Positions 1-64,000 are shown, numbered from the stretch's first letter. The stretch: DNA of 64,000 nt from an uncultured Christensenella sp. (GCA_964453915.1 CAYVPW010000001.1:6143-70142), one strand, 5' to 3'. Numbers and translations: made by a program. Notes: generated by a model not told the origin, from the letters alone.

Positions 1-102
1 CGGGTATCCGAATTTTTCTAGCATTAAATTTATATTATCCGTAATATCTGGAACCGTATCTAATATAGTCCCGTCTAAATCAAAAATAACCGCCTTATTC
101 AT
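1..102 (-). CDS. HAD-superfamily hydrolase/phosphatase, N-terminal 34 codons only (gene runs off the window start)
   Basis: Hand translation of the minus strand from ATG 102-100 gives MNKAVIFDLDGTILDTVPDITDNINLMLEKFGYP with HAD motif I (DxDGT). The ATG overlaps the argS stop (TAATG). Confidence 0.6.
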   Translation of the reverse strand, partial: MNKAVIFDLDGTILDTVPDITDNINLMLEKFGYP

Positions 103-1784
103 TACATTTGCTCCACTGTTTGTATTCCTAAAAGCGTAAGCGCATTGGTAAGCGTAGTTTTTACCGCACTGGTTATGCTAAGTCTAAAATTTCTTGTATT
201 GTCGTCTTCTACACCGATTTTGCAGTTCATATAGAACTTATTAAACGCCGTAGCAAGTTCTAAAGCGTATCTGGTAATCAAAGAAGGTTCGTATTTTTCG
301 CCTGCAGCTTTTACTATATCGGTAAACTTTGCGATAACGGATACAACGCCGTACTCGTCCGAATCCATATCTTTTACGGTGTATTCCCCAACGTCTTTGT
401 TTTTAGCCAAAACGCTATTGCATCTTGCAATCGTATACTGAACGTACGGACAGGTTTCGCCCTCGAAAGAAAGCACCCTGTCGTAACTAAAAACTATGTC
501 CTTTATCTTATTGTTGCAAAGTGCGCCGAAAATAACGGCACCGGTGCCTACGGCTTTTGCTATTTCTTGCTTATTTTCTAAATTAGGATTTTTTTCTTCT
601 ATAACGTTATATGCCTTTTCTATGGTCTTATTTATAACGTCTTCTAAAAGCACAACGTTTCCCGCTCTCGTGCTCATTGAGCCGTTTTCCAAAGACACCA
701 TTCCGTACGCCACGTGCACCATATCTTTAGCCCAAGGCTTACCCATAAGTTCTAAAACCTTAAAAAATTGCTTAAAATGCAAGTTTTGTTGATAGGCAAC
801 AACGTATAAACATTTATCAAAATCGTAAGTGTTCTTTCTATAAATCGCCGCCGCCAAATCTCTGGTTGCATAAAGCGTAGACCCGTCCGATTTCAAAATC
901 AAACACGGTGGCATACCGTACTCTTCTAAATCAACGATAGACGCGCCCTCCGAAGTCTTTAGTAAACCTTTTTCTTTAAGTTCGTCCACAACGGGTTGCA
1001 TTTTATCGTTATAAAAACTTTCACCCGCATAAGAATCAAAAGAAACATTAAGCAATTTATAAATTTTATCAACTTCTTCCAAAGTGATTTTTTTGAACAA
1101 ATCGAAAAGTTCGTTGCTCTCTTTATCCCCGTCTTCTATCAACTTAAAATAGTGCCTTGCTTGGTCTTCTAATTCGGGGTGCAATTTTGCCTCTTCGTGA
1201 AACTTAACATATATAGAAGTAAGTTCTTTAAGCCTTCCTTCTATCACCTTTTCTTTACTACTCCACATTTTATATGCAACGATGAGTTTACCGAACTGAG
1301 TTCCGTAATCTCCCAAGTGGTTTATCCCTACGACTTTATATCCCAAAAAGCGGTATATTTTACAAAGCGCACTGCCGATAACGGTCGTGCTTAAATGCCC
1401 TATATGAAAGGGTTTTGCTATGTTTATGGAAGAATAGTCTATACAAACAGTCTTGCCCACCCCAACGCTTGAAGCACCGTATAATTCTCTTTTTTCGTTT
1501 ACTTCGTTTAATACGGCGCTTGCGAAACCTTTTCTGTTTATCTTAAAGTTGAGATACCCGTTTACCGCTTGACAACTTTCTATCACGTTATCGCTTATAA
1601 AATCTTTTTCAAGATTTTGAGCAATCACCACGGGCGAAGCCCTAAGTATTTTAGACAACTTAAAACACGGCAACGCATAGTCCCCCATTTCGGTGTTCGG
1701 CGGGACTTCCAAAAAACTTTCTATATTCTCTTTAATCTCTTCGGAAACGTTAAGTTTATCCGCAATATATTTTTTATAATCCAT
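102..1784 (-). CDS. argS: arginyl-tRNA synthetase
   Basis: 560-aa ORF with the class I HIGH motif (PFHIGHL) and ArgRS-like N- and C-terminal regions. ATG at 1784-1782 is preceded by TAGGAG. Confidence 0.93.
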   Translation of the reverse strand: MDYKKYIADKLNVSEEIKENIESFLEVPPNTEMGDYALPCFKLSKILRASPVVIAQNLEKDFISDNVIESCQAVNGYLNFKINRKGFASAVLNEVNEKRELYGASSVGVGKTVCIDYSSINIAKPFHIGHLSTTVIGSALCKIYRFLGYKVVGINHLGDYGTQFGKLIVAYKMWSSKEKVIEGRLKELTSIYVKFHEEAKLHPELEDQARHYFKLIEDGDKESNELFDLFKKITLEEVDKIYKLLNVSFDSYAGESFYNDKMQPVVDELKEKGLLKTSEGASIVDLEEYGMPPCLILKSDGSTLYATRDLAAAIYRKNTYDFDKCLYVVAYQQNLHFKQFFKVLELMGKPWAKDMVHVAYGMVSLENGSMSTRAGNVVLLEDVINKTIEKAYNVIEEKNPNLENKQEIAKAVGTGAVIFGALCNNKIKDIVFSYDRVLSFEGETCPYVQYTIARCNSVLAKNKDVGEYTVKDMDSDEYGVVSVIAKFTDIVKAAGEKYEPSLITRYALELATAFNKFYMNCKIGVEDDNTRNFRLSITSAVKTTLTNALTLLGIQTVEQM

Positions 1785-1799
1785 AGCAACTCCTATACT

Positions 1800-1827
1800 A
1801 TTTTATCATATCATATTTTTTAGGCAA
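1800..1827 (-). promoter_or_regulatory. sigma-A type promoter for argS
   Basis: On the minus strand: TTGCCT (1827-1822), 16-nt spacer, TGATAAAAT extended -10 (hexamer 1805-1800). The leader is too short for a T-box. Confidence 0.45.
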
Positions 1828-1844
1828 AAAGCAAGGCAAAAAAC

Positions 1845-1873
1845 TTGTAAAATTCATTTATTTGGTTTATAAT
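1845..1873 (+). promoter_or_regulatory. sigma-A type promoter for ychF
   Basis: TTGTAA (1845-1850), 17-nt spacer, TATAAT (1868-1873). SD AAGGAAG lies before ATG 1906. Confidence 0.5.
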
Positions 1874-1905
1874 TAACGGGATTATAACTTTAAGGAAGAT
1901 TTTAT

Positions 1906-3003
1906 ATGAAACTAGGAGTTGTAGGATTGCCAAACGTAGGCAAATCCACTTTATTTAACGCTATCACTCACGCCGGCGCAGAATGTGCAAACTATCCTTT
2001 TTGCACCATAGAACCTAATGTAGGCGTTGTAGCCGTTCCCGACAACCGTTTGCAAGTTTTAGGCAAAATGTACGACACTAAAAAGATAACCCCCGCCGTT
2101 GTGGAATTCGTAGACATAGCGGGTCTTGTAAAAGGTGCAAGTAAAGGCGAAGGTTTGGGAAACAAATTTTTGGCAAACATAAGAGAAACGGATGCAATCG
2201 TTCACGTTGTCAGATGTTTTGAAGACGAAAACGTAACCCACGTGGAAAATTCCGTAGATCCGCTTCGCGATATAGAAACAATAAACCTAGAACTTATTTT
2301 CGCCGATATGGATTCCGTTAAAAAGAGATTAGACAAGTCGCTTAACATGATAAAAACGGGAGACAAAAAATATAAGATAGAATCCGAATTTTTACAAAGA
2401 CTTTACGACCATTTAGAAAAAGGACTTTGTGCTAGAACGTTAGAAGTTTCAGAAGAAGAAAAAGAATACCTAAAAGATTTGTTTTTAATCACTTCTAAAC
2501 CCGTAATATACACTGCCAACATAGGCGAAAAAGACATGGGAAAGGACGAAAATGAATTGCCGTTGGTTAAAAAAGTGATAGATTTTGCAAAGTCTGAAAA
2601 CGCAGAACATTTAACCATTTGTGCTAAAACGGAAGAAGAACTCTCTTCTCTTCCTGAAGACGAGCAACAAATGTTTTTAGAAGAACTCGGGCTAAAAGAA
2701 AGCGGACTTGACAGGCTTATAAAAACCTCTTACAAACTTTTAGGGCTTATAAGTTATTTAACGGCAGGCGAAAAAGAAGTTCGCGCTTGGACAATAGAAA
2801 ACGGCACGAAAGCGCCTCAGGCTGCCGGCAAAATCCACAGTGATTTTGAAAAAGGCTTTATCCGTGCGGAAATAGTAGATTACGGCGTGCTTGTTGAATT
2901 AGGCAGTTTTAACGCCGCAAAAGAACACGGAAAGGTCCGTTCCGAAGGCAAAGATTACGTTATAAAAGACGGAGACGTGGTTTTATTCAGATTTAATGTT
3001 TAA
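1906..3003 (+). CDS. ychF: ribosome-binding ATPase YchF (Obg-like GTPase family)
   Basis: P-loop GLPNVGKSTLFNA at the N-terminus and a TGS-like C-terminus (DYVIKDGDVVLFRFNV). 365 aa is typical of YchF. Confidence 0.93.
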   Translation: MKLGVVGLPNVGKSTLFNAITHAGAECANYPFCTIEPNVGVVAVPDNRLQVLGKMYDTKKITPAVVEFVDIAGLVKGASKGEGLGNKFLANIRETDAIVHVVRCFEDENVTHVENSVDPLRDIETINLELIFADMDSVKKRLDKSLNMIKTGDKKYKIESEFLQRLYDHLEKGLCARTLEVSEEEKEYLKDLFLITSKPVIYTANIGEKDMGKDENELPLVKKVIDFAKSENAEHLTICAKTEEELSSLPEDEQQMFLEELGLKESGLDRLIKTSYKLLGLISYLTAGEKEVRAWTIENGTKAPQAAGKIHSDFEKGFIRAEIVDYGVLVELGSFNAAKEHGKVRSEGKDYVIKDGDVVLFRFNV

Positions 3004-3021
3004 ACGGTTTTATTACCTATT

Positions 3022-3056
3022 AAAGCGGGGCAAAACGCCCCGCTTTATTTTTTCTT
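3022..3056 (+). terminator. rho-independent terminator after ychF
   Basis: GC-rich hairpin GCGGGGC-aaaac-GCCCCGC followed by TTTATTTTTTCTTTT. Confidence 0.8.
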
Positions 3057-3178
3057 TTCGGTTAAAAAAACGATACTTTCCGTTAAAAAAATTATATACC
3101 TTATTTAATGCAAAAATTATAATAAAAACGCAAACTGAAATTCGGTTTAAAAAGTTTTTAAGGTATAAGGATTTTATT

Positions 3179-4360
3179 ATGTTAAGCGAAAAATTGTTAA
3201 AAGAAGGAAACGGCGTTTTAAGATTAAAGCCAACGTGGGTACCGAGAGCGTTTTGTCGCCCCGGCAAAAGAATAAAACCCCATCCGGACGATTACTATAT
3301 TTTAGGTTTAGAAAGGGGCGGTATAGACGAAAGGTGGTTTTCTTCTACCACTTGGGCAGAAAACGGTCCCGATACGCCAAAAGACGAAGGGCTTTCTTAT
3401 GTCGTTTCAAAAGACGGAAAAGAGCAAATGTTATTAAAGGACGTTATAGAAGAACTTAAAGACCAGATAGTAGGCAAAAGTATTTGGAACAAATATAAAA
3501 AGTGGCCTATGTTTTCTAAATATTTCGATAATCAAGGGCCTCTCCCCCACCACGTTCACCACAGAGACGAACACGCCGCAAGAGTCGGTGCTAAAGGAAA
3601 ACCGGAAATGTACTTTTTTCCTTCTCAACTGAACAATCACGGCGGAGAATTTCCGTTTACCTTCTTCGGGTTTAATCCGGATTGCAAAAAAGAAGAAATC
3701 AAAAAGTGCTTAAAAAACTTTAATAAGGGCGACAATAAAATTTTAGATTATTCTAGGGCGTATAAAATAACCTTAGATACCGGTTGGGACGTTCCCCCCG
3801 GAGTTTTGCACGCACCCGCAAGTTTATGCACTTACGAACCGCAGTTCGCTTCCGACGTGTACGCAATGTATCAATCCGTTTTATACGGCGGGCATTGCGT
3901 AAGCGAAGACCTTTTATGGAAAAATTGTCCAAAAGAAGAAAAAGGCAATTTCGATTATCTTATGGAAGTAATAGACTGGGAAGCAAACGTTGATCCAAAC
4001 TTTAAGAAAAACAGATTTATGCCGCCGATAATCGCAAGGGAAAACGAAAAATTCAAAGAGGAATGGATTTGCTATAAATCTAAACTTGTAAGCGCAAAAC
4101 GCTTAACCGTTTATCCAAAACAAACTGTAGTAATAAAGGACAGCGCCCCATACGGATTTATTCTTATAGAAGGACACGGAGAGTTTGGAGAGTGGCAAAT
4201 TGAAACGCCAACTTTGATAAGATACGGAGAACTTACCAACGACGAATTTTTTATCACGGAAAACGCCGCAAAACGCGGCATTACCGTGACCAACGAAAGT
4301 AGCACGGAAAATTTAGTTATGTTAAAACATTTTGCAGAAAATCCCGATTTGAACTTTTAA
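3179..4360 (+). CDS. cupin-fold sugar or sugar-phosphate isomerase-like protein (type I phosphomannose isomerase-like); function uncertain
   Basis: ATG 3179 is preceded by AAGGA. The track start at 2996 would read through the ychF terminator, so I rejected it. His-rich metal-site-like motifs are present (LPHHVHHRDEH, PPGVLHAP). The family call is from memory and was not searched. Confidence 0.4.
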   Translation: MLSEKLLKEGNGVLRLKPTWVPRAFCRPGKRIKPHPDDYYILGLERGGIDERWFSSTTWAENGPDTPKDEGLSYVVSKDGKEQMLLKDVIEELKDQIVGKSIWNKYKKWPMFSKYFDNQGPLPHHVHHRDEHAARVGAKGKPEMYFFPSQLNNHGGEFPFTFFGFNPDCKKEEIKKCLKNFNKGDNKILDYSRAYKITLDTGWDVPPGVLHAPASLCTYEPQFASDVYAMYQSVLYGGHCVSEDLLWKNCPKEEKGNFDYLMEVIDWEANVDPNFKKNRFMPPIIARENEKFKEEWICYKSKLVSAKRLTVYPKQTVVIKDSAPYGFILIEGHGEFGEWQIETPTLIRYGELTNDEFFITENAAKRGITVTNESSTENLVMLKHFAENPDLNF

Positions 4361-4367
4361 ATATTAT

Positions 4368-4405
4368 AAAAATCCCCGAAAATTTTTTCGGGGATTAGTT
4401 TTTTA
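4368..4405. terminator. bidirectional terminator between convergent genes
   Basis: Perfect inverted repeat AATCCCCGAAAA/TTTTCGGGGATT flanked by an A-run and a T-run. Confidence 0.8.
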
Positions 4406-4417
4406 AAATGCTTGATT

Positions 4418-5257
4418 CTACGATTTCCTTTTTAAATTAACATAGTTTTTTCTCCACGCAGCGGGAGTAATTTTAAAAAGTTTTTTAAATGCATTGATAT
4501 AATTGCTTTGAGAACAAAAACCACATTCCATAGCAATTTCCACCATCGCTTTATTTTTATCCATAAGCATAACGGAAGACGCCCTTAACCGCTCGTCTAA
4601 AACATACCTTGCAAGCGTTATACCTAAATATTTTTTAAACTCTCTGCACACAAAGCCGTGACTGTAATTAGTAGATTTTACTATTTCGCTTATGTCTTTT
4701 GTCATAAATTCCGGTTTGGATAAATTTGCAAGCAGGCTTAAAAGCCAGTCCGGATAATTATCTAAAGAAGAAATTTGTTTTTCTACGTACAATCCCAAAT
4801 AATAAGCAACCAATGTTGTGTGAATGGCTTTTAACTTATCTTTGGGCACGTCTTCGCGAGAAAAAATATTCCAACGTTTTTCAAGTCTTTCGCTTGACTC
4901 GTGCCCGAACGGCACAATCACGGGGTCTGTTGAATAAATCAGTTTTTCGTATAACCCGCCGTCTATCGCCCCGCAAATTTCCTTCATTTTTTCGTCTTCA
5001 ACAAAAATATTTCTTTGCTTGATAAAACGTTCCGGATTATAGCACAAGAAATAGTGCACGTCCCCCGGCTTCATTATCAAAAAACTGTCGTTAGACACAA
5101 CTATCTTTTTTTCATTTACATACTGAACCAAGTCTTCCCTAAACACGGGATAAACTATTTCCCAAAACGTATGCACATGCGGAATAGGATTAAGATGCTC
5201 TATCGTGTTTGCAAAAGGAAAATCTTTAATAGTATTTTCGTCGTATTTTACAGCCAT
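4418..5257 (-). CDS. AraC-family transcriptional regulator (cupin-type sensor plus AraC HTH)
   Basis: 279 aa. The C-terminal two-HTH AraC signature region runs from KSTNYSHGFVCREFKKYLGIT to SQSNYINAFKKLFKITPAAWR. Confidence 0.85.
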   Translation of the reverse strand: MAVKYDENTIKDFPFANTIEHLNPIPHVHTFWEIVYPVFREDLVQYVNEKKIVVSNDSFLIMKPGDVHYFLCYNPERFIKQRNIFVEDEKMKEICGAIDGGLYEKLIYSTDPVIVPFGHESSERLEKRWNIFSREDVPKDKLKAIHTTLVAYYLGLYVEKQISSLDNYPDWLLSLLANLSKPEFMTKDISEIVKSTNYSHGFVCREFKKYLGITLARYVLDERLRASSVMLMDKNKAMVEIAMECGFCSQSNYINAFKKLFKITPAAWRKNYVNLKRKS

Positions 5258-5263
5258 ATTTTT

Positions 5264-7678
5264 TTACAACTTAAACGCCTGCTCCGGCTTGCGTTTTTTA
5301 TTTTCGTTTTTAAGGGTTTTGCCTTTATTAGTTCTACCGTCAACGTAAAGGTCTTCCGTGTTTACGCTAAACGCAACTCCGAAATTATCTATAACTGCTA
5401 TATCGAAAGGCTCTTTAACGTAAGATGCAAACACTACTCTTTCTCCGCTTGCAAGGTTTGCTATTTTTACGCCCTTTCTATATCTCGCCATAGGCTCTAT
5501 ATCGGAAACTATTACCCTTTTATAATAGCTACCGTCCGTAATTATAACAAATTCTCCTTCTTCGTCTACTTGAGAAACAAAAACAATTTCGTCCTTATCG
5601 TTTAGCTTTATTCCTTTCACGCCGCCCGCAACCCTACCTTGTGCGGGTATATCGTCTTTGATAGCATTTAGCGCTAAACCGTCTTTCGTAATATAAGCAA
5701 GAGTCGTTTCTGGCTTGTCGTTTTCAACGCCGATAAGCTCGTCTTTATCTTTTAGTTTTATCGCTTGATAATACGGTTTTTGGATATTATATTCTTTCCA
5801 TTCCGTCTTTTTTATCAACCCGTCTTTTGTAAAGAATAACAAATACCCTTCGGGAAGTTTATCTTCATATACTGGGAAGAACGCAACCGGATATTCGTTT
5901 CTTGCGGCGTCCTTAAACACGTCCGTAAACTTTAATCCTTTATCTCTATACCTACATTCTTGTGCAACCTCTAAGTCTACCTTACAGCAATTACCAAGGT
6001 TAGTAAAGCACAAAAGAGTTTGGTCGCTTTTTGCAAACGCTTTTACAACAATAAAGTCTTCCGCAGCACTAGATTCTTTTACGGATTTATCACTTGCGTT
6101 ATAATTTTTTTGCGTCATCTTTTTAAACGCGCCGCCTTTAGTAAACGCCACAACCAAATCGTCTACCTGCTTTAATTCTTTTTCTACGCTTTTTAAATCT
6201 ATTTCCGCTCCGCCTTCTATAATGCCCGTTCTTCTTTCTTCTCCGTACTTTTTCTTTATGGAAAGAAGTTCGGTTTTTACTACTTCCATTTGTTTTGCTT
6301 TGCTTGCAATTATTGCGGAAAGTTCCTCTATCTTCTTTTTTAACTCTCTAAGTTCTTCTTCTAACTTAGTCACTTCTAGCTTAGTAAGTCTTGCAAGCCT
6401 TAAATCCAAAATTGCGGTTGCTTGCGCTTCCGATAAATCGAAACGTTTACGGAGTTTTGCACGCGCGTCTTGCGTGTTGTCCGCTCCTTTTATTATCCTT
6501 ATTACTTCGTCTATATTTTTAACGGCAACTATAAGCCCTTCTAAAATATGCGCGCGCTCTTTCGCCCTTTCAAGTTCGTATTTAGAGCGCCTTAACACTA
6601 CTTCTCTTTGATAGTTTACGTAATATCCGATAATATCCAAAAGCCCTAGTTGACGGGGCTTTCCGTCCGCTATGGCAACCATATTTATTCCGAATGAAGT
6701 TTCTAAATCGGTGTTTTTATATAAGTACGCCAAAATCTTTTTAGCGTCTGTTTCTTTCTTTAGTTTTATAACGGCACGCATACCGTTTCTGTCGGATTCG
6801 TCTACAACGTCCGCAATTCCGCCCAAAATATCTTTTTTATCTTCTTTCATCTCCGAAATCTTTTTTAAGAGTTCGGCTTTATTAACCTGGTAAGGAAGTT
6901 CGCTTATAATTAAGTTTTGTTTTTCTCCTTCCTTTTCTATATTTACTCTCGCGCGGATTTTTATTTTGCCTTTACCCGTTTTATACGCTTCTACAAGCTC
7001 TTCTCCGGCAATTAAATATCCGCCCGTAGGAAAGTCCGGCGCCTTTATATACTTCATCATTTCTTTAAGTGAAATTTTCGGATTGTCTATATAAGCAACC
7101 GTTCCGTTTATTACTTCCGTTAAATTGTGCGTGGGAATTTTAGACGCAATACCAACCGCAATCCCTTGCGACCCGTTTACCAACAAGTTAGGAAAACGAC
7201 CGGGAAGCGTTTCGGGTTCCGTTTCGGTATCGTCGAAGTTAAGATTGAATTTTACGGTATCTTTTTCTATATCTTTAAGAAGTTCTAAAGAAAGTTCTTG
7301 CAATCTTGCTTCCGTATACCTGTACGCAGCGGCAGAGTCCCCGTCTACCGTACCGAAGTTTCCGTGCCCGTCCACAAGCGGCATACGCATATTAAAATCT
7401 TGCGCCATATGAACAAGCGCACCGTAAACGGAACTGTCCCCGTGCGGATGGTATTTACCTAAAACTTCACCGACTATTTTAGCACACTTTCTGTGCTGTT
7501 TATCCGGCGTAAGCCCCATACCGTACATTGCGTAAAGTATTCTTCTTTGAACGGGCTTTAATCCGTCTTCTACTCTCGGAAGCGCTCTGTCTAAAATTAC
7601 GTCTTCCGCATAAGATATCATAGACGACTTAAAAACTTCGTCTAAAGAATTTATAATCAAACCTTTTTCGTTTTCCAT
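5264..7678 (-). CDS. parC: type IIA DNA topoisomerase subunit A, ParC-type (topoisomerase IV subunit A or a second gyrase A)
   Basis: Motifs [12 protein letters not shown] and the catalytic Tyr context [10 protein letters not shown]. The C-terminal beta-pinwheel repeats show no recognisable GyrA box (QRRGGKG). It follows the B subunit in the parE-parC order usual in Firmicutes. Confidence 0.75.
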
Positions 7679-7700
7679 ACTCTTTTCCTTTTACTGCAAT

Positions 7701-9653
7701 TTAGGAGCGTTTCATTTCTTTAAAACTGTCTTCTTTACTAAAATTTGCGTGCGTGAATATATACTCTCTTCTTCCGCTTACTTCGTCGCCCATCAATAAA
7801 GTGATAAGCCTGTCCGCTTCGGCAGCGTCTTCTACCGTCACTTGCATAAGCGCACGCCTTTTAGGATCCATGGTAGTTTCCCATAATTGAGAGGGGTCCA
7901 TTTCGCCCAAGCCCTTGTATCTTTGTATTTGGTATCCCCTACCCACTTTGTTTATCTTTTCTCTTAATTCTTTATCGTCGTATGCGTATTCTTCCACGTT
8001 GCCTTTATATACTTTATAAAGCGGAGGCATACCTATATAAACGTGACCGGAAGTTATAAGCTCTCTCATATACCTAAAAAAGAAAGTTAAAAGCAATATT
8101 CTTATGTGTCCGCCGTCAACGTCCGCATCGCTTAAAATTATAACTTTATGGTACCTTAAACTGTCTAAGTCGAATTCGTTTCCTATACCCGTACCTAGTG
8201 CGGAAATCATAGTTCTTATCTCTTCGTTTTGCAAAACTTGGTCAAGTTTTTTCTTTTCTACGTTAAGAATTTTCCCCCTAAGCGGCAATATGGCTTGAAA
8301 CTGCCTTGCTCTGGCTTGTTTAGCACTGCCGCCGGCAGAATCTCCTTCTACGATAAAAAGTTCGTTGAGTTCGGGTTTTCTACCGGAACAAGCGGCAAGT
8401 TTACCCACTAGGTTTTGAGCCTCTATGCTTTTGCTTGCACGTGCTATTTCTTTTGCCTTTTTAGCGGCAAGCCTTACCTTTGCAGCCCCCATTGCCTTTT
8501 CTATTATCGTATCGAAAACTTTTTGCAACTTTTTGTTTTTCATCAACGCATCAAGTTCGTTAACGGTCACGTACTCAACGGCGGGGCGTGCTTCGGGATT
8601 GCCTAGTTTCGTTTTTGTTTGACCTTCAAACTGCACGTTTTGCATCTTTACGGATATAATCGCCGTAAGACCTTCTTTAAAATCTTCTCCAAGCAAATTA
8701 TCGTCCTTGTCTTTTAACAAGTTTCTACCCCTAGCGTAATCGTTAAGCACTCTGGTAAGCCCTGATCTAAATCCCGTTTCGTGCATACCGCCTTCGCCGG
8801 TAGGTATATTGTTTACGTAAGAATAAAGGGAGTCTACGTATGCGTCCGTATACTGAATTGCAAACTCAACCAAAATATTGTCTTTTACGGCGGTTGCATA
8901 CACGGGCTCTCCGTATAGCACCGTTTTGCCTTCGTTTAGGTATTTTACAAAATCAACTATTCCGCCGTCATACTTATAAGTAAAATATTTTTCGGTTCTT
9001 TGATCTTGAAAATTTATCTCTAACCCTTTATTTAAAAAGGCAAGTTCCTTTAATCTCTTTGCAATGGTTTCCGTGTTCCAAATTACCGTTTCAAAAACCC
9101 TTGCGTCCGGCATAAACTGAACGAACGTTCCCTTCTTTTTTGTCTTTTCCTTAGTATTTTTTAGCGGTGCTACGGGAACGCCGGACTTTATTTTGCCCGT
9201 TTCTTTATCAAGATAACTTCTAAATTCCATCTCGTAAACAGTGTCCTTAAACACTTTTACTTTTAGCCATTCTGAAAGAGCGTTCGTCACGGAAGCGCCT
9301 ACCCCGTGAAGTCCGCCGGAATAATTATAATTATCAGAACCGAATTTACCGCCTGCGTGTAGTTTTGTAAACACTACTTGCACGCCGGAAACACCTGCCT
9401 TAGAGTGAATGTCGGTAGGGATACCCCTGCCGTTATCTTCCACGGAAGCGCTGCCGTCTTTATACAAAACTATATCTATTTTGTTCGCATAGCCGTTTGC
9501 CGCTTCGTCCACCGCATTATCGACAATTTCCCACAGTATATGGTGAAGCCCCCTTTCGCTGGTGGTGCCGATATACATACCGGGGCGTGTTCTTACTGCA
9601 TCTAAGCCTTCTAATATTTTAATGTCTTCCGCTTTATAACTGTTTTTTGCCAT
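7701..9653 (-). CDS. parE: type IIA DNA topoisomerase subunit B, ParE-type
   Basis: GHKL ATPase N-terminus (LEGLDAVRTRPGMYIG) and Toprim motifs EGDSAGGS and PLRGKILNVEK. Confidence 0.78.
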   Translation of the reverse strand: MAKNSYKAEDIKILEGLDAVRTRPGMYIGTTSERGLHHILWEIVDNAVDEAANGYANKIDIVLYKDGSASVEDNGRGIPTDIHSKAGVSGVQVVFTKLHAGGKFGSDNYNYSGGLHGVGASVTNALSEWLKVKVFKDTVYEMEFRSYLDKETGKIKSGVPVAPLKNTKEKTKKKGTFVQFMPDARVFETVIWNTETIAKRLKELAFLNKGLEINFQDQRTEKYFTYKYDGGIVDFVKYLNEGKTVLYGEPVYATAVKDNILVEFAIQYTDAYVDSLYSYVNNIPTGEGGMHETGFRSGLTRVLNDYARGRNLLKDKDDNLLGEDFKEGLTAIISVKMQNVQFEGQTKTKLGNPEARPAVEYVTVNELDALMKNKKLQKVFDTIIEKAMGAAKVRLAAKKAKEIARASKSIEAQNLVGKLAACSGRKPELNELFIVEGDSAGGSAKQARARQFQAILPLRGKILNVEKKKLDQVLQNEEIRTMISALGTGIGNEFDLDSLRYHKVIILSDADVDGGHIRILLLTFFFRYMRELITSGHVYIGMPPLYKVYKGNVEEYAYDDKELREKINKVGRGYQIQRYKGLGEMDPSQLWETTMDPKRRALMQVTVEDAAEADRLITLLMGDEVSGRREYIFTHANFSKEDSFKEMKRS

Positions 9654-9697
9654 TTTTTATCCTTATAAATAAAATCTTGTGGTTTTATATCCGTATT

Positions 9698-9726
9698 ATT
9701 CTACCATATATTGTGTTTCTTTTCAA
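9698..9726 (-). promoter_or_regulatory. sigma-A type promoter for parE-parC
   Basis: Minus strand: TTGAAA (9726-9721), 17-nt spacer, TGGTAGAAT extended -10 (hexamer 9703-9698). Confidence 0.5.
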
Positions 9727-9774
9727 GGATTTTTGCATTTTTTTGACTAAAAACGCCATACCGTTATTTTTTTA

Positions 9775-9813
9775 AAATAAAAAAGACGCTCTTTATTTTT
9801 ATTTTAGAGCGCC
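9775..9813 (-). terminator. rho-independent terminator after copA
   Basis: Minus strand GGCGCTCT...AGAGCGTC hairpin (one G-T pair) followed by TTTTTTATTTT. Confidence 0.7.
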
Positions 9814-9838
9814 TTGTTATATCATTTTTTGCTATCTT

Positions 9839-12235
9839 TTACTTTAAGGTTTTAACAAATTTATAGCCCGCTTCTTCTATAACCGTTTTTATAACGTCTT
9901 CCGAAACGGGTGCTACGGTAAACAATTCCGCAGTTTTCTTTTTTAAGTTGATTTCCACATTTTCAACCCCTTCTAAACCTTCTAAAACCTGTTTTACCTT
10001 TCCTGCACAGTGATTACACATCATTCCTTCGATTTTAACTTTCATTCCTTTTTCTCCTTTTTTTGACTTTTTGTTTTTACCGTATCCATTTATTCTAAGT
10101 GCGTTCATAACCACGAAAAGCGAACTTAAACACATACAACCGGAAGAAATAGCAGGAGTAAGCATAAGCCCTGCAAAGGCAAACGCACCACCCGCAACGG
10201 GTATTGCTATAACGTTATAAAAGAACGCCCAAAACAAATTGCCCCTTATAGTTTTATCGGTTTTTTTGCTTAGTTTAATCATATCGGAAACTGCGTAAGG
10301 ATTTCCGCTTACTATAATAACGTCCGCACTGTCTATTGCAATATCCGTTCCCGTACCCATTGCAACGCCAACGTCCGCAACGGACAACGCGGGGCTATCG
10401 TTTATTCCGTCGCCAACCATTGCGGTTAAATAACCCTTTTCTTTATATTCTCTCACGGCATCGGCTTTTTGTTCCGGCAAAACGTTTGCCTTATAATCGT
10501 CCACCCCCGTAGCCTTTGCAACGATTTCCGCACTCTTTTCGTTATCGCCCGTTATAAGCACCGTTTTAATATTTTGCTCTTTTAAGTCTTTAACAGCCCG
10601 TTCGCTTTGCGGTTTTAGTCCGTCCTTAACAAAAAACTCCGCTATCAACCTTTCGCCGTCTGCAAAATACACGGTAGAACCGCCTTCGTTTTTATTTTTA
10701 ATACCGTTTATTTGTTCCTTAACTGTTTCAGGCATTAAAGAAACGTTTCCAACAAGATATTCTTTTCCGCCAACACTTCCTACAATACCCTTTCCTATCT
10801 CGTATTCGTATTTATCTACAGTGCAATCTTTATCTCCGCAAAAACGAATTATACACTCCGCTAAGGGATGATTTGATTTTTCTTCTAGCGCACTCACGAT
10901 AGAAAAAATTTCATCGTCTTTTATATCGGCAAACTTCACAAATTCACTTACGGACGGTTTTCCTACGGTAAGCGTTGCGGTTTTATCCAAAAGAACGCAA
11001 TTTACGTCTTTTGCCTTTAACAAACTTTCCGCATTCTTATACAAAACGCCCTTAGAAGCCCCCTTTCCGGTTGCTACTACAACGGCAACAGGCGTTGCAA
11101 GCCCCAAAGCACACGGGCAGGATATAACCAGAACGCTTATGCCGTAATTCAAGGCGATATACCAATCTCCCCCCACTATCATCCAAACTGCAAACGCAAT
11201 TATCGCCAAAGTGGAAACTATGGGAACAAACACCCCCGCTATTTTGTCTACAAGTTTTTGCACAGGCGCTTTTTTTCCGCCCGCTTCCCTAACTATATCG
11301 ACAATTTTACTCATCATCGTGTCAGCACCAACGTTTTCCGCCACGACTACCAAATATCCTTTTTTTACTATGCTGCCGGAAACCGCTTTATCTCCTTTTG
11401 CGATTTCTTCCGGAATACTTTCCCCCGTGATAGAAGACTTGTCTACGGAAGCGTTGCCTTCTATAACCACACCGTCTATCGGAACATACTCTCCGCTTCT
11501 TAAAACTATCTTGTCGCCCACTTTAAGTTGGGAAGATTTTACAACCTTTTCTTTTCCGTCCACCAAAAGATTTGCCGTATCGGGGATAAGTTTTAACAAC
11601 TTTTCAACGGCGTTCCCCGTGCGTTTTTTAGAAGAATCTTCAAGCCATTTCCCAAGCGTTACGATTGTTAAAACCATTGCGGATGCTTCGTAAAAAACCA
11701 TAGAATCTTCCACGCTACCCACCGCAAACAAAACGGTTATAACAACGCTATAAAGATAAGCGCATACAGAAGCAGTTGAAACAAGCGTGTCCATATTAGG
11801 CGATTTATGAAAAACAGCCTTTATACCGCTTATAAAATAACGCTTATTTACAAGCATAATAGCCAAAGCCAAAACCGCTTGCACGCATAAACATATAACC
11901 GTATCAGGCAAAGGTACGCCTATCATTTTTCCCATAGAGAAATATAAAAGGGGCAAAAGTAATATTAAAGAAACTAAAAACCTGTTTTTAAGCGGGCTTT
12001 TTATCTTTTCTACAGAAACGGCTGGCATATATTCCCCTGCCGTATATCCCAACTTTTGCACGCAGGAAATAATATCCTTTTCAGAAATAACGTTTTCTTC
12101 AAAAGATATTTCCATAGAATTATCCATTAAAGAAACGGAGACTTCTTTTACGCCCGTTTGCTTTGCCAAAAATTTTTCTATTCCGCTAGAACAAGCGGAA
12201 CAAGTCATTCCGCCTATAGAAAACTTTTTTTTCAT
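9839..12235 (-). CDS. copA: copper-translocating P1B-type ATPase with N- and C-terminal heavy-metal-associated domains
   Basis: N-terminal HMA GMTCSACS, plus TGES, the CPC motif (SCPCALG), SNHPL and GDGINDSPAL. The phosphorylation motif reads DKTAT. There is an extra C-terminal HMA (MMCNHCAG). Confidence 0.9.
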   Translation of the reverse strand: MKKKFSIGGMTCSACSSGIEKFLAKQTGVKEVSVSLMDNSMEISFEENVISEKDIISCVQKLGYTAGEYMPAVSVEKIKSPLKNRFLVSLILLLPLLYFSMGKMIGVPLPDTVICLCVQAVLALAIMLVNKRYFISGIKAVFHKSPNMDTLVSTASVCAYLYSVVITVLFAVGSVEDSMVFYEASAMVLTIVTLGKWLEDSSKKRTGNAVEKLLKLIPDTANLLVDGKEKVVKSSQLKVGDKIVLRSGEYVPIDGVVIEGNASVDKSSITGESIPEEIAKGDKAVSGSIVKKGYLVVVAENVGADTMMSKIVDIVREAGGKKAPVQKLVDKIAGVFVPIVSTLAIIAFAVWMIVGGDWYIALNYGISVLVISCPCALGLATPVAVVVATGKGASKGVLYKNAESLLKAKDVNCVLLDKTATLTVGKPSVSEFVKFADIKDDEIFSIVSALEEKSNHPLAECIIRFCGDKDCTVDKYEYEIGKGIVGSVGGKEYLVGNVSLMPETVKEQINGIKNKNEGGSTVYFADGERLIAEFFVKDGLKPQSERAVKDLKEQNIKTVLITGDNEKSAEIVAKATGVDDYKANVLPEQKADAVREYKEKGYLTAMVGDGINDSPALSVADVGVAMGTGTDIAIDSADVIIVSGNPYAVSDMIKLSKKTDKTIRGNLFWAFFYNVIAIPVAGGAFAFAGLMLTPAISSGCMCLSSLFVVMNALRINGYGKNKKSKKGEKGMKVKIEGMMCNHCAGKVKQVLEGLEGVENVEINLKKKTAELFTVAPVSEDVIKTVIEEAGYKFVKTLK

Positions 12236-12254
12236 ATACTACTCCTTACTTTTA

Positions 12255-12283
12255 ATTTTACCACGACTCCCCCTTTTTATCAA
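12255..12283 (-). promoter_or_regulatory. sigma-A type promoter for copA
   Basis: Minus strand: TTGATA (12283-12278), 17-nt G-rich spacer, TAAAAT (12260-12255). SD AAGGAG lies before ATG 12235. Confidence 0.5.
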
Positions 12284-12285
12284 TT

Positions 12286-12321
12286 AAAAACGGACTTTTG
12301 CGATGGTAAAAGTCCGTTTTT
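12286..12321. terminator. terminator at the end of the feo operon
   Basis: Stem AACGGACTTTT/AAAAGTCCGTT with an A-run on one side and a T-run on the other. Confidence 0.75.
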
Positions 12322-12330
12322 ATTCAAGTT

Positions 12331-12486
12331 TTACGGTTTACGGTTTTTGCATTTATTGCAATGTGCACAATCACAACCGCAATCGCAAGAACTTTTGCCT
12401 TTCTTTTTGTTGATATACGCCGTGACGGATACGCCTATAACTATCGCCGCGCAAACAACTATCAAAACAATTTCTAAAACTCCCAT
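12331..12486 (-). CDS. FeoB-associated Cys-rich membrane peptide (51 aa), absent from the ORF track
   Basis: Hand translation gives MGVLEIVLIVVCAAIVIGVSVTAYINKKKGKSSCDCGCDCAHCNKCKNRKP: one TM helix plus a Cys-rich tail. It starts 4 nt after the feoB stop and ends at TAA 12333-12331. Confidence 0.8.
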   Translation of the reverse strand: MGVLEIVLIVVCAAIVIGVSVTAYINKKKGKSSCDCGCDCAHCNKCKNRKP

Positions 12487-12490
12487 AATC

Positions 12491-14797
12491 TTACGCTTTT
12501 TTACGGGTAAAAATACCCTTGTTTTTCATAACGATTAAGCATACTACAATCGCTATTGCAACCGCCCATATAAACGAACACCACCAAGCAGTACCTATAG
12601 TATATACCATAGCAGATACAACGTAAGATGCAACTAGCCAGAATACTAACGTTCCCACGTAAGTCTTTTTGTTTCCTAATTCGCCCTTAGCCGTAGCAAC
12701 CGCAGCAAAGCAAGGAATGGTCGTCATATTGAATGCTATAAAAGATATAAGTGCGGGTATGGATATACCGGTAGCCATTATCATTGCTTGAACGGCGTCT
12801 ATACCTTCTTCTGCTGCAATGTCTAATCCACCAAATTCAAGGCTGGCAACCGCCATTAAGCATGCAGCAAGCGTTCCAAACGTGCTTATTACGTTTTCTT
12901 TTGCTATAAGACCTGCAACAATCGCTACAACGAACACCCAACCGAATTGACCTAACTGACTGCCGAAGCCAAGCGGTGTGAATATCGGTTGTACCAACAT
13001 ACTTATGCCAGCAAGAATACTTTCGTTTATCTGTTCGTCTTCTAAGAAGTTCCAACTGAACGAGAAGTGTGTAAGTACCCAAATAACGATAGTAGATGCA
13101 AGAATAATGGTAAACGCTTTTTTAATAAAGTGCTTAGTTTTATCCCACAAGTGTATCATTAAGTTCTTAAATTGCGGTGCGTGATATGCGGGCAATTCCA
13201 TTATAAACGGCGGGGTTTCTCCCTTTAACGTGGTGCTTCTCATTAAAAGCACGGAAACGATAGCCGTGATAATTCCCAATAAATACATAGAGTAGGTTAT
13301 AACTTCCGCACTGCCTACGTTAAAGTAAGCAACTATTGCTCCCGCAACCGCGGTAAGAATAGGCAACTTAGCCCCGCAAGAGAAGAAAGGTATTACCCTT
13401 ACCGTAGCAGTCTTTTCTTTTTCGTCCGCAAGAGTTCTCGTGTTGATCATTGCGGGAACGGAACAACCAAAGCCCATTATCATCGGTAAAAACGCTCTAC
13501 CGGACAATCCGAATTTTCTAAACATTCTGTCAAGAATAAAAGCTACGCGCGCCATATAACCGGAATCTTCTAGTATAGAGAAGAACAAGAACAATACAAG
13601 TATAGGAGGCAAGAAAGAAAGCACTGCGCCTAAACCTTCTATAATACCGTCGTTGATAAGTCCTACTGCCCAACCAGCCATAGAAGAACCTTCTACAAGA
13701 CCTTGAATCCAACCGAACAGTTCGCCAACAATCACATCGTTCCATATATTGTTAATTATAACACCCGGTGAAAATACGGCACCATCGTAAACGGTGGCTA
13801 GCCATCTTACTCCGTAATTTATCGCTTCGCCATCTACTACAAGCCCCAAATCTTCAAGTGAAGGCAAGTTAAATATAGAACCGAGATAGAAAAGGTCTTC
13901 CGCAAAAGTCAAGTGGAAAATTCCAAACAATATCACCAAGAAAATAGGAATACCCCAAATCTTATGAGTAAGAACTTTATCCGCCTTGTCGGACTTAGTC
14001 ATTTCAAATTTTGACTTGCTCTTTTTATTTAGAACGGGCACAAAATTTTTAGAGATGTATTTATATCTTCCGTCTGCAACCATAGCCTCTATGTCGCTTC
14101 CGAAAATCTCGTCGTTTAAGGTTTGCTTAAACTCTTCAACCATTTTAACGGTTTCTTTATGTGCCTTTCCTTCAAGCTCGTCTTGTTCGACCAACTTTAT
14201 TGCGTGGAACAAAGGATTATCTACCCCTTGACCGGCAAGCGCAATCTTTATATCGCCGATAAGGTGCATTAAAGCGCCTTCACGCAAAACGGTTTCTCCG
14301 CTTCTGGGCGTTTTACAAACTGCGTACGCCCTTTCCATAAGCGCTTCTAGCCCTTCTTCTTTCAAAGCAGAAATTTCTACAACCGGAATTCCCAACCTTT
14401 TTTCAAGTTCTTTTGCGTCTATACTGTTGCCAGCTTTTTTTACTGCGTCCATCATGTTTAACGCTATAACCATAGGAACGTCTATTTCCAAAATTTGAGT
14501 GGTTAAATATAAGTTTCTTTCTAGGTTTGTAGCATCTATAATATTAATTACGCAATCGGGTTTTTCTTCTAGTATGTAATTTCTTGCAATTACTTCTTCC
14601 GGAGTGTACGGGGAAAGTGAATAAATACCGGGCAAGTCTATTATAGAAATAGGCTCTTTACACTTTTTATAAACACCCTCTTTTTTATCTACTGTGACTC
14701 CGGGCCAGTTTCCTACGTGTGCGGTAGAACCGGTTAAACAGTTAAACAGCGTGGTTTTTCCGCAGTTAGGATTGCCCGCTAAAGCAAATCTAAGCAT
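12491..14797 (-). CDS. feoB: ferrous iron transporter FeoB
   Basis: N-terminal G domain (GNPNCGKTTLFN) fused to a large polytopic membrane domain. 768 aa. Confidence 0.95.
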   Translation of the reverse strand: MLRFALAGNPNCGKTTLFNCLTGSTAHVGNWPGVTVDKKEGVYKKCKEPISIIDLPGIYSLSPYTPEEVIARNYILEEKPDCVINIIDATNLERNLYLTTQILEIDVPMVIALNMMDAVKKAGNSIDAKELEKRLGIPVVEISALKEEGLEALMERAYAVCKTPRSGETVLREGALMHLIGDIKIALAGQGVDNPLFHAIKLVEQDELEGKAHKETVKMVEEFKQTLNDEIFGSDIEAMVADGRYKYISKNFVPVLNKKSKSKFEMTKSDKADKVLTHKIWGIPIFLVILFGIFHLTFAEDLFYLGSIFNLPSLEDLGLVVDGEAINYGVRWLATVYDGAVFSPGVIINNIWNDVIVGELFGWIQGLVEGSSMAGWAVGLINDGIIEGLGAVLSFLPPILVLFLFFSILEDSGYMARVAFILDRMFRKFGLSGRAFLPMIMGFGCSVPAMINTRTLADEKEKTATVRVIPFFSCGAKLPILTAVAGAIVAYFNVGSAEVITYSMYLLGIITAIVSVLLMRSTTLKGETPPFIMELPAYHAPQFKNLMIHLWDKTKHFIKKAFTIILASTIVIWVLTHFSFSWNFLEDEQINESILAGISMLVQPIFTPLGFGSQLGQFGWVFVVAIVAGLIAKENVISTFGTLAACLMAVASLEFGGLDIAAEEGIDAVQAMIMATGISIPALISFIAFNMTTIPCFAAVATAKGELGNKKTYVGTLVFWLVASYVVSAMVYTIGTAWWCSFIWAVAIAIVVCLIVMKNKGIFTRKKA

Positions 14798-15026
14798 TTT
14801 TCACCTCCATCGTCACACAAGCGGCTTCGGATTTTCTTAAAGTCAATTCGTAGCCTCTTACAGTCACTTCGATAGGATCGCCGAGCGGTGCTTTTTTACG
14901 AAGAAAAACCTCCGCACCGTTTGTGATTCCCATATCGAAAATGCGTCTTTTAATTCTTCCGTCGGCTACAACGTTTTTTACTATACCCGTTTCGCCGATT
15001 TCAAAAGTATCCAACGTCTTTTGCAT
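14790..15026 (-). CDS. feoA: FeoA family protein
   Basis: 78-aa FeoA-like protein directly upstream of feoB and overlapping it. SD AAGGAAGG. Confidence 0.85.
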   Translation of the reverse strand: MQKTLDTFEIGETGIVKNVVADGRIKRRIFDMGITNGAEVFLRKKAPLGDPIEVTVRGYELTLRKSEAACVTMEVKNA

Positions 15027-15051
15027 AATATGTATCCTTCCTTTTTATTTT

Positions 15052-15264
15052 TTACGCAACTAAGATTTTTGCGGAAAGGTCTTTATCTAGCGCAATCTTT
15101 CCGCCTTTTACTCTGCACACCACGCTGCCGCCGCTAGACGATAACACGGTTATACACTCTCCTATTCCTACACCCATATCTACCAGATGCTTTTTTACGG
15201 TTGTATCGCAAAGAACTCTAACGATTTTTAATTCTACGTTTATCGGTGCAAGTTTTATAGGCAT
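15052..15264 (-). CDS. feoA: FeoA family protein (second copy)
   Basis: 70-aa FeoA-like protein and first gene of the operon. SD AAGGAG. Confidence 0.8.
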   Translation of the reverse strand: MPIKLAPINVELKIVRVLCDTTVKKHLVDMGVGIGECITVLSSSGGSVVCRVKGGKIALDKDLSAKILVA

Positions 15265-15287
15265 TTTTTATCTCCTTTTGTGCAATG

Positions 15288-15301
15288 TGAAATTTATTTC
15301 A
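15288..15301. promoter_or_regulatory. candidate operator IR1 in the feo leader
   Basis: Inverted repeat TGAAAT-tt-ATTTCA, preceded by the AATG found in IR2. It lies about +10 to +24 relative to the predicted feo transcription start. Confidence 0.4.
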
Positions 15302-15317
15302 TATTTTTAACATCGAC

Positions 15318-15346
15318 ATAATACCATTTATATTCACCTATGTCAA
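15318..15346 (-). promoter_or_regulatory. sigma-A type promoter for the feoA-feoA-feoB operon
   Basis: Minus strand: TTGACA (15346-15341), 17-nt spacer, TATTAT (15323-15318). Confidence 0.6.
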
Positions 15347-15353
15347 CTAAAAT

Positions 15354-15369
15354 GTGAAACTTTTTTCAC
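15354..15369. promoter_or_regulatory. candidate operator IR2 between the feo and tetR promoters
   Basis: Inverted repeat GTGAAA-cttt-TTTCAC. The 9-mer AATGTGAAA (15351-15359) also occurs at 15284-15292. Confidence 0.4.
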
Positions 15370-15430
15370 TTTTTTAAGAAAAAATTTTCTTGCTTTTTAT
15401 TTATATTTGTTATACAATGTTAAGCATATT

Positions 15431-16033
15431 ATGAAAAAAATTATTAGAGAACCCAAACAAGACCGCGCTATAGAGAAAAAAAATAAAATTATAGAAGCGG
15501 GGTATAAACTTTTTTCCGAAGTAGGCTATTACGGAACCAACACTGCTGAAATAGCAAAAGAAGCCGGCGTTTCCACCGGCATAGTTTATGGTTATTTTCA
15601 AGATAAAATGGACATTTTGATTTCCGTTTTAGAGATATACATCAACAAGGTTTGTGAGCCGTTGTTGAGTTTTTTCGATACGCTCTCAGCACCCGTAAAC
15701 TTTGAAAAAACCGTTCAAAAAGTTATGGATATGATGATATCCACGCACAAAAAAAACAGAAAAATTCACGAAGCCCTTCACTCACTTTCTTCAGACGACG
15801 AAGCGGTAAATTCTAAATTTATAGAATTAGAAGACTTAATCACAAAACAAATTGCTGAAAAGTTTGAAAAAATAGGCGTGCCGTTAGAAAATCCATTAGA
15901 AAAAATCCACCTTTCAATGGATATTATTCAATCTTTTTCTCACGAATACGTTTTTGATAAACACGATTATATAGACTACCTCGTTATGCGAGATATGGTT
16001 TGCAAAACTATAGTTGCACTTTTTGTTATGTAA
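15431..16033 (+). CDS. TetR/AcrR-family transcriptional regulator
   Basis: N-terminal TetR HTH (GYYGTNTAEIAKEAGVSTGIVYGYFQDK). I chose ATG 15431 over the track start at 15407. Confidence 0.85.
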   Translation: MKKIIREPKQDRAIEKKNKIIEAGYKLFSEVGYYGTNTAEIAKEAGVSTGIVYGYFQDKMDILISVLEIYINKVCEPLLSFFDTLSAPVNFEKTVQKVMDMMISTHKKNRKIHEALHSLSSDDEAVNSKFIELEDLITKQIAEKFEKIGVPLENPLEKIHLSMDIIQSFSHEYVFDKHDYIDYLVMRDMVCKTIVALFVM

Positions 16034-16049
16034 TAAAAAATTACACATA

Positions 16050-16082
16050 AAAAACGGCAGTTTTTAACCCTGCCGTTTTTTA
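16050..16082 (+). terminator. rho-independent terminator after tetR
   Basis: ACGGCAG-tttttaacc-CTGCCGT followed by TTTTTTATT. Confidence 0.75.
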
Positions 16083-16375
16083 TTATTCTTTGTTTACTAT
16101 ACCACTAAATTTCTTGTGTTGTTAAAGACGTTAATAAACCCTTTTACAAAACACAATAACAGCGGTTTTTATCTTGTTTAAAAGTATATCATTACACCCA
16201 ACCGCTAATTTTGAGAATATTTATACTTACATTATCCTTAAATAGCCCCCCTTCTAGGGAATTCTCTCATTTTATTTAATCTTTACTTAGTCATCAATGG
16301 TTTAATTTTTCCATAATAGAATTAAAATCGCAATAATATTCGACTTTTCAAACAAAAGATTTAAATTTAGACAAA

Positions 16376-16403
16376 TAAAAAGTCGGTAGCAAAAACCACC
16401 GAC
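16376..16403 (-). terminator. possible second terminator downstream of the tRNA
   Basis: Minus strand GTCGGT-10 nt-ACCGAC followed by CTTTTTATTT. Confidence 0.4.
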
Positions 16404-16451
16404 CTAGGTTTATGTTAAAAACTATTACTAAAACTTTTTTATGTTTCTTAT

Positions 16452-16478
16452 TTAAAAAAGCCACAAGATTTTGTGACC
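16452..16478 (-). terminator. weak hairpin plus T-run immediately 3' of the tRNA
   Basis: Minus strand CACAA-aatc-TTGTG followed by GCTTTTTT. The stem is only 5 bp. Confidence 0.35.
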
Positions 16479-16482
16479 TTAA

Positions 16483-16557
16483 TGGTACTCCCTGCGGGAA
16501 TCGAACCCACAACTAGCCCTTAGGAGGGGCTTGTTATATCCATTTAACTAAGGAAGC
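16483..16557 (-). tRNA. tRNA-Arg (anticodon CCU), CCA encoded
   Basis: Hand-folded 75-nt cloverleaf. Acceptor GCUUCCU/AGGGAGU (two G-U pairs). D stem GUUA/UAAC. Anticodon stem AGCCC/GGGCU with loop CUCCUAA. T arm GUGGG-UUCGAUU-CCCGC. Discriminator A, then CCA. Confidence 0.85.
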
Positions 16558-16769
16558 GTGAAATGCTTAATTATTTAATTGATAAGCGTGTTTGCCTGTT
16601 AATTTTACAACATAAACGACAAACTGTCAAATTTATCCGCAATATAAAAACAAATTTTGTATACTTTTTAGCAATGCCGTCAATAATCATATTACTGCAA
16701 AAATCACAAAAAAAGGCAAAATCACGTAAAATGATATTAAGAACGGTAGAATCGGAACAAAAATACAAA

Positions 16770-17138
16770 ATGATAAAACGCGGAGAATTATATTATGCCG
16801 ACCTAAGCCCCGTAGTAGGGAGCGAACAAGGCGGCATACGCCCTATTTTAGTAGTTCAAAACGACACGGGAAATAAGTATAGCCCGACTATAATAGCGGC
16901 GGCAATTACCAGCCAACTTAATAAGGCAAAGTTGCCAACTCACATAGAACTGCCCGCAAAAGAGGTTGGGCTTGCTAAAAATTCCGTGATTTTACTAGAA
17001 CAAATACGCACGCTCGATAAAAAACGGTTAAAAGAACGCATAGGCGAACTGCCGCCCTTAAAAATGAAAAAGGTTGACGCCGCACTTATGATAAGTTTAG
17101 GATTTGAAACCTATTTTAACAACAGTCAACCCGTATAA
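16770..17138 (+). CDS. mazF: MazF/EndoA-type endoribonuclease toxin (PemK family)
   Basis: 122 aa from ATG 16770: [40 protein letters not shown]...LPTHIE...[16 protein letters not shown]. This is nearly colinear with B. subtilis EndoA as I remember it. The upstream in-frame extension in the track is not MazE-like. Confidence 0.88.
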
Positions 17139-17171
17139 CCCCTACCCCGTTTTGCTAACAAAAAGCAATAA

Positions 17172-17206
17172 AAACTCGCCGCCTAAAAATTTTGGGCGGC
17201 GTTGTT
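17172..17206. terminator. shared terminator for convergent mazF and the 138-aa gene
   Basis: CGCCGCC-taaaaattttg-GGCGGCG hairpin between the two stop codons. Confidence 0.6.
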
Positions 17207-17623
17207 CTATACGTTTGCGTTATCTTTAGACAGCAAAAGCGATTTTTCCGTATTGTATCTCTCCACTGCTTTAACGTACTTTTCAGACAGTTGCAACGTA
17301 TACCTTTGTTTTTCTTCGTAAGAAAGTTTGTCGAATTCTTCTTTGTCGGTAAGCCTTCCAAGAGCGTTAGAAACTTCGCCTTCCGTATCTAAAATCGATT
17401 TTACCTTTTGATAAAACTCTTCGTTTTCGTTCTGTGAATTTTTAATATCGTTTGCAATGCGCTGAGAATAGTACTCTTTTACTTTAGACGCTGAAATCCC
17501 CTGTTTTTCCGCCCGTTCTAACTGCAAGTCTAAGTCTCTCTTATAATCCTGCCAAAATCCGTTTTTAAGGCGGTTTTTAGCTTCTTTACAATACTGTTTT
17601 AACGTTTTTTCTTCGTAGTTCAT
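17207..17623 (-). CDS. hypothetical protein, 138 aa, helical and charged
   Basis: ATG 17623 is preceded by GGGGGA. I recognise no motif. Confidence 0.55.
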   Translation of the reverse strand: MNYEEKTLKQYCKEAKNRLKNGFWQDYKRDLDLQLERAEKQGISASKVKEYYSQRIANDIKNSQNENEEFYQKVKSILDTEGEVSNALGRLTDKEEFDKLSYEEKQRYTLQLSEKYVKAVERYNTEKSLLLSKDNANV

Positions 17624-17676
17624 AATTTCCCCCGTTGTTTATCTAAAATTTCGACATATTTCGCCCGCAAAAAAGA

Positions 17677-17706
17677 AAACCTACCGACTTTATCTTCGGT
17701 AGGTTT
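17677..17706 (-). terminator. rho-independent terminator after rpsU
   Basis: AAAACCTACCGA-8 nt-TCGGTAGGTTTT. On the minus strand it is followed by CTTTTTT. Confidence 0.8.
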
Positions 17707-17710
17707 TAGA

Positions 17711-17890
17711 TTATCCTTTTATGCTTCTTTTTCTAGCTGCTTCGGATTTCTTTTTTCTTCTGACAGAAGGGCTTTCGTAAAATTCTTTTTTACGCATATC
17801 GCCGATTATACCGTCTCTAGAACATTTTCTTTTAAAACGTCTTAAAGCGCTGTCGAGATTTTCGTTTTCGCCGACTCTTACCGTACTCAT
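17711..17890 (-). CDS. rpsU: 30S ribosomal protein S21 (59 aa), absent from the ORF track
   Basis: Hand translation gives [59 protein letters not shown]. Strong SD AGGAGGG. Confidence 0.92.
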
Positions 17891-17942
17891 TTTTCTTCAA
17901 CCCTCCTTTGCCCTGTGGCAGTTAGTAAAATTTAACTCTAAA

Positions 17943-17971
17943 AGTATACTTTACTCTACAAAAATTGTCAA
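17943..17971 (-). promoter_or_regulatory. near-consensus sigma-A promoter for rpsU
   Basis: Minus strand: TTGACA (17971-17966), 17-nt spacer, TATACT (17948-17943). Confidence 0.65.
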
Positions 17972-18003
17972 CGGTTTTTAAGCGAATAAATACAATTTTT
18001 TAT

Positions 18004-19593
18004 TTATTCGGCTACTTCTTCCTCTTCTTCCACGTCTAGCATTGCTTCTATTGCAACGTCTATTTCGTCTGCATTGCAACCCGTTTCTTTATCTTTTAAG
18101 AAAATATAATAAACGGCAATGGCTATCGCTAAAATTCCATACGCAACGCCGACTACCAACATTCCGTACTTATCAAACGCCCTTATCCCCGTTTCTTCGC
18201 TTGCGGGGAAAATCAAGTTTATTACACCGAAAACTTCTATCACGGCAATCAAAATAGGCGAAACGTATTTAATCATCACTGCAAATATTTTGCCGAACTT
18301 GCCTAGTTTTAATCCGTCTTCTTCTAATCCCCTATATAGGTGCATAGGACTAAACGCTTCTTTGGGCTTTGACGCCTTAACGATAAACCAACCCAAAGCA
18401 ATGCAAGAACCCAACGCACAAACGGGCATTAAAACGGTGTTTGTTATATCATCTATAAACGTTAATAAATCTTTACCTAAGATTTGAAGAATATTCTCCC
18501 CGTTTATACTATACCCCAAAGATATGCTAATCGGCACGGACAAGGCAAAGCAAATTAAAGAAACGATTAAAATTGCTTTTTTTCTGTGTATTCTAAATTT
18601 TTGAATAACAAACTGCGTGACAACTTCTAACAAAGATATAACGGAAGTAAGCGCCGCAATAACGACCATTCCGAAGAACAAGAATGATACAATTTTGCCA
18701 AAAGAGCCTAAAGTTTCAAAAACCAACGGCATAGATTGAAACAAAAGCATTATGCCTTGAACCTTTAATTCTCCACCGTTTATCGCCTGATAGTGATAAA
18801 CCGAAGGGAAAATTGCAAGCCCCGCAAGAAGCGCAACCATTGTATCAAAAACGCATATCATAACGGCAGATCTGCCTATCTTTATATTTTTGCCTGCATA
18901 AGAGCCGTACGATACCATTATTCCCATACCGAGAGACATAGAAAAGAATGCCTGACTCATTGCCGCAAGAATGCCTTCAAACCCTAAAGCGGAAAAATCC
19001 GGATTAAGATAAAAAGACAAGCCTTCTGCAACGCCTTCTCCAAGACACAAGCAATAAACCACTATAAGAACGAGAATAATAAATAAAGCGGGCATTAAAA
19101 CCTTGCTTGCCTTTTCTATGCCGCCTTTTACCCCCCCCATTACTACTACGAGTGCAAGGACGATAAATATTCCCGTATAAAGTATTACTTCTCCTATATT
19201 GCCGGTAAACGATTGCAAGATGGCAGAATTAGATTCAAAAGAATTCATCGTATACTTTACGGTATATCCGCCCAAAATCGAATAATAGCAGATTATCAAA
19301 AGCGGAATGATTATAGAAAAGAGCCCCAACCACCCTAAATGTTTATTAGCCTTTTTCATTGCGGTAATGGGATTTGCTTGTGCACGCTTTCCCAAATACA
19401 TTTCCGCAATCATAACGATAGAGCCTATCACAAGCACGCTTAGTATGTAAACGAATACGAAAGCCGCACCGCCGTTGGCGCTTGTTTTATACGGGAAACT
19501 CCAAAGATTGCCCAGCCCTACCGCAGAACCTGCCGCCGCTAGAATAAAGCCTATACCGCTGGCAAATCCGTTTCTCTTTTTTGCTTTTTCCAT
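18004..19593 (-). CDS. sodium-dependent transporter, SNF (neurotransmitter:sodium symporter) family
   Basis: 529 aa, polytopic, with the N-terminal signature AAGSAVGLGNLWSFPYK. Confidence 0.88.
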   Translation of the reverse strand: MEKAKKRNGFASGIGFILAAAGSAVGLGNLWSFPYKTSANGGAAFVFVYILSVLVIGSIVMIAEMYLGKRAQANPITAMKKANKHLGWLGLFSIIIPLLIICYYSILGGYTVKYTMNSFESNSAILQSFTGNIGEVILYTGIFIVLALVVVMGGVKGGIEKASKVLMPALFIILVLIVVYCLCLGEGVAEGLSFYLNPDFSALGFEGILAAMSQAFFSMSLGMGIMVSYGSYAGKNIKIGRSAVMICVFDTMVALLAGLAIFPSVYHYQAINGGELKVQGIMLLFQSMPLVFETLGSFGKIVSFLFFGMVVIAALTSVISLLEVVTQFVIQKFRIHRKKAILIVSLICFALSVPISISLGYSINGENILQILGKDLLTFIDDITNTVLMPVCALGSCIALGWFIVKASKPKEAFSPMHLYRGLEEDGLKLGKFGKIFAVMIKYVSPILIAVIEVFGVINLIFPASEETGIRAFDKYGMLVVGVAYGILAIAIAVYYIFLKDKETGCNADEIDVAIEAMLDVEEEEEVAE

Positions 19594-19625
19594 TGAAATA
19601 CCTCAATTAAAATAATAACTTTATT

Positions 19626-19654
19626 ATTCTATAATTTTTATCGCTTTTTGTCAA
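19626..19654 (-). promoter_or_regulatory. sigma-A type promoter for the SNF transporter
   Basis: Minus strand: TTGACA (19654-19649), 17-nt spacer, TAGAAT (19631-19626). Confidence 0.6.
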
Positions 19655-19666
19655 TAATAAAGCAAC

Positions 19667-19695
19667 AAAAAAGCGGCGCATTACAAAACGCCGCT
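19667..19695 (-). terminator. rho-independent terminator ending the hrcA...HIT operon
   Basis: Minus strand AGCGGCG-10 nt-CGCCGCT followed by TTTTTTG. Confidence 0.75.
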
Positions 19696-19797
19696 AAATA
19701 TTTTTTATACAATCAAAAGTTATCCAAAGCATAAAACCGCTTACTTAAATAAATACAAAATTAGCAAACAAAATATTTTATGCCGTTTTATCAGCCG

Positions 19798-20139
19798 TTA
19801 AGCGGGTGTCCAACCCATTTTTTGACCGGATAAAACGTGAATATGCAAATGGAACACGGTTTGTCCTGCATCGTCTCCCTGATTTATAACCAAACGGTAG
19901 CCGTTCTCTAACCCCAACTCTTTTTTAAGCGTGGGAATCTTTATAAGGCATTTTCTTACCATTTCGCTTTGCTCTTCCGTCATATCCGCCAAAAGCTTAA
20001 AATGGCTTTTAGGAATACACAAAAAGTGGTTTTTTGCTTTGGGGTCTATATCTTTTATGATAATCATATCTTCATCTTCGTACATTTTAGTAGAAGGTAT
20101 TTCCCCTTTGATTATTTTACAAAACAAACAGTCTTCCAT
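19798..20139 (-). CDS. HIT (histidine triad) family nucleotide hydrolase
   Basis: 113 aa with the histidine triad HLHIHVL. SD AAGGAG. Confidence 0.9.
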   Translation of the reverse strand: MEDCLFCKIIKGEIPSTKMYEDEDMIIIKDIDPKAKNHFLCIPKSHFKLLADMTEEQSEMVRKCLIKIPTLKKELGLENGYRLVINQGDDAGQTVFHLHIHVLSGQKMGWTPA

Positions 20140-20157
20140 AATTTTTCTCCTTTTTTG

Positions 20158-21393
20158 TTATATAATTTCGGCAACAACGCCGTCTTTATAAAGCGATAAA
20201 ACTTTTACCGTTTTCATTTGGTTTTTATCCTTTTTGCCCTTAACGTATACCCTTACGTAATTTTCGGAATAGCCTTCTAAATAACCGTCTTTTTCTTCTT
20301 CAAACAAAACGCTTAAATTTTTACCTATAAATTTATTTAAAAAGTTTGTTTTACACTCTTTTTTCTTTTGCAAAAGAAGGTGCAATCTCTCTTTTTTTAT
20401 TTCGGGCGGTAAATCTTTCATTTTATAAGCAACCGTCCCCTTTCTTTTAGAAAAGGCAAACGGGTGAATATCCGAAAATTTTACTCTATCTATCAATTCC
20501 AGCGTTTTATTAAAATCCTCTTCCGTTTCCGTAGGGAAGCCCGCAATCACGTCAGTAGTAATTCCTGCGTCAGGAAAAAACTTTCTTATAAGGTCGGCTT
20601 TTTGCGCAAATTCTTTTGCGGTGTAATGCCTGTTCATACTTTTTAACACGTTATCCGAACCGGACTGCAAAGAAAGATGAAAATGCGGTGCAAAATTATT
20701 TAACTCTTTTAACGCACTCAAAAATTCTTCGTCTATAACTCTAACTTCTAAAGAGCCTAGTCTAATTCTACAATCAACGCCCTTTAACGCCTTTATAAGC
20801 CCCGTAAGCCCGCTCTCCCCGTAATCGTATGCAGAAAGATTTATTCCGTTAATAACGGCTTCTTTGGGGCTTAAAACGCTTATCTCGTTTAATATCGATT
20901 CGTGGCTCCTGCTGCGGCTTCTTCCCCTTAAATAAGGTATCACGCAGTAAGAACAAAAATTATTACAGCCGTCCTGCACTTTTACATACGTTCTCGTTCT
21001 AAGTCCGCTTGCGGGTAAAAGCTCTTCAAACTCTTTGGGTTCTTCGCTTATCAAAACGCCGTCTTTATCCAGCATTTCTAAAATTTTATCTTTAGAAAAA
21101 GTGCCCGTAATCAATTTTGCGTTTTGTTTATCGGTAAAATTATTAGGATTTTTTTGACAAGCACAGCCCGTAAAATAAACGGGGGCGTTAGGATTTAATT
21201 TTGCCACTCTGCTTGCCGTTTGTCTAGACTTTTTTTCCGCTTCGGCAGTCACTGCGCAAGTGTTTACTATATACAAGTCCGCCGGTTCAAGTTTGTCGCT
21301 TACCTCGTATCCCCGCTCTTTTAAGCCGGTAATAAGAGAATCACTTTCACACTCGTTTACCTTGCAGCCCAACGTAAAAACAACTGCTTTCAT
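20158..21393 (-). CDS. mtaB: tRNA methylthiotransferase MtaB (radical SAM MTTase)
   Basis: MTTase N-domain (TLGCKVNECESD), radical SAM CNNFCSYC and a TRAM-like C-terminus. Its position after prmA matches B. subtilis yqeV. ATG 21393 overlaps the prmA stop (ATGA). Confidence 0.8.
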   Translation of the reverse strand: MKAVVFTLGCKVNECESDSLITGLKERGYEVSDKLEPADLYIVNTCAVTAEAEKKSRQTASRVAKLNPNAPVYFTGCACQKNPNNFTDKQNAKLITGTFSKDKILEMLDKDGVLISEEPKEFEELLPASGLRTRTYVKVQDGCNNFCSYCVIPYLRGRSRSRSHESILNEISVLSPKEAVINGINLSAYDYGESGLTGLIKALKGVDCRIRLGSLEVRVIDEEFLSALKELNNFAPHFHLSLQSGSDNVLKSMNRHYTAKEFAQKADLIRKFFPDAGITTDVIAGFPTETEEDFNKTLELIDRVKFSDIHPFAFSKRKGTVAYKMKDLPPEIKKERLHLLLQKKKECKTNFLNKFIGKNLSVLFEEEKDGYLEGYSENYVRVYVKGKKDKNQMKTVKVLSLYKDGVVAEII

Positions 21394-22322
21394 AAACTCT
21401 TTTCCATAACGAGAGCCGACCACTCGCCCTTAATCTTTTCTTCTACAAAAGTGAATCCGTTATCTAAATATGCAGATTTTACCTTTTCAAGTCTGTCCGC
21501 AAGAATTCCGCTTAAAACAATAGTGCCTTTTTCCGTAAGATTATTCCCTATAAACGGTGCAAACGCAATCAAAACTTCCGCCATAATATTGCAAACGATT
21601 ACTTGCCCTTTCACGGTATTGTCGTCTAAAAGGTTTTTTAATAAAACCGTGCCGTTATGCACGCCGTTTATTTGCATATTCTTTTCCGTTGCGGTGATAG
21701 CGCACTCGTCTATATCGGTTAAAATAACCTTATCCGCACCAAGTTTGCTTGCGGCAATCCCTAAAATACCGCTTCCGCAACCAACGTCTAACACGGTGTC
21801 GTTTTTACGCACGTATTTTTGCAAAAATTCAACGCACATAGAAGTGGTTTCGTGCTCGCCCGTGCCAAACGCCATATTAGAACCGATAAGAACTTTTATC
21901 TCGTTTTCTTTAGCGGCGTAATCTATCCATTCCGGAACAATCACAACGTTGTTGATATGTATCGGCTTAAAGTGCTCTTTCCACGTTTTTTTCCACTCGT
22001 CCCCGTCTACCGCTCTTTTATTAGTCTCTAAACTGCCCAAATCAAAGGGACAAACGCTTTTAAGTTCTATTATCTTTTTTTCTATTTCTCCTATCAAAGA
22101 GCGATCTTCTTCTTTTACGTAGCCCTTTACTAAAACGGTTTTATCTTCTTTTAACACGTCTTCGTCTATATAGTCCCACGTTTTTCCCGTGCGGGATAAT
22201 TCCACAACGTCGTTAAAATCGTTTATGGCAACGCCGCCGTCCGTATAATCCCACAAAAGATCGCTTATAAGTTCACTGCCTTCGTGAGTGGTGTGTATGG
22301 TTAATTCTATATATTTACTCAT
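21390..22322 (-). CDS. prmA: ribosomal protein L11 methyltransferase
   Basis: 310 aa with SAM-binding DVGCGSGIL. Position after dnaJ. Confidence 0.88.
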   Translation of the reverse strand: MSKYIELTIHTTHEGSELISDLLWDYTDGGVAINDFNDVVELSRTGKTWDYIDEDVLKEDKTVLVKGYVKEEDRSLIGEIEKKIIELKSVCPFDLGSLETNKRAVDGDEWKKTWKEHFKPIHINNVVIVPEWIDYAAKENEIKVLIGSNMAFGTGEHETTSMCVEFLQKYVRKNDTVLDVGCGSGILGIAASKLGADKVILTDIDECAITATEKNMQINGVHNGTVLLKNLLDDNTVKGQVIVCNIMAEVLIAFAPFIGNNLTEKGTIVLSGILADRLEKVKSAYLDNGFTFVEEKIKGEWSALVMEKSL

Positions 22323-22324
22323 AA

Positions 22325-23476
22325 TCAGTCCGCATACGGATTTTTGCCGTACATACTCTCTATATTATCTTTATATTGCTTCATTTGCGGGCATTGTTTT
22401 ATATCCGAATCACTGTCAAACCCTAAAATCGCCGCCTTTTGCTTTTGAGTTATTTTAGACGGGATTTCCACCGTTACGATTATATAAAGATCGCCCGTCC
22501 CGCGGGAGGATTTTATACCCTTTCCACGAACGAAAAACGTTTTTCCGCTTTGAGTCCCTTCTGGTATGGTGTATTCAAACACGTCGTCTATCAACGGAAT
22601 TTTAACCTTTCCGCCCATTATCGCCGTTTTGATACTAACGGGAACTTCTACGTATAAATCAAAGTTCTTTCTCTTAAACACCTTGCTAGGTTCAACTTTC
22701 ATCACCACGATAAGGTCGCCTGCCGCACCGCCGTTTTTACTTGCTTCGCCAAATCCGGCTTTTCTTATATAACTGCCGGTATCCGCACCCGCAGGTATAT
22801 CCAAAGTGAGTTTCGTTGATTTTTTAACGTATCCTTTTCCTTTACAATCGGGGCACGCTTCAATAATCTTTTTACCCGTTCCCTTACATTCTTCACAGGG
22901 TTTAACGGATACGGAACGGAAAAATCCGTTGTTTTGGGTATACTGTACCTGTCCTGTTCCGCCGCAACGTTCGCACGTTTTATAAGCAGTGCCGTTTTTT
23001 GCACCCGTGCCTTTGCAAGAAGAACAAGGTTCATTTCTAGTGTAAACTATTTCTCTTCTGCAACCTTTCGCCGCATCTAAAAAAGAAAGCGACAACTCTA
23101 TGGTAATATCTTCTCCGCGAGATTTTGTTTGCGCCCTAGTTCTTGAAGAGCCGCCGAAACCGCCGAAAATATCCCCAAAAATATCTTCGAAGCCACCGAA
23201 GCCACCGAAGCCACCGCTTCCGCCAAAGCCGCCGAAACCGCCGTTGCCGCCGCCGAAACCGGGGTGTTCTTGTTCGTAGTCGTATTGTTTTCTCTTTTTT
23301 TCGTCAGACAAAACCTCGTTTGCTTCGTTGATTTCTTTAAACTTTTCCGCACACTCTTTATCCCCCGGGTGCAAATCCGGATGGTATTTTTTCACCAAAG
23401 TTCTATACGCTTTTTTTATGTCGTCTGCAGAAGCGTTTTTATCAACGCCCAGAGTCTCGTAATAATTTTTAGCCAT
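22325..23476 (-). CDS. dnaJ: molecular chaperone DnaJ
   Basis: J domain with HPD, a Gly/Phe-rich linker and four CxxCxG zinc-finger repeats. Confidence 0.96.
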
Positions 23477-23501
23477 TTTTATTCCTTAATTTTAGCATAA
23501 A

Positions 23502-23527
23502 CTGAAAGGCAGAATTCTGCCTTTCAG
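23502..23527 (-). terminator. intra-operon hairpin (partial terminator or processing site) between dnaK and dnaJ
   Basis: Perfect 26-nt palindrome CTGAAAGGCAG-AATT-CTGCCTTTCAG, followed on the minus strand by TTTATGC. Confidence 0.5.
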
Positions 23528-23557
23528 TGTGCCTTTTTATAATTGTATTATTAAATA

Positions 23558-25357
23558 TTAGCCTTGGTGAAATTCCGTATCTCCGGTGTTATCTCCGCCT
23601 TGCGCACCGTTTTCTCCACCTTGCGCAGCACTTTGATATACCTTTGCAAAGATTTCTTGAGATACCTTAGAAAGATTTTCAAACGCAGCATCCATCTTGT
23701 CTTTATCATTAGTTTCTAATTCTGCCTTTGCGGTTTTTACTTCTTCTTCTAATTTAGCCTTGTCTTCTTCGGTAATCTTATCGCCTAAATTTTTTACGGA
23801 TTTTTCTACGGTGAAAATCATACCGTCTAGTCTGTTTTTAGAATCAACCGCTTCTTTACGCTTTTTGTCTTCTTCTTCAAATTGTTTTGCTTCGTTAACG
23901 GCTTTTTCTATATCCGCATCCGAAAGGTTGGTAGAAGACGTGATCGTAATGTTTTGAGATTTGCCCGTTCCCATATCTTTTGCGGAAACGTTTACTATAC
24001 CGTTTGCATCTATATCGAACGTCACTTCTATTTGGGGTATTCCACGGGGTGCGGGAGCAATTCCTACTAATTCAAATCTACCCAAGGTTTTATTGTCTCT
24101 TGCGAATTCTCTTTCACCTTGTAAAATATGAATGTCAACTTGAGTTTGGTTATCCGCCGCCGTAGAGAATATTTGAGATTTCTTTACGGGAATAGTGGTG
24201 TTTCTTTCGATAAGTTTAGTGCATACTCCGCCTAAAGTTTCTATTCCGAGAGATAGCGGGGTGACGTCTAAAAGCAACACGTCTTTAACTTCGCCGGACA
24301 AAACACCGCCTTGAATAGCCGCACCGATTGCAACACATTCATCGGGGTTGATTCCCTTAAAGGGTTCTTTACCGGTCACTTTTCTTACTTCGTCTATAAC
24401 TGCGGGAATTCTTGTAGAACCGCCGACCAATATTACCTTATCTATATCAGAATAAGAAAGTTTTGCATCTTCCATTGCCTTTTTTAGCGGAATAAGCGTT
24501 TCTTCTACCAAATCTTTGGTAAGAGCATCGAATTTTTGTTTGCTTAAATCAACGTCTAAGTGTTTAGGTCCGGTTGCATCTGCGGTGATAAAAGGAAGGT
24601 TAACGTTGGTAGTGCTCATACCGGAAAGTTCTATCTTTGCCTTTTCAGCCGCTTCCTTTAATCTTTGCATTGCAAGTTTATCTTTAGCAAGGTCTATACC
24701 TTCTTTTGCCTTAAATTCGGAAACGAGATATTCCATAATTCTGTTATCAAAATCGTCACCGCCGAGTTTGCAGTTTCCGTTAGTTGCCAAAACTTCAAAT
24801 ACACCGTCGCCTATTTCCATAATAGAAACGTCGAACGTGCCGCCACCAAGGTCGTATATTATAACCTTTTGGTTTTTGCCTTCTTTATCTAGTCCGTAAG
24901 AAAGAGCCGCAGCCGTAGGTTCGTTTATTATACGCAAAACGTTTAATCCTGCAATTTTTCCTGCGTCCTTAGTTGCCTGACGTTGACTGTCAGAAAAATA
25001 TGCGGGGCAAGTAATTACGGCGTCAGTCACGGTGCCGCCTAAATAACTTTCCGCATCTTTCTTTAATTTAGAAAGTATCATTGCGGAAATTTCTTGCGGA
25101 GTGTAATCCTTTCCGTCTATACCTACCTTATAGTTTTCTCCCATATGTCTTTTTATAGAAGAAACAGTTCTGTCTGCGTTAGACACTGCCTGACGTTTTG
25201 CGGTTTGACCTACCAAACGGCTGCCGTCTTTTTGGAATGCCACAACGGACGGGGTTGTTCTTGCGCCTTCCGCATTTGCTATTACAACGGGTTCACCGTT
25301 TTCCATAACGGCTACGCACGAGTTCGTCGTTCCTAAATCGATACCTATAGTTTTCAT
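23558..25357 (-). CDS. dnaK: molecular chaperone DnaK (Hsp70)
   Basis: Hsp70 signatures GIDLGTTNS and DLGGGTFD. 599 aa. SD AGGAGG. Confidence 0.98.
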
Positions 25358-25383
25358 AATTATATCCTCCTAAAATTATATGC

Positions 25384-25899
25384 TTATTTTATTACGCTTA
25401 CTTTAGCGTATCTAATTATCTTGTCTTTTAATTTATATCCCTTTTGAAATACCTGTTTGATCGTGTCGCTTTCTTCGCCTTCTTCTTTTTCAGCCTGCAT
25501 TATCGCTTCCGCAAAATCCGGACTAAAAACTTCGCCAACGGGATTTATCTCAGAAACGTCCATATTCTTTAACGTTTCGTCGTACTTCTTTTTTAAGAGT
25601 TTCAATCCTTCTAAAGTCTTTTCGTCCGAAACCATAGAAATAGCTATATCCAAATTATCTCCTACGGGAAGAATTTTAAGTATTGCGTCCGCTTGACCTT
25701 CTCCGTAAGCATCCGTATACAACTTTGCGTTTCTCTTTTTGTAATTGTCGAATTCCGCAACGTTTCTCATCCACTTATCTTTGTAATCTTCACAAAGATT
25801 TTTTGCGTCTTCCAATTCTTTTTTTAGCGCTTCGGTTTCGCTTTCAACCTTTTCGCAAGTTTCTTCTTTTATTTCTTCTTGCTTTTTTTCCTTATCCAT
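25384..25899 (-). CDS. grpE: nucleotide exchange factor GrpE
   Basis: 171 aa with a coiled-coil N-terminus and a GrpE-like C-terminus. It lies between hrcA and dnaK. Confidence 0.9.
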   Translation of the reverse strand: MDKEKKQEEIKEETCEKVESETEALKKELEDAKNLCEDYKDKWMRNVAEFDNYKKRNAKLYTDAYGEGQADAILKILPVGDNLDIAISMVSDEKTLEGLKLLKKKYDETLKNMDVSEINPVGEVFSPDFAEAIMQAEKEEGEESDTIKQVFQKGYKLKDKIIRYAKVSVIK

Positions 25900-25912
25900 T
25901 TACTCACCGCCT

Positions 25913-26935
25913 TTACCTGTTGTTTTTTATCACGTCTTCTAAAATCTTACCTACGCCTTCTAAAACGGATACTACCTTTTGATAGTCCATTCTAAGAGGT
26001 CCTATAACGCCGTACGTGCCCAAATTTACGCCGCTTGCAGAATAACTTGCCGTCACCAAAGAATATTCTCCGTTAGTCTTTCCGTCTTCTCCGCCGACCG
26101 TAATTTTTATCTCTATATCGTCGTTATCGCTTGTAAGCAAATCCGCAAGCCTGTCTTTACTGGTCACCACCGATAAAAAATTTTTAACCTTTTCGGAATC
26201 GTTATATTCCGGATGATTTAATATTTTTCCTTCACCTTTTATTATAACGTCTTCCGCTTTGTTTTCTATATAATCTTCTATTGCGTCTATTATGCCTTCA
26301 AAAATGTCTTTATATGCTTCGAATTCTTGGGAAATCCTATCCGATAAACTAGATATTTCACCAAGTTTTTTTCCCACGACAAGTTTGCCTAAAAGTTCGC
26401 TTGCTTCTGTAATCTGCCCGTCCGTCATACTCTCCGGAACACTTATAAATTTATCCCTAATAAGAGCGGACTCCGTTACTATTAAAAGAAGCGCTTGATT
26501 TTTTTTGTTGCGAAACATATCCATCTTTAACACTACGTCTTCTTGGCTGTGCGTGGGGCACGCTATAGAAGTGTAATCAGTAAGTTCGCTTATTACCTTT
26601 ACGGCGTTTTGCACAACCTGCTCTAAATTATCCGCATGGTTTTCAAAAGCGTTTTTTATAACTCCAAGTTCTTTGCCCGTAAGTTTGCTTTTGTCCATAA
26701 GTTCCGTAACGTATAATTTATACGCTTCCACGGAAGGAACTCTTCCGCTAGAAGTATGAAGTTGAGATAAAAACCCCATCTCCTCTAACCCCGCCAGTTC
26801 GCTTCTTATGGTTGCAGAACTTAAATCTGGAAGATATTTTTCGGTTATACTTTTGCTGGATACCGGTTGTGCGGTTGATATATAATCGTCCACAACGTAT
26901 TGCAAAATTTTCTTTTTTCTGTCCGAAAGTTTCAT
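25913..26935 (-). CDS. hrcA: heat-inducible transcription repressor HrcA
   Basis: Winged-helix N-terminus (KKILQYVVDDYISTAQPVSSKSI). I chose ATG 26935 with SD AAGGAG over the upstream TTG in the track. Confidence 0.92.
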   Translation of the reverse strand: MKLSDRKKKILQYVVDDYISTAQPVSSKSITEKYLPDLSSATIRSELAGLEEMGFLSQLHTSSGRVPSVEAYKLYVTELMDKSKLTGKELGVIKNAFENHADNLEQVVQNAVKVISELTDYTSIACPTHSQEDVVLKMDMFRNKKNQALLLIVTESALIRDKFISVPESMTDGQITEASELLGKLVVGKKLGEISSLSDRISQEFEAYKDIFEGIIDAIEDYIENKAEDVIIKGEGKILNHPEYNDSEKVKNFLSVVTSKDRLADLLTSDNDDIEIKITVGGEDGKTNGEYSLVTASYSASGVNLGTYGVIGPLRMDYQKVVSVLEGVGKILEDVIKNNR

Positions 26936-26969
26936 CAACTCTCTCCTTGGCAATTCTTTTGGGTTTTTG

Positions 26970-26996
26970 TTAGCACTCTTGCCGTTTCAGTGCCAA
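26970..26996. promoter_or_regulatory. CIRCE operator (HrcA binding site)
   Basis: TTAGCACTC-N9-CAGTGCCAA versus the consensus TTAGCACTC-N9-GAGTGCTAA. The left arm is perfect and the right arm matches 7/9. It lies just downstream of the predicted transcription start. Confidence 0.8.
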
Positions 26997-27007
26997 CTTT
27001 CGAGTCA

Positions 27008-27036
27008 ATTCTACTCTTATATCCTTTGTTTGTCAA
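27008..27036 (-). promoter_or_regulatory. sigma-A promoter of the hrcA-grpE-dnaK-dnaJ operon
   Basis: Minus strand: TTGACA (27036-27031), 17-nt spacer, TAGAAT (27013-27008). Confidence 0.7.
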
Positions 27037-27143
27037 GGGTTTTAGGACATTTTTTATAAAATATTTTTTAATCTTTTTTTACAAAATAAAATCTCCGCTT
27101 TATTACTTGTTTTTTAAGCAAAGCGTATCATTATATCAAAACT

Positions 27144-27175
27144 AAAAAAAGGCAAGAAACAACTCTTGCCTTTTT
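27144..27175. terminator. bidirectional terminator
   Basis: AAAAAAA-GGCAAGA-aacaac-TCTTGCC-TTTTT. Confidence 0.7.
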
Positions 27176-27191
27176 ACCTTTTATATATTCA

Positions 27192-27767
27192 TCAAAGTTT
27201 TTTATCGAAATTTTCTTTATCAACGTACTCTATTTTCATAGAGATGAATGCGGAATATCGCCTTTTTAATATAGAAATATCTCTCATAGTAAAAAACTTT
27301 ACGTCGGTCGCTTCCCATAAAAGCACCCACGCAACTATATCCACTACTTCCGCCCATATAGCGCTTCCGAATCTATACCCTATAAAAATAGACGCCGCAA
27401 GCACAAGCACGCCGAATAACGCCATAAAAAGCGCCATAACGTTGTATCTTTTTCTTTTACATTCGTTTTCCAGATAACGCTTTTCGTAATATTCTTTTAT
27501 TGCGCTTTTATATACTACTTTTTCTTTATCGTCTATACAATCGCTGTAAACGCGAAGCGTCAACTCTTCGTTAGGATTAAGCGAAAAGGTGCTGTTTTCT
27601 AAAAATTCCGCAACTTCTCCGCTTATCATAGGTGTTTCGCTATCGGAAAATACGGACAAAAAATTGCTGTCGTCGGCAACTTTCATTTTTACCACCACAC
27701 GCCCTTCTTCGTCCCTTTCTCTCTCTTTATCTACAATCTTTAATAATTTTTGTTTGGCTTTTTTCAT
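27192..27767 (-). CDS. hypothetical membrane protein (soluble N-domain plus two predicted TM helices)
   Basis: 191-aa ORF with hydrophobic segments VMALFMALFGVLVLAASIFIGY and IWAEVVDIVAWVLLW. It lies 24 nt downstream of proA. Confidence 0.6.
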   Translation of the reverse strand: MKKAKQKLLKIVDKERERDEEGRVVVKMKVADDSNFLSVFSDSETPMISGEVAEFLENSTFSLNPNEELTLRVYSDCIDDKEKVVYKSAIKEYYEKRYLENECKRKRYNVMALFMALFGVLVLAASIFIGYRFGSAIWAEVVDIVAWVLLWEATDVKFFTMRDISILKRRYSAFISMKIEYVDKENFDKKL

Positions 27768-27791
27768 TTGTATAAAACCTCATCACGGTTT

Positions 27792-29039
27792 TTATTTTCT
27801 AACCGCTCCGTTTCCGTTCACAATAAATTTGGTAGTCGTAAGCGCTTTCAGCCCCATAGGTCCGCGTGCGTGAAGTTTTTGCGTTGCTATACCTATCTCC
27901 GCACCCAAGCCGAAAACAAACCCGTCCGTAAACCTTGTAGAAGCGTTTACGTATACGGAAGAAGAATCTATCAGTCTTGTAAACTTATCCGCATTATCTT
28001 TATTTTCCGTAATAATGGCTTCAGAGTGGTGCGTGCTGTGTTGGTTTATATGTTTAATCGCTTCGTCTAAACTGTCAACCGTTTTTACGGAAATTACAGG
28101 CCCGCCGTACTCCGTATAAAAGTCTTCTTCCGTTGCCAAAACCCCGCCTATCACTTTTTGTGCACGCTCGTCCGAACGGATTTCCACGTTCTTTTCGGAC
28201 AGTTTGTTTTTTATTAACGGCAAAACGGACGCTAAAATTTTAGAATGTATCACCAAAGATTCGCAGGCGTTGCACACGCTGTATCTTTGTGTTTTTGCAT
28301 TGAATATCACGTCCGCCGCCATTTGCGGATTTGCAAACTCATCAACGTAAACGTGGCAGTTCCCAGTTCCCGTTTCTATAATGGGAACGGTGGCTTCTTG
28401 CAATGCTGATTTAATAAGCGAAGCGCCGCCGCGCGGAATTAACAAGTCTAAATAACCGTTCATTTTCATAAATGCAAGCGTAGTTTCTCTAGAAGTATCT
28501 TCAATCAAATTCACGGCGTTTTCATTTACTCCGCACTCTTTTAACGCACTCTTTATTACGCACACCATAGCCTTGTTGCTGTTTATCGCATCGCTTCCGC
28601 CTTTTAATATTACGGCGTTTCTAGTTTTAAAACAAAGTGCAAAGGCATCTGCCGTAACGTTTGGGCGTGCTTCGTAAATCATACCCACAACGCCGAAAGG
28701 AACTCTTTTTTGAACTATCTTTATGCCTTGCTCTTTATTTGTAAAAGAATATACCTCTTCTCCTACGGGCGAATTTAGCAAAGCAACTTGTTCAATTCCA
28801 GTGGCAACGCCCTCTATCACTTTATTAGAAAGCAAAAGCCTGTCTATAAAGCCTTCCGGTTTTCCTTTTTTTACAGCCGCTTCTATATCGATAGCGTTTT
28901 GTTCTTTTAAATATGCCGCTTTTTCTCGTATTTTTTTTGCCGTTAATTTTAGTGCTAAATTTATCGTTTCTTCACTTAAATCAAGCAATGCGCCGACAGA
29001 CTCTTTTGCCGACTTACCTATCAACTCTAATTCTGTCAT
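27792..29039 (-). CDS. proA: glutamate-5-semialdehyde dehydrogenase (gamma-glutamyl phosphate reductase)
   Basis: ALDH-fold protein colinear with ProA (catalytic Cys context VCNACESLVIH). ATG 29039 has SD AAGGAG. Confidence 0.9.
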   Translation of the reverse strand: MTELELIGKSAKESVGALLDLSEETINLALKLTAKKIREKAAYLKEQNAIDIEAAVKKGKPEGFIDRLLLSNKVIEGVATGIEQVALLNSPVGEEVYSFTNKEQGIKIVQKRVPFGVVGMIYEARPNVTADAFALCFKTRNAVILKGGSDAINSNKAMVCVIKSALKECGVNENAVNLIEDTSRETTLAFMKMNGYLDLLIPRGGASLIKSALQEATVPIIETGTGNCHVYVDEFANPQMAADVIFNAKTQRYSVCNACESLVIHSKILASVLPLIKNKLSEKNVEIRSDERAQKVIGGVLATEEDFYTEYGGPVISVKTVDSLDEAIKHINQHSTHHSEAIITENKDNADKFTRLIDSSSVYVNASTRFTDGFVFGLGAEIGIATQKLHARGPMGLKALTTTKFIVNGNGAVRK

Positions 29040-29043
29040 ATTT

Positions 29044-29508
29044 TTATCTCCTTTTAAAATCAAAAGTAATAATACGTTTTATTTTATAAAAAAAAGCCTT
29101 TCTCGCCCTAAACGCCTTTACTCTTTTTATCCTTTTTTTATCGTTAGAATACAGTTTTTTTACTTCTTTTATATAATTTTCGTCTAAAACGTCTATATAC
29201 CTTTTACCGCGGTAAAATCCCGCCATGACGCCGACTATTTGCTCTTCTAAAACCTTTTCTTTACTATCTAAACCGTCGCCCATAAAAACGTACCCGTCTT
29301 GCAAAATACCTACCACCCTGTGCAAAACGTAAGTGCCGTCCTTTCTTAAATACAGTGCAACGTCCATCTCTTTAAGGCGTTCCGTTTTAGGCAAAACAAC
29401 CACGCTTTGTTTTGCGTGTTTTAAGGTTGGCCACATACTTGTTCCGCCGGGAACAAAGGCTATCACCCCGTTTTTATTAAGTTCGGTTTTATAATCTACG
29501 CAACCCAT
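29044..29508 (-). CDS. S24/S26-family serine peptidase-like protein without a membrane anchor
   Basis: GTSMWPTL (the SMxPT nucleophile motif), then VLHRVV and a GDG box resembling SipW/ER-type signal peptidases. No N-terminal TM segment. Confidence 0.6.
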   Translation of the reverse strand: MGCVDYKTELNKNGVIAFVPGGTSMWPTLKHAKQSVVVLPKTERLKEMDVALYLRKDGTYVLHRVVGILQDGYVFMGDGLDSKEKVLEEQIVGVMAGFYRGKRYIDVLDENYIKEVKKLYSNDKKRIKRVKAFRARKAFFYKIKRIITFDFKRR

Positions 29509-29586
29509 ATAAAATATTATATATCACTTTTTTTATTTTGTAAATAAAAAACTCTCGTCAAAATTTTATCCGTTTTTAAAATAGCA

Positions 29587-29618
29587 AAACGAACCGAAAA
29601 GCCTTTTCCGGTTCGTTT
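29587..29618 (-). terminator. terminator after the ferritin-like gene
   Basis: AAACGAACCG-12 nt-CGGTTCGTTT hairpin with a moderately T-rich tail on the minus strand. Confidence 0.5.
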
Positions 29619-29677
29619 TAATTTTATCGTAATCCTTCTAAACGGTTTGTTTTCACCGTTTATCGGTATCCAACAAA

Positions 29678-30922
29678 TTACACGCCTTTTTTTCTTCCTA
29701 AATCGGTGTTATCCGTTTTTCTGTCCCTTAACGATTTTTCTGCGGATTGTTTAACTTCGTAGCGATAGTCTTTTCCGTTTTTCCCTATATACTTTTCTAT
29801 CACTGCATGAGAAGCAACTTGATTTATCGATGAATTTACCTGTCTTTGATACTTAAAAAAGTCTGCACCGTCAGGCAAGTCGTCTACGGGAATGGTGTCT
29901 TCTTTATAGCCGGTAAGCCTTACGTCGTTCATAACTTTTCTCACGTATTCCTTATTATCGTGCAGTTTGATTAAACTGGGAAATTCCACTGTTGGAAACA
30001 ATTGTTCAAATGTTCTGCCTTCGTACTTATAAAGCATATCGGAAGCGATTTTTAAATGTTTTAATTCTTGCTCGAAATGCTCTTCCCAAACTCTTTTTAT
30101 ATAGCCGTCCGATTCGTCTTGAATACAAGAATAATACAAATAGCACTCCGTATACTCGTGCATTACCCAGTGCTCTAGCCACGTGCAGGCGGGGTCTAAC
30201 AAACTGCCGTATCCTGTCACATGTTGTTCTTCTATCATTGCTATTTCAGAATAAAGTTTTCTGCCTTGCTCCGAATGGTAAAGGTTTGCCACGTTCATAT
30301 AGTAGTTCATTGTCTGTTGTTCCGCCGCCGTAATTATCATTGTGTTTAATCTCGTAGTTAATTCGTCTCTCCAGTCGTTTATATAATGGCGAACGTCGTC
30401 GTGCGGGTGGCGGTGCTCGGAAACGGTAGGTCTACCCGGCGTGATTTCCGTATATCCGCCAACCAAAACCTCGCCTTTTATACCTTCTTCCATATCTAAT
30501 AAATCGCTATATCTATACAGATGGTCAAAGTCTTCTAAAAGGGCAAAATCAAGCTGTTTTTTCACAAAAGATTTGGGTTCTTTTATTGCCATTTCGGCAG
30601 TTAAGTCCACCGCTAATTGTTCGTATGCGATAGTCGTTTCCAAAATAGTTTCGTTAATGGGGCGCAAAGACGATATCCTTTTTTGCTGTTGTTGTTCTTG
30701 TCTTCTCACTTCCGCAAGCGCACGGCGTATGTCGTTGTTTAAACAATGTCTATGAAAGTTATGCATAAACCAATTAGACTCAAACTCCGTGCCGTTCATC
30801 AATATAACCCTAGCCTTAGTGTAGGGGGCTGCAGTTTTTTTATCGTAGGGTTTTAAAGATAAGTTTGCCCAACTTACATAGTTGATTTTCGTGTCTTTTG
30901 GTAGTTCCTTAAACGGGTTCAT
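29678..30922 (-). CDS. ferritin-like / diiron-carboxylate-like protein (414 aa); function unknown
   Basis: ATG 30922 is preceded by AAGGAGG. Two ExxH motifs (IEEQHV, EQELKHL) and several conserved-looking Glu/His helices. The upstream extension in the track is rejected. Confidence 0.45.
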   Translation of the reverse strand: MNPFKELPKDTKINYVSWANLSLKPYDKKTAAPYTKARVILMNGTEFESNWFMHNFHRHCLNNDIRRALAEVRRQEQQQQKRISSLRPINETILETTIAYEQLAVDLTAEMAIKEPKSFVKKQLDFALLEDFDHLYRYSDLLDMEEGIKGEVLVGGYTEITPGRPTVSEHRHPHDDVRHYINDWRDELTTRLNTMIITAAEQQTMNYYMNVANLYHSEQGRKLYSEIAMIEEQHVTGYGSLLDPACTWLEHWVMHEYTECYLYYSCIQDESDGYIKRVWEEHFEQELKHLKIASDMLYKYEGRTFEQLFPTVEFPSLIKLHDNKEYVRKVMNDVRLTGYKEDTIPVDDLPDGADFFKYQRQVNSSINQVASHAVIEKYIGKNGKDYRYEVKQSAEKSLRDRKTDNTDLGRKKGV

Positions 30923-31063
30923 AAAAATCCTCCTTTTTATTTGTTTATATTGTTTTACCCGTTTAACTTTTTTTAATACAACCTGCATAAAAAAACGAAA
31001 AATTTTTAGTTTTAATTTTTGCAAAACAAACAATTACCCTATAGAATGATAAATATATAACGT

Positions 31064-31101
31064 AAAACAAAAAAAGAGCATAAAGTTTTCCTTTATACTC
31101 T
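31064..31101 (-). terminator. rho-independent terminator after the VanZ-like gene
   Basis: Minus strand AGAGTATAAAG-gaaaa-CTTTATGCTCT (one mismatch) followed by TTTTTTTG. Confidence 0.65.
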
Positions 31102-31122
31102 AATCTTAGTAGCATTGTTAAA

Positions 31123-31605
31123 TCAATTTTTTTGGTCGTTTTTCCGTTCTTTTTTACTTATAACACACCGTGCTACGTAATAAGTAGTGCCTACTATTAT
31201 AAGCGTAGCCGCAACTCCGCCGAAATCTATCCATACGTCTAGTAAAGAAGAACCTCTTGCCGAAAATAACTGAATAGTTTCGTCCGTCACCGCAACGAAA
31301 AACCCTACGACCGCTATAAACAATACCGTTTTAATGTTATACTTTTGCAATGTCAAAAACAATGCGTTTAATTCTAATCCCAAAACGAAAAACTCTCCGC
31401 CGTGCGCCAACTTTCTAAAAGCGCCGTGCGTGATAACGTTTTCTCCGAAAAGAAAATCCAATACTTTGCGTGCCGCACCGTAAACCGTTTGAGACTCTTG
31501 CGAAGAGTTGCCTATATCGAGAAAAGAATTTCCCCAAATAAAGCCCACCGTGCAAAACAATAAAACACAAATTATCGAAATGCCGATTTTCCTTTTTTTA
31601 CTCAT
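31123..31605 (-). CDS. VanZ-like family membrane protein
   Basis: 160 aa, about 4 TM. VanZ-like pattern KLAHGGEFFVLG ... DETIQLF..RGSSLLDVWIDFGG. Confidence 0.7.
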   Translation of the reverse strand: MSKKRKIGISIICVLLFCTVGFIWGNSFLDIGNSSQESQTVYGAARKVLDFLFGENVITHGAFRKLAHGGEFFVLGLELNALFLTLQKYNIKTVLFIAVVGFFVAVTDETIQLFSARGSSLLDVWIDFGGVAATLIIVGTTYYVARCVISKKERKNDQKN

Positions 31606-31616
31606 AACGCACCGTT

Positions 31617-33116
31617 TTAATTTCTTAAAGATTTTTCGGTTAAAAGCGCAATCCGTTCCGCAACCGATTTTTTAAAATCTCTTTTACTAAACTTGATAGC
31701 CCAATTTTGCTCTCTTACTATGCCGGGCACGTTTATTCTGTAATCTCCGCCGCATAACAATGCATCTTGAAGAGGAAGAATAAATAAATCCGCCTTGCAT
31801 AAAAAGCCTAATTCAATAATGCTCTTTGCTATCGTCTCCGGCGTTTTCGCTTCTCTCCTAATCTTAAATTCGCATAGAGACGAATTTACGCCCTTTACCA
31901 AATTGTTGTAATCCCATTCGGAAGAATTCTCTATAAGCCCTATAAGCGTATCGTTATCGTGAGTTCCCGTGTAGCAAACAGAATTTTCGTTTATTCTCTC
32001 CGGCAAATATAAATTTCCCGTTTCTCCGTTAAAAGCAAAAGATAAAACTTTCATTCCGGGATAGCCGGTAAACTCTAAAAGTTCTCTCACCCCGTCGTCT
32101 ATAATACCAAGGTCTTCCGATATTATCTTATCCCTGTCTATTTCTTTATGAACGGCGTTAAAAAGCTGAACGCTGGGTACTTCTATCCATTCGCCGCAAG
32201 TAGCGTCTTTTGCACCGTAATCTACTTCATAAAACCTGTCAAGTCCGCGGAAATGATCTATTCTTAAATAATCAACTATGGATAGCGCGCTTTTAAGCCT
32301 GTTTATCCACCAAGAAAATCCGTCCTTTTCGTGAACGGCGTAATCGTAAACGGGGTTGCCCCAAAGCTGACCTTTTTGACTAAAATAATCCGGCGGAACA
32401 CCTGCAACTTTTTTGGGCGTAAAATTATCGTTAAGCTTAAAAAGTTGCGGATTAACCCAAACGTCTACACTGTCTAGTGCAACGTAAAGCGGCATATCGC
32501 CCATTATGAAAACGCCGTTTTTGTTAGCGTACTTTTTTAATTTAAGCCACTGTTTTTTTGCAACGAATTGCAAAAAATGCCAAAACAAAACTTCTTCTTT
32601 ATTTTGTTTTTCAAACTCGGCAAGAGCGCTCTCTTCCCTATGCCTTAATTCGCTTTCCCACTCGTAAAAAGGTTTATGCTCGGTTTTTATCTTTATTGCG
32701 GAAAACAAAGCGTAGTCTCTATATTCTCCGCTTTTTACAAACTTTTTGAATGAAGAATTATTTTTGTCAAAACGGCTAAACGCCTTTCTTAAAATAGGGT
32801 ATCTTATTTGATACAACTTGCCGTAGTCTATATATTTTCCTTCTATAACAGCGCTTTTTAAATCCGACGCGGAAATTAAGCCTTCTTCTTTTAACGTTTC
32901 TAAACTTATAAAATACGGATTAAAAGAATAAGAGCAAACCGATGAATACGGGGAATTTCCGTAGCCCGTTTGAACCAAAGGTAAAATTTGCCAAACGCTT
33001 TGCTTTGCGCTTTTTAAGTAATCTATAAAATCATATGCTTCTTGCCCGAAACTGCCGATTCCGTACTTGCTCGGCAACGAAAAAACGGGCAAAAGAATTC
33101 CGCTTTGTCTTTTCAT
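31617..33116 (-). CDS. malQ: 4-alpha-glucanotransferase (amylomaltase, GH77)
   Basis: 499 aa. N-terminus RQSGILLPVFSLPSKYGIGSFG and the GH77-like segments DYLRIDHFRG and YTGTHDNDT. Confidence 0.92.
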   Translation of the reverse strand: MKRQSGILLPVFSLPSKYGIGSFGQEAYDFIDYLKSAKQSVWQILPLVQTGYGNSPYSSVCSYSFNPYFISLETLKEEGLISASDLKSAVIEGKYIDYGKLYQIRYPILRKAFSRFDKNNSSFKKFVKSGEYRDYALFSAIKIKTEHKPFYEWESELRHREESALAEFEKQNKEEVLFWHFLQFVAKKQWLKLKKYANKNGVFIMGDMPLYVALDSVDVWVNPQLFKLNDNFTPKKVAGVPPDYFSQKGQLWGNPVYDYAVHEKDGFSWWINRLKSALSIVDYLRIDHFRGLDRFYEVDYGAKDATCGEWIEVPSVQLFNAVHKEIDRDKIISEDLGIIDDGVRELLEFTGYPGMKVLSFAFNGETGNLYLPERINENSVCYTGTHDNDTLIGLIENSSEWDYNNLVKGVNSSLCEFKIRREAKTPETIAKSIIELGFLCKADLFILPLQDALLCGGDYRINVPGIVREQNWAIKFSKRDFKKSVAERIALLTEKSLRN

Positions 33117-33147
33117 ATATATTCCTTTATTTTTTCTTGTGTTAATT

Positions 33148-34011
33148 TTATTGCTTAACGGAACCGTTTTGCAAAGAAAGGTATTCTTCCGCTTCTTTTA
33201 CGCCGAACAGTTCTCTTATCGGTCCGTCCTTTCTCTTAGCGGCGAAAACCGTAAAAATTATAGCCACAACAACGCCTAAAACCGCAGTGATTATCACCGT
33301 TAAATAATCCCACTGATTGCCTATCGCCACTTTTACGGAAGGATCTAAAATAAGCCCGCCCACGTCATAAATAAAATGTAAAGCAATAGCGGAATAAATA
33401 TTTCCCGTGGCAATTAAAGATATGCCGCACATTGCGCCTATTAAAAACGAATACCCTATTTGTAAAACCGTTGCCCCAACGCTTTGCCCGCCTATCAAAT
33501 TTAATATATGCGACAATCCAAACAACGCCGAAGATAGCGCCACGGAAAAGAATACTCTGTGTTTTTTATCTTTTAATAATACGTAGCAAAGCGGAAAAAT
33601 AATACCGCGAAAAGTTATTTCTTCGTATAAACCGATAGAAAAACAATAAAAAACGTAAACGACAATATGCCCGCCGTCCGCATAAATATCTACGTTTCCT
33701 TTTAAAGTACCTATAACGGGAAAGTTATTTATAGCAACGGCTAGTGCGGGAATAAGCAATAAATAGTATTTTATATTAAACGATTTTGTAAATATCTTGC
33801 CAAACCCGTACTTAAATATAAAAATCACCGCTATTGCCGACAGAATAATTCTTAAAACGCTTACAGCCACCATTGCGGATACGCTTTTATCTTCTATAAA
33901 AAAATCCGTTATTCTATTAAAAGGCAAAGATACAAGCCCCAAAGTAAACAGCATTACGATTACTATATGCCACAGCGGTGCTTTATAAGCATCTTTTTTT
34001 AGCGGATTCAT
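33148..34011 (-). CDS. CPBP-family intramembrane glutamic endopeptidase (CAAX protease-like)
   Basis: Polytopic, with motifs EEITFRG, FGLSH and HFIYD. ATG 34011 overlaps the upstream stop (ATGA). Confidence 0.8.
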   Translation of the reverse strand: MNPLKKDAYKAPLWHIVIVMLFTLGLVSLPFNRITDFFIEDKSVSAMVAVSVLRIILSAIAVIFIFKYGFGKIFTKSFNIKYYLLLIPALAVAINNFPVIGTLKGNVDIYADGGHIVVYVFYCFSIGLYEEITFRGIIFPLCYVLLKDKKHRVFFSVALSSALFGLSHILNLIGGQSVGATVLQIGYSFLIGAMCGISLIATGNIYSAIALHFIYDVGGLILDPSVKVAIGNQWDYLTVIITAVLGVVVAIIFTVFAAKRKDGPIRELFGVKEAEEYLSLQNGSVKQ

Positions 34012-34745
34012 AAGGCGTATCCCCCGTCCGCAGTGATTATTTGACCTGTTATAAAATCCGCCTTTTCGGAGCACAAAAAATATACTAATTCGGCAATCTC
34101 TTGCGCTGTCCCCAGTCTTCCGAGCGGCGTTTGATTTTTCAATTCTTGAATCTCGGATTGATTGAACCTAGAATTCATTTTAGTATCTATCACGCCGGGG
34201 CAAACGCAGTTAACGTTTATTCCGCAAGGCGCAACTTCTTTTGCAAGCGCCTTTGTAAGCCCTATAATAGCCGCTTTGCTTGCCGAATAAGCCGTTTCCA
34301 TACAAGCGCCCACACTTCCCCATATAGAAGACACGTTGACTATTTTTCCGCTTTTTTTCTCTATCATACCTTTTAAGCAAAACCTAGACAGGTAAAAAGC
34401 AGAGTCAACGTTTACGCTAAAAATATCTTTCCATTCTTTATCACTGGTATCGGACAAAAGTTTATAAAGGTCTGCACCGGCGTTGTTCACCAAAACGTTG
34501 ATATGCTTAAAACTTTTAGATAAATTGTCCAGTGCGTTTTCTACGCTTTTTTTGCAAGTAAAATCACAGCAAAAAGGATAAAAATAATCTAAAACACCTT
34601 CGTTTAAAAGTTCGGTTTTAAATTTTTCCATCTCTTCTTTTCCGTTATTATATTGTCCGCAAACAAAATAACCGTTTTTTAAAAAAATTTTGGCTATCTG
34701 TTTTCCTATTCCGCCGCTCACACCGGTAATCAACGCAACCTGCAT
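34008..34745 (-). CDS. SDR-family oxidoreductase (FabG-like 3-oxoacyl reductase)
   Basis: TGVSGGIGKQIA cofactor motif, NNAG and the YSASK catalytic motif. Confidence 0.85.
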   Translation of the reverse strand: MQVALITGVSGGIGKQIAKIFLKNGYFVCGQYNNGKEEMEKFKTELLNEGVLDYFYPFCCDFTCKKSVENALDNLSKSFKHINVLVNNAGADLYKLLSDTSDKEWKDIFSVNVDSAFYLSRFCLKGMIEKKSGKIVNVSSIWGSVGACMETAYSASKAAIIGLTKALAKEVAPCGINVNCVCPGVIDTKMNSRFNQSEIQELKNQTPLGRLGTAQEIAELVYFLCSEKADFITGQIITADGGYAL

Positions 34746-34764
34746 TTTATTTCCCCTAAAATTT

Positions 34765-34792
34765 ACTATACCCGCAAAAAAATTTGCGGGTA
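34765..34792 (-). terminator. terminator after efp
   Basis: TACCCGCAAA-aaaa-TTTGCGGGTA 10-bp stem. Confidence 0.5.
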
Positions 34793-34816
34793 CGGTTTCT
34801 ATAAGTCAAAAGATAA

Positions 34817-35377
34817 TCAGCCTTTTACACGTTCCATGTATTCGCCCGTTCTCGTATCAACTCTGATAAGTTCGCCTTCGTTAACAAACATAGGAACTTG
34901 AATTTTTGCGCCGGTTTCTAAAACAGCGTCCTTCGTGGCGTTGGTTGCGGTATTTCCCTTTACGGAAGGATCCGCTTGAACTACTCTTAAAGTCACAAAG
35001 TTTTCACATTCAACGGAGAAAGCCGCTCCCTTATAAAACTTAACTACAACGTTATCGTTTTCTTTGATGTATTGAAGAGCGTCTTCTACTTGCTCATAGT
35101 TAAGCGGGGTAAGATTAAACTCTTGGTCCATAAAGTAGTAAAGTTCGCCGTCGTTATAAGAATAAGTCATATTCTTGGTTTCGATATGTGCTTCTTGAAC
35201 CTTTTCGGTGGGGTTCCAAGTTTTTTCTAAAACCGCACCCGTCACAACATTTTTCATTTTGGTTCTTACGAAAGCCGCTCCTTTACCGGGTTTAACGTGT
35301 TGGAAATCTACTATGGTGTAAATTCCGCTTTCGTATTCAAAAGTCACGCCTTTTCTGAAATCGCCTGCTGATATCAT
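34817..35377 (-). CDS. efp: translation elongation factor P
   Basis: 186 aa, colinear with EF-P ([10 protein letters not shown]...[12 protein letters not shown]). Confidence 0.96.
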
Positions 35378-35413
35378 AATTTTTTCTCCTTAAATAGTTT
35401 TTACGTTAATTTT

Positions 35414-36457
35414 TTATAAAATCAAAAGTTGTTTATCGTCCGTAAACAGCCTTTCCACTTTTCCGTTTTTAATTATAACCGTGTCTTCTATCCTTATACC
35501 GAACTTTCCTTCTATATAAACGCCCGGCTCTACCGTAAACACGTTGTCTTCTTGTATAATCTCTTTGCTTTTTGCGGATAAATACGGCGCTTCGTGAATA
35601 TCAAGCCCCACGCCGTGCCCTAAAGAATGAGTAAAATATTCTCCGTAGCCGGCGGCATTAAGGCTGTCCCTTGCTATTTTATCGCAATCGCAAGTTTTCA
35701 TTCCCGCGGATATTTGCTTTTCTGCAAGTTCGTTTGCCAAAAACACCGCCTTGTAGCAATCCTTAAATTCTTTGGTAGGATTTCCAAAAAACAAAGTTCT
35801 GGTTAAATCCGAACAATATCCTTTATAAACGCAACCCGTATCAATTAAAACTACCGAATTTTTTTCTAAAACGGTGTCTCCCGTTTCGTGATGGGGAACT
35901 GCGGCGTTTTTGCCGAAAGCCACTATAGAAGAAAAACTTTCCCCTTCTCCGCCTAGCCTTAAAACGTTATCTTGCAACACCTTGCAAAGAGATTTTTCCG
36001 TTATTCCCTCTTTAATGCTCGGCAACGTTTCGTAATAGGCTTTCTCTATAATTTCGCACGCTTTTTTTATACAATCTATTTCTTCTTTGCTCTTTACGGA
36101 ACGAAGTTTTTCTATTTCTTTTTTGCCGTTTAATAACTTTACGTTTAACTTTTTATACGCTTGATACTCCGAAACGGTAGTTTTATCGTAGTCTATAAAA
36201 AGCCTTTTTATTCTTAAATTTTTAATATGCCTTTTTACCGTTTCTAAATTTTCGTATAAAACGGGAGCGATATCCGTTCCTCTCAATTTCTCCTTAACCG
36301 CAAAATAATACCTTGCGTCCGTAAAATAAACGGGAGTTTTACACACCAACAAAATTCCTTCCGCAACGTCTATTTTAGAAAAATACTTTCTTGTTGCTCT
36401 GTCGGTTATAAGGCACGCATATTTATCGCAAAAAATCTTACTTATCGTATTAGACAT
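35414..36457 (-). CDS. Xaa-Pro aminopeptidase/dipeptidase (M24B family)
   Basis: Metal-ligand motifs DTG..Y.GYCSD and HSLGHGVGLDIHE. Its position before efp matches B. subtilis yqhT-efp. I chose ATG 36457 over the TTG at 36481. Confidence 0.88.
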   Translation of the reverse strand: MSNTISKIFCDKYACLITDRATRKYFSKIDVAEGILLVCKTPVYFTDARYYFAVKEKLRGTDIAPVLYENLETVKRHIKNLRIKRLFIDYDKTTVSEYQAYKKLNVKLLNGKKEIEKLRSVKSKEEIDCIKKACEIIEKAYYETLPSIKEGITEKSLCKVLQDNVLRLGGEGESFSSIVAFGKNAAVPHHETGDTVLEKNSVVLIDTGCVYKGYCSDLTRTLFFGNPTKEFKDCYKAVFLANELAEKQISAGMKTCDCDKIARDSLNAAGYGEYFTHSLGHGVGLDIHEAPYLSAKSKEIIQEDNVFTVEPGVYIEGKFGIRIEDTVIIKNGKVERLFTDDKQLLIL

Positions 36458-36492
36458 AAGTTTACCTTGATATTTTACCAAATTTTTTTATA

Positions 36493-37341
36493 TTAGTCAA
36501 TTTGTTTATATAATTTTTGCATATTTACCGCATCTATATCTTGCGTACCTGCGGATTCGCAAACGATTATCGGCTCTAAGTTTAGTTTTTTTAACGCTTT
36601 TGCAAGCGGCAAAAATTCCGGCCCGTAATGCGTATCGGCAAAAGTGAGATGTCTTACTTCTCCTTTTGCGGAATACTCTATCTTAGAAAAATGCACGTGG
36701 AAATTTTTCATTCGTTCGTACCCCAATTCCGAAATCATATATTCTAACCTATCCGAAAAATCTTTTTCGGTTTTTAAGCTTCCGCATTCTCTTGCGTTCA
36801 CATGCCCGAAATCTACGGTAGGAATATAAATTTTATCTATTTTGCAAAAAGACGTAATCTCTTCTATCGTGCCGATCTGCCCTATTTTACCCATCGTTTC
36901 GGGGCAAAGCAAAACATCTTCTAAACCGTTTTGATAAACCTTTTCGGCTAAAACTTTAAGTCTTTCCGCACATAACGCCACAGCCTTTTCTCTAGTGGCT
37001 TTTCCTTGAGAGGCAGGGTGAAATATAACCCTATTCCCACCCATAAGTTTAACTTTTTTTGCAGAAGACAACACGTATTCGTAACTCTTTTCCGCATTTT
37101 CTTCTTCCGGATTAGAAAAATTTATATAGTACGGCGCATGAACGGATATTTCCACACCCGCCTTATCAAAAGCGTTTGCAATAGAAAGCGCCTTCTCGTC
37201 GGACATATTAACGCCGCGACCGAAAGAATATTCAAACCAGTCTAGCCCTAAATCTTTTACCCAAACTGCCGATTCTTCCGTTTTGCTTTTTTTTGCGTCG
37301 TAAAACGCTTGTGAATTTCCGCTCGGTCCGAATTTAATCAT
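36493..37341 (-). CDS. endonuclease IV-family TIM-barrel protein (AP endonuclease family 2-like)
   Basis: Motifs align with Nfo as I recall it: HAPYYINF, FHPAS, PETMG, DFGH, HVHFS. Confidence 0.6.
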   Translation of the reverse strand: MIKFGPSGNSQAFYDAKKSKTEESAVWVKDLGLDWFEYSFGRGVNMSDEKALSIANAFDKAGVEISVHAPYYINFSNPEEENAEKSYEYVLSSAKKVKLMGGNRVIFHPASQGKATREKAVALCAERLKVLAEKVYQNGLEDVLLCPETMGKIGQIGTIEEITSFCKIDKIYIPTVDFGHVNARECGSLKTEKDFSDRLEYMISELGYERMKNFHVHFSKIEYSAKGEVRHLTFADTHYGPEFLPLAKALKKLNLEPIIVCESAGTQDIDAVNMQKLYKQID

Positions 37342-38221
37342 ATTTGCCGCCTTTTAACTCTTCTAAATCTGCACATAATCTTTCAATAAGCCCATCGGTA
37401 CTATCAAACTTTATAATCTCACGCATAAAATCCGTAAAATAAACGGTAATATCCTTTCCGTACAATTCACCGTTAAAGTCCAAAATATGCGCTTCTATCA
37501 GTTTTTTACTTAAATTAAAGGTAGGTCTTGCCCCGTAGTTTATAATCGCCTTATATTTTTTATCTAAAACAACGTATCCTGCGTAAACGCCGTTTTTTAA
37601 CGGACTTTTTTCTTGATCTATCTCTATGTTAACGGTAGGAAATCCTATTTTTCTTCCCACCATTCTGTCTTGAAAAACCTTGCCGCTTATAAAATATTCA
37701 AACCCTAAAAGCGAGTTTGTTTTTTTTACGTTTCCTTCCTTTAACAACTCTTTTATTCCGGAAGTCGCTATTTTTGCTCCGTATTCTTTTGCAAGCGGCT
37801 CTATAAGCACTTCTTGACCTTTTTCTTCGGCGTATTTTTTTAAAAACTCAACGTCTCCTAAACCGCCCTTTCCAAAACGGTAATCTTTGCCGCAAACGTA
37901 CGCTTTAATATCGAAAACGCCGTTTACGTAATCTAAAAACGCCATTGCGTCTAAAGATAAAAACTCTTTGTTGACGGGAGCAAAAAAAACGTTTTTTACG
38001 CCTATACTTTCAAATATCTTTTTTCTTTCTTCCTTTGTAAAAAGATATTTTTTATCGCCTTTGCCGATATAATAATTCAGGTTTCCGTCAAAAGTAAAAA
38101 CGGTAGCAACCGAATTAGTTTCTTCCGCTTTTTTTTGCGCCGCCCCTATAATTAAGCGATGCCCTTTATGCACGCTGTCAAAATATCCCAGCGCAATTAC
38201 CGTTTTTATTTTATCTGACAT
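37334..38221 (-). CDS. ribF: bifunctional riboflavin kinase / FMN adenylyltransferase
   Basis: N-terminal nucleotidyltransferase (GYFDSVHKGH) and C-terminal riboflavin kinase (GFPTVN). Confidence 0.93.
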   Translation of the reverse strand: MSDKIKTVIALGYFDSVHKGHRLIIGAAQKKAEETNSVATVFTFDGNLNYYIGKGDKKYLFTKEERKKIFESIGVKNVFFAPVNKEFLSLDAMAFLDYVNGVFDIKAYVCGKDYRFGKGGLGDVEFLKKYAEEKGQEVLIEPLAKEYGAKIATSGIKELLKEGNVKKTNSLLGFEYFISGKVFQDRMVGRKIGFPTVNIEIDQEKSPLKNGVYAGYVVLDKKYKAIINYGARPTFNLSKKLIEAHILDFNGELYGKDITVYFTDFMREIIKFDSTDGLIERLCADLEELKGGKYD

Positions 38222-39059
38222 ATGCTTTCATTTTTAACGTGCCTAGAGAAATTTCACCAACCCCCCAAAACTCGTTTCCGTTATATACCCTATACAATCC
38301 GTCCTTTAACGGATACTTGTCTTTCAACCCGTCCAAAAGCCTTTTCGCCTGCAAAGCAGAAAGAGTAAGGCGGGTAAAACCAACCGTTTGATCGGAAGGG
38401 ACTAAAAGCCTTTCGGGATTTTCTTCGTTTTTTAACTGCTCTATATCAACCGCAGTATCCAAAGTAAATACTCCGCTTTTTGTTCTTACAAGGGTTTTCA
38501 TAGTTCCTAGCGAACCTAGTTTTTCCCCTAAATCTCTTGCCAAAGAGCGTATGTAAGTTCCGCCTTTACAATTTATCTTAAACTTAAACGTATCTAAATC
38601 CGTTTTTTCTAAATATTCAAAAGAATTGATAACTACCTTTTTGGGCGGAAGTGTAAACTCTTCTCCGCGCCTTGCAAGTTGATATCCTCTTTTTCCGTCT
38701 ATACACTTTGCGGAATAGTTCGGCGGTACTTGTTCAATCTCACCTACAAACGCCTTTGTCGCTTCTATTATATCCTTTTCTTCGGGAATAACAGTGCAGG
38801 TTTTTAACACCGTTCCCGTAATATCCAACGTATCCGTTAGCACTCCGAACTTAAATTCGGCAATGTATTCTTTTTCTTTATCTAAAAAAAAGTTAAACAA
38901 TCTAGACGCTTGCCCAACGCCTACCGGCAACACCCCTTCCGCCATAGGGTCTAAAGTGCCCATATGTCCGCACGGACACTTAAAAGTTTTTTTCACCGCA
39001 CCGACTGCATAAGCAGAACTCATTCCGGCAGGTTTTTTCAAATTAATAAATCCGTTCAT
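38211..39059 (-). CDS. truB: tRNA pseudouridine(55) synthase
   Basis: GHMGTLDPMAEGVLPV catalytic Asp motif. Position between nrnA and ribF. Confidence 0.93.
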   Translation of the reverse strand: MNGFINLKKPAGMSSAYAVGAVKKTFKCPCGHMGTLDPMAEGVLPVGVGQASRLFNFFLDKEKEYIAEFKFGVLTDTLDITGTVLKTCTVIPEEKDIIEATKAFVGEIEQVPPNYSAKCIDGKRGYQLARRGEEFTLPPKKVVINSFEYLEKTDLDTFKFKINCKGGTYIRSLARDLGEKLGSLGTMKTLVRTKSGVFTLDTAVDIEQLKNEENPERLLVPSDQTVGFTRLTLSALQAKRLLDGLKDKYPLKDGLYRVYNGNEFWGVGEISLGTLKMKAYVR

Positions 39060-39060
39060 T

Positions 39061-40014
39061 TTATTCGGGTAAATATCTGCTTACTGCAAAGGTAAGCCTG
39101 TCTATCACTTCTTCTACGTTTCCTTGCATTCTGCAACCGCTTGCAAGAACGTGCCCGCCGCCGCCGAAAGTACCCGCCACGGCGTTTACGTCCGCCGATT
39201 TAGAGCGGAAACTAATTTTATATTTTTCTTTTTCGGTTTCTAAAATACAAACGCCAACCTCAACGCAATCAACGCCCATAATAAAATCTATAAAGCCTTC
39301 CGTTTCGTCCTGTTTTGCGCCGACAGCTTCAATATCTTTCAGACTTATAAACGCCAAGCCCAACTTTCCGTCTAGAATATAGCGAATTTTGCTCATAGTA
39401 ATTCCGAAAAGTTTTGCTCTTTCTTTACTTTGACGTGTAAAATTGCGGTATACGATATTATTTAAATCCGCACCGAAATCTACAAGTTCCGCCGCTATTT
39501 TCAGCGTTTGAGAAGTAAGGTTTTTATGCTTAAAATTGCCCGTATCGGTCACTATTCCCGTGGCAAGCGCGTTTGCCATATCCGCATCGATAGAAATCTC
39601 CGCTTCATTTAGCAAAATAAAAACGTTTTCCGCATTTGCAGCGGTTTCCGAAACGAAATTAACCTTTGCATATCTGTTGTTTGAAGTGTGATGATCTAAA
39701 ATATAAGTGTTTTTATGTGCGGCAAAATACGGTGCAAAAGTCCCCGTGCGAGTAATATCCGCACAGTCTATCGCTAAAAACGCAGTGTACTCTTTTTCTA
39801 ATTTCTTTTTTACATCGTCAACGCCTTTTATGTAGTCGAAACGCACGGACAAGTCGTCGTCACAATATACGTCCGCATCTATTCCCGCTTTATTAAGCCC
39901 CATTTTTAAGGCAAGCGCCGAGCCTATCGTGTCACCGTCCGGACGAACGTGACAAAACAGCGCGACGCTTTTTTCTTTGAATAATTTTTCAGAAAACTCT
40001 TTTAACGTAATCAA
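39061..40014 (-). CDS. nrnA: DHH-family phosphoesterase (NrnA-like nanoRNase / pAp phosphatase)
   Basis: Motifs HVRPDGD, DHH (ILDHHTSN) and GGGH. It apparently uses TTG 40014, which overlaps the rbfA stop (TTGA). Confidence 0.82.
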   Translation of the reverse strand: MITLKEFSEKLFKEKSVALFCHVRPDGDTIGSALALKMGLNKAGIDADVYCDDDLSVRFDYIKGVDDVKKKLEKEYTAFLAIDCADITRTGTFAPYFAAHKNTYILDHHTSNNRYAKVNFVSETAANAENVFILLNEAEISIDADMANALATGIVTDTGNFKHKNLTSQTLKIAAELVDFGADLNNIVYRNFTRQSKERAKLFGITMSKIRYILDGKLGLAFISLKDIEAVGAKQDETEGFIDFIMGVDCVEVGVCILETEKEKYKISFRSKSADVNAVAGTFGGGGHVLASGCRMQGNVEEVIDRLTFAVSRYLPE

Positions 40015-40373
40015 TCTACGTCTCCTTTGTGAATATCCCTTAAAAGTCTATCCATTTTATCGCCGTATTCCATACTTCCGTCTAAAACGAAATGTAGTTC
40101 CGGCACGGTACGAATTCTTACCGACCTAGCAAGTTCGTATCTGATTTTTTTTGCTTCTTCGCAAATAGCGTCAAACGTTCTTTGCTTTTTCTCCGGATTA
40201 ACGGAATATATGCTTAGCAAAACGGTGGCGTGCGCTAAATCTTTACTAGTTTTTACGTCTATTATGCTAAACATTTCCGTGATAAAAGGATTTTTAACCT
40301 TTCTTTTTATTATATCGTAAATTTCTTTTTGAAATTCACTGTTGATTTTATCGATACGGTTCGTTCCGTTCAT
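40011..40373 (-). CDS. rbfA: ribosome-binding factor A
   Basis: 120 aa directly after infB, with an RbfA-like KH fold sequence. Confidence 0.9.
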   Translation of the reverse strand: MNGTNRIDKINSEFQKEIYDIIKRKVKNPFITEMFSIIDVKTSKDLAHATVLLSIYSVNPEKKQRTFDAICEEAKKIRYELARSVRIRTVPELHFVLDGSMEYGDKMDRLLRDIHKGDVD

Positions 40374-40383
40374 AATACCACCG

Positions 40384-42960
40384 TTAATTTTTGTTTTCTT
40401 CTACTTGATAACATTCTATAAAGTCGCCGATTTTTATATCGTTAAACTTCTCTATAGACATACCGCATTCATAGCCTTGAGCAACTTCTTTAACGTCGTC
40501 CTTAAAGCGTTTTAACTGCAAAACGTTTCCTTCGGTAATCATAACGTCGTCACGGTAAATGCGAAGTTTTCCGCTTCTTAAAATCTTACCTTCCGTCACG
40601 TAGCAACCTGCAACTTGCCCAACGCCGGAAATCTTAAATACTTCTCTAACTTCGGCTTTACCGAGATAAACCTCCGTAAACTTGGGAGCAAGCATACCTT
40701 TAAGCGCTTTTTGAACGTCTTCTATCGCTTCGTAAATTACCCTGTAAAGTTTTATATCTACACCGCTGTGTTCCGCAACGTTTCTTGCGTTTGCATCGGG
40801 ACGAACGTTAAATCCTATTATGATAGCGTTAGAACTTTCCGCAAGCATTATATCGGATTCGTTTATCGCACCCGCAGCAGCGTGTATAACGTTTACTTTT
40901 ACTTCTTCGTTAGAAAGTTTTTCTAAAGATTGTTTTACCGCTTCAACAGAACCCTGAACGTCCGCCTTAACGACTATGTTAAGACCTTTTATTTCGCCTT
41001 CCGCAATCTTATTAAACACGTCGTCTAGCGTCACCTTTTGAGAAGCCTTTATCATACTTTCTCTTTCTTTGTTCTTTCTTTCCTGAGCAACGAGTTTAAC
41101 CAATTTTTCTTGTTCTACCGCATATAATATATCGCCTGCGTTAGGAACTTCGTCTAATCCCATTATAGATACAGGCATAGAAGGTCCGGCAGAACCTACT
41201 TTTGCACCCATATCGTTCATCATTGCTCTAATTTTTCCGGTGACCGTTCCTACAACAACGCTGTCAGAAACTTTTAGCGTTCCGTTTTGGATAAGCACGG
41301 TAGCAATAGGACCTTTGTTTTGATCTAGTTTTGCTTCTATAACAACGCCTTTTGCCTTTCTGTTTGGGTTAGCCTTTAAGTCTTTAATTTCCGCAACTAA
41401 GTTTATACTCTCTAAAAGCGTATCAAAACCTTCGCCTGTTTTTGCGGATACAGGACAAAGAATAACGTCTCCGCCCCATTCTTCGGGAAGCAAGCCGTGG
41501 TCTGTAAGTTGAGTTTTTACTCTGTCGATATTCGCTTCCGGCTTATCAATCTTGTTTATTGCAACTATAATAGGAACGTCCGCCGCTTTTGCGTGGTTAA
41601 TCGCTTCAACCGTTTGCGGCATAATTCCGTCGTCCGCCGCAACGACTAAAACCGCTATATCCGTAGCCTGTGCACCGCGCGCTCTCATTGCGGTAAACGC
41701 CGCGTGTCCGGGCGTATCCAAAAAGGTTATTTGCTTTTTATTTACCGTCACTTGATAAGCACCGATATGCTGCGTAATACCGCCAGCTTCGCCTGCGGTG
41801 ACGTTGCTTTTTCTAATTCTATCAAGCACGGAAGTTTTACCGTGATCTACGTGTCCCATAACCGTTACTACGGGCGGGCGAACAACCATTTTTGCCTGAT
41901 CGTCCGCTTCGGATTCAAAGCCTTCGCTCAAAACATCTTCCGCAGTTTTATCTAGTTTTAATTCTAATTCAACGCCTATATCGTCCGCAATAAATGCTGC
42001 AGTATCAAAATCGATAGAGTCGTTTATAGTTTTCATGATGCCTTCTTTAAATAGGCGCTTTGTTATTTCGGCAGCCGTAATACCGATTTTTTCACTTAAA
42101 ACTTTAAGGGGTATTATCTCGGTGTTGATTACTGCCTTTTCTATTTTTATAGCGTGCGTTTCAACGTTTTTAACCTTCTTTGCGGGGCGCATTTTTCTGT
42201 ATCCCGTTTTATTTTCGTCAAAATCGTCTATACTTACTTGATTTTTTATAAGCGCACGCTTGTTTATAACGTGTTTATCTTCGTAAGACTTTTCCCCGCC
42301 CTTCTTTTTATTGCCGAAAGAACGCTTATCGTTTACGGTAGGCATAACGGGTGGAGCAACGTACGTTTCACGGGGCTTTTTAAATCCGGACCCCTGCGGC
42401 TTATTTTCAAAAGACTTCGGCTTAGCCGTTTTATCGAAAGACGGGCGTACCGCAAGCTTTTCTTTTTTCTCTACGGGGCGATAAGGAGATTCCCTTCTCA
42501 CTATAAAGGACGGGCGTTCTTTAGGAACGAATTCCGCCTTTTTAGCAGGTTCTGCAGGCTCTTCCTTTTTCTCTTCCGCTTTTTCTTCCTTTGCGGGAGT
42601 AGCTTCTTTTTTAGGTTCTTCCGCAGGTGCGGGTTTTTCTTCTTTCGGTTCAGTTTTCTTTTCTACAACTTCCGTTTTTACAATCGTTTCAGCCTTGGGT
42701 TCTTCTATTGCGGCTTTTTCCTCTGCCTTAACTTCGGCTTTTACTTCCGCAATCTCTTTTTCACGCTCTATTTTAGCGTCTTCAAAAGATTTTAATTTAG
42801 ATTCAACTTCCGTTTTAAACCCTTTTACGCTTTTCTCGAAATCGGAAACGGACGAAACGAGTTGTTGTATCGCTTCATCTACTAAAAGTTTGTTTATTTT
42901 CTTTACGTTTTCGATTGATTTTTTTGCGTTTTCGTTTTGTACGTTTTTGGTTTCTGCCAT
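40384..42960 (-). CDS. infB: translation initiation factor IF-2
   Basis: 858 aa with a K/E/A/P-rich N-terminal region and G domain GHVDHGKTS...DTPGH...NKID. Confidence 0.97.
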
Positions 42961-42971
42961 TTATATTACTC

Positions 42972-43283
42972 CTAACATCTCTCGATAAAGTCGTTTTCCG
43001 TTTGACTTAAAAGCGCTTGGGAAAGTTTTAAGTCCGTAATAGCCATAACTTTGGCGTTTTCTCTGTGCGTTAATTGCGATAAAGGCGTTTTTACACACTC
43101 TACCAACGGGCACTTCAGTTTTTTAGAAAGGCTTTCCGCTTCCTTTTTACTGTTATCGCTTGCAGAAAAACACACCACCATAAGATTTGCTTTTTTTAGC
43201 GTGGCGCAGGCGTTAAACCCTATTTTATACTTACCTGCACGAATAGCAAACCCTATAAAAGTTTCCGCTTTACTCTTTTCCAA
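42972..43283 (-). CDS. ylxQ: L7Ae-family RNA-binding protein YlxQ
   Basis: L7Ae/L30e-like, about 100 aa, between ylxR and infB. I favour TTG 43283, which lies 6 nt after GAGGAGA. An alternative ATG is at 43304. Confidence 0.75.
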   Translation of the reverse strand: MEKSKAETFIGFAIRAGKYKIGFNACATLKKANLMVVCFSASDNSKKEAESLSKKLKCPLVECVKTPLSQLTHRENAKVMAITDLKLSQALLSQTENDFIERC

Positions 43284-43533
43284 AAAAGTTCTCCTCAATA
43301 CCATCGTAAACCGAATCTTCTACCTGACAGGAAAACACTCGGTTTATAAGCTTTTGCTTTTTAAGTTTTTTTATACATTCCGCATCGTCGCAAATATATG
43401 CGCCTCTGCCGTTAGCCTTGCCGGTTTTATCCAAAAAAATCTTATCTCCGCTTTTAACTATTCTAAGCATAGATTTTTTCGGTTTCATTTCTCGGCACGC
43501 TATGCACATACGCATAGGAATTTTCTTTTCCAT
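43270..43533 (-). CDS. ylxR: YlxR-family (DUF448) RNA-binding protein
   Basis: 87 aa with RMCIACREMKPKKSMLRIV. Position after nusA. Confidence 0.88.
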   Translation of the reverse strand: MEKKIPMRMCIACREMKPKKSMLRIVKSGDKIFLDKTGKANGRGAYICDDAECIKKLKKQKLINRVFSCQVEDSVYDGIEENFFGKE

Positions 43534-43554
43534 AAAACTACCATCAATTAAAAA

Positions 43555-44646
43555 TTATTCTTCGGTGTTTTCTTCGCTTTCAGAAGCAGCTTCGCCGAAC
43601 TCCGAAAGAGCGGCACTTTCGCTTTTAACGTCTATCTTCCAACCGGTAAGACGAACGGCAAGCCTTGCGTTTTGACCGCTTCTACCTATCGCCAAAGACA
43701 ATTTATCGTCCGGCACAATCGCCATTGCGTTATTTTCGCCTTCCATTTGAACCACTTTAACTACTCTTGCCGGAGAAAGCGCTCTGGAAATAAACTCCAA
43801 CGGATTTTCCGACCAAGGAATTATATCTATTTTTTCGCCGCCTAATTCCGCCACGATTGCGTTTACACGCGCGCCTTTATTACCTACGCACGCACCGATA
43901 GCGTCTATTTGCGGGTCTTCACTGTAAATTGCTATTTTAGTTCTTTGTCCGGGTTCTCTTGCAATTCCTTTTATTTCGACTAATCCTTGCTTGATTTCCG
44001 GAACTTCGTTTTCAAACAAACGTTTTACCAAACCGCCGGACGTTCTGGAAACGACGATTTGTGCGTTTTTACCCATATTTTTTACTCTTTTAACGAATAC
44101 GTTGATTTTTTGATTCAATTCGTATTTTTCACCGGGAACTTGGTCTCTCGGCATCAAAATTCCTTCAATTTGGTTTCCGCCGATTTCTACGTATACGTTG
44201 CCGTCCTCTATTCTGCGAACGGTGCAAGCCATAAGCTCGCCTTCTTTATCTTCAAATTCAGAAAAGGTGTTGTCTCTTTCTATTTCGCGAAGTTTTTGCA
44301 TAACCACTTGCTTTGCGGTTTGAGCCGCTATTCTACCAAAGTTTTTAGGCATAATTTCGGTTGCAATCACATCCCCCGCTTTGTACCCCTTTTTAATCAA
44401 AACAGCGTCTTCAACGCTTATCTCTTTTTCGGGATCAACGACTTCTTCTACAACGTTTTTGGTGCTGTAAATTTTAATCGTCTTTTTTTCGGGATTAAGT
44501 TTTACGGAAATTCCGCTTACGTCACCGGTGGACTTTTTATAAGCGAACACAAGAGCGTTTTCAAGCGCTTCTATAAATTCCGTTTGGGAAATTCCCTTTT
44601 CTCTTTCAAGGTCTTCAAGTGCCAAAAAGAAATCTTGATTTATCAT
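43555..44646 (-). CDS. nusA: transcription termination/antitermination factor NusA
   Basis: 363 aa with an N-terminal RNAP-binding domain, an S1 domain and two KH domains. Confidence 0.96.
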   Translation of the reverse strand: MINQDFFLALEDLEREKGISQTEFIEALENALVFAYKKSTGDVSGISVKLNPEKKTIKIYSTKNVVEEVVDPEKEISVEDAVLIKKGYKAGDVIATEIMPKNFGRIAAQTAKQVVMQKLREIERDNTFSEFEDKEGELMACTVRRIEDGNVYVEIGGNQIEGILMPRDQVPGEKYELNQKINVFVKRVKNMGKNAQIVVSRTSGGLVKRLFENEVPEIKQGLVEIKGIAREPGQRTKIAIYSEDPQIDAIGACVGNKGARVNAIVAELGGEKIDIIPWSENPLEFISRALSPARVVKVVQMEGENNAMAIVPDDKLSLAIGRSGQNARLAVRLTGWKIDVKSESAALSEFGEAASESEENTEE

Positions 44647-44693
44647 TTTTCATCTCCTATATTTTTGTAAAATACTTTACTTTTAACCTAAAA

Positions 44694-45158
44694 TTATTCA
44701 AAATCTATATATTCGTTCATTTTTACTACGTTTTTTAAATCTATCGTAAACGTGTTTTTATCGTCCACTTTTACAGACACCGTTTTAGCGTCGTAAGAAA
44801 GCAATATTCCGTCGTAAAACTTTTTACCTTTTATAGAATTTACAAGTTTGACTTCTACCCTTTGACCTATATGGCTTAAAAAATGCTCTTCTTTTTTAAA
44901 AGGCCAGTCTGCCCCTTTGCTTGAAACGTTTAACGTATACGGCAAAGATTCGGTGGGATCTAACTCGTCCAACGGCTCGTCTATAGAGCGGTGAAACTTT
45001 TCGCAACAGTCAAGATCTACTCCGCCTTCTTTATCTATAAAAATATTAAGTTCCGGATTTTTACCTTTTTTTAACTCAACGTCCCATATAACGACGCCCG
45101 CAGCCGTAGCGAACGGCTCTAAAAATTCCGCAATTTCCGCTTCAGATTTAAATTTCAT
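44694..45158 (-). CDS. rimP: ribosome maturation factor RimP
   Basis: ATG 45158 lies 6 nt after GGAG; the track's upstream GTG is rejected. Position before nusA. Confidence 0.88.
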   Translation of the reverse strand: MKFKSEAEIAEFLEPFATAAGVVIWDVELKKGKNPELNIFIDKEGGVDLDCCEKFHRSIDEPLDELDPTESLPYTLNVSSKGADWPFKKEEHFLSHIGQRVEVKLVNSIKGKKFYDGILLSYDAKTVSVKVDDKNTFTIDLKNVVKMNEYIDFE

Positions 45159-45180
45159 TTTTTCTCCATTCACGCTCTCA

Positions 45181-45214
45181 TAAAAAGATATGAGAACGGA
45201 AAACCGTTCTCATA
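45181..45214 (-). terminator. strong hairpin plus T-run inside the rimP-nusA leader (attenuator candidate, or terminator of the upstream gene)
   Basis: Perfect 11-bp stem TATGAGAACGG-aaaa-CCGTTCTCATA, followed on the minus strand by TCTTTTTA. It lies downstream of the predicted rimP promoters and 23 nt upstream of the rimP ATG. Confidence 0.6.
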
Positions 45215-45242
45215 AGTCAAGCATAACTATATCAGTACCATA

Positions 45243-45282
45243 ATATTACCATATTATACTTATAATTGCAAGCGTTTTTCAA
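45243..45282 (-). promoter_or_regulatory. two overlapping sigma-A type promoters for rimP-nusA
   Basis: Minus strand: TTGCAA (45271-45266), 17 nt, TAATAT (45248-45243); and TTGAAA (45282-45277), 18 nt, TATAAT (45258-45253). Confidence 0.5.
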
Positions 45283-45310
45283 AAGTTTTTTACTCTTTAC
45301 CAAACGATTT

Positions 45311-46843
45311 TCAATCTTTTGCACCGTACTTTATTTTCATAAGTTCAACAAAAATCTCCGCCGTGGCATAAGCATCCGACAACGCTCTGTGATGGTGAAA
45401 GGTAATGTTAAAATAATCCGCCAAGGTATGTAAATCGTTTCTTCTTAAAGAAGGTATACACGCCCTGCTCATCTCAACGGTATCTAAAACCCTGTTTTTC
45501 ACCTCGTAGTCTTCAGCTCCGGCAAAACGCTTTATAAATTTAACGTCAAAATCGGCGTTATGGGCAACCAAAACCGAATTTTCTATAAACTTCATAAAAT
45601 CTGGTATTACCGCGGAAATTTTAGGTGCATCCTTAACCATTTCTTCCGTTATTCCCGTAAGTTTTACTATCTCTTGCGTTATGGGGTAATCGGGCTTAAT
45701 CAAGGTGGTAAACTGTTCCGTTAACTTTCCGCCGCTAACTTTAACCGCACCTATTTCCGTAATGCCGTTGCTCATAAGTTCTAACCCGGTCGTTTCTAAA
45801 TCAAAAACAACGTAGTCCGTTTTTGTAAGTTCTTCCGGCAAAACGTCCTCCCCGTCGAAAACGCTTTTTATCTTTACGGTAGAAGTAGCCGAAGGGAAAA
45901 TTAAAGAATAATTTTGCGGCGCAGTTTTTTTGAACTTATCTTTTTTAACGAAATCTTTCGGAAAAGTACATCTGTTTATTTTATCAAACGTGACGGATTT
46001 TCTTCCGTTATACTCTCCTACCCTTCCGTGAACAATAATCTCATCGTCCACTTTAAGTTCTTTAATCTTTGCATATGTGTTTTTTCTTGTAAAATACACG
46101 CCGCTGGTTCTTCCCGTCGTATCGTCTAAGTGGAGAATAAAAAAAGGCTTTCCGTTTTTAGTTTCTCTCTCCGCAATGTCCGTAATTTTTCCGCAAACCG
46201 TAATATCTCCGCTTGTTGCGTCTTCTATATAAACGGCTGTATCCTCCATCAAAGGGTCGTCTATAGGCACTACGTCTTTTACTTTTATCGTTCTGTGTTC
46301 TATCTTTTGAAGTTGACTTGAATAAACTTCTTCCGATAAAAGCGAAATACTTTCTTCCGGCTCTTTAATCTCCGTTCCACCCGCAAAATCCGAACAAAAC
46401 TTTTTAGATAAATAAGCGTTAAGTTTAGTTATCGCTCCGGATTTTGATAAATAATCGGCATTGTCCTCGGTAAGTCTTATCACGTACTTTACCAAGTCGC
46501 CCATCACGGTGCTTCTCACATCCGTGTTTTTCAAAAAAATAGAAACCGAAGGATAGTTTTCCGATAAATATTTTACTATTTCGTTGTTTATCAACTCGTC
46601 ATTAGAAACTATTTTAGAAAAGTAAACATTGACCTTTTCAAAAACTCTCGGCGTTTCTTCCCTAAGTAATCGCCACGCCTTTTTTTGCACTTCTTCGCTT
46701 ACTACGTTTTCGCAAATAAAAACGTACTTTATTCTCTTTTCTTTTTTTACGACTTCTATGCTCGAAATTCTGGCGTTTTTAACACTTTCGCCTATCTCGC
46801 GAATTTCTTGCAATATCTCATCTGCGGTTTTTAACGCAAACAT
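45311..46843 (-). CDS. PolC-like N-terminal/OB-fold/3'-5' exonuclease protein lacking PHP and polymerase domains
   Basis: DEDDh exonuclease motifs YVVFDLETTGLE, VAHNADFDVKFI and HHRALSDAYATAEIF. The upstream OB segment ITVCGKITDIAERETKNGKPFFILHLDD resembles the PolC OB domain. The ORF ends cleanly before the rimP regulatory region. Confidence 0.8.
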   Translation of the reverse strand: MFALKTADEILQEIREIGESVKNARISSIEVVKKEKRIKYVFICENVVSEEVQKKAWRLLREETPRVFEKVNVYFSKIVSNDELINNEIVKYLSENYPSVSIFLKNTDVRSTVMGDLVKYVIRLTEDNADYLSKSGAITKLNAYLSKKFCSDFAGGTEIKEPEESISLLSEEVYSSQLQKIEHRTIKVKDVVPIDDPLMEDTAVYIEDATSGDITVCGKITDIAERETKNGKPFFILHLDDTTGRTSGVYFTRKNTYAKIKELKVDDEIIVHGRVGEYNGRKSVTFDKINRCTFPKDFVKKDKFKKTAPQNYSLIFPSATSTVKIKSVFDGEDVLPEELTKTDYVVFDLETTGLELMSNGITEIGAVKVSGGKLTEQFTTLIKPDYPITQEIVKLTGITEEMVKDAPKISAVIPDFMKFIENSVLVAHNADFDVKFIKRFAGAEDYEVKNRVLDTVEMSRACIPSLRRNDLHTLADYFNITFHHHRALSDAYATAEIFVELMKIKYGAKD

Positions 46844-47871
46844 TTGTCTATCTCCTTAAAGAACTCTTTTTTAACGTCCTCTTTTTTTACTTTTTTTATT
46901 ATCTTTCCTTTAACGAAAATAACACAGCAATCCTTTCCGCCCGCAATACCCAAATCCGCATCGCTAGCCTCTCCGGGTCCGTTTACAACGCACCCCATCA
47001 CCGCTATTTTAACTGGCTTATCCGCACCTTTTACGTATTCTTCTACTTCTTTTGCAAAATTCATACAGTCCCACTCACATCTTCCGCAAGTAGGGCACGC
47101 CACTATTCTCGCTCCGCAATCCATAAGTTCTAAGCCGGATAAAATCGCCTTTGCCGCAACCACTTCTCTTACGGGGTCTGCGGACAAACTAACCCTAATC
47201 GTATCGCCTATCCCCCTCAACAAAAGCGAACCTATCCCCATAGAATTAAGAACCACGCCGTTATATTCAGTTCCAGCCTCCGTGACTCCTAAATGCAAAG
47301 GATAATCGGTGCGACCGGCAACGTATTCATACGCCTTCACCATAAGTGGAACGGAAGAGGCTTTTACGGATATTACTATATCTTCCACCCCGTATTTTTC
47401 TAAAATCCCAACGCTTTTTAAGGCGCTTTCTCCAAGCGAAATCTCGTTTTTGCCATACTTTGCCAAAAACTCTTTTTCTATACTGCCCGTGTTAGAACCT
47501 ACCCTGACGGGAACGCCGTAGGTCTTTAACGCCTCCGCAACCTTTTTAACGTTTTCTTCCCCGCCGATGTTTCCGGGATTTATACGAATTTTATCCGCAC
47601 CGTTTTTTATACTTTCTATCGCAAGATTATAATCGAAATGTATATCCGCAACCAGCGGCACGTCTACTTGTTTCTTTATCTCTTTAATCGCACGGGCATC
47701 ATCTAAATCCAAAACGGAAAATCTTACGATATCACACCCGACTTTTTTTAATCTTTCTATTTCTTTTACAGCTTCTTTTACGTTATTCAATCTAAAAGTA
47801 GACATAGATTGAATTGCTATCTTTTCTCCGCCGCCTATAAAAACGTTTCCTATTTTTACTTTTTTACTCAC
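46831..47871 (-). CDS. ispG: 4-hydroxy-3-methylbut-2-enyl diphosphate synthase
   Basis: 346 aa. GcpE-like TIM barrel plus a C-terminal 4Fe-4S domain (CPTCGRC ... GCVVNGPGE). GTG start at 47871. Confidence 0.93.
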   Translation of the reverse strand: MSKKVKIGNVFIGGGEKIAIQSMSTFRLNNVKEAVKEIERLKKVGCDIVRFSVLDLDDARAIKEIKKQVDVPLVADIHFDYNLAIESIKNGADKIRINPGNIGGEENVKKVAEALKTYGVPVRVGSNTGSIEKEFLAKYGKNEISLGESALKSVGILEKYGVEDIVISVKASSVPLMVKAYEYVAGRTDYPLHLGVTEAGTEYNGVVLNSMGIGSLLLRGIGDTIRVSLSADPVREVVAAKAILSGLELMDCGARIVACPTCGRCEWDCMNFAKEVEEYVKGADKPVKIAVMGCVVNGPGEASDADLGIAGGKDCCVIFVKGKIIKKVKKEDVKKEFFKEIDKCLR

Positions 47872-47910
47872 TTTAACACCAACGACACTAAGTATTTATC
47901 TTATTAAAAT

Positions 47911-47939
47911 ATATTAACACACGGGGCGTGATAAGTCAA
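47911..47939 (-). promoter_or_regulatory. sigma-A type promoter for ispG
   Basis: Minus strand: TTGACT (47939-47934), 17-nt spacer, TAATAT (47916-47911). Confidence 0.55.
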
Positions 47940-47994
47940 AATATTTTTAAAATATATAATTGCTGCAAATAGTAAAAAAAGAATAAAATCAGTA

Positions 47995-48026
47995 ACAAAA
48001 AAGGCGGCAAACTCACCGCCTTTTAT
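47995..48026. terminator. bidirectional terminator closing the phage-like operon
   Basis: AAAAAA-GGCGG-caaactca-CCGCC-TTTTATTT, 30 nt downstream of the 297-aa gene stop. Confidence 0.7.
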
Positions 48027-48055
48027 TTGGAGAGTAAAATTCGGCTATTTGCCGA

Positions 48056-48949
48056 TTACTCCGCTTTAAGTTTATACCTGTACAATAAATCTTGATAATA
48101 GTCGTCTAAATAAACAATCAATTTAGTTTCTTGCTTAATATCCGAATAAGCCGTTGAAGGTTGCAGCGAATCGTAATATCCTGCAACGCAATTTAATACG
48201 TCTTGATAATATCCCATTTCTATCAATTCGTCTTTAGAAAGTTCACTCGCCTTTATTTGTATATATTTAAGTTCTAAATTAGCGTTTATTTGCATTAAAC
48301 TGTTTGCATATCTTATCTCTTTTTCTTGCAAACCGTTATTATACTTAAACCTTTCTTTTCTGTTTTCGCTTATTTCGTCTTTAAGTTCCTGCACCTTTGC
48401 GTTTAATTTTTTTTCAAAAAGCGTTTCAAACCTGCTTTCCGCTTCGTTTAGTGCTTTGCCATAAGTTTTTATCAATGCTTTTAACCTAGCTTCTTCTTTA
48501 CCTTTTTCCGCTTTTAAATCTTTTATTTCTCGTTCCGTTTCCTTATCTAAACCAAGCGTTTTATCGGCAAACAGCCCCGAATCTGTTATTCCGTTTTTAC
48601 GATATGCCGTGCGATATTTTTTTAATGCTTCCGAATGTGCCGAACGGATTTTTTCTTCTCTTTCCGTAAAAACGGAATTGTTTTCTATAATTTTCAATTC
48701 CAACTCGGCTATCTTATCCGTTAAATTGTTTTTATATTCAAACAGAGTTTTTTCTTTTTCCACGCCCAAAAGCGTTTCTGCTTTTGCGGTTATTTCTTCT
48801 TCCGTAGGGTCTTCGTTTTCCATTCTTTCAAGCGCTAGTTCTTCTAATTGCACACCCTCGTAATCCATTCTTTTTATTCTGTAATAATGAAATATTTCAG
48901 ATAAAACTACGTACATTCCTTCTTTCGTAGTGGGTTTTTCAAACTGCAT
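48056..48949 (-). CDS. hypothetical coiled-coil protein (297 aa), last gene of the phage-like operon
   Basis: ATG 48949 with SD TAGGAG. The central region is long, E/K-rich and heptad-like. I recognise no motif. Confidence 0.55.
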   Translation of the reverse strand: MQFEKPTTKEGMYVVLSEIFHYYRIKRMDYEGVQLEELALERMENEDPTEEEITAKAETLLGVEKEKTLFEYKNNLTDKIAELELKIIENNSVFTEREEKIRSAHSEALKKYRTAYRKNGITDSGLFADKTLGLDKETEREIKDLKAEKGKEEARLKALIKTYGKALNEAESRFETLFEKKLNAKVQELKDEISENRKERFKYNNGLQEKEIRYANSLMQINANLELKYIQIKASELSKDELIEMGYYQDVLNCVAGYYDSLQPSTAYSDIKQETKLIVYLDDYYQDLLYRYKLKAE

Positions 48950-48959
48950 AATTCATCTC

Positions 48960-50195
48960 CTATTTTCTATAAAAAAACGACAATTCGCTTATGCAAAAAT
49001 CTTTCTCTTCACTGAAAAGCTCTACAATAAAACCGTCGGAAAACACACGGGTGCTTAAAATATTGTTTCCGCTATTTAGTGTAAAACTTCTGCTTTCGTA
49101 TTTGCCTTTTACTTTCAAAAGCGCCTTACCCGACGATTTTATTTTGATTTTATAAAGAGTTTTTGCACCGTCCTCTCCAAAATCGAACGCATGACTCTGC
49201 CATTTCTTTGCGCAAGATTTTTCTTTTACAAGGCTGCCGTATGCGTTTAAATTGTAATTAAACACATATCCGCCGTCGCAAAACAACAGACTTTCGGCAT
49301 CAACGAAAAAATCGTTTTTTGCGATCCCGTCGTAAACGTAAAATTTTCTTTTTCCGTTTTGATCGTTTACGGATAAAACGTAAAGATTATCCGCTTCCGC
49401 CGCCTCCCCGATTACCGTATAATTTTTTAAATTAAAGTCGCAATCAACCTTAAAAACAGAACCGCCTTTATATCCGCAAAATCCTTGCAACTTATTTATA
49501 AAGTAAATCGTATTGCCTATTTTTTTAACCGTTTGTCCATCGCAAGCAATCGGAACGGTTTCTAAGTTTTTTATTTTAAATTCCGCAAGAGAATCGCTAT
49601 AACTTAGTTCCGAAATACCACGCTTTCTAAAAATCACAAGTGAATCTTCCGTTTTAACAAACCTTTCAACGGCACCGTATTTAGCGTCCAAATACAAAAA
49701 AGAAAAGTCTTTTGCTTTAAGCGCACCACTCTCTTCTTTGGGCAATAAAAAAATTTTTCTTCCTTTTCCTATAAACAGGTAATCACCAAAAATCTCGCAA
49801 GTAGTTCCGCAAGGAACGGCAAAGTCAAAGGTTGCATCGGTAATTATTTTTCCCAAATTACAACATATCACCACAAAACCTTGCTTACCTTTATACTCTA
49901 TAGGCAAAAGCATGGGAGGCTCTTTTAACCCTGCACACAGTTTTTTTACTCCTCCGCCAAATATTTCGTATAGTTCGCCTTCTTTTACATAAACGATAAA
50001 CCTGCCGTTTACCGTATACGTTTTTATAACGTAAAATCTTTTATCTATACTTTTATCAAGCGCTACGGCGGGTGCGGCTATGATTTTATCTTCTAAAACC
50101 AGCACGCCTTCTTTTTCTTTGGTAAAGTATTTTAAAGAGTTTGGGCAATACTTTCCGTCCTTAAATTTAACCAACTCGATTTCGCTTATATTCAT
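48960..50195 (-). CDS. hypothetical beta-rich protein (411 aa) in the phage-like operon
   Basis: ATG 50195 overlaps the upstream stop (TAATG) and follows AAGGAG; the track's GTG at 50276 is rejected. It shows repeated short hydrophobic-strand/Gly-turn patterns suggestive of a propeller or sandwich fold. Confidence 0.55.
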   Translation of the reverse strand: MNISEIELVKFKDGKYCPNSLKYFTKEKEGVLVLEDKIIAAPAVALDKSIDKRFYVIKTYTVNGRFIVYVKEGELYEIFGGGVKKLCAGLKEPPMLLPIEYKGKQGFVVICCNLGKIITDATFDFAVPCGTTCEIFGDYLFIGKGRKIFLLPKEESGALKAKDFSFLYLDAKYGAVERFVKTEDSLVIFRKRGISELSYSDSLAEFKIKNLETVPIACDGQTVKKIGNTIYFINKLQGFCGYKGGSVFKVDCDFNLKNYTVIGEAAEADNLYVLSVNDQNGKRKFYVYDGIAKNDFFVDAESLLFCDGGYVFNYNLNAYGSLVKEKSCAKKWQSHAFDFGEDGAKTLYKIKIKSSGKALLKVKGKYESRSFTLNSGNNILSTRVFSDGFIVELFSEEKDFCISELSFFYRK

Positions 50196-50755
50196 TAGAT
50201 AAATCTCCTTGCCCTTAAAACTTTGTTTTTGGGAGGTATCAACTGTGAAAGTGCGTCCGTAAATCTTTTTCTCCACATAACACTTTCGTCAAAAGCCCTT
50301 TCGGTTATACAAAATTCGGCTGCGACGCCGTAAGCGATTACTCTGGCTGATATAACGTTTTCTTTATAACCTATCTCGTCCGTCAAACCGTAAACGGGCG
50401 GCAAATAATTATACTCTACGGAATATTCCGAATAAACGGTTTCGATATATTCGGCGTTCTGCGTATAGCTTATATCTTTTCCGTCGTCATCATAAGCACC
50501 CGTAATCTCTAAAACCGTTTCGGGAAAATCTTTATAATAAATTCTTCCGTTATCCGTTTTGAAAGTTCTTTTTTTAGTCATAGGTAAATAACTTGCCGAC
50601 AGTTCGTTTACTACTAAGTTTGCACACCTTGTAAATATATCCACCGTTGATAAAACGTTATCATCCGTATCGGCGTTTTCGTTATCTAAATATTTAATCA
50701 CGTTTTCTCTTCCTAAAAACGTAGCAGAGTACCTTACCACCTCTTTGATATTCAT
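50195..50755 (-). CDS. hypothetical protein (186 aa); head-completion or adaptor role suggested only by its position after the capsid gene
   Basis: ATG 50755 with SD AAGGAG. It lies immediately downstream of the capsid gene and hairpin. Confidence 0.5.
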   Translation of the reverse strand: MNIKEVVRYSATFLGRENVIKYLDNENADTDDNVLSTVDIFTRCANLVVNELSASYLPMTKKRTFKTDNGRIYYKDFPETVLEITGAYDDDGKDISYTQNAEYIETVYSEYSVEYNYLPPVYGLTDEIGYKENVISARVIAYGVAAEFCITERAFDESVMWRKRFTDALSQLIPPKNKVLRARRFI

Positions 50756-50784
50756 AGTTTTCTCCTTTTTTTCGCCGTAAAACT

Positions 50785-50808
50785 TTCGGGCGGAAAAATC
50801 CGCCCGAA
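50785..50808 (-). terminator. intra-operon hairpin after the capsid gene (possible partial terminator)
   Basis: Perfect 9-bp stem TTCGGGCGG-aaaaat-CCGCCCGAA between the capsid stop (50827) and the next ATG (50755). Confidence 0.45.
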
Positions 50809-50826
50809 CATTTCTTTTGTTTTTTA

Positions 50827-51993
50827 TTAAGCTTCCGTAATGCCGGAAATCATTCCTTGTCCGTTTGGTCTAGAACAAATAAGGTCAGCATATTTTACCA
50901 AAGTCGCCGTATAAACGGGCTTGCCCGCAACTTGTTTTAGCACCTTGCCGTCTTCGCCCTCTAACCACTGCCAATCGCAAAGTTGATGAAGTGCAAAGTC
51001 TTCGGTGTTCAATAAATACATAGTGCCGTCCGGACAAAATCTATCCGCAACAATGGGAATACCGTTATAACTCATCGCCTTATAACCGCCCACAAGTTCA
51101 ACAGTGTCTATCACGCGCTTGTTTTGAGCAAACAACTTTTGAAGTTCTCTTCTAACACCCCAAGAGCAAACTATAAAGTTTACGGTTCCGCCGCTTTGCT
51201 CTTCTATTGTATCAATCGCTTGTTGAATATCCAGTTCGGAGATTTCACCCGCACTTTTCTTAACGTAAGGTTTTAACCAACCGTGCGTAGTTTTAGAAAG
51301 CCCGTAAATAGAACCTTCCTCGCTAAAAATTGCTTTTAATCCGGTCAATTCGTTGTTATAAGAGCCTTGAACGGTCAAAACGGTATCAACCAAACCGCTT
51401 TCGTCCGCAACGCTTCCCGCAAGTTTAATCGTCTTTGCATTTCTATCTACAAAAACAACTCTCTTACCCGCCGCAACTATTTCGCCGTCGGAATCTCTAA
51501 AATCAACTACCATACCTTCTATAACGTTTTTAACGCTATCCAAAGTAATAACGCCGCTTGCCGCAGCGGAAACCGTGGCTATTTCTCCGGAACCGTCGCC
51601 GAACAACATTCTGCCGAAGTTAAAAGAGGACGCCTTTAACAACCCTTCCATTTCGGAATTTAGTAGACTCACAAACGCTCCGGAATTGTTTTCGGAAGCC
51701 CTTACCGCTTTATCCGAAATCTCTATAGTTCCGTAAAGGTTTTTAAGACTTACCACAAATTGTTCGTAATTGTTTCCCGTAGCGGAAGGGAGGTCTCCGT
51801 CTTCCGTGCCGGCACCTATACCGCCGTTCATTCCGTATATGGCAAGTTTTCTTACCTCCTTACCCCAAACGTCGTCGGTAGTCTGCTTTATCATAGATAA
51901 AAGCGGGTTGGTTTTTAAGTTAAGTTGCTCTGCAACCACGTCTAAATAAAAAGATTTTAACGCTTTATCCGCGTTAGTTAATGTCACTGCCAT
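50827..51993 (-). CDS. phage major capsid protein (HK97-fold type, scaffold-dependent)
   Basis: 388 aa directly after a scaffold-like gene. The N-terminal region (ADKALKSFYLDVVAEQLNLKTNPLL...) resembles capsid families of Firmicute phages as I recall them. SD AAGGAG. Not searched. Confidence 0.65.
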   Translation of the reverse strand: MAVTLTNADKALKSFYLDVVAEQLNLKTNPLLSMIKQTTDDVWGKEVRKLAIYGMNGGIGAGTEDGDLPSATGNNYEQFVVSLKNLYGTIEISDKAVRASENNSGAFVSLLNSEMEGLLKASSFNFGRMLFGDGSGEIATVSAAASGVITLDSVKNVIEGMVVDFRDSDGEIVAAGKRVVFVDRNAKTIKLAGSVADESGLVDTVLTVQGSYNNELTGLKAIFSEEGSIYGLSKTTHGWLKPYVKKSAGEISELDIQQAIDTIEEQSGGTVNFIVCSWGVRRELQKLFAQNKRVIDTVELVGGYKAMSYNGIPIVADRFCPDGTMYLLNTEDFALHQLCDWQWLEGEDGKVLKQVAGKPVYTATLVKYADLICSRPNGQGMISGITEA

Positions 51994-52011
51994 TATAATT
52001 CTCCTTAAAAA

Positions 52012-52452
52012 TTATTGTAAAATTTCTTTTGCCAAAGCCCCCGCTTCCGCAAAGGTTTTCGGCTTGGCGACAGGCGTTTTCACGCTTACGCCGCCGTCGC
52101 TCATTAAAACCGCCGTTTGTTTTTTTCCTAACACGCCTTTAAGATATTCTTTAAGAATACCGTTTATTTCTTCGGTATTGTTCTTTTCTGCAACGTCTTG
52201 TTTCGTGTTTTCGGCAGTTCCCGCCGCGTAGCCGTCGGGGGAACTTTCTTTTCCCGATAGCGCCGCCCCCTCTAACTCTTTTAGCCTTTGACAGCGTTTG
52301 GTAAACTCTGACTGTAAAGAGTTATACGCATTAAGAAGGGCATTTACGTCCTTAAACTTACCTAAAAAGGCATTTTCGCTTTTCCCGCCATTATCTATTT
52401 CCGCACTTGCGGCGTCGGGCGCCACTGTCTCTTTAACGATAGTTTCTTCCAT
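52012..52452 (-). CDS. phage scaffolding protein
   Basis: 146 aa, helical, between portal and capsid. The motif GKFKDVNALLNAYNSLQSEFTKRCQRLKELE is typical of scaffold proteins. Confidence 0.6.
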   Translation of the reverse strand: MEETIVKETVAPDAASAEIDNGGKSENAFLGKFKDVNALLNAYNSLQSEFTKRCQRLKELEGAALSGKESSPDGYAAGTAENTKQDVAEKNNTEEINGILKEYLKGVLGKKQTAVLMSDGGVSVKTPVAKPKTFAEAGALAKEILQ

Positions 52453-52476
52453 ATTCTTAATTCTCCTTGTAATTCT

Positions 52477-54333
52477 TTATTTTTCCGTAAGCATATTTTT
52501 ATGCGCCTTTACGTGAACAAAAAACCTTTCTTTTTGCTCATTATTTAGTTCGTCGTATTCGCTTAAAAAATATCTCACGTGTTCGTCTATATGTATTTGA
52601 TGATTATCTATCAAGTCAATATCCAAGCCGCTCTTTCTTATCTTTTCGTTTTCGCACTGAGCCTTTTCTTGATGAAGTCTTGACAATCCTTTTTGATAAT
52701 CTAAGTCTTTATACCCTAAAAGAGTAAGCACCTTTTCTTTTGTAGAAGTATCTATTTTCCCGTCTTCGGAATTTAACAAGCCGCTTTCGTAAAGCTTAAA
52801 TACCATCTCTTTTTTTTGAGAATCCGTGTAAAGCAACTCGTTTTCGCCGTCCATATAAACGTCGTCCGAAAAAGCCGTTGACTTATCGGCATAATAAATC
52901 CTAGTTTTTTCAAATTCGTCTACACACTTAATCGCCCTTATTCCCGACAAAAATTGTTGATACAACCTTAAAACGTGTTTTGCAACCGCTATAAAAGAAC
53001 GCCTTATACTCTCCGCAGACATAATAAGTCTTTGATTGTCTTGGTCAACCAAAATTTCCAAAGCCGTTCCGCTAGATACGTTTGCGTTATTAGAACTGCT
53101 GCTAACGTCCGAAACTCCGCTTATAATGGTAAACTCGTTTATAAGCTTACTCTCTTCATCTGAAAAATCAGAAGGTATAGAATTTATCTCCATCATTTCG
53201 GGTGCTTTAGATCCTTGCCTATACACCAAAATTTTACCGGGGGAAAGCCCTTCTTCGGATAAATCGTCTACGTCTACCGATCCGTCCTCAACGGTCATAA
53301 CCCCGTTAGAAAGCCTGTTCAAAAACTCGTGTTTTCTGTTTTTTACCGCATTAAACGCTCGCTGCACGGGTATAAGCCTTTCTATCACGCTAGTTCCGAA
53401 AAAACTTCCGCATTGAGAATACGCTTCTTGTTTTACAAAAGGAATACCCCTTTTCCCGTTTTCGCCGCAAATATACGGAAGTTCTCCGTAATACAACAAC
53501 CTATCTCCGGCAACCACTATAAGCCTTCCTTGCGGATAATCGGAATCCGGCGCAACGTATTTTTCTATAACCGTCACTGCGTTTTTAAGTTTTTTCTTTC
53601 CGTTCTTTTTACCTTTCATTGCGAAATCTATAACGGATAAATCGTTAACGTCTACATCCTTTCCGACAAGTTCCACACCGTATTTTTCTTTAACGACCGA
53701 AACGGGCACTGCTTTTGCGTGTATAACGGAAGAACAGCTTTCTATATTTTCGGCGTAAAGATTATCCGGAAATATCTCAAACGGCGAAACCGCCGCAATC
53801 TTTACTTCACCTTCATAAACGTCTTTTCCGTCGTAAACACCAACCTTGTTCCCTCCGTCGTTATCCCATATAATCTTATAAAATCCCGTGCCGCAAGATT
53901 CGCTCCAAGAATTCACTTGATTTATAACTCTCTCTATATCGTTTCTTTTAAGTGCTTCCGCAATCAACTTTTCCGCAAGGTTAGCGCTTTTAACGTCTTC
54001 GTCGTCATCGGTTTTAGGGCGAACGCTTAAATTAGGCAGCACTCTAGAAAGTTTTGCCAAACGGGTTTCAACAATGGGCGCAATGTGATTAAAAACGCCG
54101 CGGTTTTGCCAGCAAAACCCCTTGTTTTCTAAAACCAACTCTCCCCTGCCGTTTATTCCGCAGTATTGATTACCCGTTAAAAAGTTTATATTTAATTCCC
54201 ACTGCCTTTCTAAAAACAGTCTTTCCCTCTGTCTTTCTTCAAAATCGGAAACCGTTTCATAAACAAGTTCTTCAATAAATCTTTCTCTGTCTTTGTCCTT
54301 TTGTTTTAACGCAGAATATTTATTTCTATTCAC
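52477..54333 (-). CDS. phage portal protein
   Basis: 618 aa located after the terminase. GTG start at 54333 lies 6 nt after GAGGAG. The call rests on size, position and a portal-like N-terminal region (WELNINFLTGNQY...). Confidence 0.68.
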   Translation of the reverse strand: MNRNKYSALKQKDKDRERFIEELVYETVSDFEERQRERLFLERQWELNINFLTGNQYCGINGRGELVLENKGFCWQNRGVFNHIAPIVETRLAKLSRVLPNLSVRPKTDDDEDVKSANLAEKLIAEALKRNDIERVINQVNSWSESCGTGFYKIIWDNDGGNKVGVYDGKDVYEGEVKIAAVSPFEIFPDNLYAENIESCSSVIHAKAVPVSVVKEKYGVELVGKDVDVNDLSVIDFAMKGKKNGKKKLKNAVTVIEKYVAPDSDYPQGRLIVVAGDRLLYYGELPYICGENGKRGIPFVKQEAYSQCGSFFGTSVIERLIPVQRAFNAVKNRKHEFLNRLSNGVMTVEDGSVDVDDLSEEGLSPGKILVYRQGSKAPEMMEINSIPSDFSDEESKLINEFTIISGVSDVSSSSNNANVSSGTALEILVDQDNQRLIMSAESIRRSFIAVAKHVLRLYQQFLSGIRAIKCVDEFEKTRIYYADKSTAFSDDVYMDGENELLYTDSQKKEMVFKLYESGLLNSEDGKIDTSTKEKVLTLLGYKDLDYQKGLSRLHQEKAQCENEKIRKSGLDIDLIDNHQIHIDEHVRYFLSEYDELNNEQKERFFVHVKAHKNMLTEK

Positions 54334-54336
54334 CTT

Positions 54337-54636
54337 TTACTCCTCGCCTTTTTCCGCCAAAAGTTTGATAAGTCTTGCTTTTTCTTTTTGCAATTCTTCG
54401 TCGCTCATTTCGGATAAATCTTTATCGTTTTCCGTAAGCAACATTTTTAAAGCCGTAATATCCGGCGGAACGTTTTTTTTAGTCACTTTCTTTTTAGAAA
54501 GTTTTACACCGTCTTCATCGGAAACGTACTCCGTGACAGTTTCCGTACAATCGTATCCAAGCGCTTTTTTTAGTAAAGCGTCCTTTAACTTTTTTTGGCT
54601 TAAGACGGATTTAATATCGTTAGATTTTTCTTTCAT
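54337..54636 (-). CDS. small charged phage-module protein (99 aa); possibly terminase small-subunit-like, function uncertain
   Basis: Overlaps the TerL 3' end by 17 nt. SD AAGGAAG. The segment KKKVTKKNVPPDITALKMLL resembles the C-terminal motif of some small terminases (from memory). Confidence 0.45.
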   Translation of the reverse strand: MKEKSNDIKSVLSQKKLKDALLKKALGYDCTETVTEYVSDEDGVKLSKKKVTKKNVPPDITALKMLLTENDKDLSEMSDEELQKEKARLIKLLAEKGEE

Positions 54637-56050
54637 TAAGCATCTTCCTTATAAGCCTTTCTTTGTCTTTTTGGATTTCGGTTTTAATCGGCTTTATAGG
54701 AGATAATGCGGGCTTCTTCATTAAATAATACCTTAACTCGTCCAAAGAATGGTCGTCGTATTTTTTAGGCGTATCACCCGAACCCCACCAGTAGCTTTTG
54801 AACTCTCTTATCAGGTTAACGCAATTTTTAAATACGTACAGTTTAGGCTTTTTAGGGTCTTTATTTAAGTATTGTTTTACCCTTTGTATACCGCTAAACA
54901 TATCTTTATTAACTCTAGGATTAGCGTTTACGCCTTGTTCGTAGAATAATTCCGTCACGCTTTTATTTAGAGCAAGCGTTCTTTGGTTCGCTGCAGAATC
55001 GATTATGGCGTTAACCCTTCCTTCCCCGTCGGTTTTCCAGTTTAACCTTTTACAAATCTCTTTTATCGCCTTTGCGTGAAAAACAACGTCCTTTCCCGCA
55101 ACGAAATGCTCCGCCACCGCGTAAACGTTCCCGTCATAATCTACCGCATACCAGTGTGCGGAAAGCGGATTATTTAATCCGGGATCTATAGAAACGGTAT
55201 CTTGCCATTCTAAAGGAACGTCAAACGGCTCTATCACGTGAAAGTTTTCGTCAAATTCCGGATACACAAGCCCCGTATTAGACTTAAATCTGCCGTATCT
55301 TCTACTCTCAATTTGGTCCAAAGGTAAACTTTTAGTCAACTCTTCAAATTCTTGTTTTTTTAAAAAAGGGTTATCCGCCCACTCCATAAATTCATACCAA
55401 ACTTCGGGCGAATCCCCACTATTTAAAAATATCTCGTCGTAAATATAAGTAAGTCCCTTTAAGGGCGTCATCGTTCCGAAAATATCCCCCGACTTATCCA
55501 AAACTCTCATTCTGCATTCGTCGTAAATATCTTTGGGCGGCTCTTCGTCAAACCAAACGAAATCTAAAGAACTTCCCTGAAATTTTTCTCTGCCTTGGTC
55601 GCAAGACTTAAACCCTATCACGCTTATGCCGCCAAACACGTTTTTTATCATAATTTGGTCTATCACACCGTATTTAAGGCTGTCTTTTTTTCCGGAAAGC
55701 ATAGTCACGTCTTGTATCCAGCGTGGGTTTAAGTAGTGCAAAACTTTTGCCTGCGCAACATCTCTTTGTACTTGCGTAGAAAGCGACACAACCCAACCGA
55801 AAACGTTTTTTCTGTTTTCTCTATACGGATGAATTCCCCTTGCCATATAAACGGCTTCAACCGCTCCACATTCGGTTTTTCCGCTTCTGTTTCCGCCGAA
55901 AACCCACCTGTTTCTTTTTTGGCACTTATGAAATTCTAATTGTTTTAAATGAACTTTTTCTCCGACGTTGTAATTTTCTAAATTTCTGAAAGCCGCTCTT
56001 TTTTTCTGTTCGTTCTCTATTTGAATAATCTTTTTATAAATCTCAAACAT
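54620..56050 (-). CDS. phage terminase large subunit
   Basis: Walker A GGNRSGKT, Walker B LDFVWFDEE, and nuclease-domain acidic motifs VSIDPG and DDHSLDELRYY. 476 aa. Confidence 0.85.
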   Translation of the reverse strand: MFEIYKKIIQIENEQKKRAAFRNLENYNVGEKVHLKQLEFHKCQKRNRWVFGGNRSGKTECGAVEAVYMARGIHPYRENRKNVFGWVVSLSTQVQRDVAQAKVLHYLNPRWIQDVTMLSGKKDSLKYGVIDQIMIKNVFGGISVIGFKSCDQGREKFQGSSLDFVWFDEEPPKDIYDECRMRVLDKSGDIFGTMTPLKGLTYIYDEIFLNSGDSPEVWYEFMEWADNPFLKKQEFEELTKSLPLDQIESRRYGRFKSNTGLVYPEFDENFHVIEPFDVPLEWQDTVSIDPGLNNPLSAHWYAVDYDGNVYAVAEHFVAGKDVVFHAKAIKEICKRLNWKTDGEGRVNAIIDSAANQRTLALNKSVTELFYEQGVNANPRVNKDMFSGIQRVKQYLNKDPKKPKLYVFKNCVNLIREFKSYWWGSGDTPKKYDDHSLDELRYYLMKKPALSPIKPIKTEIQKDKERLIRKMLNERKI

Positions 56051-56057
56051 ATTCTAC

Positions 56058-56086
56058 AATTTAACCTTTAATTCGATATAAAACAA
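56058..56086 (-). promoter_or_regulatory. candidate promoter of the phage-like operon, spaced for a leaderless TerL mRNA
   Basis: Minus strand: TTGTTT (56086-56081), 17 nt, TAAATT (56063-56058), then 7 nt to ATG 56050. No SD precedes TerL. Confidence 0.3.
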
Positions 56087-56088
56087 TT

Positions 56089-56117
56089 TTTACGTCCATA
56101 CGAAACTACCTTATAAT
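56089..56117 (+). promoter_or_regulatory. sigma-A type promoter for the divergent 246-aa gene
   Basis: TTTACG (56089-56094), 17 nt, TATAAT (56112-56117). SD AAAGGAG lies before ATG 56146. Confidence 0.5.
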
Positions 56118-56145
56118 CTCTCTTAACCATATAAAGGAGTTTTTT

Positions 56146-56886
56146 ATGAAACGCAAAATGTTTTGTTTAACGGCGTTCGTTCTTTTGATATTTACCGTTT
56201 TTCCGCAAGCATACGTTGCAAATGCTGATACCAACTATTTTAGAGTGATAAATTCCGAAACGCCCTTTTATCGCGATAAAGAAATGCAATCTCTCGCATT
56301 TTATCTCCCCTATACTTACTATGTAAAAGTTTTAAGCGTAGACGGAGATGTTGCTCACGTAGAGTGTTACGGACAAGCAGGCTCTATCGCAATGGACGGA
56401 TACACCCCGTACTCTTTACTTTATAAAGATAACCTGCTAACGGACGCCCCCTATCTATCGCTTACGATTACAACTGTAGAACCTACTAAACTCTACGAAG
56501 ACGCAAACTTAAAAACCCCTACTAGATACTTGTTTCAAGAACGCACGCTCTCTTACTACGGCAGTATAGAAACGCAACTCGGAATTGTATACTACGTAAG
56601 CTATAACGGGCAGTTCGGATACGTGAGCGAAGAAGCCGTGTATCCTTTTACGGTTGCAAACCACCCTAACGAACTTACTTTTTTAATACAAAACGAACCG
56701 TCTTCTTCATCAGAATCTAAAGATACGCTAAAAGATACGGGCGATTCTTCAGATAATTATCTTACCATTCGCATTGTGATAATATCTTGTTTGGTTCTTG
56801 CGGGATTAATAGCCCTATTTACCGTAAAGCGCCCTAAAAAGGCTGCCCAAACCACAGATTACTACGACGAAAACGAATACGAATAA
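56146..56886 (+). CDS. secreted, C-terminally membrane-anchored protein with two SH3-like repeats
   Basis: Signal peptide (MKRKMFCLTAFVLLIFTVFPQAYVANA), two similar roughly 70-aa modules, a Ser-rich linker, a TM helix (IRIVIISCLVLAGLIALFTV) and an acidic tail. Confidence 0.6.
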   Translation: MKRKMFCLTAFVLLIFTVFPQAYVANADTNYFRVINSETPFYRDKEMQSLAFYLPYTYYVKVLSVDGDVAHVECYGQAGSIAMDGYTPYSLLYKDNLLTDAPYLSLTITTVEPTKLYEDANLKTPTRYLFQERTLSYYGSIETQLGIVYYVSYNGQFGYVSEEAVYPFTVANHPNELTFLIQNEPSSSSESKDTLKDTGDSSDNYLTIRIVIISCLVLAGLIALFTVKRPKKAAQTTDYYDENEYE

Positions 56887-56894
56887 CCTAAAAT

Positions 56895-57413
56895 TTACGC
56901 AGTTTTGCGTTTTTCCGCATTTGTTTCTACGGAAGTTTGTTTGCGCTTGTTTTTTATCGTTTTGCCTTCAATTTCGTAAACTCTTTTTAACAACTCCTTA
57001 AAAAAGTCCATTTTAAGGCAATACTTTTCAAACCACTCGTCGTTTACGCCTGATTTTTCCAAATTACACGCAAATTTTTCGGCAAGTTTTACTTGCCTTC
57101 TAAAATAAGCCCTTCCCGTATAATCAAAATCTTGGAAAAAATCTTTGGTTTTATCTCTAAAATATTTATAACTGAAATAAACCAACTCTTCGTCCGAAAA
57201 TTTTTTCAAGACCTTATCAACGATTATCTTTAAAACGATAAGCGTATCCTTTTGTTCGGTATAAGATAAAACCTTTTCGCACTGACAAACACACGGCGAC
57301 AGGTCGTTAATAGAAGCCAATGCCTTTTTCTCTACTAACTCGTCAATCTGGTCCATAACGTCTTCCAAGTGTTTGTAAGCATATAAAACCGCCTTAGCAT
57401 AGTATTTATTCAT
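56895..57413 (-). CDS. hypothetical cytoplasmic protein (172 aa)
   Basis: ATG 57413 lies 7 nt after GGAG; the track's GTG at 57455 is rejected. Helical, with a basic C-terminal tail. I recognise no motif. Confidence 0.55.
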   Translation of the reverse strand: MNKYYAKAVLYAYKHLEDVMDQIDELVEKKALASINDLSPCVCQCEKVLSYTEQKDTLIVLKIIVDKVLKKFSDEELVYFSYKYFRDKTKDFFQDFDYTGRAYFRRQVKLAEKFACNLEKSGVNDEWFEKYCLKMDFFKELLKRVYEIEGKTIKNKRKQTSVETNAEKRKTA

Positions 57414-57459
57414 TGCAAATCTCCATTTGTAGTTTCGTAATTTCGCCGAAATCACCCTT

Positions 57460-57489
57460 ATTATAATTATCCAAAACCCGCCTTGTCAA
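57460..57489 (-). promoter_or_regulatory. near-consensus sigma-A promoter for the 172-aa gene
   Basis: Minus strand: TTGACA (57489-57484), 18-nt spacer, TATAAT (57465-57460). Confidence 0.6.
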
Positions 57490-57509
57490 TTTTTTATGTC
57501 GAATTTTGA

Positions 57510-57541
57510 ACAAAATTATTTATTTTTGTACAAAATTATTT
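57510..57541. repeat. 12-nt direct repeat in the intergenic region
   Basis: ACAAAATTATTT at 57510-57521 and again at 57530-57541. Related TTTT(T/A)ATGTC words occur at 57491-57500 and 57541-57550. Confidence 0.5.
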
Positions 57542-57695
57542 TTTAATGTCATATTTCTCTTGATTAAACAGCAAAAACGTTTTAATATAATCGTTTTTGT
57601 CTTTTGTCGCAAACTGCGTACTATACAAGGCAAATTTTGTAATAATATTTATTTTTTTATATACAAAACAAAATAAATATGATAAAATATGATTT

Positions 57696-60158
57696 ATGAA
57701 AGCAAATGTAAACAATAAACTAAAGAAAATATTTTTGGCGGTTTTAGCACTTGTTATGCTGTCTTCTATCCTTGCTTTTTTCTCTGCGAACAAAAAAGCA
57801 AGCGCATCAAGAGGCATAACCGTTTCGGAATTTTTACCCACCAACGAAATCGAATACTACGAATTTAACGAAAACGTTCCTAAAAAAAGTTTTTTTTGGG
57901 ATAACAACGCTGCGATAATTTTAGAGAATTCTCAAAATCATAATTATAGCGTTTTGTTTTATATTCAAAACAAAGGGTACTCTCTCTACGATAAACTGGG
58001 TGACAAAACGCCCCACCAAATAAAAAAATTATCAAACGACACCATTGCCATTGCGCTAACCAACGTTTTATATTCCATAAATATAAACGATCTATCCGCT
58101 TTTCCGCAATCGCTACTCAGCAATTCTACACCAGTTTCCGGCTCTTATTTCGACTTAAACGCAAGCCATTTGGCGGCGGCTTCCGGAAACGACGTTTACT
58201 TATATAATCTCAGTGGGCTAAACGTTACGGACGGTCAAAGAATTACGGAAATAAGCGTAGAAGAACTTACCCCCATCTGCGTAAACGAAAACGACGACCT
58301 TTTCTACTTAGCAAACGGCACTCGTGCACTGACAAGATTTAACTTGAATACAAAATTAACCACGGAGTTATTATCTTCTTCCAGCGAAAATTTAAAGTTC
58401 GTGGCAAATAACGATTATTTGTTTTTCACAAACGGAAGAGATTTTTATAAAATAGATTTAAAAACGTTAAATCAAACCAAACTCACTCCGCCGAATTCAG
58501 ATTTCGATTTGGGTAAAATAGATACTGTTAGCGATATTTGTTTTAGGGAAAACGGATTAGTAATAACCGATTCTACCCTGCCCGCCATTCAAGAATTTAC
58601 CGTAGACGACAGTAATTTAGAATTTACGGGATTTGCAATAGCAAGCAATAAAACCGCTTATAACAGAATAAGCGAAAGCGCAAAAGAAATAGACGTTTCT
58701 TATAATTCTCTTGCAGTTTTAGACAGCGTTAAACTTACCGTAATAAAAAACACGGAAGAAAACTTAAAAAGCAAAAACAATTTTGCAAATTATTTTATTA
58801 ACGAAGGCGTTTTAAGCGGGCTTAATCCCTCTATGCTTGCGCTTGGTAACGGAAACGCTATGCTTGGCGGAACAAACAAGGTGTTGATATTAGACTATAA
58901 TTCCGGCAAAAAACTGTTTGAGCACACGTTTGAAGGCGGAAACAACATAGTAAGCATAACCTATCAAAGCAATGCATACTACGCAACTAAAATAAAAGAC
59001 GGCACAGGAAACTCTCTTGCCGTGTATAAAATTTATTTGCAAAACGGAGAATACGTTTCGGAAGAGTTATTTTCTACGGACGAAATTTATAACGCAACCG
59101 CAAAAACCACGGTAGACGTAAACGGTAATTTTTACATCACCAGTAGCGTAAACAACTGCGTTTATAAATATTCAAAAACAGAAAACGGATATCAAGCAAC
59201 ACAGCTAAACGGACTTACCGAAAGCGGAATATTAAAACTTGCCACGGACCTAAGCGGAACGCTTTTTATGTTAAAAAGCAATTGCGTGCAATATTATCAT
59301 AACCAAACCGTTTATACTGTTCAAACAAACTTTAACGGCAAAACCGCAAAGTCTTTTGCAATGGATTACGATAACAAATCGGTATATTTCATATTTAACG
59401 GTTTAGAAAACGTAGCAAAAACGGACAATTTACCTAATATATCCTTAAAAAACGCCGTTATTCCGCAAGAATTTAAAATAACCGATACAAACGCAAGCGT
59501 ATCCGAACTAAAAATATATTCTCCTAAACAAAACGCAAATGTTTACGAAATCACCAAAAGCGAAAGCACTTTCACTTTTAACGGACTATTCAAAAACGTA
59601 ACAACGGATTTTATAAAAATTTGTTCTTTAATTCTAACGGAAAACGATGAAGAAAACTCTATAGAAAGAACTTGCAACTTATCCGTTTTAACCGGGAAGG
59701 ACGATAAAAACGCTTCCGTTATGGTAATAATAAACGATAACGACCTAGAAGAGATTAACTCCGTCACCCCGAAAGAAAAAACCTTGTACGTTACAACGGG
59801 CGTAAACATGTATTACATTCCCATAATAACGGAAGACAGTAGATTTTGCCTAACAGATTCTAACGGTCAAACTATAAGATTAGATAAAAAGTCTGAAATT
59901 CTTGTATTAAATAAAGTGCAGTCCTTAGAAAGCGTATTCTACTTTGTTAAAGTAAACGTTAACGGAACGGAAGTATTCGGCTACGTTCCCGAAAACTACA
60001 CCGTAGAAGTTCTTTTTGAAGACATTATAGGTACACCTAACCAAACGCTTATAGAAGGAAACAACCCCCACGCTTTAAGAAACGCATTGATTGTTATCGC
60101 TTTGGCGTGCTCGGTTTTCGGAACTTCTTTCTATTTTATCTTTAAGAAAAAAGATTGA
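57696..60158 (+). CDS. large extracytoplasmic protein (820 aa) with an N-terminal signal/anchor, repeat-rich beta ectodomain, SH3-like module and C-terminal TM anchor
   Basis: N-terminal KLKKIFLAVLALVMLSSILAFFSA and C-terminal ALIVIALACSVFGTSFYFIF-KKKD. Many short strand-turn repeats (NDVYLYNLSG, DYLFFTNGRDFYKIDL, GNFYITSS, ...). No SD before ATG 57696. Confidence 0.65.
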   Translation: MKANVNNKLKKIFLAVLALVMLSSILAFFSANKKASASRGITVSEFLPTNEIEYYEFNENVPKKSFFWDNNAAIILENSQNHNYSVLFYIQNKGYSLYDKLGDKTPHQIKKLSNDTIAIALTNVLYSININDLSAFPQSLLSNSTPVSGSYFDLNASHLAAASGNDVYLYNLSGLNVTDGQRITEISVEELTPICVNENDDLFYLANGTRALTRFNLNTKLTTELLSSSSENLKFVANNDYLFFTNGRDFYKIDLKTLNQTKLTPPNSDFDLGKIDTVSDICFRENGLVITDSTLPAIQEFTVDDSNLEFTGFAIASNKTAYNRISESAKEIDVSYNSLAVLDSVKLTVIKNTEENLKSKNNFANYFINEGVLSGLNPSMLALGNGNAMLGGTNKVLILDYNSGKKLFEHTFEGGNNIVSITYQSNAYYATKIKDGTGNSLAVYKIYLQNGEYVSEELFSTDEIYNATAKTTVDVNGNFYITSSVNNCVYKYSKTENGYQATQLNGLTESGILKLATDLSGTLFMLKSNCVQYYHNQTVYTVQTNFNGKTAKSFAMDYDNKSVYFIFNGLENVAKTDNLPNISLKNAVIPQEFKITDTNASVSELKIYSPKQNANVYEITKSESTFTFNGLFKNVTTDFIKICSLILTENDEENSIERTCNLSVLTGKDDKNASVMVIINDNDLEEINSVTPKEKTLYVTTGVNMYYIPIITEDSRFCLTDSNGQTIRLDKKSEILVLNKVQSLESVFYFVKVNVNGTEVFGYVPENYTVEVLFEDIIGTPNQTLIEGNNPHALRNALIVIALACSVFGTSFYFIFKKKD

Positions 60159-60171
60159 TCATGTAAACACT

Positions 60172-60215
60172 AAAAAACGGTAAGACTTTTTATAAAAAGC
60201 CTTACCGTTTTTATT
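60172..60215. terminator. bidirectional terminator between convergent genes
   Basis: AAAAAA-ACGGTAAG-16 nt-CTTACCGT-TTTTATTTTT. Confidence 0.75.
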
Positions 60216-60224
60216 TTTGTATTT

Positions 60225-60932
60225 TTAATATCCGTCGTTATAAACCGCTTCGCTATCAGAGCGTTCTTTTACGGATAGCAAATCAAATTCTTCGTCCGCA
60301 TCAAAATTGTCTGCATTTTCATATGCGGCAAGTTTACTTATAGATACTTCGTATGCCGTCATAATTTTTATCTCTTCGTCGGACAAACGCTTTTGATATT
60401 CTCTGCTTTGTATCCTTCCGCTTATCGCAATTTTTTCGCCCACGGCAAGGTTTTTTGCAAACCGTGCGTTTCTTCCCCATGCAATACAAGGGATATAATC
60501 GGATTTATTATAAGAACGGTTTACCGCTATCAAAATATCCGCAATCTCTCTGTTAAAAGGCGTGGTTCTATATACGGGTTGTTTACAAATATACCCCGAA
60601 AGCACTATGCTGTTAGGATTTTTTACTATCGGAGAATCCAAAAGTTCTCTCACAAAAACCGTAAGCATAAGTTTGCTTTTTCCGTCTATCAATTTGTTAT
60701 AACTTCTAAACTGCCCCAAAGCGTTTATCACAACGCCGGGTTTAAGATTTTTATCCGCGATAAGCCTTTCAGAAACGGTCACGGGCAACACGTCGCCTTG
60801 ACCGGAAAGTCTTTTTACTAAAACACTCATCTCGTAAAAGCCTTCTCCGTACACTTCGTGCGAAAATTCCGCTTCGGTCAAAATTTCGCCGCTAATAAAA
60901 ACCTTATTGTTTTTTTCCGCCAAATAGTTCAT
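60225..60932 (-). CDS. SSB-like protein with two tandem OB folds
   Basis: Two OB-like halves. Residues about 8-100 (FISGEIL...SHEVYGEGFYEMSV...GQFRSYN). Residues about 105-200 (IVLSGYICKQPVYRTTP...IPCIAWGRNARFA...ISGRIQSREY), with an acidic tail region DADEEFDLL. Confidence 0.6.
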   Translation of the reverse strand: MNYLAEKNNKVFISGEILTEAEFSHEVYGEGFYEMSVLVKRLSGQGDVLPVTVSERLIADKNLKPGVVINALGQFRSYNKLIDGKSKLMLTVFVRELLDSPIVKNPNSIVLSGYICKQPVYRTTPFNREIADILIAVNRSYNKSDYIPCIAWGRNARFAKNLAVGEKIAISGRIQSREYQKRLSDEEIKIMTAYEVSISKLAAYENADNFDADEEFDLLSVKERSDSEAVYNDGY

Positions 60933-60956
60933 ATATTTACTTCCTCCAAAGAATTT

Positions 60957-61724
60957 CTAACCGTTAATAACCTGTGTGCCGTCCGGAAGCATTGTGTAAT
61001 TTTCTCTATACACCAGTTCTCCCACCGGCACAAAAACGTACCCCTTACTTTTTAACGCAACTATAATATCTAAAAGCGCTTCGCTAGTATGCAGCCCTTG
61101 ATTATGAAACAACACTATAGACCCGCTTTTTACCCTTTTAATAACCCTGTCTTTAATTTCGCTTGCAGATAAATTTTTCCAGTCCAAACTGTCAACGTCC
61201 CATTGCACGGAAACAAGTCCCAACTCGTTTGCCGTATCAATCAATAAATCGTTATATTCCCCGTAAGGCGGTCTAAACACGGTAGGTTTTTTGCCTATCA
61301 AACGTTCTATCGCATTACAAGAAGAAGTAAGTTCACTCGTAATTGCCGCCTTATCTAGCTTACTCATATGCGGGTGCGTAGAAGAATGAGTTCCTACTTC
61401 GTGTCCGGTATCGCTTATTTTTTTTAAGTAATCCGGATATTTGTTAACCCAAAACTCAACCGCAAAAAAAGTACATTTTACGGATTCAGACTCCATAATC
61501 TCTAAAAGCTTATCCGTATAATCCACACCCCACGCACAATCGAAAGATATAGCAATCTTTTTTTCTTCCGTTCTCACCCTGTATACGGGCAATTTTCTAG
61601 AAGAACTCCCGTAAAAAACCGCATACGCACCGCTTTGCGTAATCATTAAAAATACAGCAAAAACCAAAACAATAACGCAAGCAAATTTAATAACCTTTCT
61701 CCCGTTTATTACAGCGAATTTCAT
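60957..61724 (-). CDS. polysaccharide deacetylase (NodB homology domain; PdaA/PdaB-like)
   Basis: N-terminal TM, then NodB motifs FDCAWG, HEVGTHSSTHPHM, RPPYGE and LFHN. I chose ATG 61724 over the TTG at 61742. Confidence 0.85.
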   Translation of the reverse strand: MKFAVINGRKVIKFACVIVLVFAVFLMITQSGAYAVFYGSSSRKLPVYRVRTEEKKIAISFDCAWGVDYTDKLLEIMESESVKCTFFAVEFWVNKYPDYLKKISDTGHEVGTHSSTHPHMSKLDKAAITSELTSSCNAIERLIGKKPTVFRPPYGEYNDLLIDTANELGLVSVQWDVDSLDWKNLSASEIKDRVIKRVKSGSIVLFHNQGLHTSEALLDIIVALKSKGYVFVPVGELVYRENYTMLPDGTQVING

Positions 61725-61936
61725 TATACCTACCAAACACAATAAATTTTTATCAAAAAAAGTTGAATTAAGCCGTTTTTTGTCGCTTGCGCTTTTTTCT
61801 TTATCGATAGATTATACTAACATAAAAAGAATATTATGATTTAAAAATAAAAAAGCGCCCGTCAAAAAGCAAACTTAAAAATCTAAAACTTATCGTTCGC
61901 TTTTTAACAAAACGCTTTTACGTTTTTATTTAACCG

Positions 61937-64000
61937 TTATAACTTGTTTCTTATAATCTTTCCGCTAGTTGTTTTGGGCAACTCGTCACGGAAAACAACC
62001 ACTCTGGGATATTTATAAGGCGCAGTATGGTCTTTTACGTACTTTTGTATCTCTTTCTTTAATTCTTCCGTGGGTTCTTTGCCCTTTACCAAAACTATGC
62101 TTGCCTTTACAATTTGCCCGCGAACTTCATCGGGAACAGCGGACACACCGCACTCTAAAACGTATGGCAATTCCATTATTACGCTTTCTATTTCAAACGG
62201 CCCTATTCTGTATCCGGAAGATTTTATAACGTCGTCTACCCTGCCAACGTACCAATAATATCCGTCTTCGTCCTTCCAAGCGGTGTCTCCAGTGTGATAA
62301 TATCCGTCGTGCCAAACCTCTTTTGTTTTTTCTTCGTCACGATAATATCCCATAAACAACCCGCAAGGTCCGCCGTTTTTAACGTTTACTACTATCTCTC
62401 CAACCTCGCCCACGGGAACGGGATTGCCGTTTTCGTCTACGATAGAAACGTCGTAAATAGGAGCGGGCTTGCCCATAGAACCTACTTTATGCGGCTCTCC
62501 CACTAGATTTCCTACTATCATAGTACTTTCGGACTGACCGAAACCTTCGTGTATTTGAAGCCCCGTAAGTCTTTCAAATTGACGGTATACCTCGGGGTTA
62601 AGCGCTTCTCCCGCAGTAGTCATATGCTTTACGGAAGAAAGGTCGTACTTGCTTAAATCTTGCTTTATCATCATTCTTAGCATTGTAGGCGGCGCACAAA
62701 AAGAGGTGATGTGGTATTTTGCAAACATAGGTAAAATATCACTTGCATCAAACCTATCAAAGTCATAAACAAAGGTTGCCGCCTCGCAAAGCCATTGTCC
62801 GTAAAGTTTACCCCACATAGCTTTTGCCCAACCGGTGTCCGATATAGTAAAATGCAATCCGTCCGGATCAACCGAATGCCAATACTTCGCAGTATGGAAA
62901 TGCCCCAAAGCATACTTGTAATTATGAACCGCTACCTTAGGATAACCGGAAGTACCCGAGGTAAAGAACATAAGCATAGTATCGTCCCCGCCGGGAGCGT
63001 CTTCCGTGCGTTTATAGTGGGTAGAGAACATTGTGTATTCTTCGTCAAAACTTCTCCAACCGTCTCTTTTTCCGTTAACTATAAGTTTATGCTTTAAGGT
63101 GGGGCTTTGCGCCTCTGCAAGTTCTACTTGATGCGCCGTATCCCCGTCCGCCGTACAAATCACGGCAGAAATCCCCGCCGAATTAAATCTATAAGACAAA
63201 TCGTGTTCTTGTAATTGATTAGTTGCAGGAATTGCAATAGCGCCTAGTTTGTTAAGCCCAAGCATTGCAAACCAAAATTGATAATGCCTCTTTAGCACAA
63301 GCAAAACCCTGTCTCCGCGCTTTATTCCGATAGATTTAAAATAATTTGCGCAACGGCTACTTTGCTTTTTCATATCCGAAAAAGTAAATCTCCTTTCCGT
63401 TTTATCCTTAGAAACGTGCAACATTGCAAGTTTATCGGGATTTTTTCTTGCCAACTCGTCAACCAAATCAAACGCAAAATTAAACTTTTCAGTATTTTTA
63501 AATTTAATAGATAAAGGCGTTCCAGTTTCGCTTTCTACAACGTCTATAAATTTGTTATAGATCCTTTCTTTATCTAGCGATTTTTTATCTTGACTAACAG
63601 GCAAACTGTTTTTTTCTACCATATCGGAAAGTTCAGGTATCGGATCTCCCGTAGGATTTAATACTATTGCGTAAAAAATACAGTCTCTTCCGTCTACCGC
63701 AATCATTCCGTGCGGAGTAGAACTGTCGTAATAAATACTGTCTCCCGCTTCCAAAATTTCCGTGTGGTTGCCAACCTTAACCTTTAATTTACCTTCTAAT
63801 ACAAGGTCACACTCTTGCCCTTTGTGGGTTGTGCACTCTATCTCCTTATTTTGCGCTTCTTCGTCAAAAACGCTTCTAACGTAAAGGGGTTCGGCAATCC
63901 TGTTTTTAAAAGCATACGCCAAGTTAAAATAAGTCATTCCGTGCGCCTTTGCAATCTCTTGACCCGCACCTTTTCTTGTGACCGTGTAAGATTTAAGTTT
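61937..64000 (-). CDS. AMP-forming acyl-CoA synthetase fused to an N-terminal cupin domain; reading frame still open at the window end
   Basis: AMP-binding motif FFTSGTSGYPK, YHTGD and the C-terminal PKTTSGKIIR. The N-terminal cupin is HKGQECDLVLEGKL...GDSIYYDSSTPHGM. No stop lies between ATG 63937 and position 64000 in frame. Confidence 0.85.
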   Translation of the reverse strand, partial: KLKSYTVTRKGAGQEIAKAHGMTYFNLAYAFKNRIAEPLYVRSVFDEEAQNKEIECTTHKGQECDLVLEGKLKVKVGNHTEILEAGDSIYYDSSTPHGMIAVDGRDCIFYAIVLNPTGDPIPELSDMVEKNSLPVSQDKKSLDKERIYNKFIDVVESETGTPLSIKFKNTEKFNFAFDLVDELARKNPDKLAMLHVSKDKTERRFTFSDMKKQSSRCANYFKSIGIKRGDRVLLVLKRHYQFWFAMLGLNKLGAIAIPATNQLQEHDLSYRFNSAGISAVICTADGDTAHQVELAEAQSPTLKHKLIVNGKRDGWRSFDEEYTMFSTHYKRTEDAPGGDDTMLMFFTSGTSGYPKVAVHNYKYALGHFHTAKYWHSVDPDGLHFTISDTGWAKAMWGKLYGQWLCEAATFVYDFDRFDASDILPMFAKYHITSFCAPPTMLRMMIKQDLSKYDLSSVKHMTTAGEALNPEVYRQFERLTGLQIHEGFGQSESTMIVGNLVGEPHKVGSMGKPAPIYDVSIVDENGNPVPVGEVGEIVVNVKNGGPCGLFMGYYRDEEKTKEVWHDGYYHTGDTAWKDEDGYYWYVGRVDDVIKSSGYRIGPFEIESVIMELPYVLECGVSAVPDEVRGQIVKASIVLVKGKEPTEELKKEIQKYVKDHTAPYKYPRVVVFRDELPKTTSGKIIRNKL

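Follow-up and report, generated by a model that had tools for sequence, protein, structure and literature searches.

The main finding of this study is that an uncultured Christensenella sp. carries, within a 64-kb stretch of DNA (hereafter, the window), a compact cluster of eight genes in 8 kb—encoding a large terminase (TerL), a small-terminase fragment, a P22/SU10-type portal, a putative scaffold, a podovirus major capsid protein (MCP), a predicted adaptor, a predicted P22 gp10-like nozzle and a DUF7934 protein—which is most likely a new gene-transfer-agent (GTA)-like system. We put at roughly 0.6 the probability that these genes descend from a P22/SU10-like podovirus, are fixed in the chromosome and passed on vertically, and form a GTA-like (viriform) particle system of Christensenellales. 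A domesticated, GTA-like particle had been proposed in a sequence-only reading of the window, and this proposal holds on the grounds of synteny, purifying selection, co-divergence with the host and the distance to the nearest phages, which are 28–30% identical.

The organization of the locus largely agrees with that first description. All eight open reading frames are indeed co-oriented on the minus strand, between positions 48056 and 56050 (Table 1), seven of the eight have strong Shine-Dalgarno sites, and the host-like composition noted by eye is matched by GC and GC3 values that are those of host genes. The tight spacing is real as regards the 17-nt overlap between the TerL and g99 frames and the 3-nt and 24-nt gaps preceding the portal and g146 genes, respectively, whereas the proposed TAATG overlap requires ATG 50195 as the start codon of the seventh gene. 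This start, which is the same in independent gene calls, gives a 411-aa protein and is preceded by an AAGGAG Shine-Dalgarno; the alternative GTG start (438 aa) has no Shine-Dalgarno site. Past the last gene there is, as described, a terminator with an 11-bp stem (48024–47999), beyond which lies a promoter-like site for ispG (47939–47911). At the opposite end, the expected 95-bp gap separates TerL from a divergent gene, but the sole conserved sigma-70-like promoter in it faces that gene, p246, and not TerL, which has no recognisable sigma-70 promoter directly upstream. Most relatives retain p246 between the u186 and TerL genes, with its −10 box conserved in the 95-bp gap, and the protein matches no family in profile searches including NCBIfam; its link to the particle cluster is unproven. 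In 39 of 55 relatives a member of the u186 family is encoded ~900 bp upstream of TerL and in its orientation; in the other 16 it is absent. Searches of Pfam, NCBIfam and the PDB gave no significant match, the score of one family member against DUF722 being 0.0035. At 57489–57460 there is a perfect sigma-70 consensus (TTGACA-18-TATAAT). With low confidence, we regard u186 as a candidate regulator that is possibly associated with the cluster. The remainder of the window is housekeeping—feoAB, gyrBA, dnaKJ-hrcA and the infB operon—plus a mazF toxin gene, and annotation of the 64 kb upholds the earlier statement that no integrase, repressor, replication or lysis gene is present; the window also yielded no receptor-binding or ejection protein and no holin or endolysin.

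Table 1. Coordinates of the cluster and adjoining features, counted from the first letter of the window
Feature	Position	Strand	Basis or remark
Intrinsic terminator, operon end	47999..48024	-	AAAAGGCGGTGAGTTTGCCGCCTTTTTT, 11-bp stem
g297, DUF7934 protein, charged, probably helical	48056..48949	-	Pfam DUF7934
g411, tail nozzle, P22 gp10/T7 gp12-like beta-propeller protein (predicted)	48960..50195	-	Predicted structure
g186, head-to-tail adaptor, T7 gp11/SU10 adaptor fold (predicted)	50195..50755	-	Predicted structure
GC-rich hairpin directly past capsid stop codon	50785..50808	-	Stem TTCGGGCGGA/TCCGCCCGAA, then AGTTTTA
Major capsid protein, 388 aa, podovirus (SU10-like) HK97-fold family	50827..51993	-	NCBIfam, PHROGs, Pfam
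g146, putative scaffolding protein	52012..52452	-	Position between portal and capsid genes only
Portal protein, 618 aa, P22/SU10 type	52477..54333	-	Pfam, PHROGs
g99, 99-aa small-terminase-like fragment	54337..54636	-	phrog_309 match
Large terminase TerL, 476 aa, ATPase and RNaseH-like nuclease	54620..56050	-	Pfam, PHROGs
p246, secreted, two SH3-like repeats, C-terminal membrane anchor, divergent from TerL	56146..56886	+	Neighbour
u186, conserved ~170-aa protein, HTH-like motif YKYF...SRxYFRKQxK..KF	56895..57413	-	Neighbourhood conservation

Profile searches in Pfam, PHROGs and NCBIfam confirm the earlier assignment of the terminase, portal and capsid proteins. TerL matches Terminase_6N (E = 6.5e-16), Terminase_6C (7.5e-4) and phrog_2 (3.6e-28), and its frame is open in all 61 relatives with full context. 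The g99 protein matches the terminase small subunit profile phrog_309 (2.2e-7), over positions 196–248 of 319 only. Within its family, 31 of 32 members match phrog_309 (best 4.6e-9), again over roughly positions 196–248 only, 16 match phrog_23444, and the motif KKALGY..E..EEY...KKKVTKKNVPPD..A.K.L is conserved, while dN/dS is 0.18 and the frame is open in 58/58 relatives. Because just an internal segment of full-length TerS profiles is matched, g99 probably has no N-terminal DNA-recognition domain, and its small size suggests that it does not bind DNA. The portal protein matches P22_portal (8.9e-17), SU10_portal (1.8e-13) and phrog_156 (3.3e-36), with a dN/dS of 0.05 and an open frame in 71/71 relatives. 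The capsid protein, which is open in 80/80 relatives and has a dN/dS of 0.07–0.08, matches NF033394 capsid_maj_Podo in NCBIfam (2.5e-84)—the only capsid model found in that search at E ≤ 0.1—as well as phrog_14242 (5.1e-64) and SU10_MCP in Pfam (3.2e-7). For g146, there are no family matches in Pfam, PHROGs or NCBIfam. It holds its place between the portal and capsid genes in every relative (138–257 aa, among the best 80 of at least 569 loci), evolves with a dN/dS of 0.35, and is a putative scaffold by analogy with P22 gp8, which occupies the same position. As for the hairpin past the capsid gene, a fold of −12 kcal/mol or below, which is a lenient cut-off, occurs within 100 nt of the stop codon in 57/58 relatives, and most relatives have a long stem there built from differing sequences. 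This element is probably an attenuator or partial terminator.

The cluster does contain tail genes, which the sequence-only reading had declared missing: two of its three "unknowns" are podovirus tail parts according to their predicted structures. The AlphaFold2 model of g186 (pLDDT 88, pTM 0.78) returns in its top ~30 Foldseek matches in the PDB almost nothing but phage adaptor/neck chains of tail complexes, mostly from podoviruses—including Shigella phage B2 (4e-5), SU10 (6e-5), KHP30, Pa223, N4 and crAss001, together with KP32 tail tubular protein A and T7 gp11. Judged from this model, g186 is a head-to-tail adaptor; its dN/dS is 0.09 and its frame is open in 71/71 relatives. For g411, the model built from a three-sequence alignment is moderate (pLDDT 66, pTM 0.63), and its top 16 Foldseek matches in the PDB are exclusively podovirus nozzle chains (Pa223 at 1.7e-11, SU10, P22 9jg6_a at 5e-8 and T7 gp12), with low TM-scores of 0.2–0.39. 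Among the top BFVD matches, those that carry a name are for the most part "P22 Gp10 DNA-stabilising" proteins (4.6e-12 for the best), the family profile matches SU10 tail chain 7z47_G (2.7e-4), and one relative matches phrog_3287, a virion structural protein. We consider with moderate confidence that g411 is a P22 gp10-like nozzle. Its gene evolves faster than any other of the cluster: identity falls to 57% in a comparison in which the capsid protein keeps 92%, and dN/dS is 0.25–0.33. The last gene, g297, matches Pfam DUF7934 (7.5e-8, and 4.8e-23 for the homologue in locus L064), with no PDB match and no phage match, and has just two short heptad-periodic segments. Its family always closes the cluster (dN/dS 0.19; open in the 31/31 relatives in which tblastn detects it), a relative position that in P22 belongs to the plug/needle gene gp26, the likeness being one of position only.

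A scan of a genome collection gave at least 569 matching stretches in species-representative genomes, of which we compared the best 80, each from a different MAG and all from Christensenellales-type Clostridia; gene order is identical in all 80. The suggestion that the cluster might sit at the ispG locus in related genomes proved correct for 23 of these best 80 loci (of at least 569), where ispG follows directly or past one or two extra genes. Of the 23, 20 continue to nusA, and several also carry pdaB-SSB upstream, as do IMG/VR fragments at just 56% capsid identity. Within the window's clade, chromosomal position and host flanks are common to species at 63–81% capsid identity. The comparison of dN/dS with host genes, also proposed earlier, reveals purifying selection (0.05–0.35) in the seven genes that gave a value, all but TerL: values are 0.05–0.09 for the portal, capsid and adaptor genes and 0.18–0.35 for the others, next to 0.04–0.06 for ispG, polC-like and nusA. 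Mean pairwise identity across 21 genomes is 0.73 for TerL and 0.70 for the capsid protein versus 0.69 for ispG and 0.74 for nusA, and the cluster has diverged in step with host genes (Mantel r = 0.79, a value reached in 0/2000 permutations). Frameshifts and decay, which would have spoken against domestication, are not seen in seven of the eight genes in any relative where they were detected, the exception being the nozzle gene, which is split or short in three (L004, L024 and L044). Nor are homologues in this order confined to ordinary prophages, as synteny extends over the 80 best genomes and sequenced phages reach at best 28% identity for the capsid protein and 30% for TerL. The cluster is thus inherited vertically with the host genome under purifying selection. 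Set beside the GTA and viriform criteria of PMC9662315, the cluster has caudovirus-derived structural genes in a cellular genome (six genes identified), vertical transmission in concert with that genome (synteny, Mantel test, dN/dS and intactness) and, within the 64-kb window, no functions for autonomous replication, integration or lysogeny. A GTA is further characterised by particles that enclose largely random host DNA and no more than a portion of their own genes, and that a subpopulation of cells makes, frees by lysis and uses to deliver DNA to recipients; for the cluster, such properties would be predictions.

These genes suggest how a particle might be made. The capsid protein would assemble round the portal, perhaps aided by the small protein encoded between them, and TerL would then drive headful packaging of DNA. 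Since g99 has probably lost the recognition domain, any host DNA could be packaged. The adaptor, nozzle and perhaps the DUF7934 protein would seal the portal and make a stub tail, like P22 gp4, gp10 and gp26, the hairpin past the capsid gene keeping tail-gene expression low, while release and cell attachment would need genes elsewhere in the genome. The cluster would serve to produce small DNA-filled particles that are released and transfer DNA, and its length may exceed the capacity of its own small head.

It is possible, if doubtful, that the cluster produces a domesticated particle with a purpose other than gene transfer, such as a PBSX-like killing or lysis-linked particle, release of extracellular DNA, or a decoy or defence that vies with infecting phages for DNA or tail components. 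Both readings draw equally on the conservation and selection evidence, delivery to a recipient is unproven given that the window revealed no receptor-binding or ejection proteins, and PBSX packages DNA without transferring it, a question likewise left open for the GTA-like element FpGTA of Faecalibacterium prausnitzii (PMC12946183). However, a full packaging motor and portal-sealing proteins would be costly if the particle carried something other than DNA, the rapid divergence of the nozzle suggests interaction with a variable partner such as a cell surface, and none of the eight proteins has a toxin or lytic domain in Pfam, PHROGs or NCBIfam.

A compact head and packaging set with neither a long tail nor genes for lysis or replication is reminiscent of the late module found in capsid-forming satellites, and the sequence-only reading had also entertained such an element (cf-PICI-like), making its own heads and stealing tails from a helper phage. 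This is very unlikely and largely refuted: the 64 kb contain no integrase gene and no regulatory or primase-replication module, the position and host flanks shared within the window's clade and the co-divergence with host genes leave no sign of mobility, and the cluster encodes its own adaptor and nozzle, whereas a cf-PICI has no tail genes and relies on helper-phage tails. An inert remnant of an old prophage, with decay still to come, would explain a phage-derived, incomplete gene set and the broken nozzle gene of three relatives, but is scarcely credible and is refuted by the selection and intactness data, namely seven genes open in every relative where found, dN/dS well under 1 for all computed genes and near that of ispG and nusA for portal, capsid and adaptor, a gene order surviving divergence that takes host ispG to ~70% identity, and a structured hairpin kept despite sequence turnover. 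Least probable of all is a complete prophage, represented in the window by its head module and with its other genes beyond. Two distant relatives at 43–56% capsid identity (L122 and L126) do adjoin genuine tail or replication genes, yet this reading is refuted here by the conserved host operons on both flanks, which cover 48 kb and 8 kb of the window, respectively, and by the host genes that, in relatives, start immediately past the DUF7934 gene.

Comparison with known systems places the GTA-like reading in context. The cluster shares with the P22 late operon (3-2-1-8-5-4-10-26) the order terminase, portal, scaffold, coat, gp4-like adaptor, gp10-like nozzle and a gene in the gp26 position. Families or structures of P22/SU10 type are matched by its portal, capsid, adaptor and nozzle alike. 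It differs in being at most 30% identical to any sequenced phage, in lacking ejection proteins, tailspike, lysis, replication and lysogeny genes, in having a truncated small terminase located after TerL, and in being chromosomally fixed and vertically inherited. A functional P22/SU10-like prophage was rejected, as there is only a head and head-completion module bounded by host genes. PBSX of Bacillus subtilis, which packages random host DNA, is like the cluster a chromosomally fixed phage-like element of a Gram-positive bacterium; this defective prophage, about 28 kb long and myovirus-like, has a contractile tail, lysis genes and a repressor, and acts as a killing particle.

A close parallel is FpGTA, a podovirus-like GTA-like element with a similar operon layout, whose ~40-nm particles carry ~8.5 kb of random host DNA (PMC12946183). 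It too is a chromosomal, near-ubiquitous operon of a gut Clostridia lineage, with TerL, portal, an intermediate protein between portal and capsid, capsid and podovirus-type nozzle, no long tail genes, and a small terminase in which no DNA-binding domain is evident, as is probable for g99. By family name only, its capsid (RCH50849.1) is "N4-gp56 family" at NCBI and ours is NF033394. Unlike in FpGTA, the TerS-like gene of the Christensenella cluster comes after TerL. FpGTA comprises 10 genes in 10.5 kb compared with eight in 8 kb, its host belongs to an order other than Christensenellales, and it has a second, unlinked operon for fibres, receptor-binding protein, holin and endolysin, whereas the cluster is known from 64 kb. 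GTA-like packaging of random chromosomal fragments (~4.1/7.1 kb and ~6.3 kb) has been reported, with no genes assigned, for virus-like particles of gut Christensenellaceae (genera HGM11616 and QANA01; PMC12946183, Nat Commun 2026). These 4.1–7.1 kb fragments are shorter than the 8-kb cluster.

With RcGTA-type GTAs, the cluster shares phage-derived structural genes, vertical inheritance and order-wide purifying selection. The small terminase of RcGTA has reduced DNA recognition, as g99 probably does; a small terminase with no domain for sequence-specific binding, known from RcGTA and FpGTA, does not belong to the formal definition of a GTA. RcGTA, found in Alphaproteobacteria, is siphovirus-like and long-tailed, its 17 genes occupying about 15 kb in addition to unlinked loci, whereas the cluster, found in Clostridia, derives from a podovirus and is half that size. 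If it is GTA-like, the Christensenella cluster would therefore represent a domestication independent of RcGTA.

The cluster—eight minus-strand genes of phage type, encoding TerL, g99, the portal, g146, the capsid, g186, g411 and g297—is a particle-building module that was domesticated long ago and is maintained by selection; its most likely function is GTA (gene transfer agent)-like. TerL is a large terminase (Terminase_6N/6C, phrog_2), the portal is of P22/SU10 type by profile matches, and the capsid is a podovirus major capsid protein (NF033394 at 2.5e-84, phrog_14242 at 5e-64); neither the capsid profile nor the portal protein matched any PDB sequence. The 99-aa g99 is a small-terminase fragment, which matches phrog_309 at positions ~196-248 of 319 only, as do 31/32 of its relatives, so that it seems to lack the N-terminal portion of a complete TerS. 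By position only, g146, which is without any matches, is a putative scaffold. The AlphaFold2 model of g186 (pLDDT 88) and Foldseek identify a tail adaptor: nearly every one of the best matches is an adaptor or neck chain from the tail complex of a phage, usually a podovirus, and they include SU10, N4, crAss001, T7 gp11 and KP32 tail tubular protein A. For g411, the model is moderate (pLDDT 66, pTM 0.63) and rests on a shallow alignment, because a word-indexed homology search found only three relatives. Its assignment as a tail nozzle has support from several sides: its best 16 PDB matches are all podovirus nozzle proteins, P22 gp10 and T7 gp12 among them, those of its top BFVD matches that carry names are mostly "P22 Gp10 DNA-stabilising" proteins, its sequence profile weakly matches an SU10 tail chain, and one relative matches a virion-structural PHROG. 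The last gene product, g297, is a DUF7934 protein with weak heptad periodicity; it has no match in the PDB or among phage records, and a literature search found no mention of DUF7934. A long coiled-coil needle, considered for g297, is unsupported, since the heptad-periodicity test detected two short segments only. The resulting order—terminase, portal, scaffold, coat, adaptor, nozzle and one more gene—mirrors that of the head and head-completion genes of P22 and, with its adaptor and nozzle, implies that the cluster encodes a stub tail. The view taken in the sequence-only reading, that there are no tail genes, therefore has to be abandoned on the strength of the predicted structures.

Coordinates of the cluster and of other features in the window
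Feature	Position	Strand	Description
Cluster	48056-56050	-	eight ORFs
Terminator	48024-47999		11-bp stem
g411 start codon	50195	-	ATG, 411 aa
Post-capsid hairpin	50785-50808	-	GC-rich
A(T/C)ATC(G/T) motif	~56065-56085	-	upstream of TerL
p246	56146-56886	+	secreted protein
u186 region	56895-57489	-	~170-aa protein
p820	57696-60158	+	secreted protein
PolC-like exonuclease	45311-46843	-	510 aa
MazF/PemK-family toxin gene	16563-17138	+	adjoins tRNA-Arg(CCU)
tRNA-Arg(CCU)	16483-16557	-	

The ORF coordinates agree with the tight gene spacing already proposed from the sequence, strong Shine-Dalgarno sites are found for 7/8 cluster genes, and GC and GC3 match those of neighbouring host genes. For the nozzle gene, the seventh, the ATG start is most likely because it has an AAGGAG site and recurs in independent gene calls; an alternative GTG start (438 aa) is without a Shine-Dalgarno site. 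The terminator closes the unit and is followed by a promoter-like site for ispG. At the other end, the 95-bp gap upstream of TerL was confirmed, and it contains no conserved sigma-70 promoter for TerL, its sole conserved sigma-70 element being the -10 box that serves the divergent gene. A short A(T/C)ATC(G/T) motif, located ~10 nt 5' of the Shine-Dalgarno site of TerL, recurs in close relatives and might belong to a promoter of a type other than sigma-70. Directly 3' of the capsid-gene stop codon lies a hairpin. At the same position in relatives (among L004-L083, homologous loci in related genomes), 57/58 pass a lenient folding cut-off of -12 kcal/mol or stronger, and in most of them a stem is seen there, built from differing sequences. 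This hairpin looks like an internal attenuator.

Downstream of the cluster are ispG, a 510-aa PolC-N-terminal-like exonuclease, rimP, nusA and infB, and upstream are two secreted membrane-anchored proteins, the conserved u186, an SSB-like gene and a pdaB-like gene; the remainder of the window consists of housekeeping genes. The exonuclease consists solely of an N-terminal domain resembling that of PolC, followed in the description by an OB fold and a DEDD exonuclease, and occupies the Firmicutes polC position (ispG-X-rimP-nusA). With a length of 507-519 aa in all syntenic relatives and a dN/dS of 0.04, it is a stand-alone gene rather than a truncated polC. Elsewhere in the window, a MazF/PemK-family toxin gene directly adjoins a tRNA gene. 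Both secreted proteins have C-terminal membrane anchors and SH3-like repeats, gave no family or significant matches, and stay beside the cluster in most relatives, distant ones included. Because of its HTH-like motif (YKYF...SRxYFRKQxK..KF) and perfect sigma-70 promoter (TTGACA-18-TATAAT), u186 is a candidate regulator of the cluster. In 39/55 relatives it is located ~900 bp 5' of TerL, and it is missing from the neighbourhood in the other 16, and is therefore not counted as a core part. No Pfam, NCBIfam or PDB match was found for it, and 1/28 members matches DUF722 at 0.0035. Since an oppositely oriented gene lies between u186 and TerL, any transcript reading through towards TerL would be antisense to this intervening gene.

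Relatives of the capsid protein number in the thousands, the best 120 being 71-92% identical, and at least 569 matching stretches were confirmed in a genome-collection scan in which each species was represented by one genome. The best 80 of these loci, every one of them in a Christensenellaceae, Borkfalkia or Clostridia MAG, have an identical gene order (80/80); ispG is downstream in 23/80, the synteny extends to nusA in 20/80, and pdaB-SSB is upstream too in several. For distant capsid relatives, cluster look-ups returned "Clostridia bacterium" names only. More distant relatives, "type B", have two extra genes (~302 aa and ~74 aa) between the nozzle and DUF7934 genes (L064 13186-14363; likewise L041, L059 and L071) and different downstream host genes, the DUF7934 gene remaining last. 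Their ~302-aa protein, which has an N-terminal coiled-coil-like segment and a beta-rich C terminus but no significant database match, could together with its neighbour represent a fibre or needle absent from the window's clade. TerL, g99, portal, capsid, adaptor and g297 are open in all detected copies; in three relatives (L004, L024 and L044), by contrast, the ORF for the nozzle is either in two pieces (120+306 aa; 317+115 aa) or short (293 aa), which could reflect decay or assembly error.

The nearest sequenced phages have a capsid 28% and a TerL 30% identical. Two distant relatives in IMG/VR adjoin genuine genes for tails or replication, an indication that the cluster originated from a podophage. 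By the standards that the sequence-only reading had set, the results reject a satellite, an ordinary prophage and a remnant of recent date. Within the 64-kb window there is indeed no integrase, repressor, replication, long-tail or lysis gene, and the locus, with its ispG flank, is shared within the window's clade. Compared with two close relatives, dN/dS is 0.05 for portal, 0.07-0.08 for capsid, 0.09 for adaptor, 0.18 for g99, 0.19 for g297, 0.25-0.33 for nozzle and 0.35 for scaffold (TerL has no value, as dS is saturated), and 0.04-0.06 for host ispG, polC-like and nusA. Across 21 genomes TerL and capsid are conserved as much as ispG and nusA, and the cluster distance matrix tracks the host-gene matrix (Mantel r=0.79, a value reached in 0/2000 permutations). 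Nozzle divergence is far above that of its neighbours (57% where capsid is 92%, and 37% where capsid is 85%, versus L084 and L085), the pattern expected of a part that would contact surfaces. The 40 IMG/VR relatives (L087-L126) are mostly short fragments in which this gene order is kept. Host genes lie upstream in some, including pdaB and SSB in several; viral-contig collections label as viral genomes what are chromosomal fragments mislabelled by virus-prediction pipelines.

As to what the particles might do, a truncated small terminase and a headful-type TerL would load small heads with host DNA, and the adaptor and nozzle, possibly with the DUF7934 protein, would then seal the head. A GTA-like role gains plausibility from a 2026 paper on virus-like particles of the gut Christensenellaceae genera HGM11616 and QANA01, which contain random 4.1-7.1 kb chromosomal fragments packaged by genes not identified there, and on FpGTA, a GTA-like element characterised in Faecalibacterium with tailless-looking particles of ~40 nm (PMC12946183). 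FpGTA has a similar operon layout; its capsid is annotated as N4-gp56 family versus NF033394 in the window, and on this comparison of family names only the cluster looks like a separate domestication. A non-transfer role—a PBSX-like particle, DNA release or defence—is a less likely alternative. No receptor-binding, ejection or lysis functions were found in the window. We give a probability of about 0.5 to the full GTA reading, in which a P22/SU10-like podovirus was domesticated independently and across the order, and the cluster is the most compact GTA cluster yet (8 genes, 8 kb), present in up to several hundred Christensenellales species, and the genetic basis of the reported random 4-7 kb packaging in gut Christensenellaceae.

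A literature search found no published description of the cluster, which is a real, non-ordinary feature and a candidate for a new GTA-like system kept across an order of gut bacteria. For the packaging signals already seen when faecal virus-like particles were sequenced, it provides specific genes to target, and its eight genes come close to the minimal set of parts for a podovirus head that is sealed and filled with DNA. If the GTA reading is true, this would be an independently evolved GTA lineage and the second podovirus-type case in Clostridia after FpGTA. Christensenellales are heritable, health-associated gut bacteria, most of them uncultured. If the cluster makes transducing particles, the whole order would have a built-in route of gene exchange in common.
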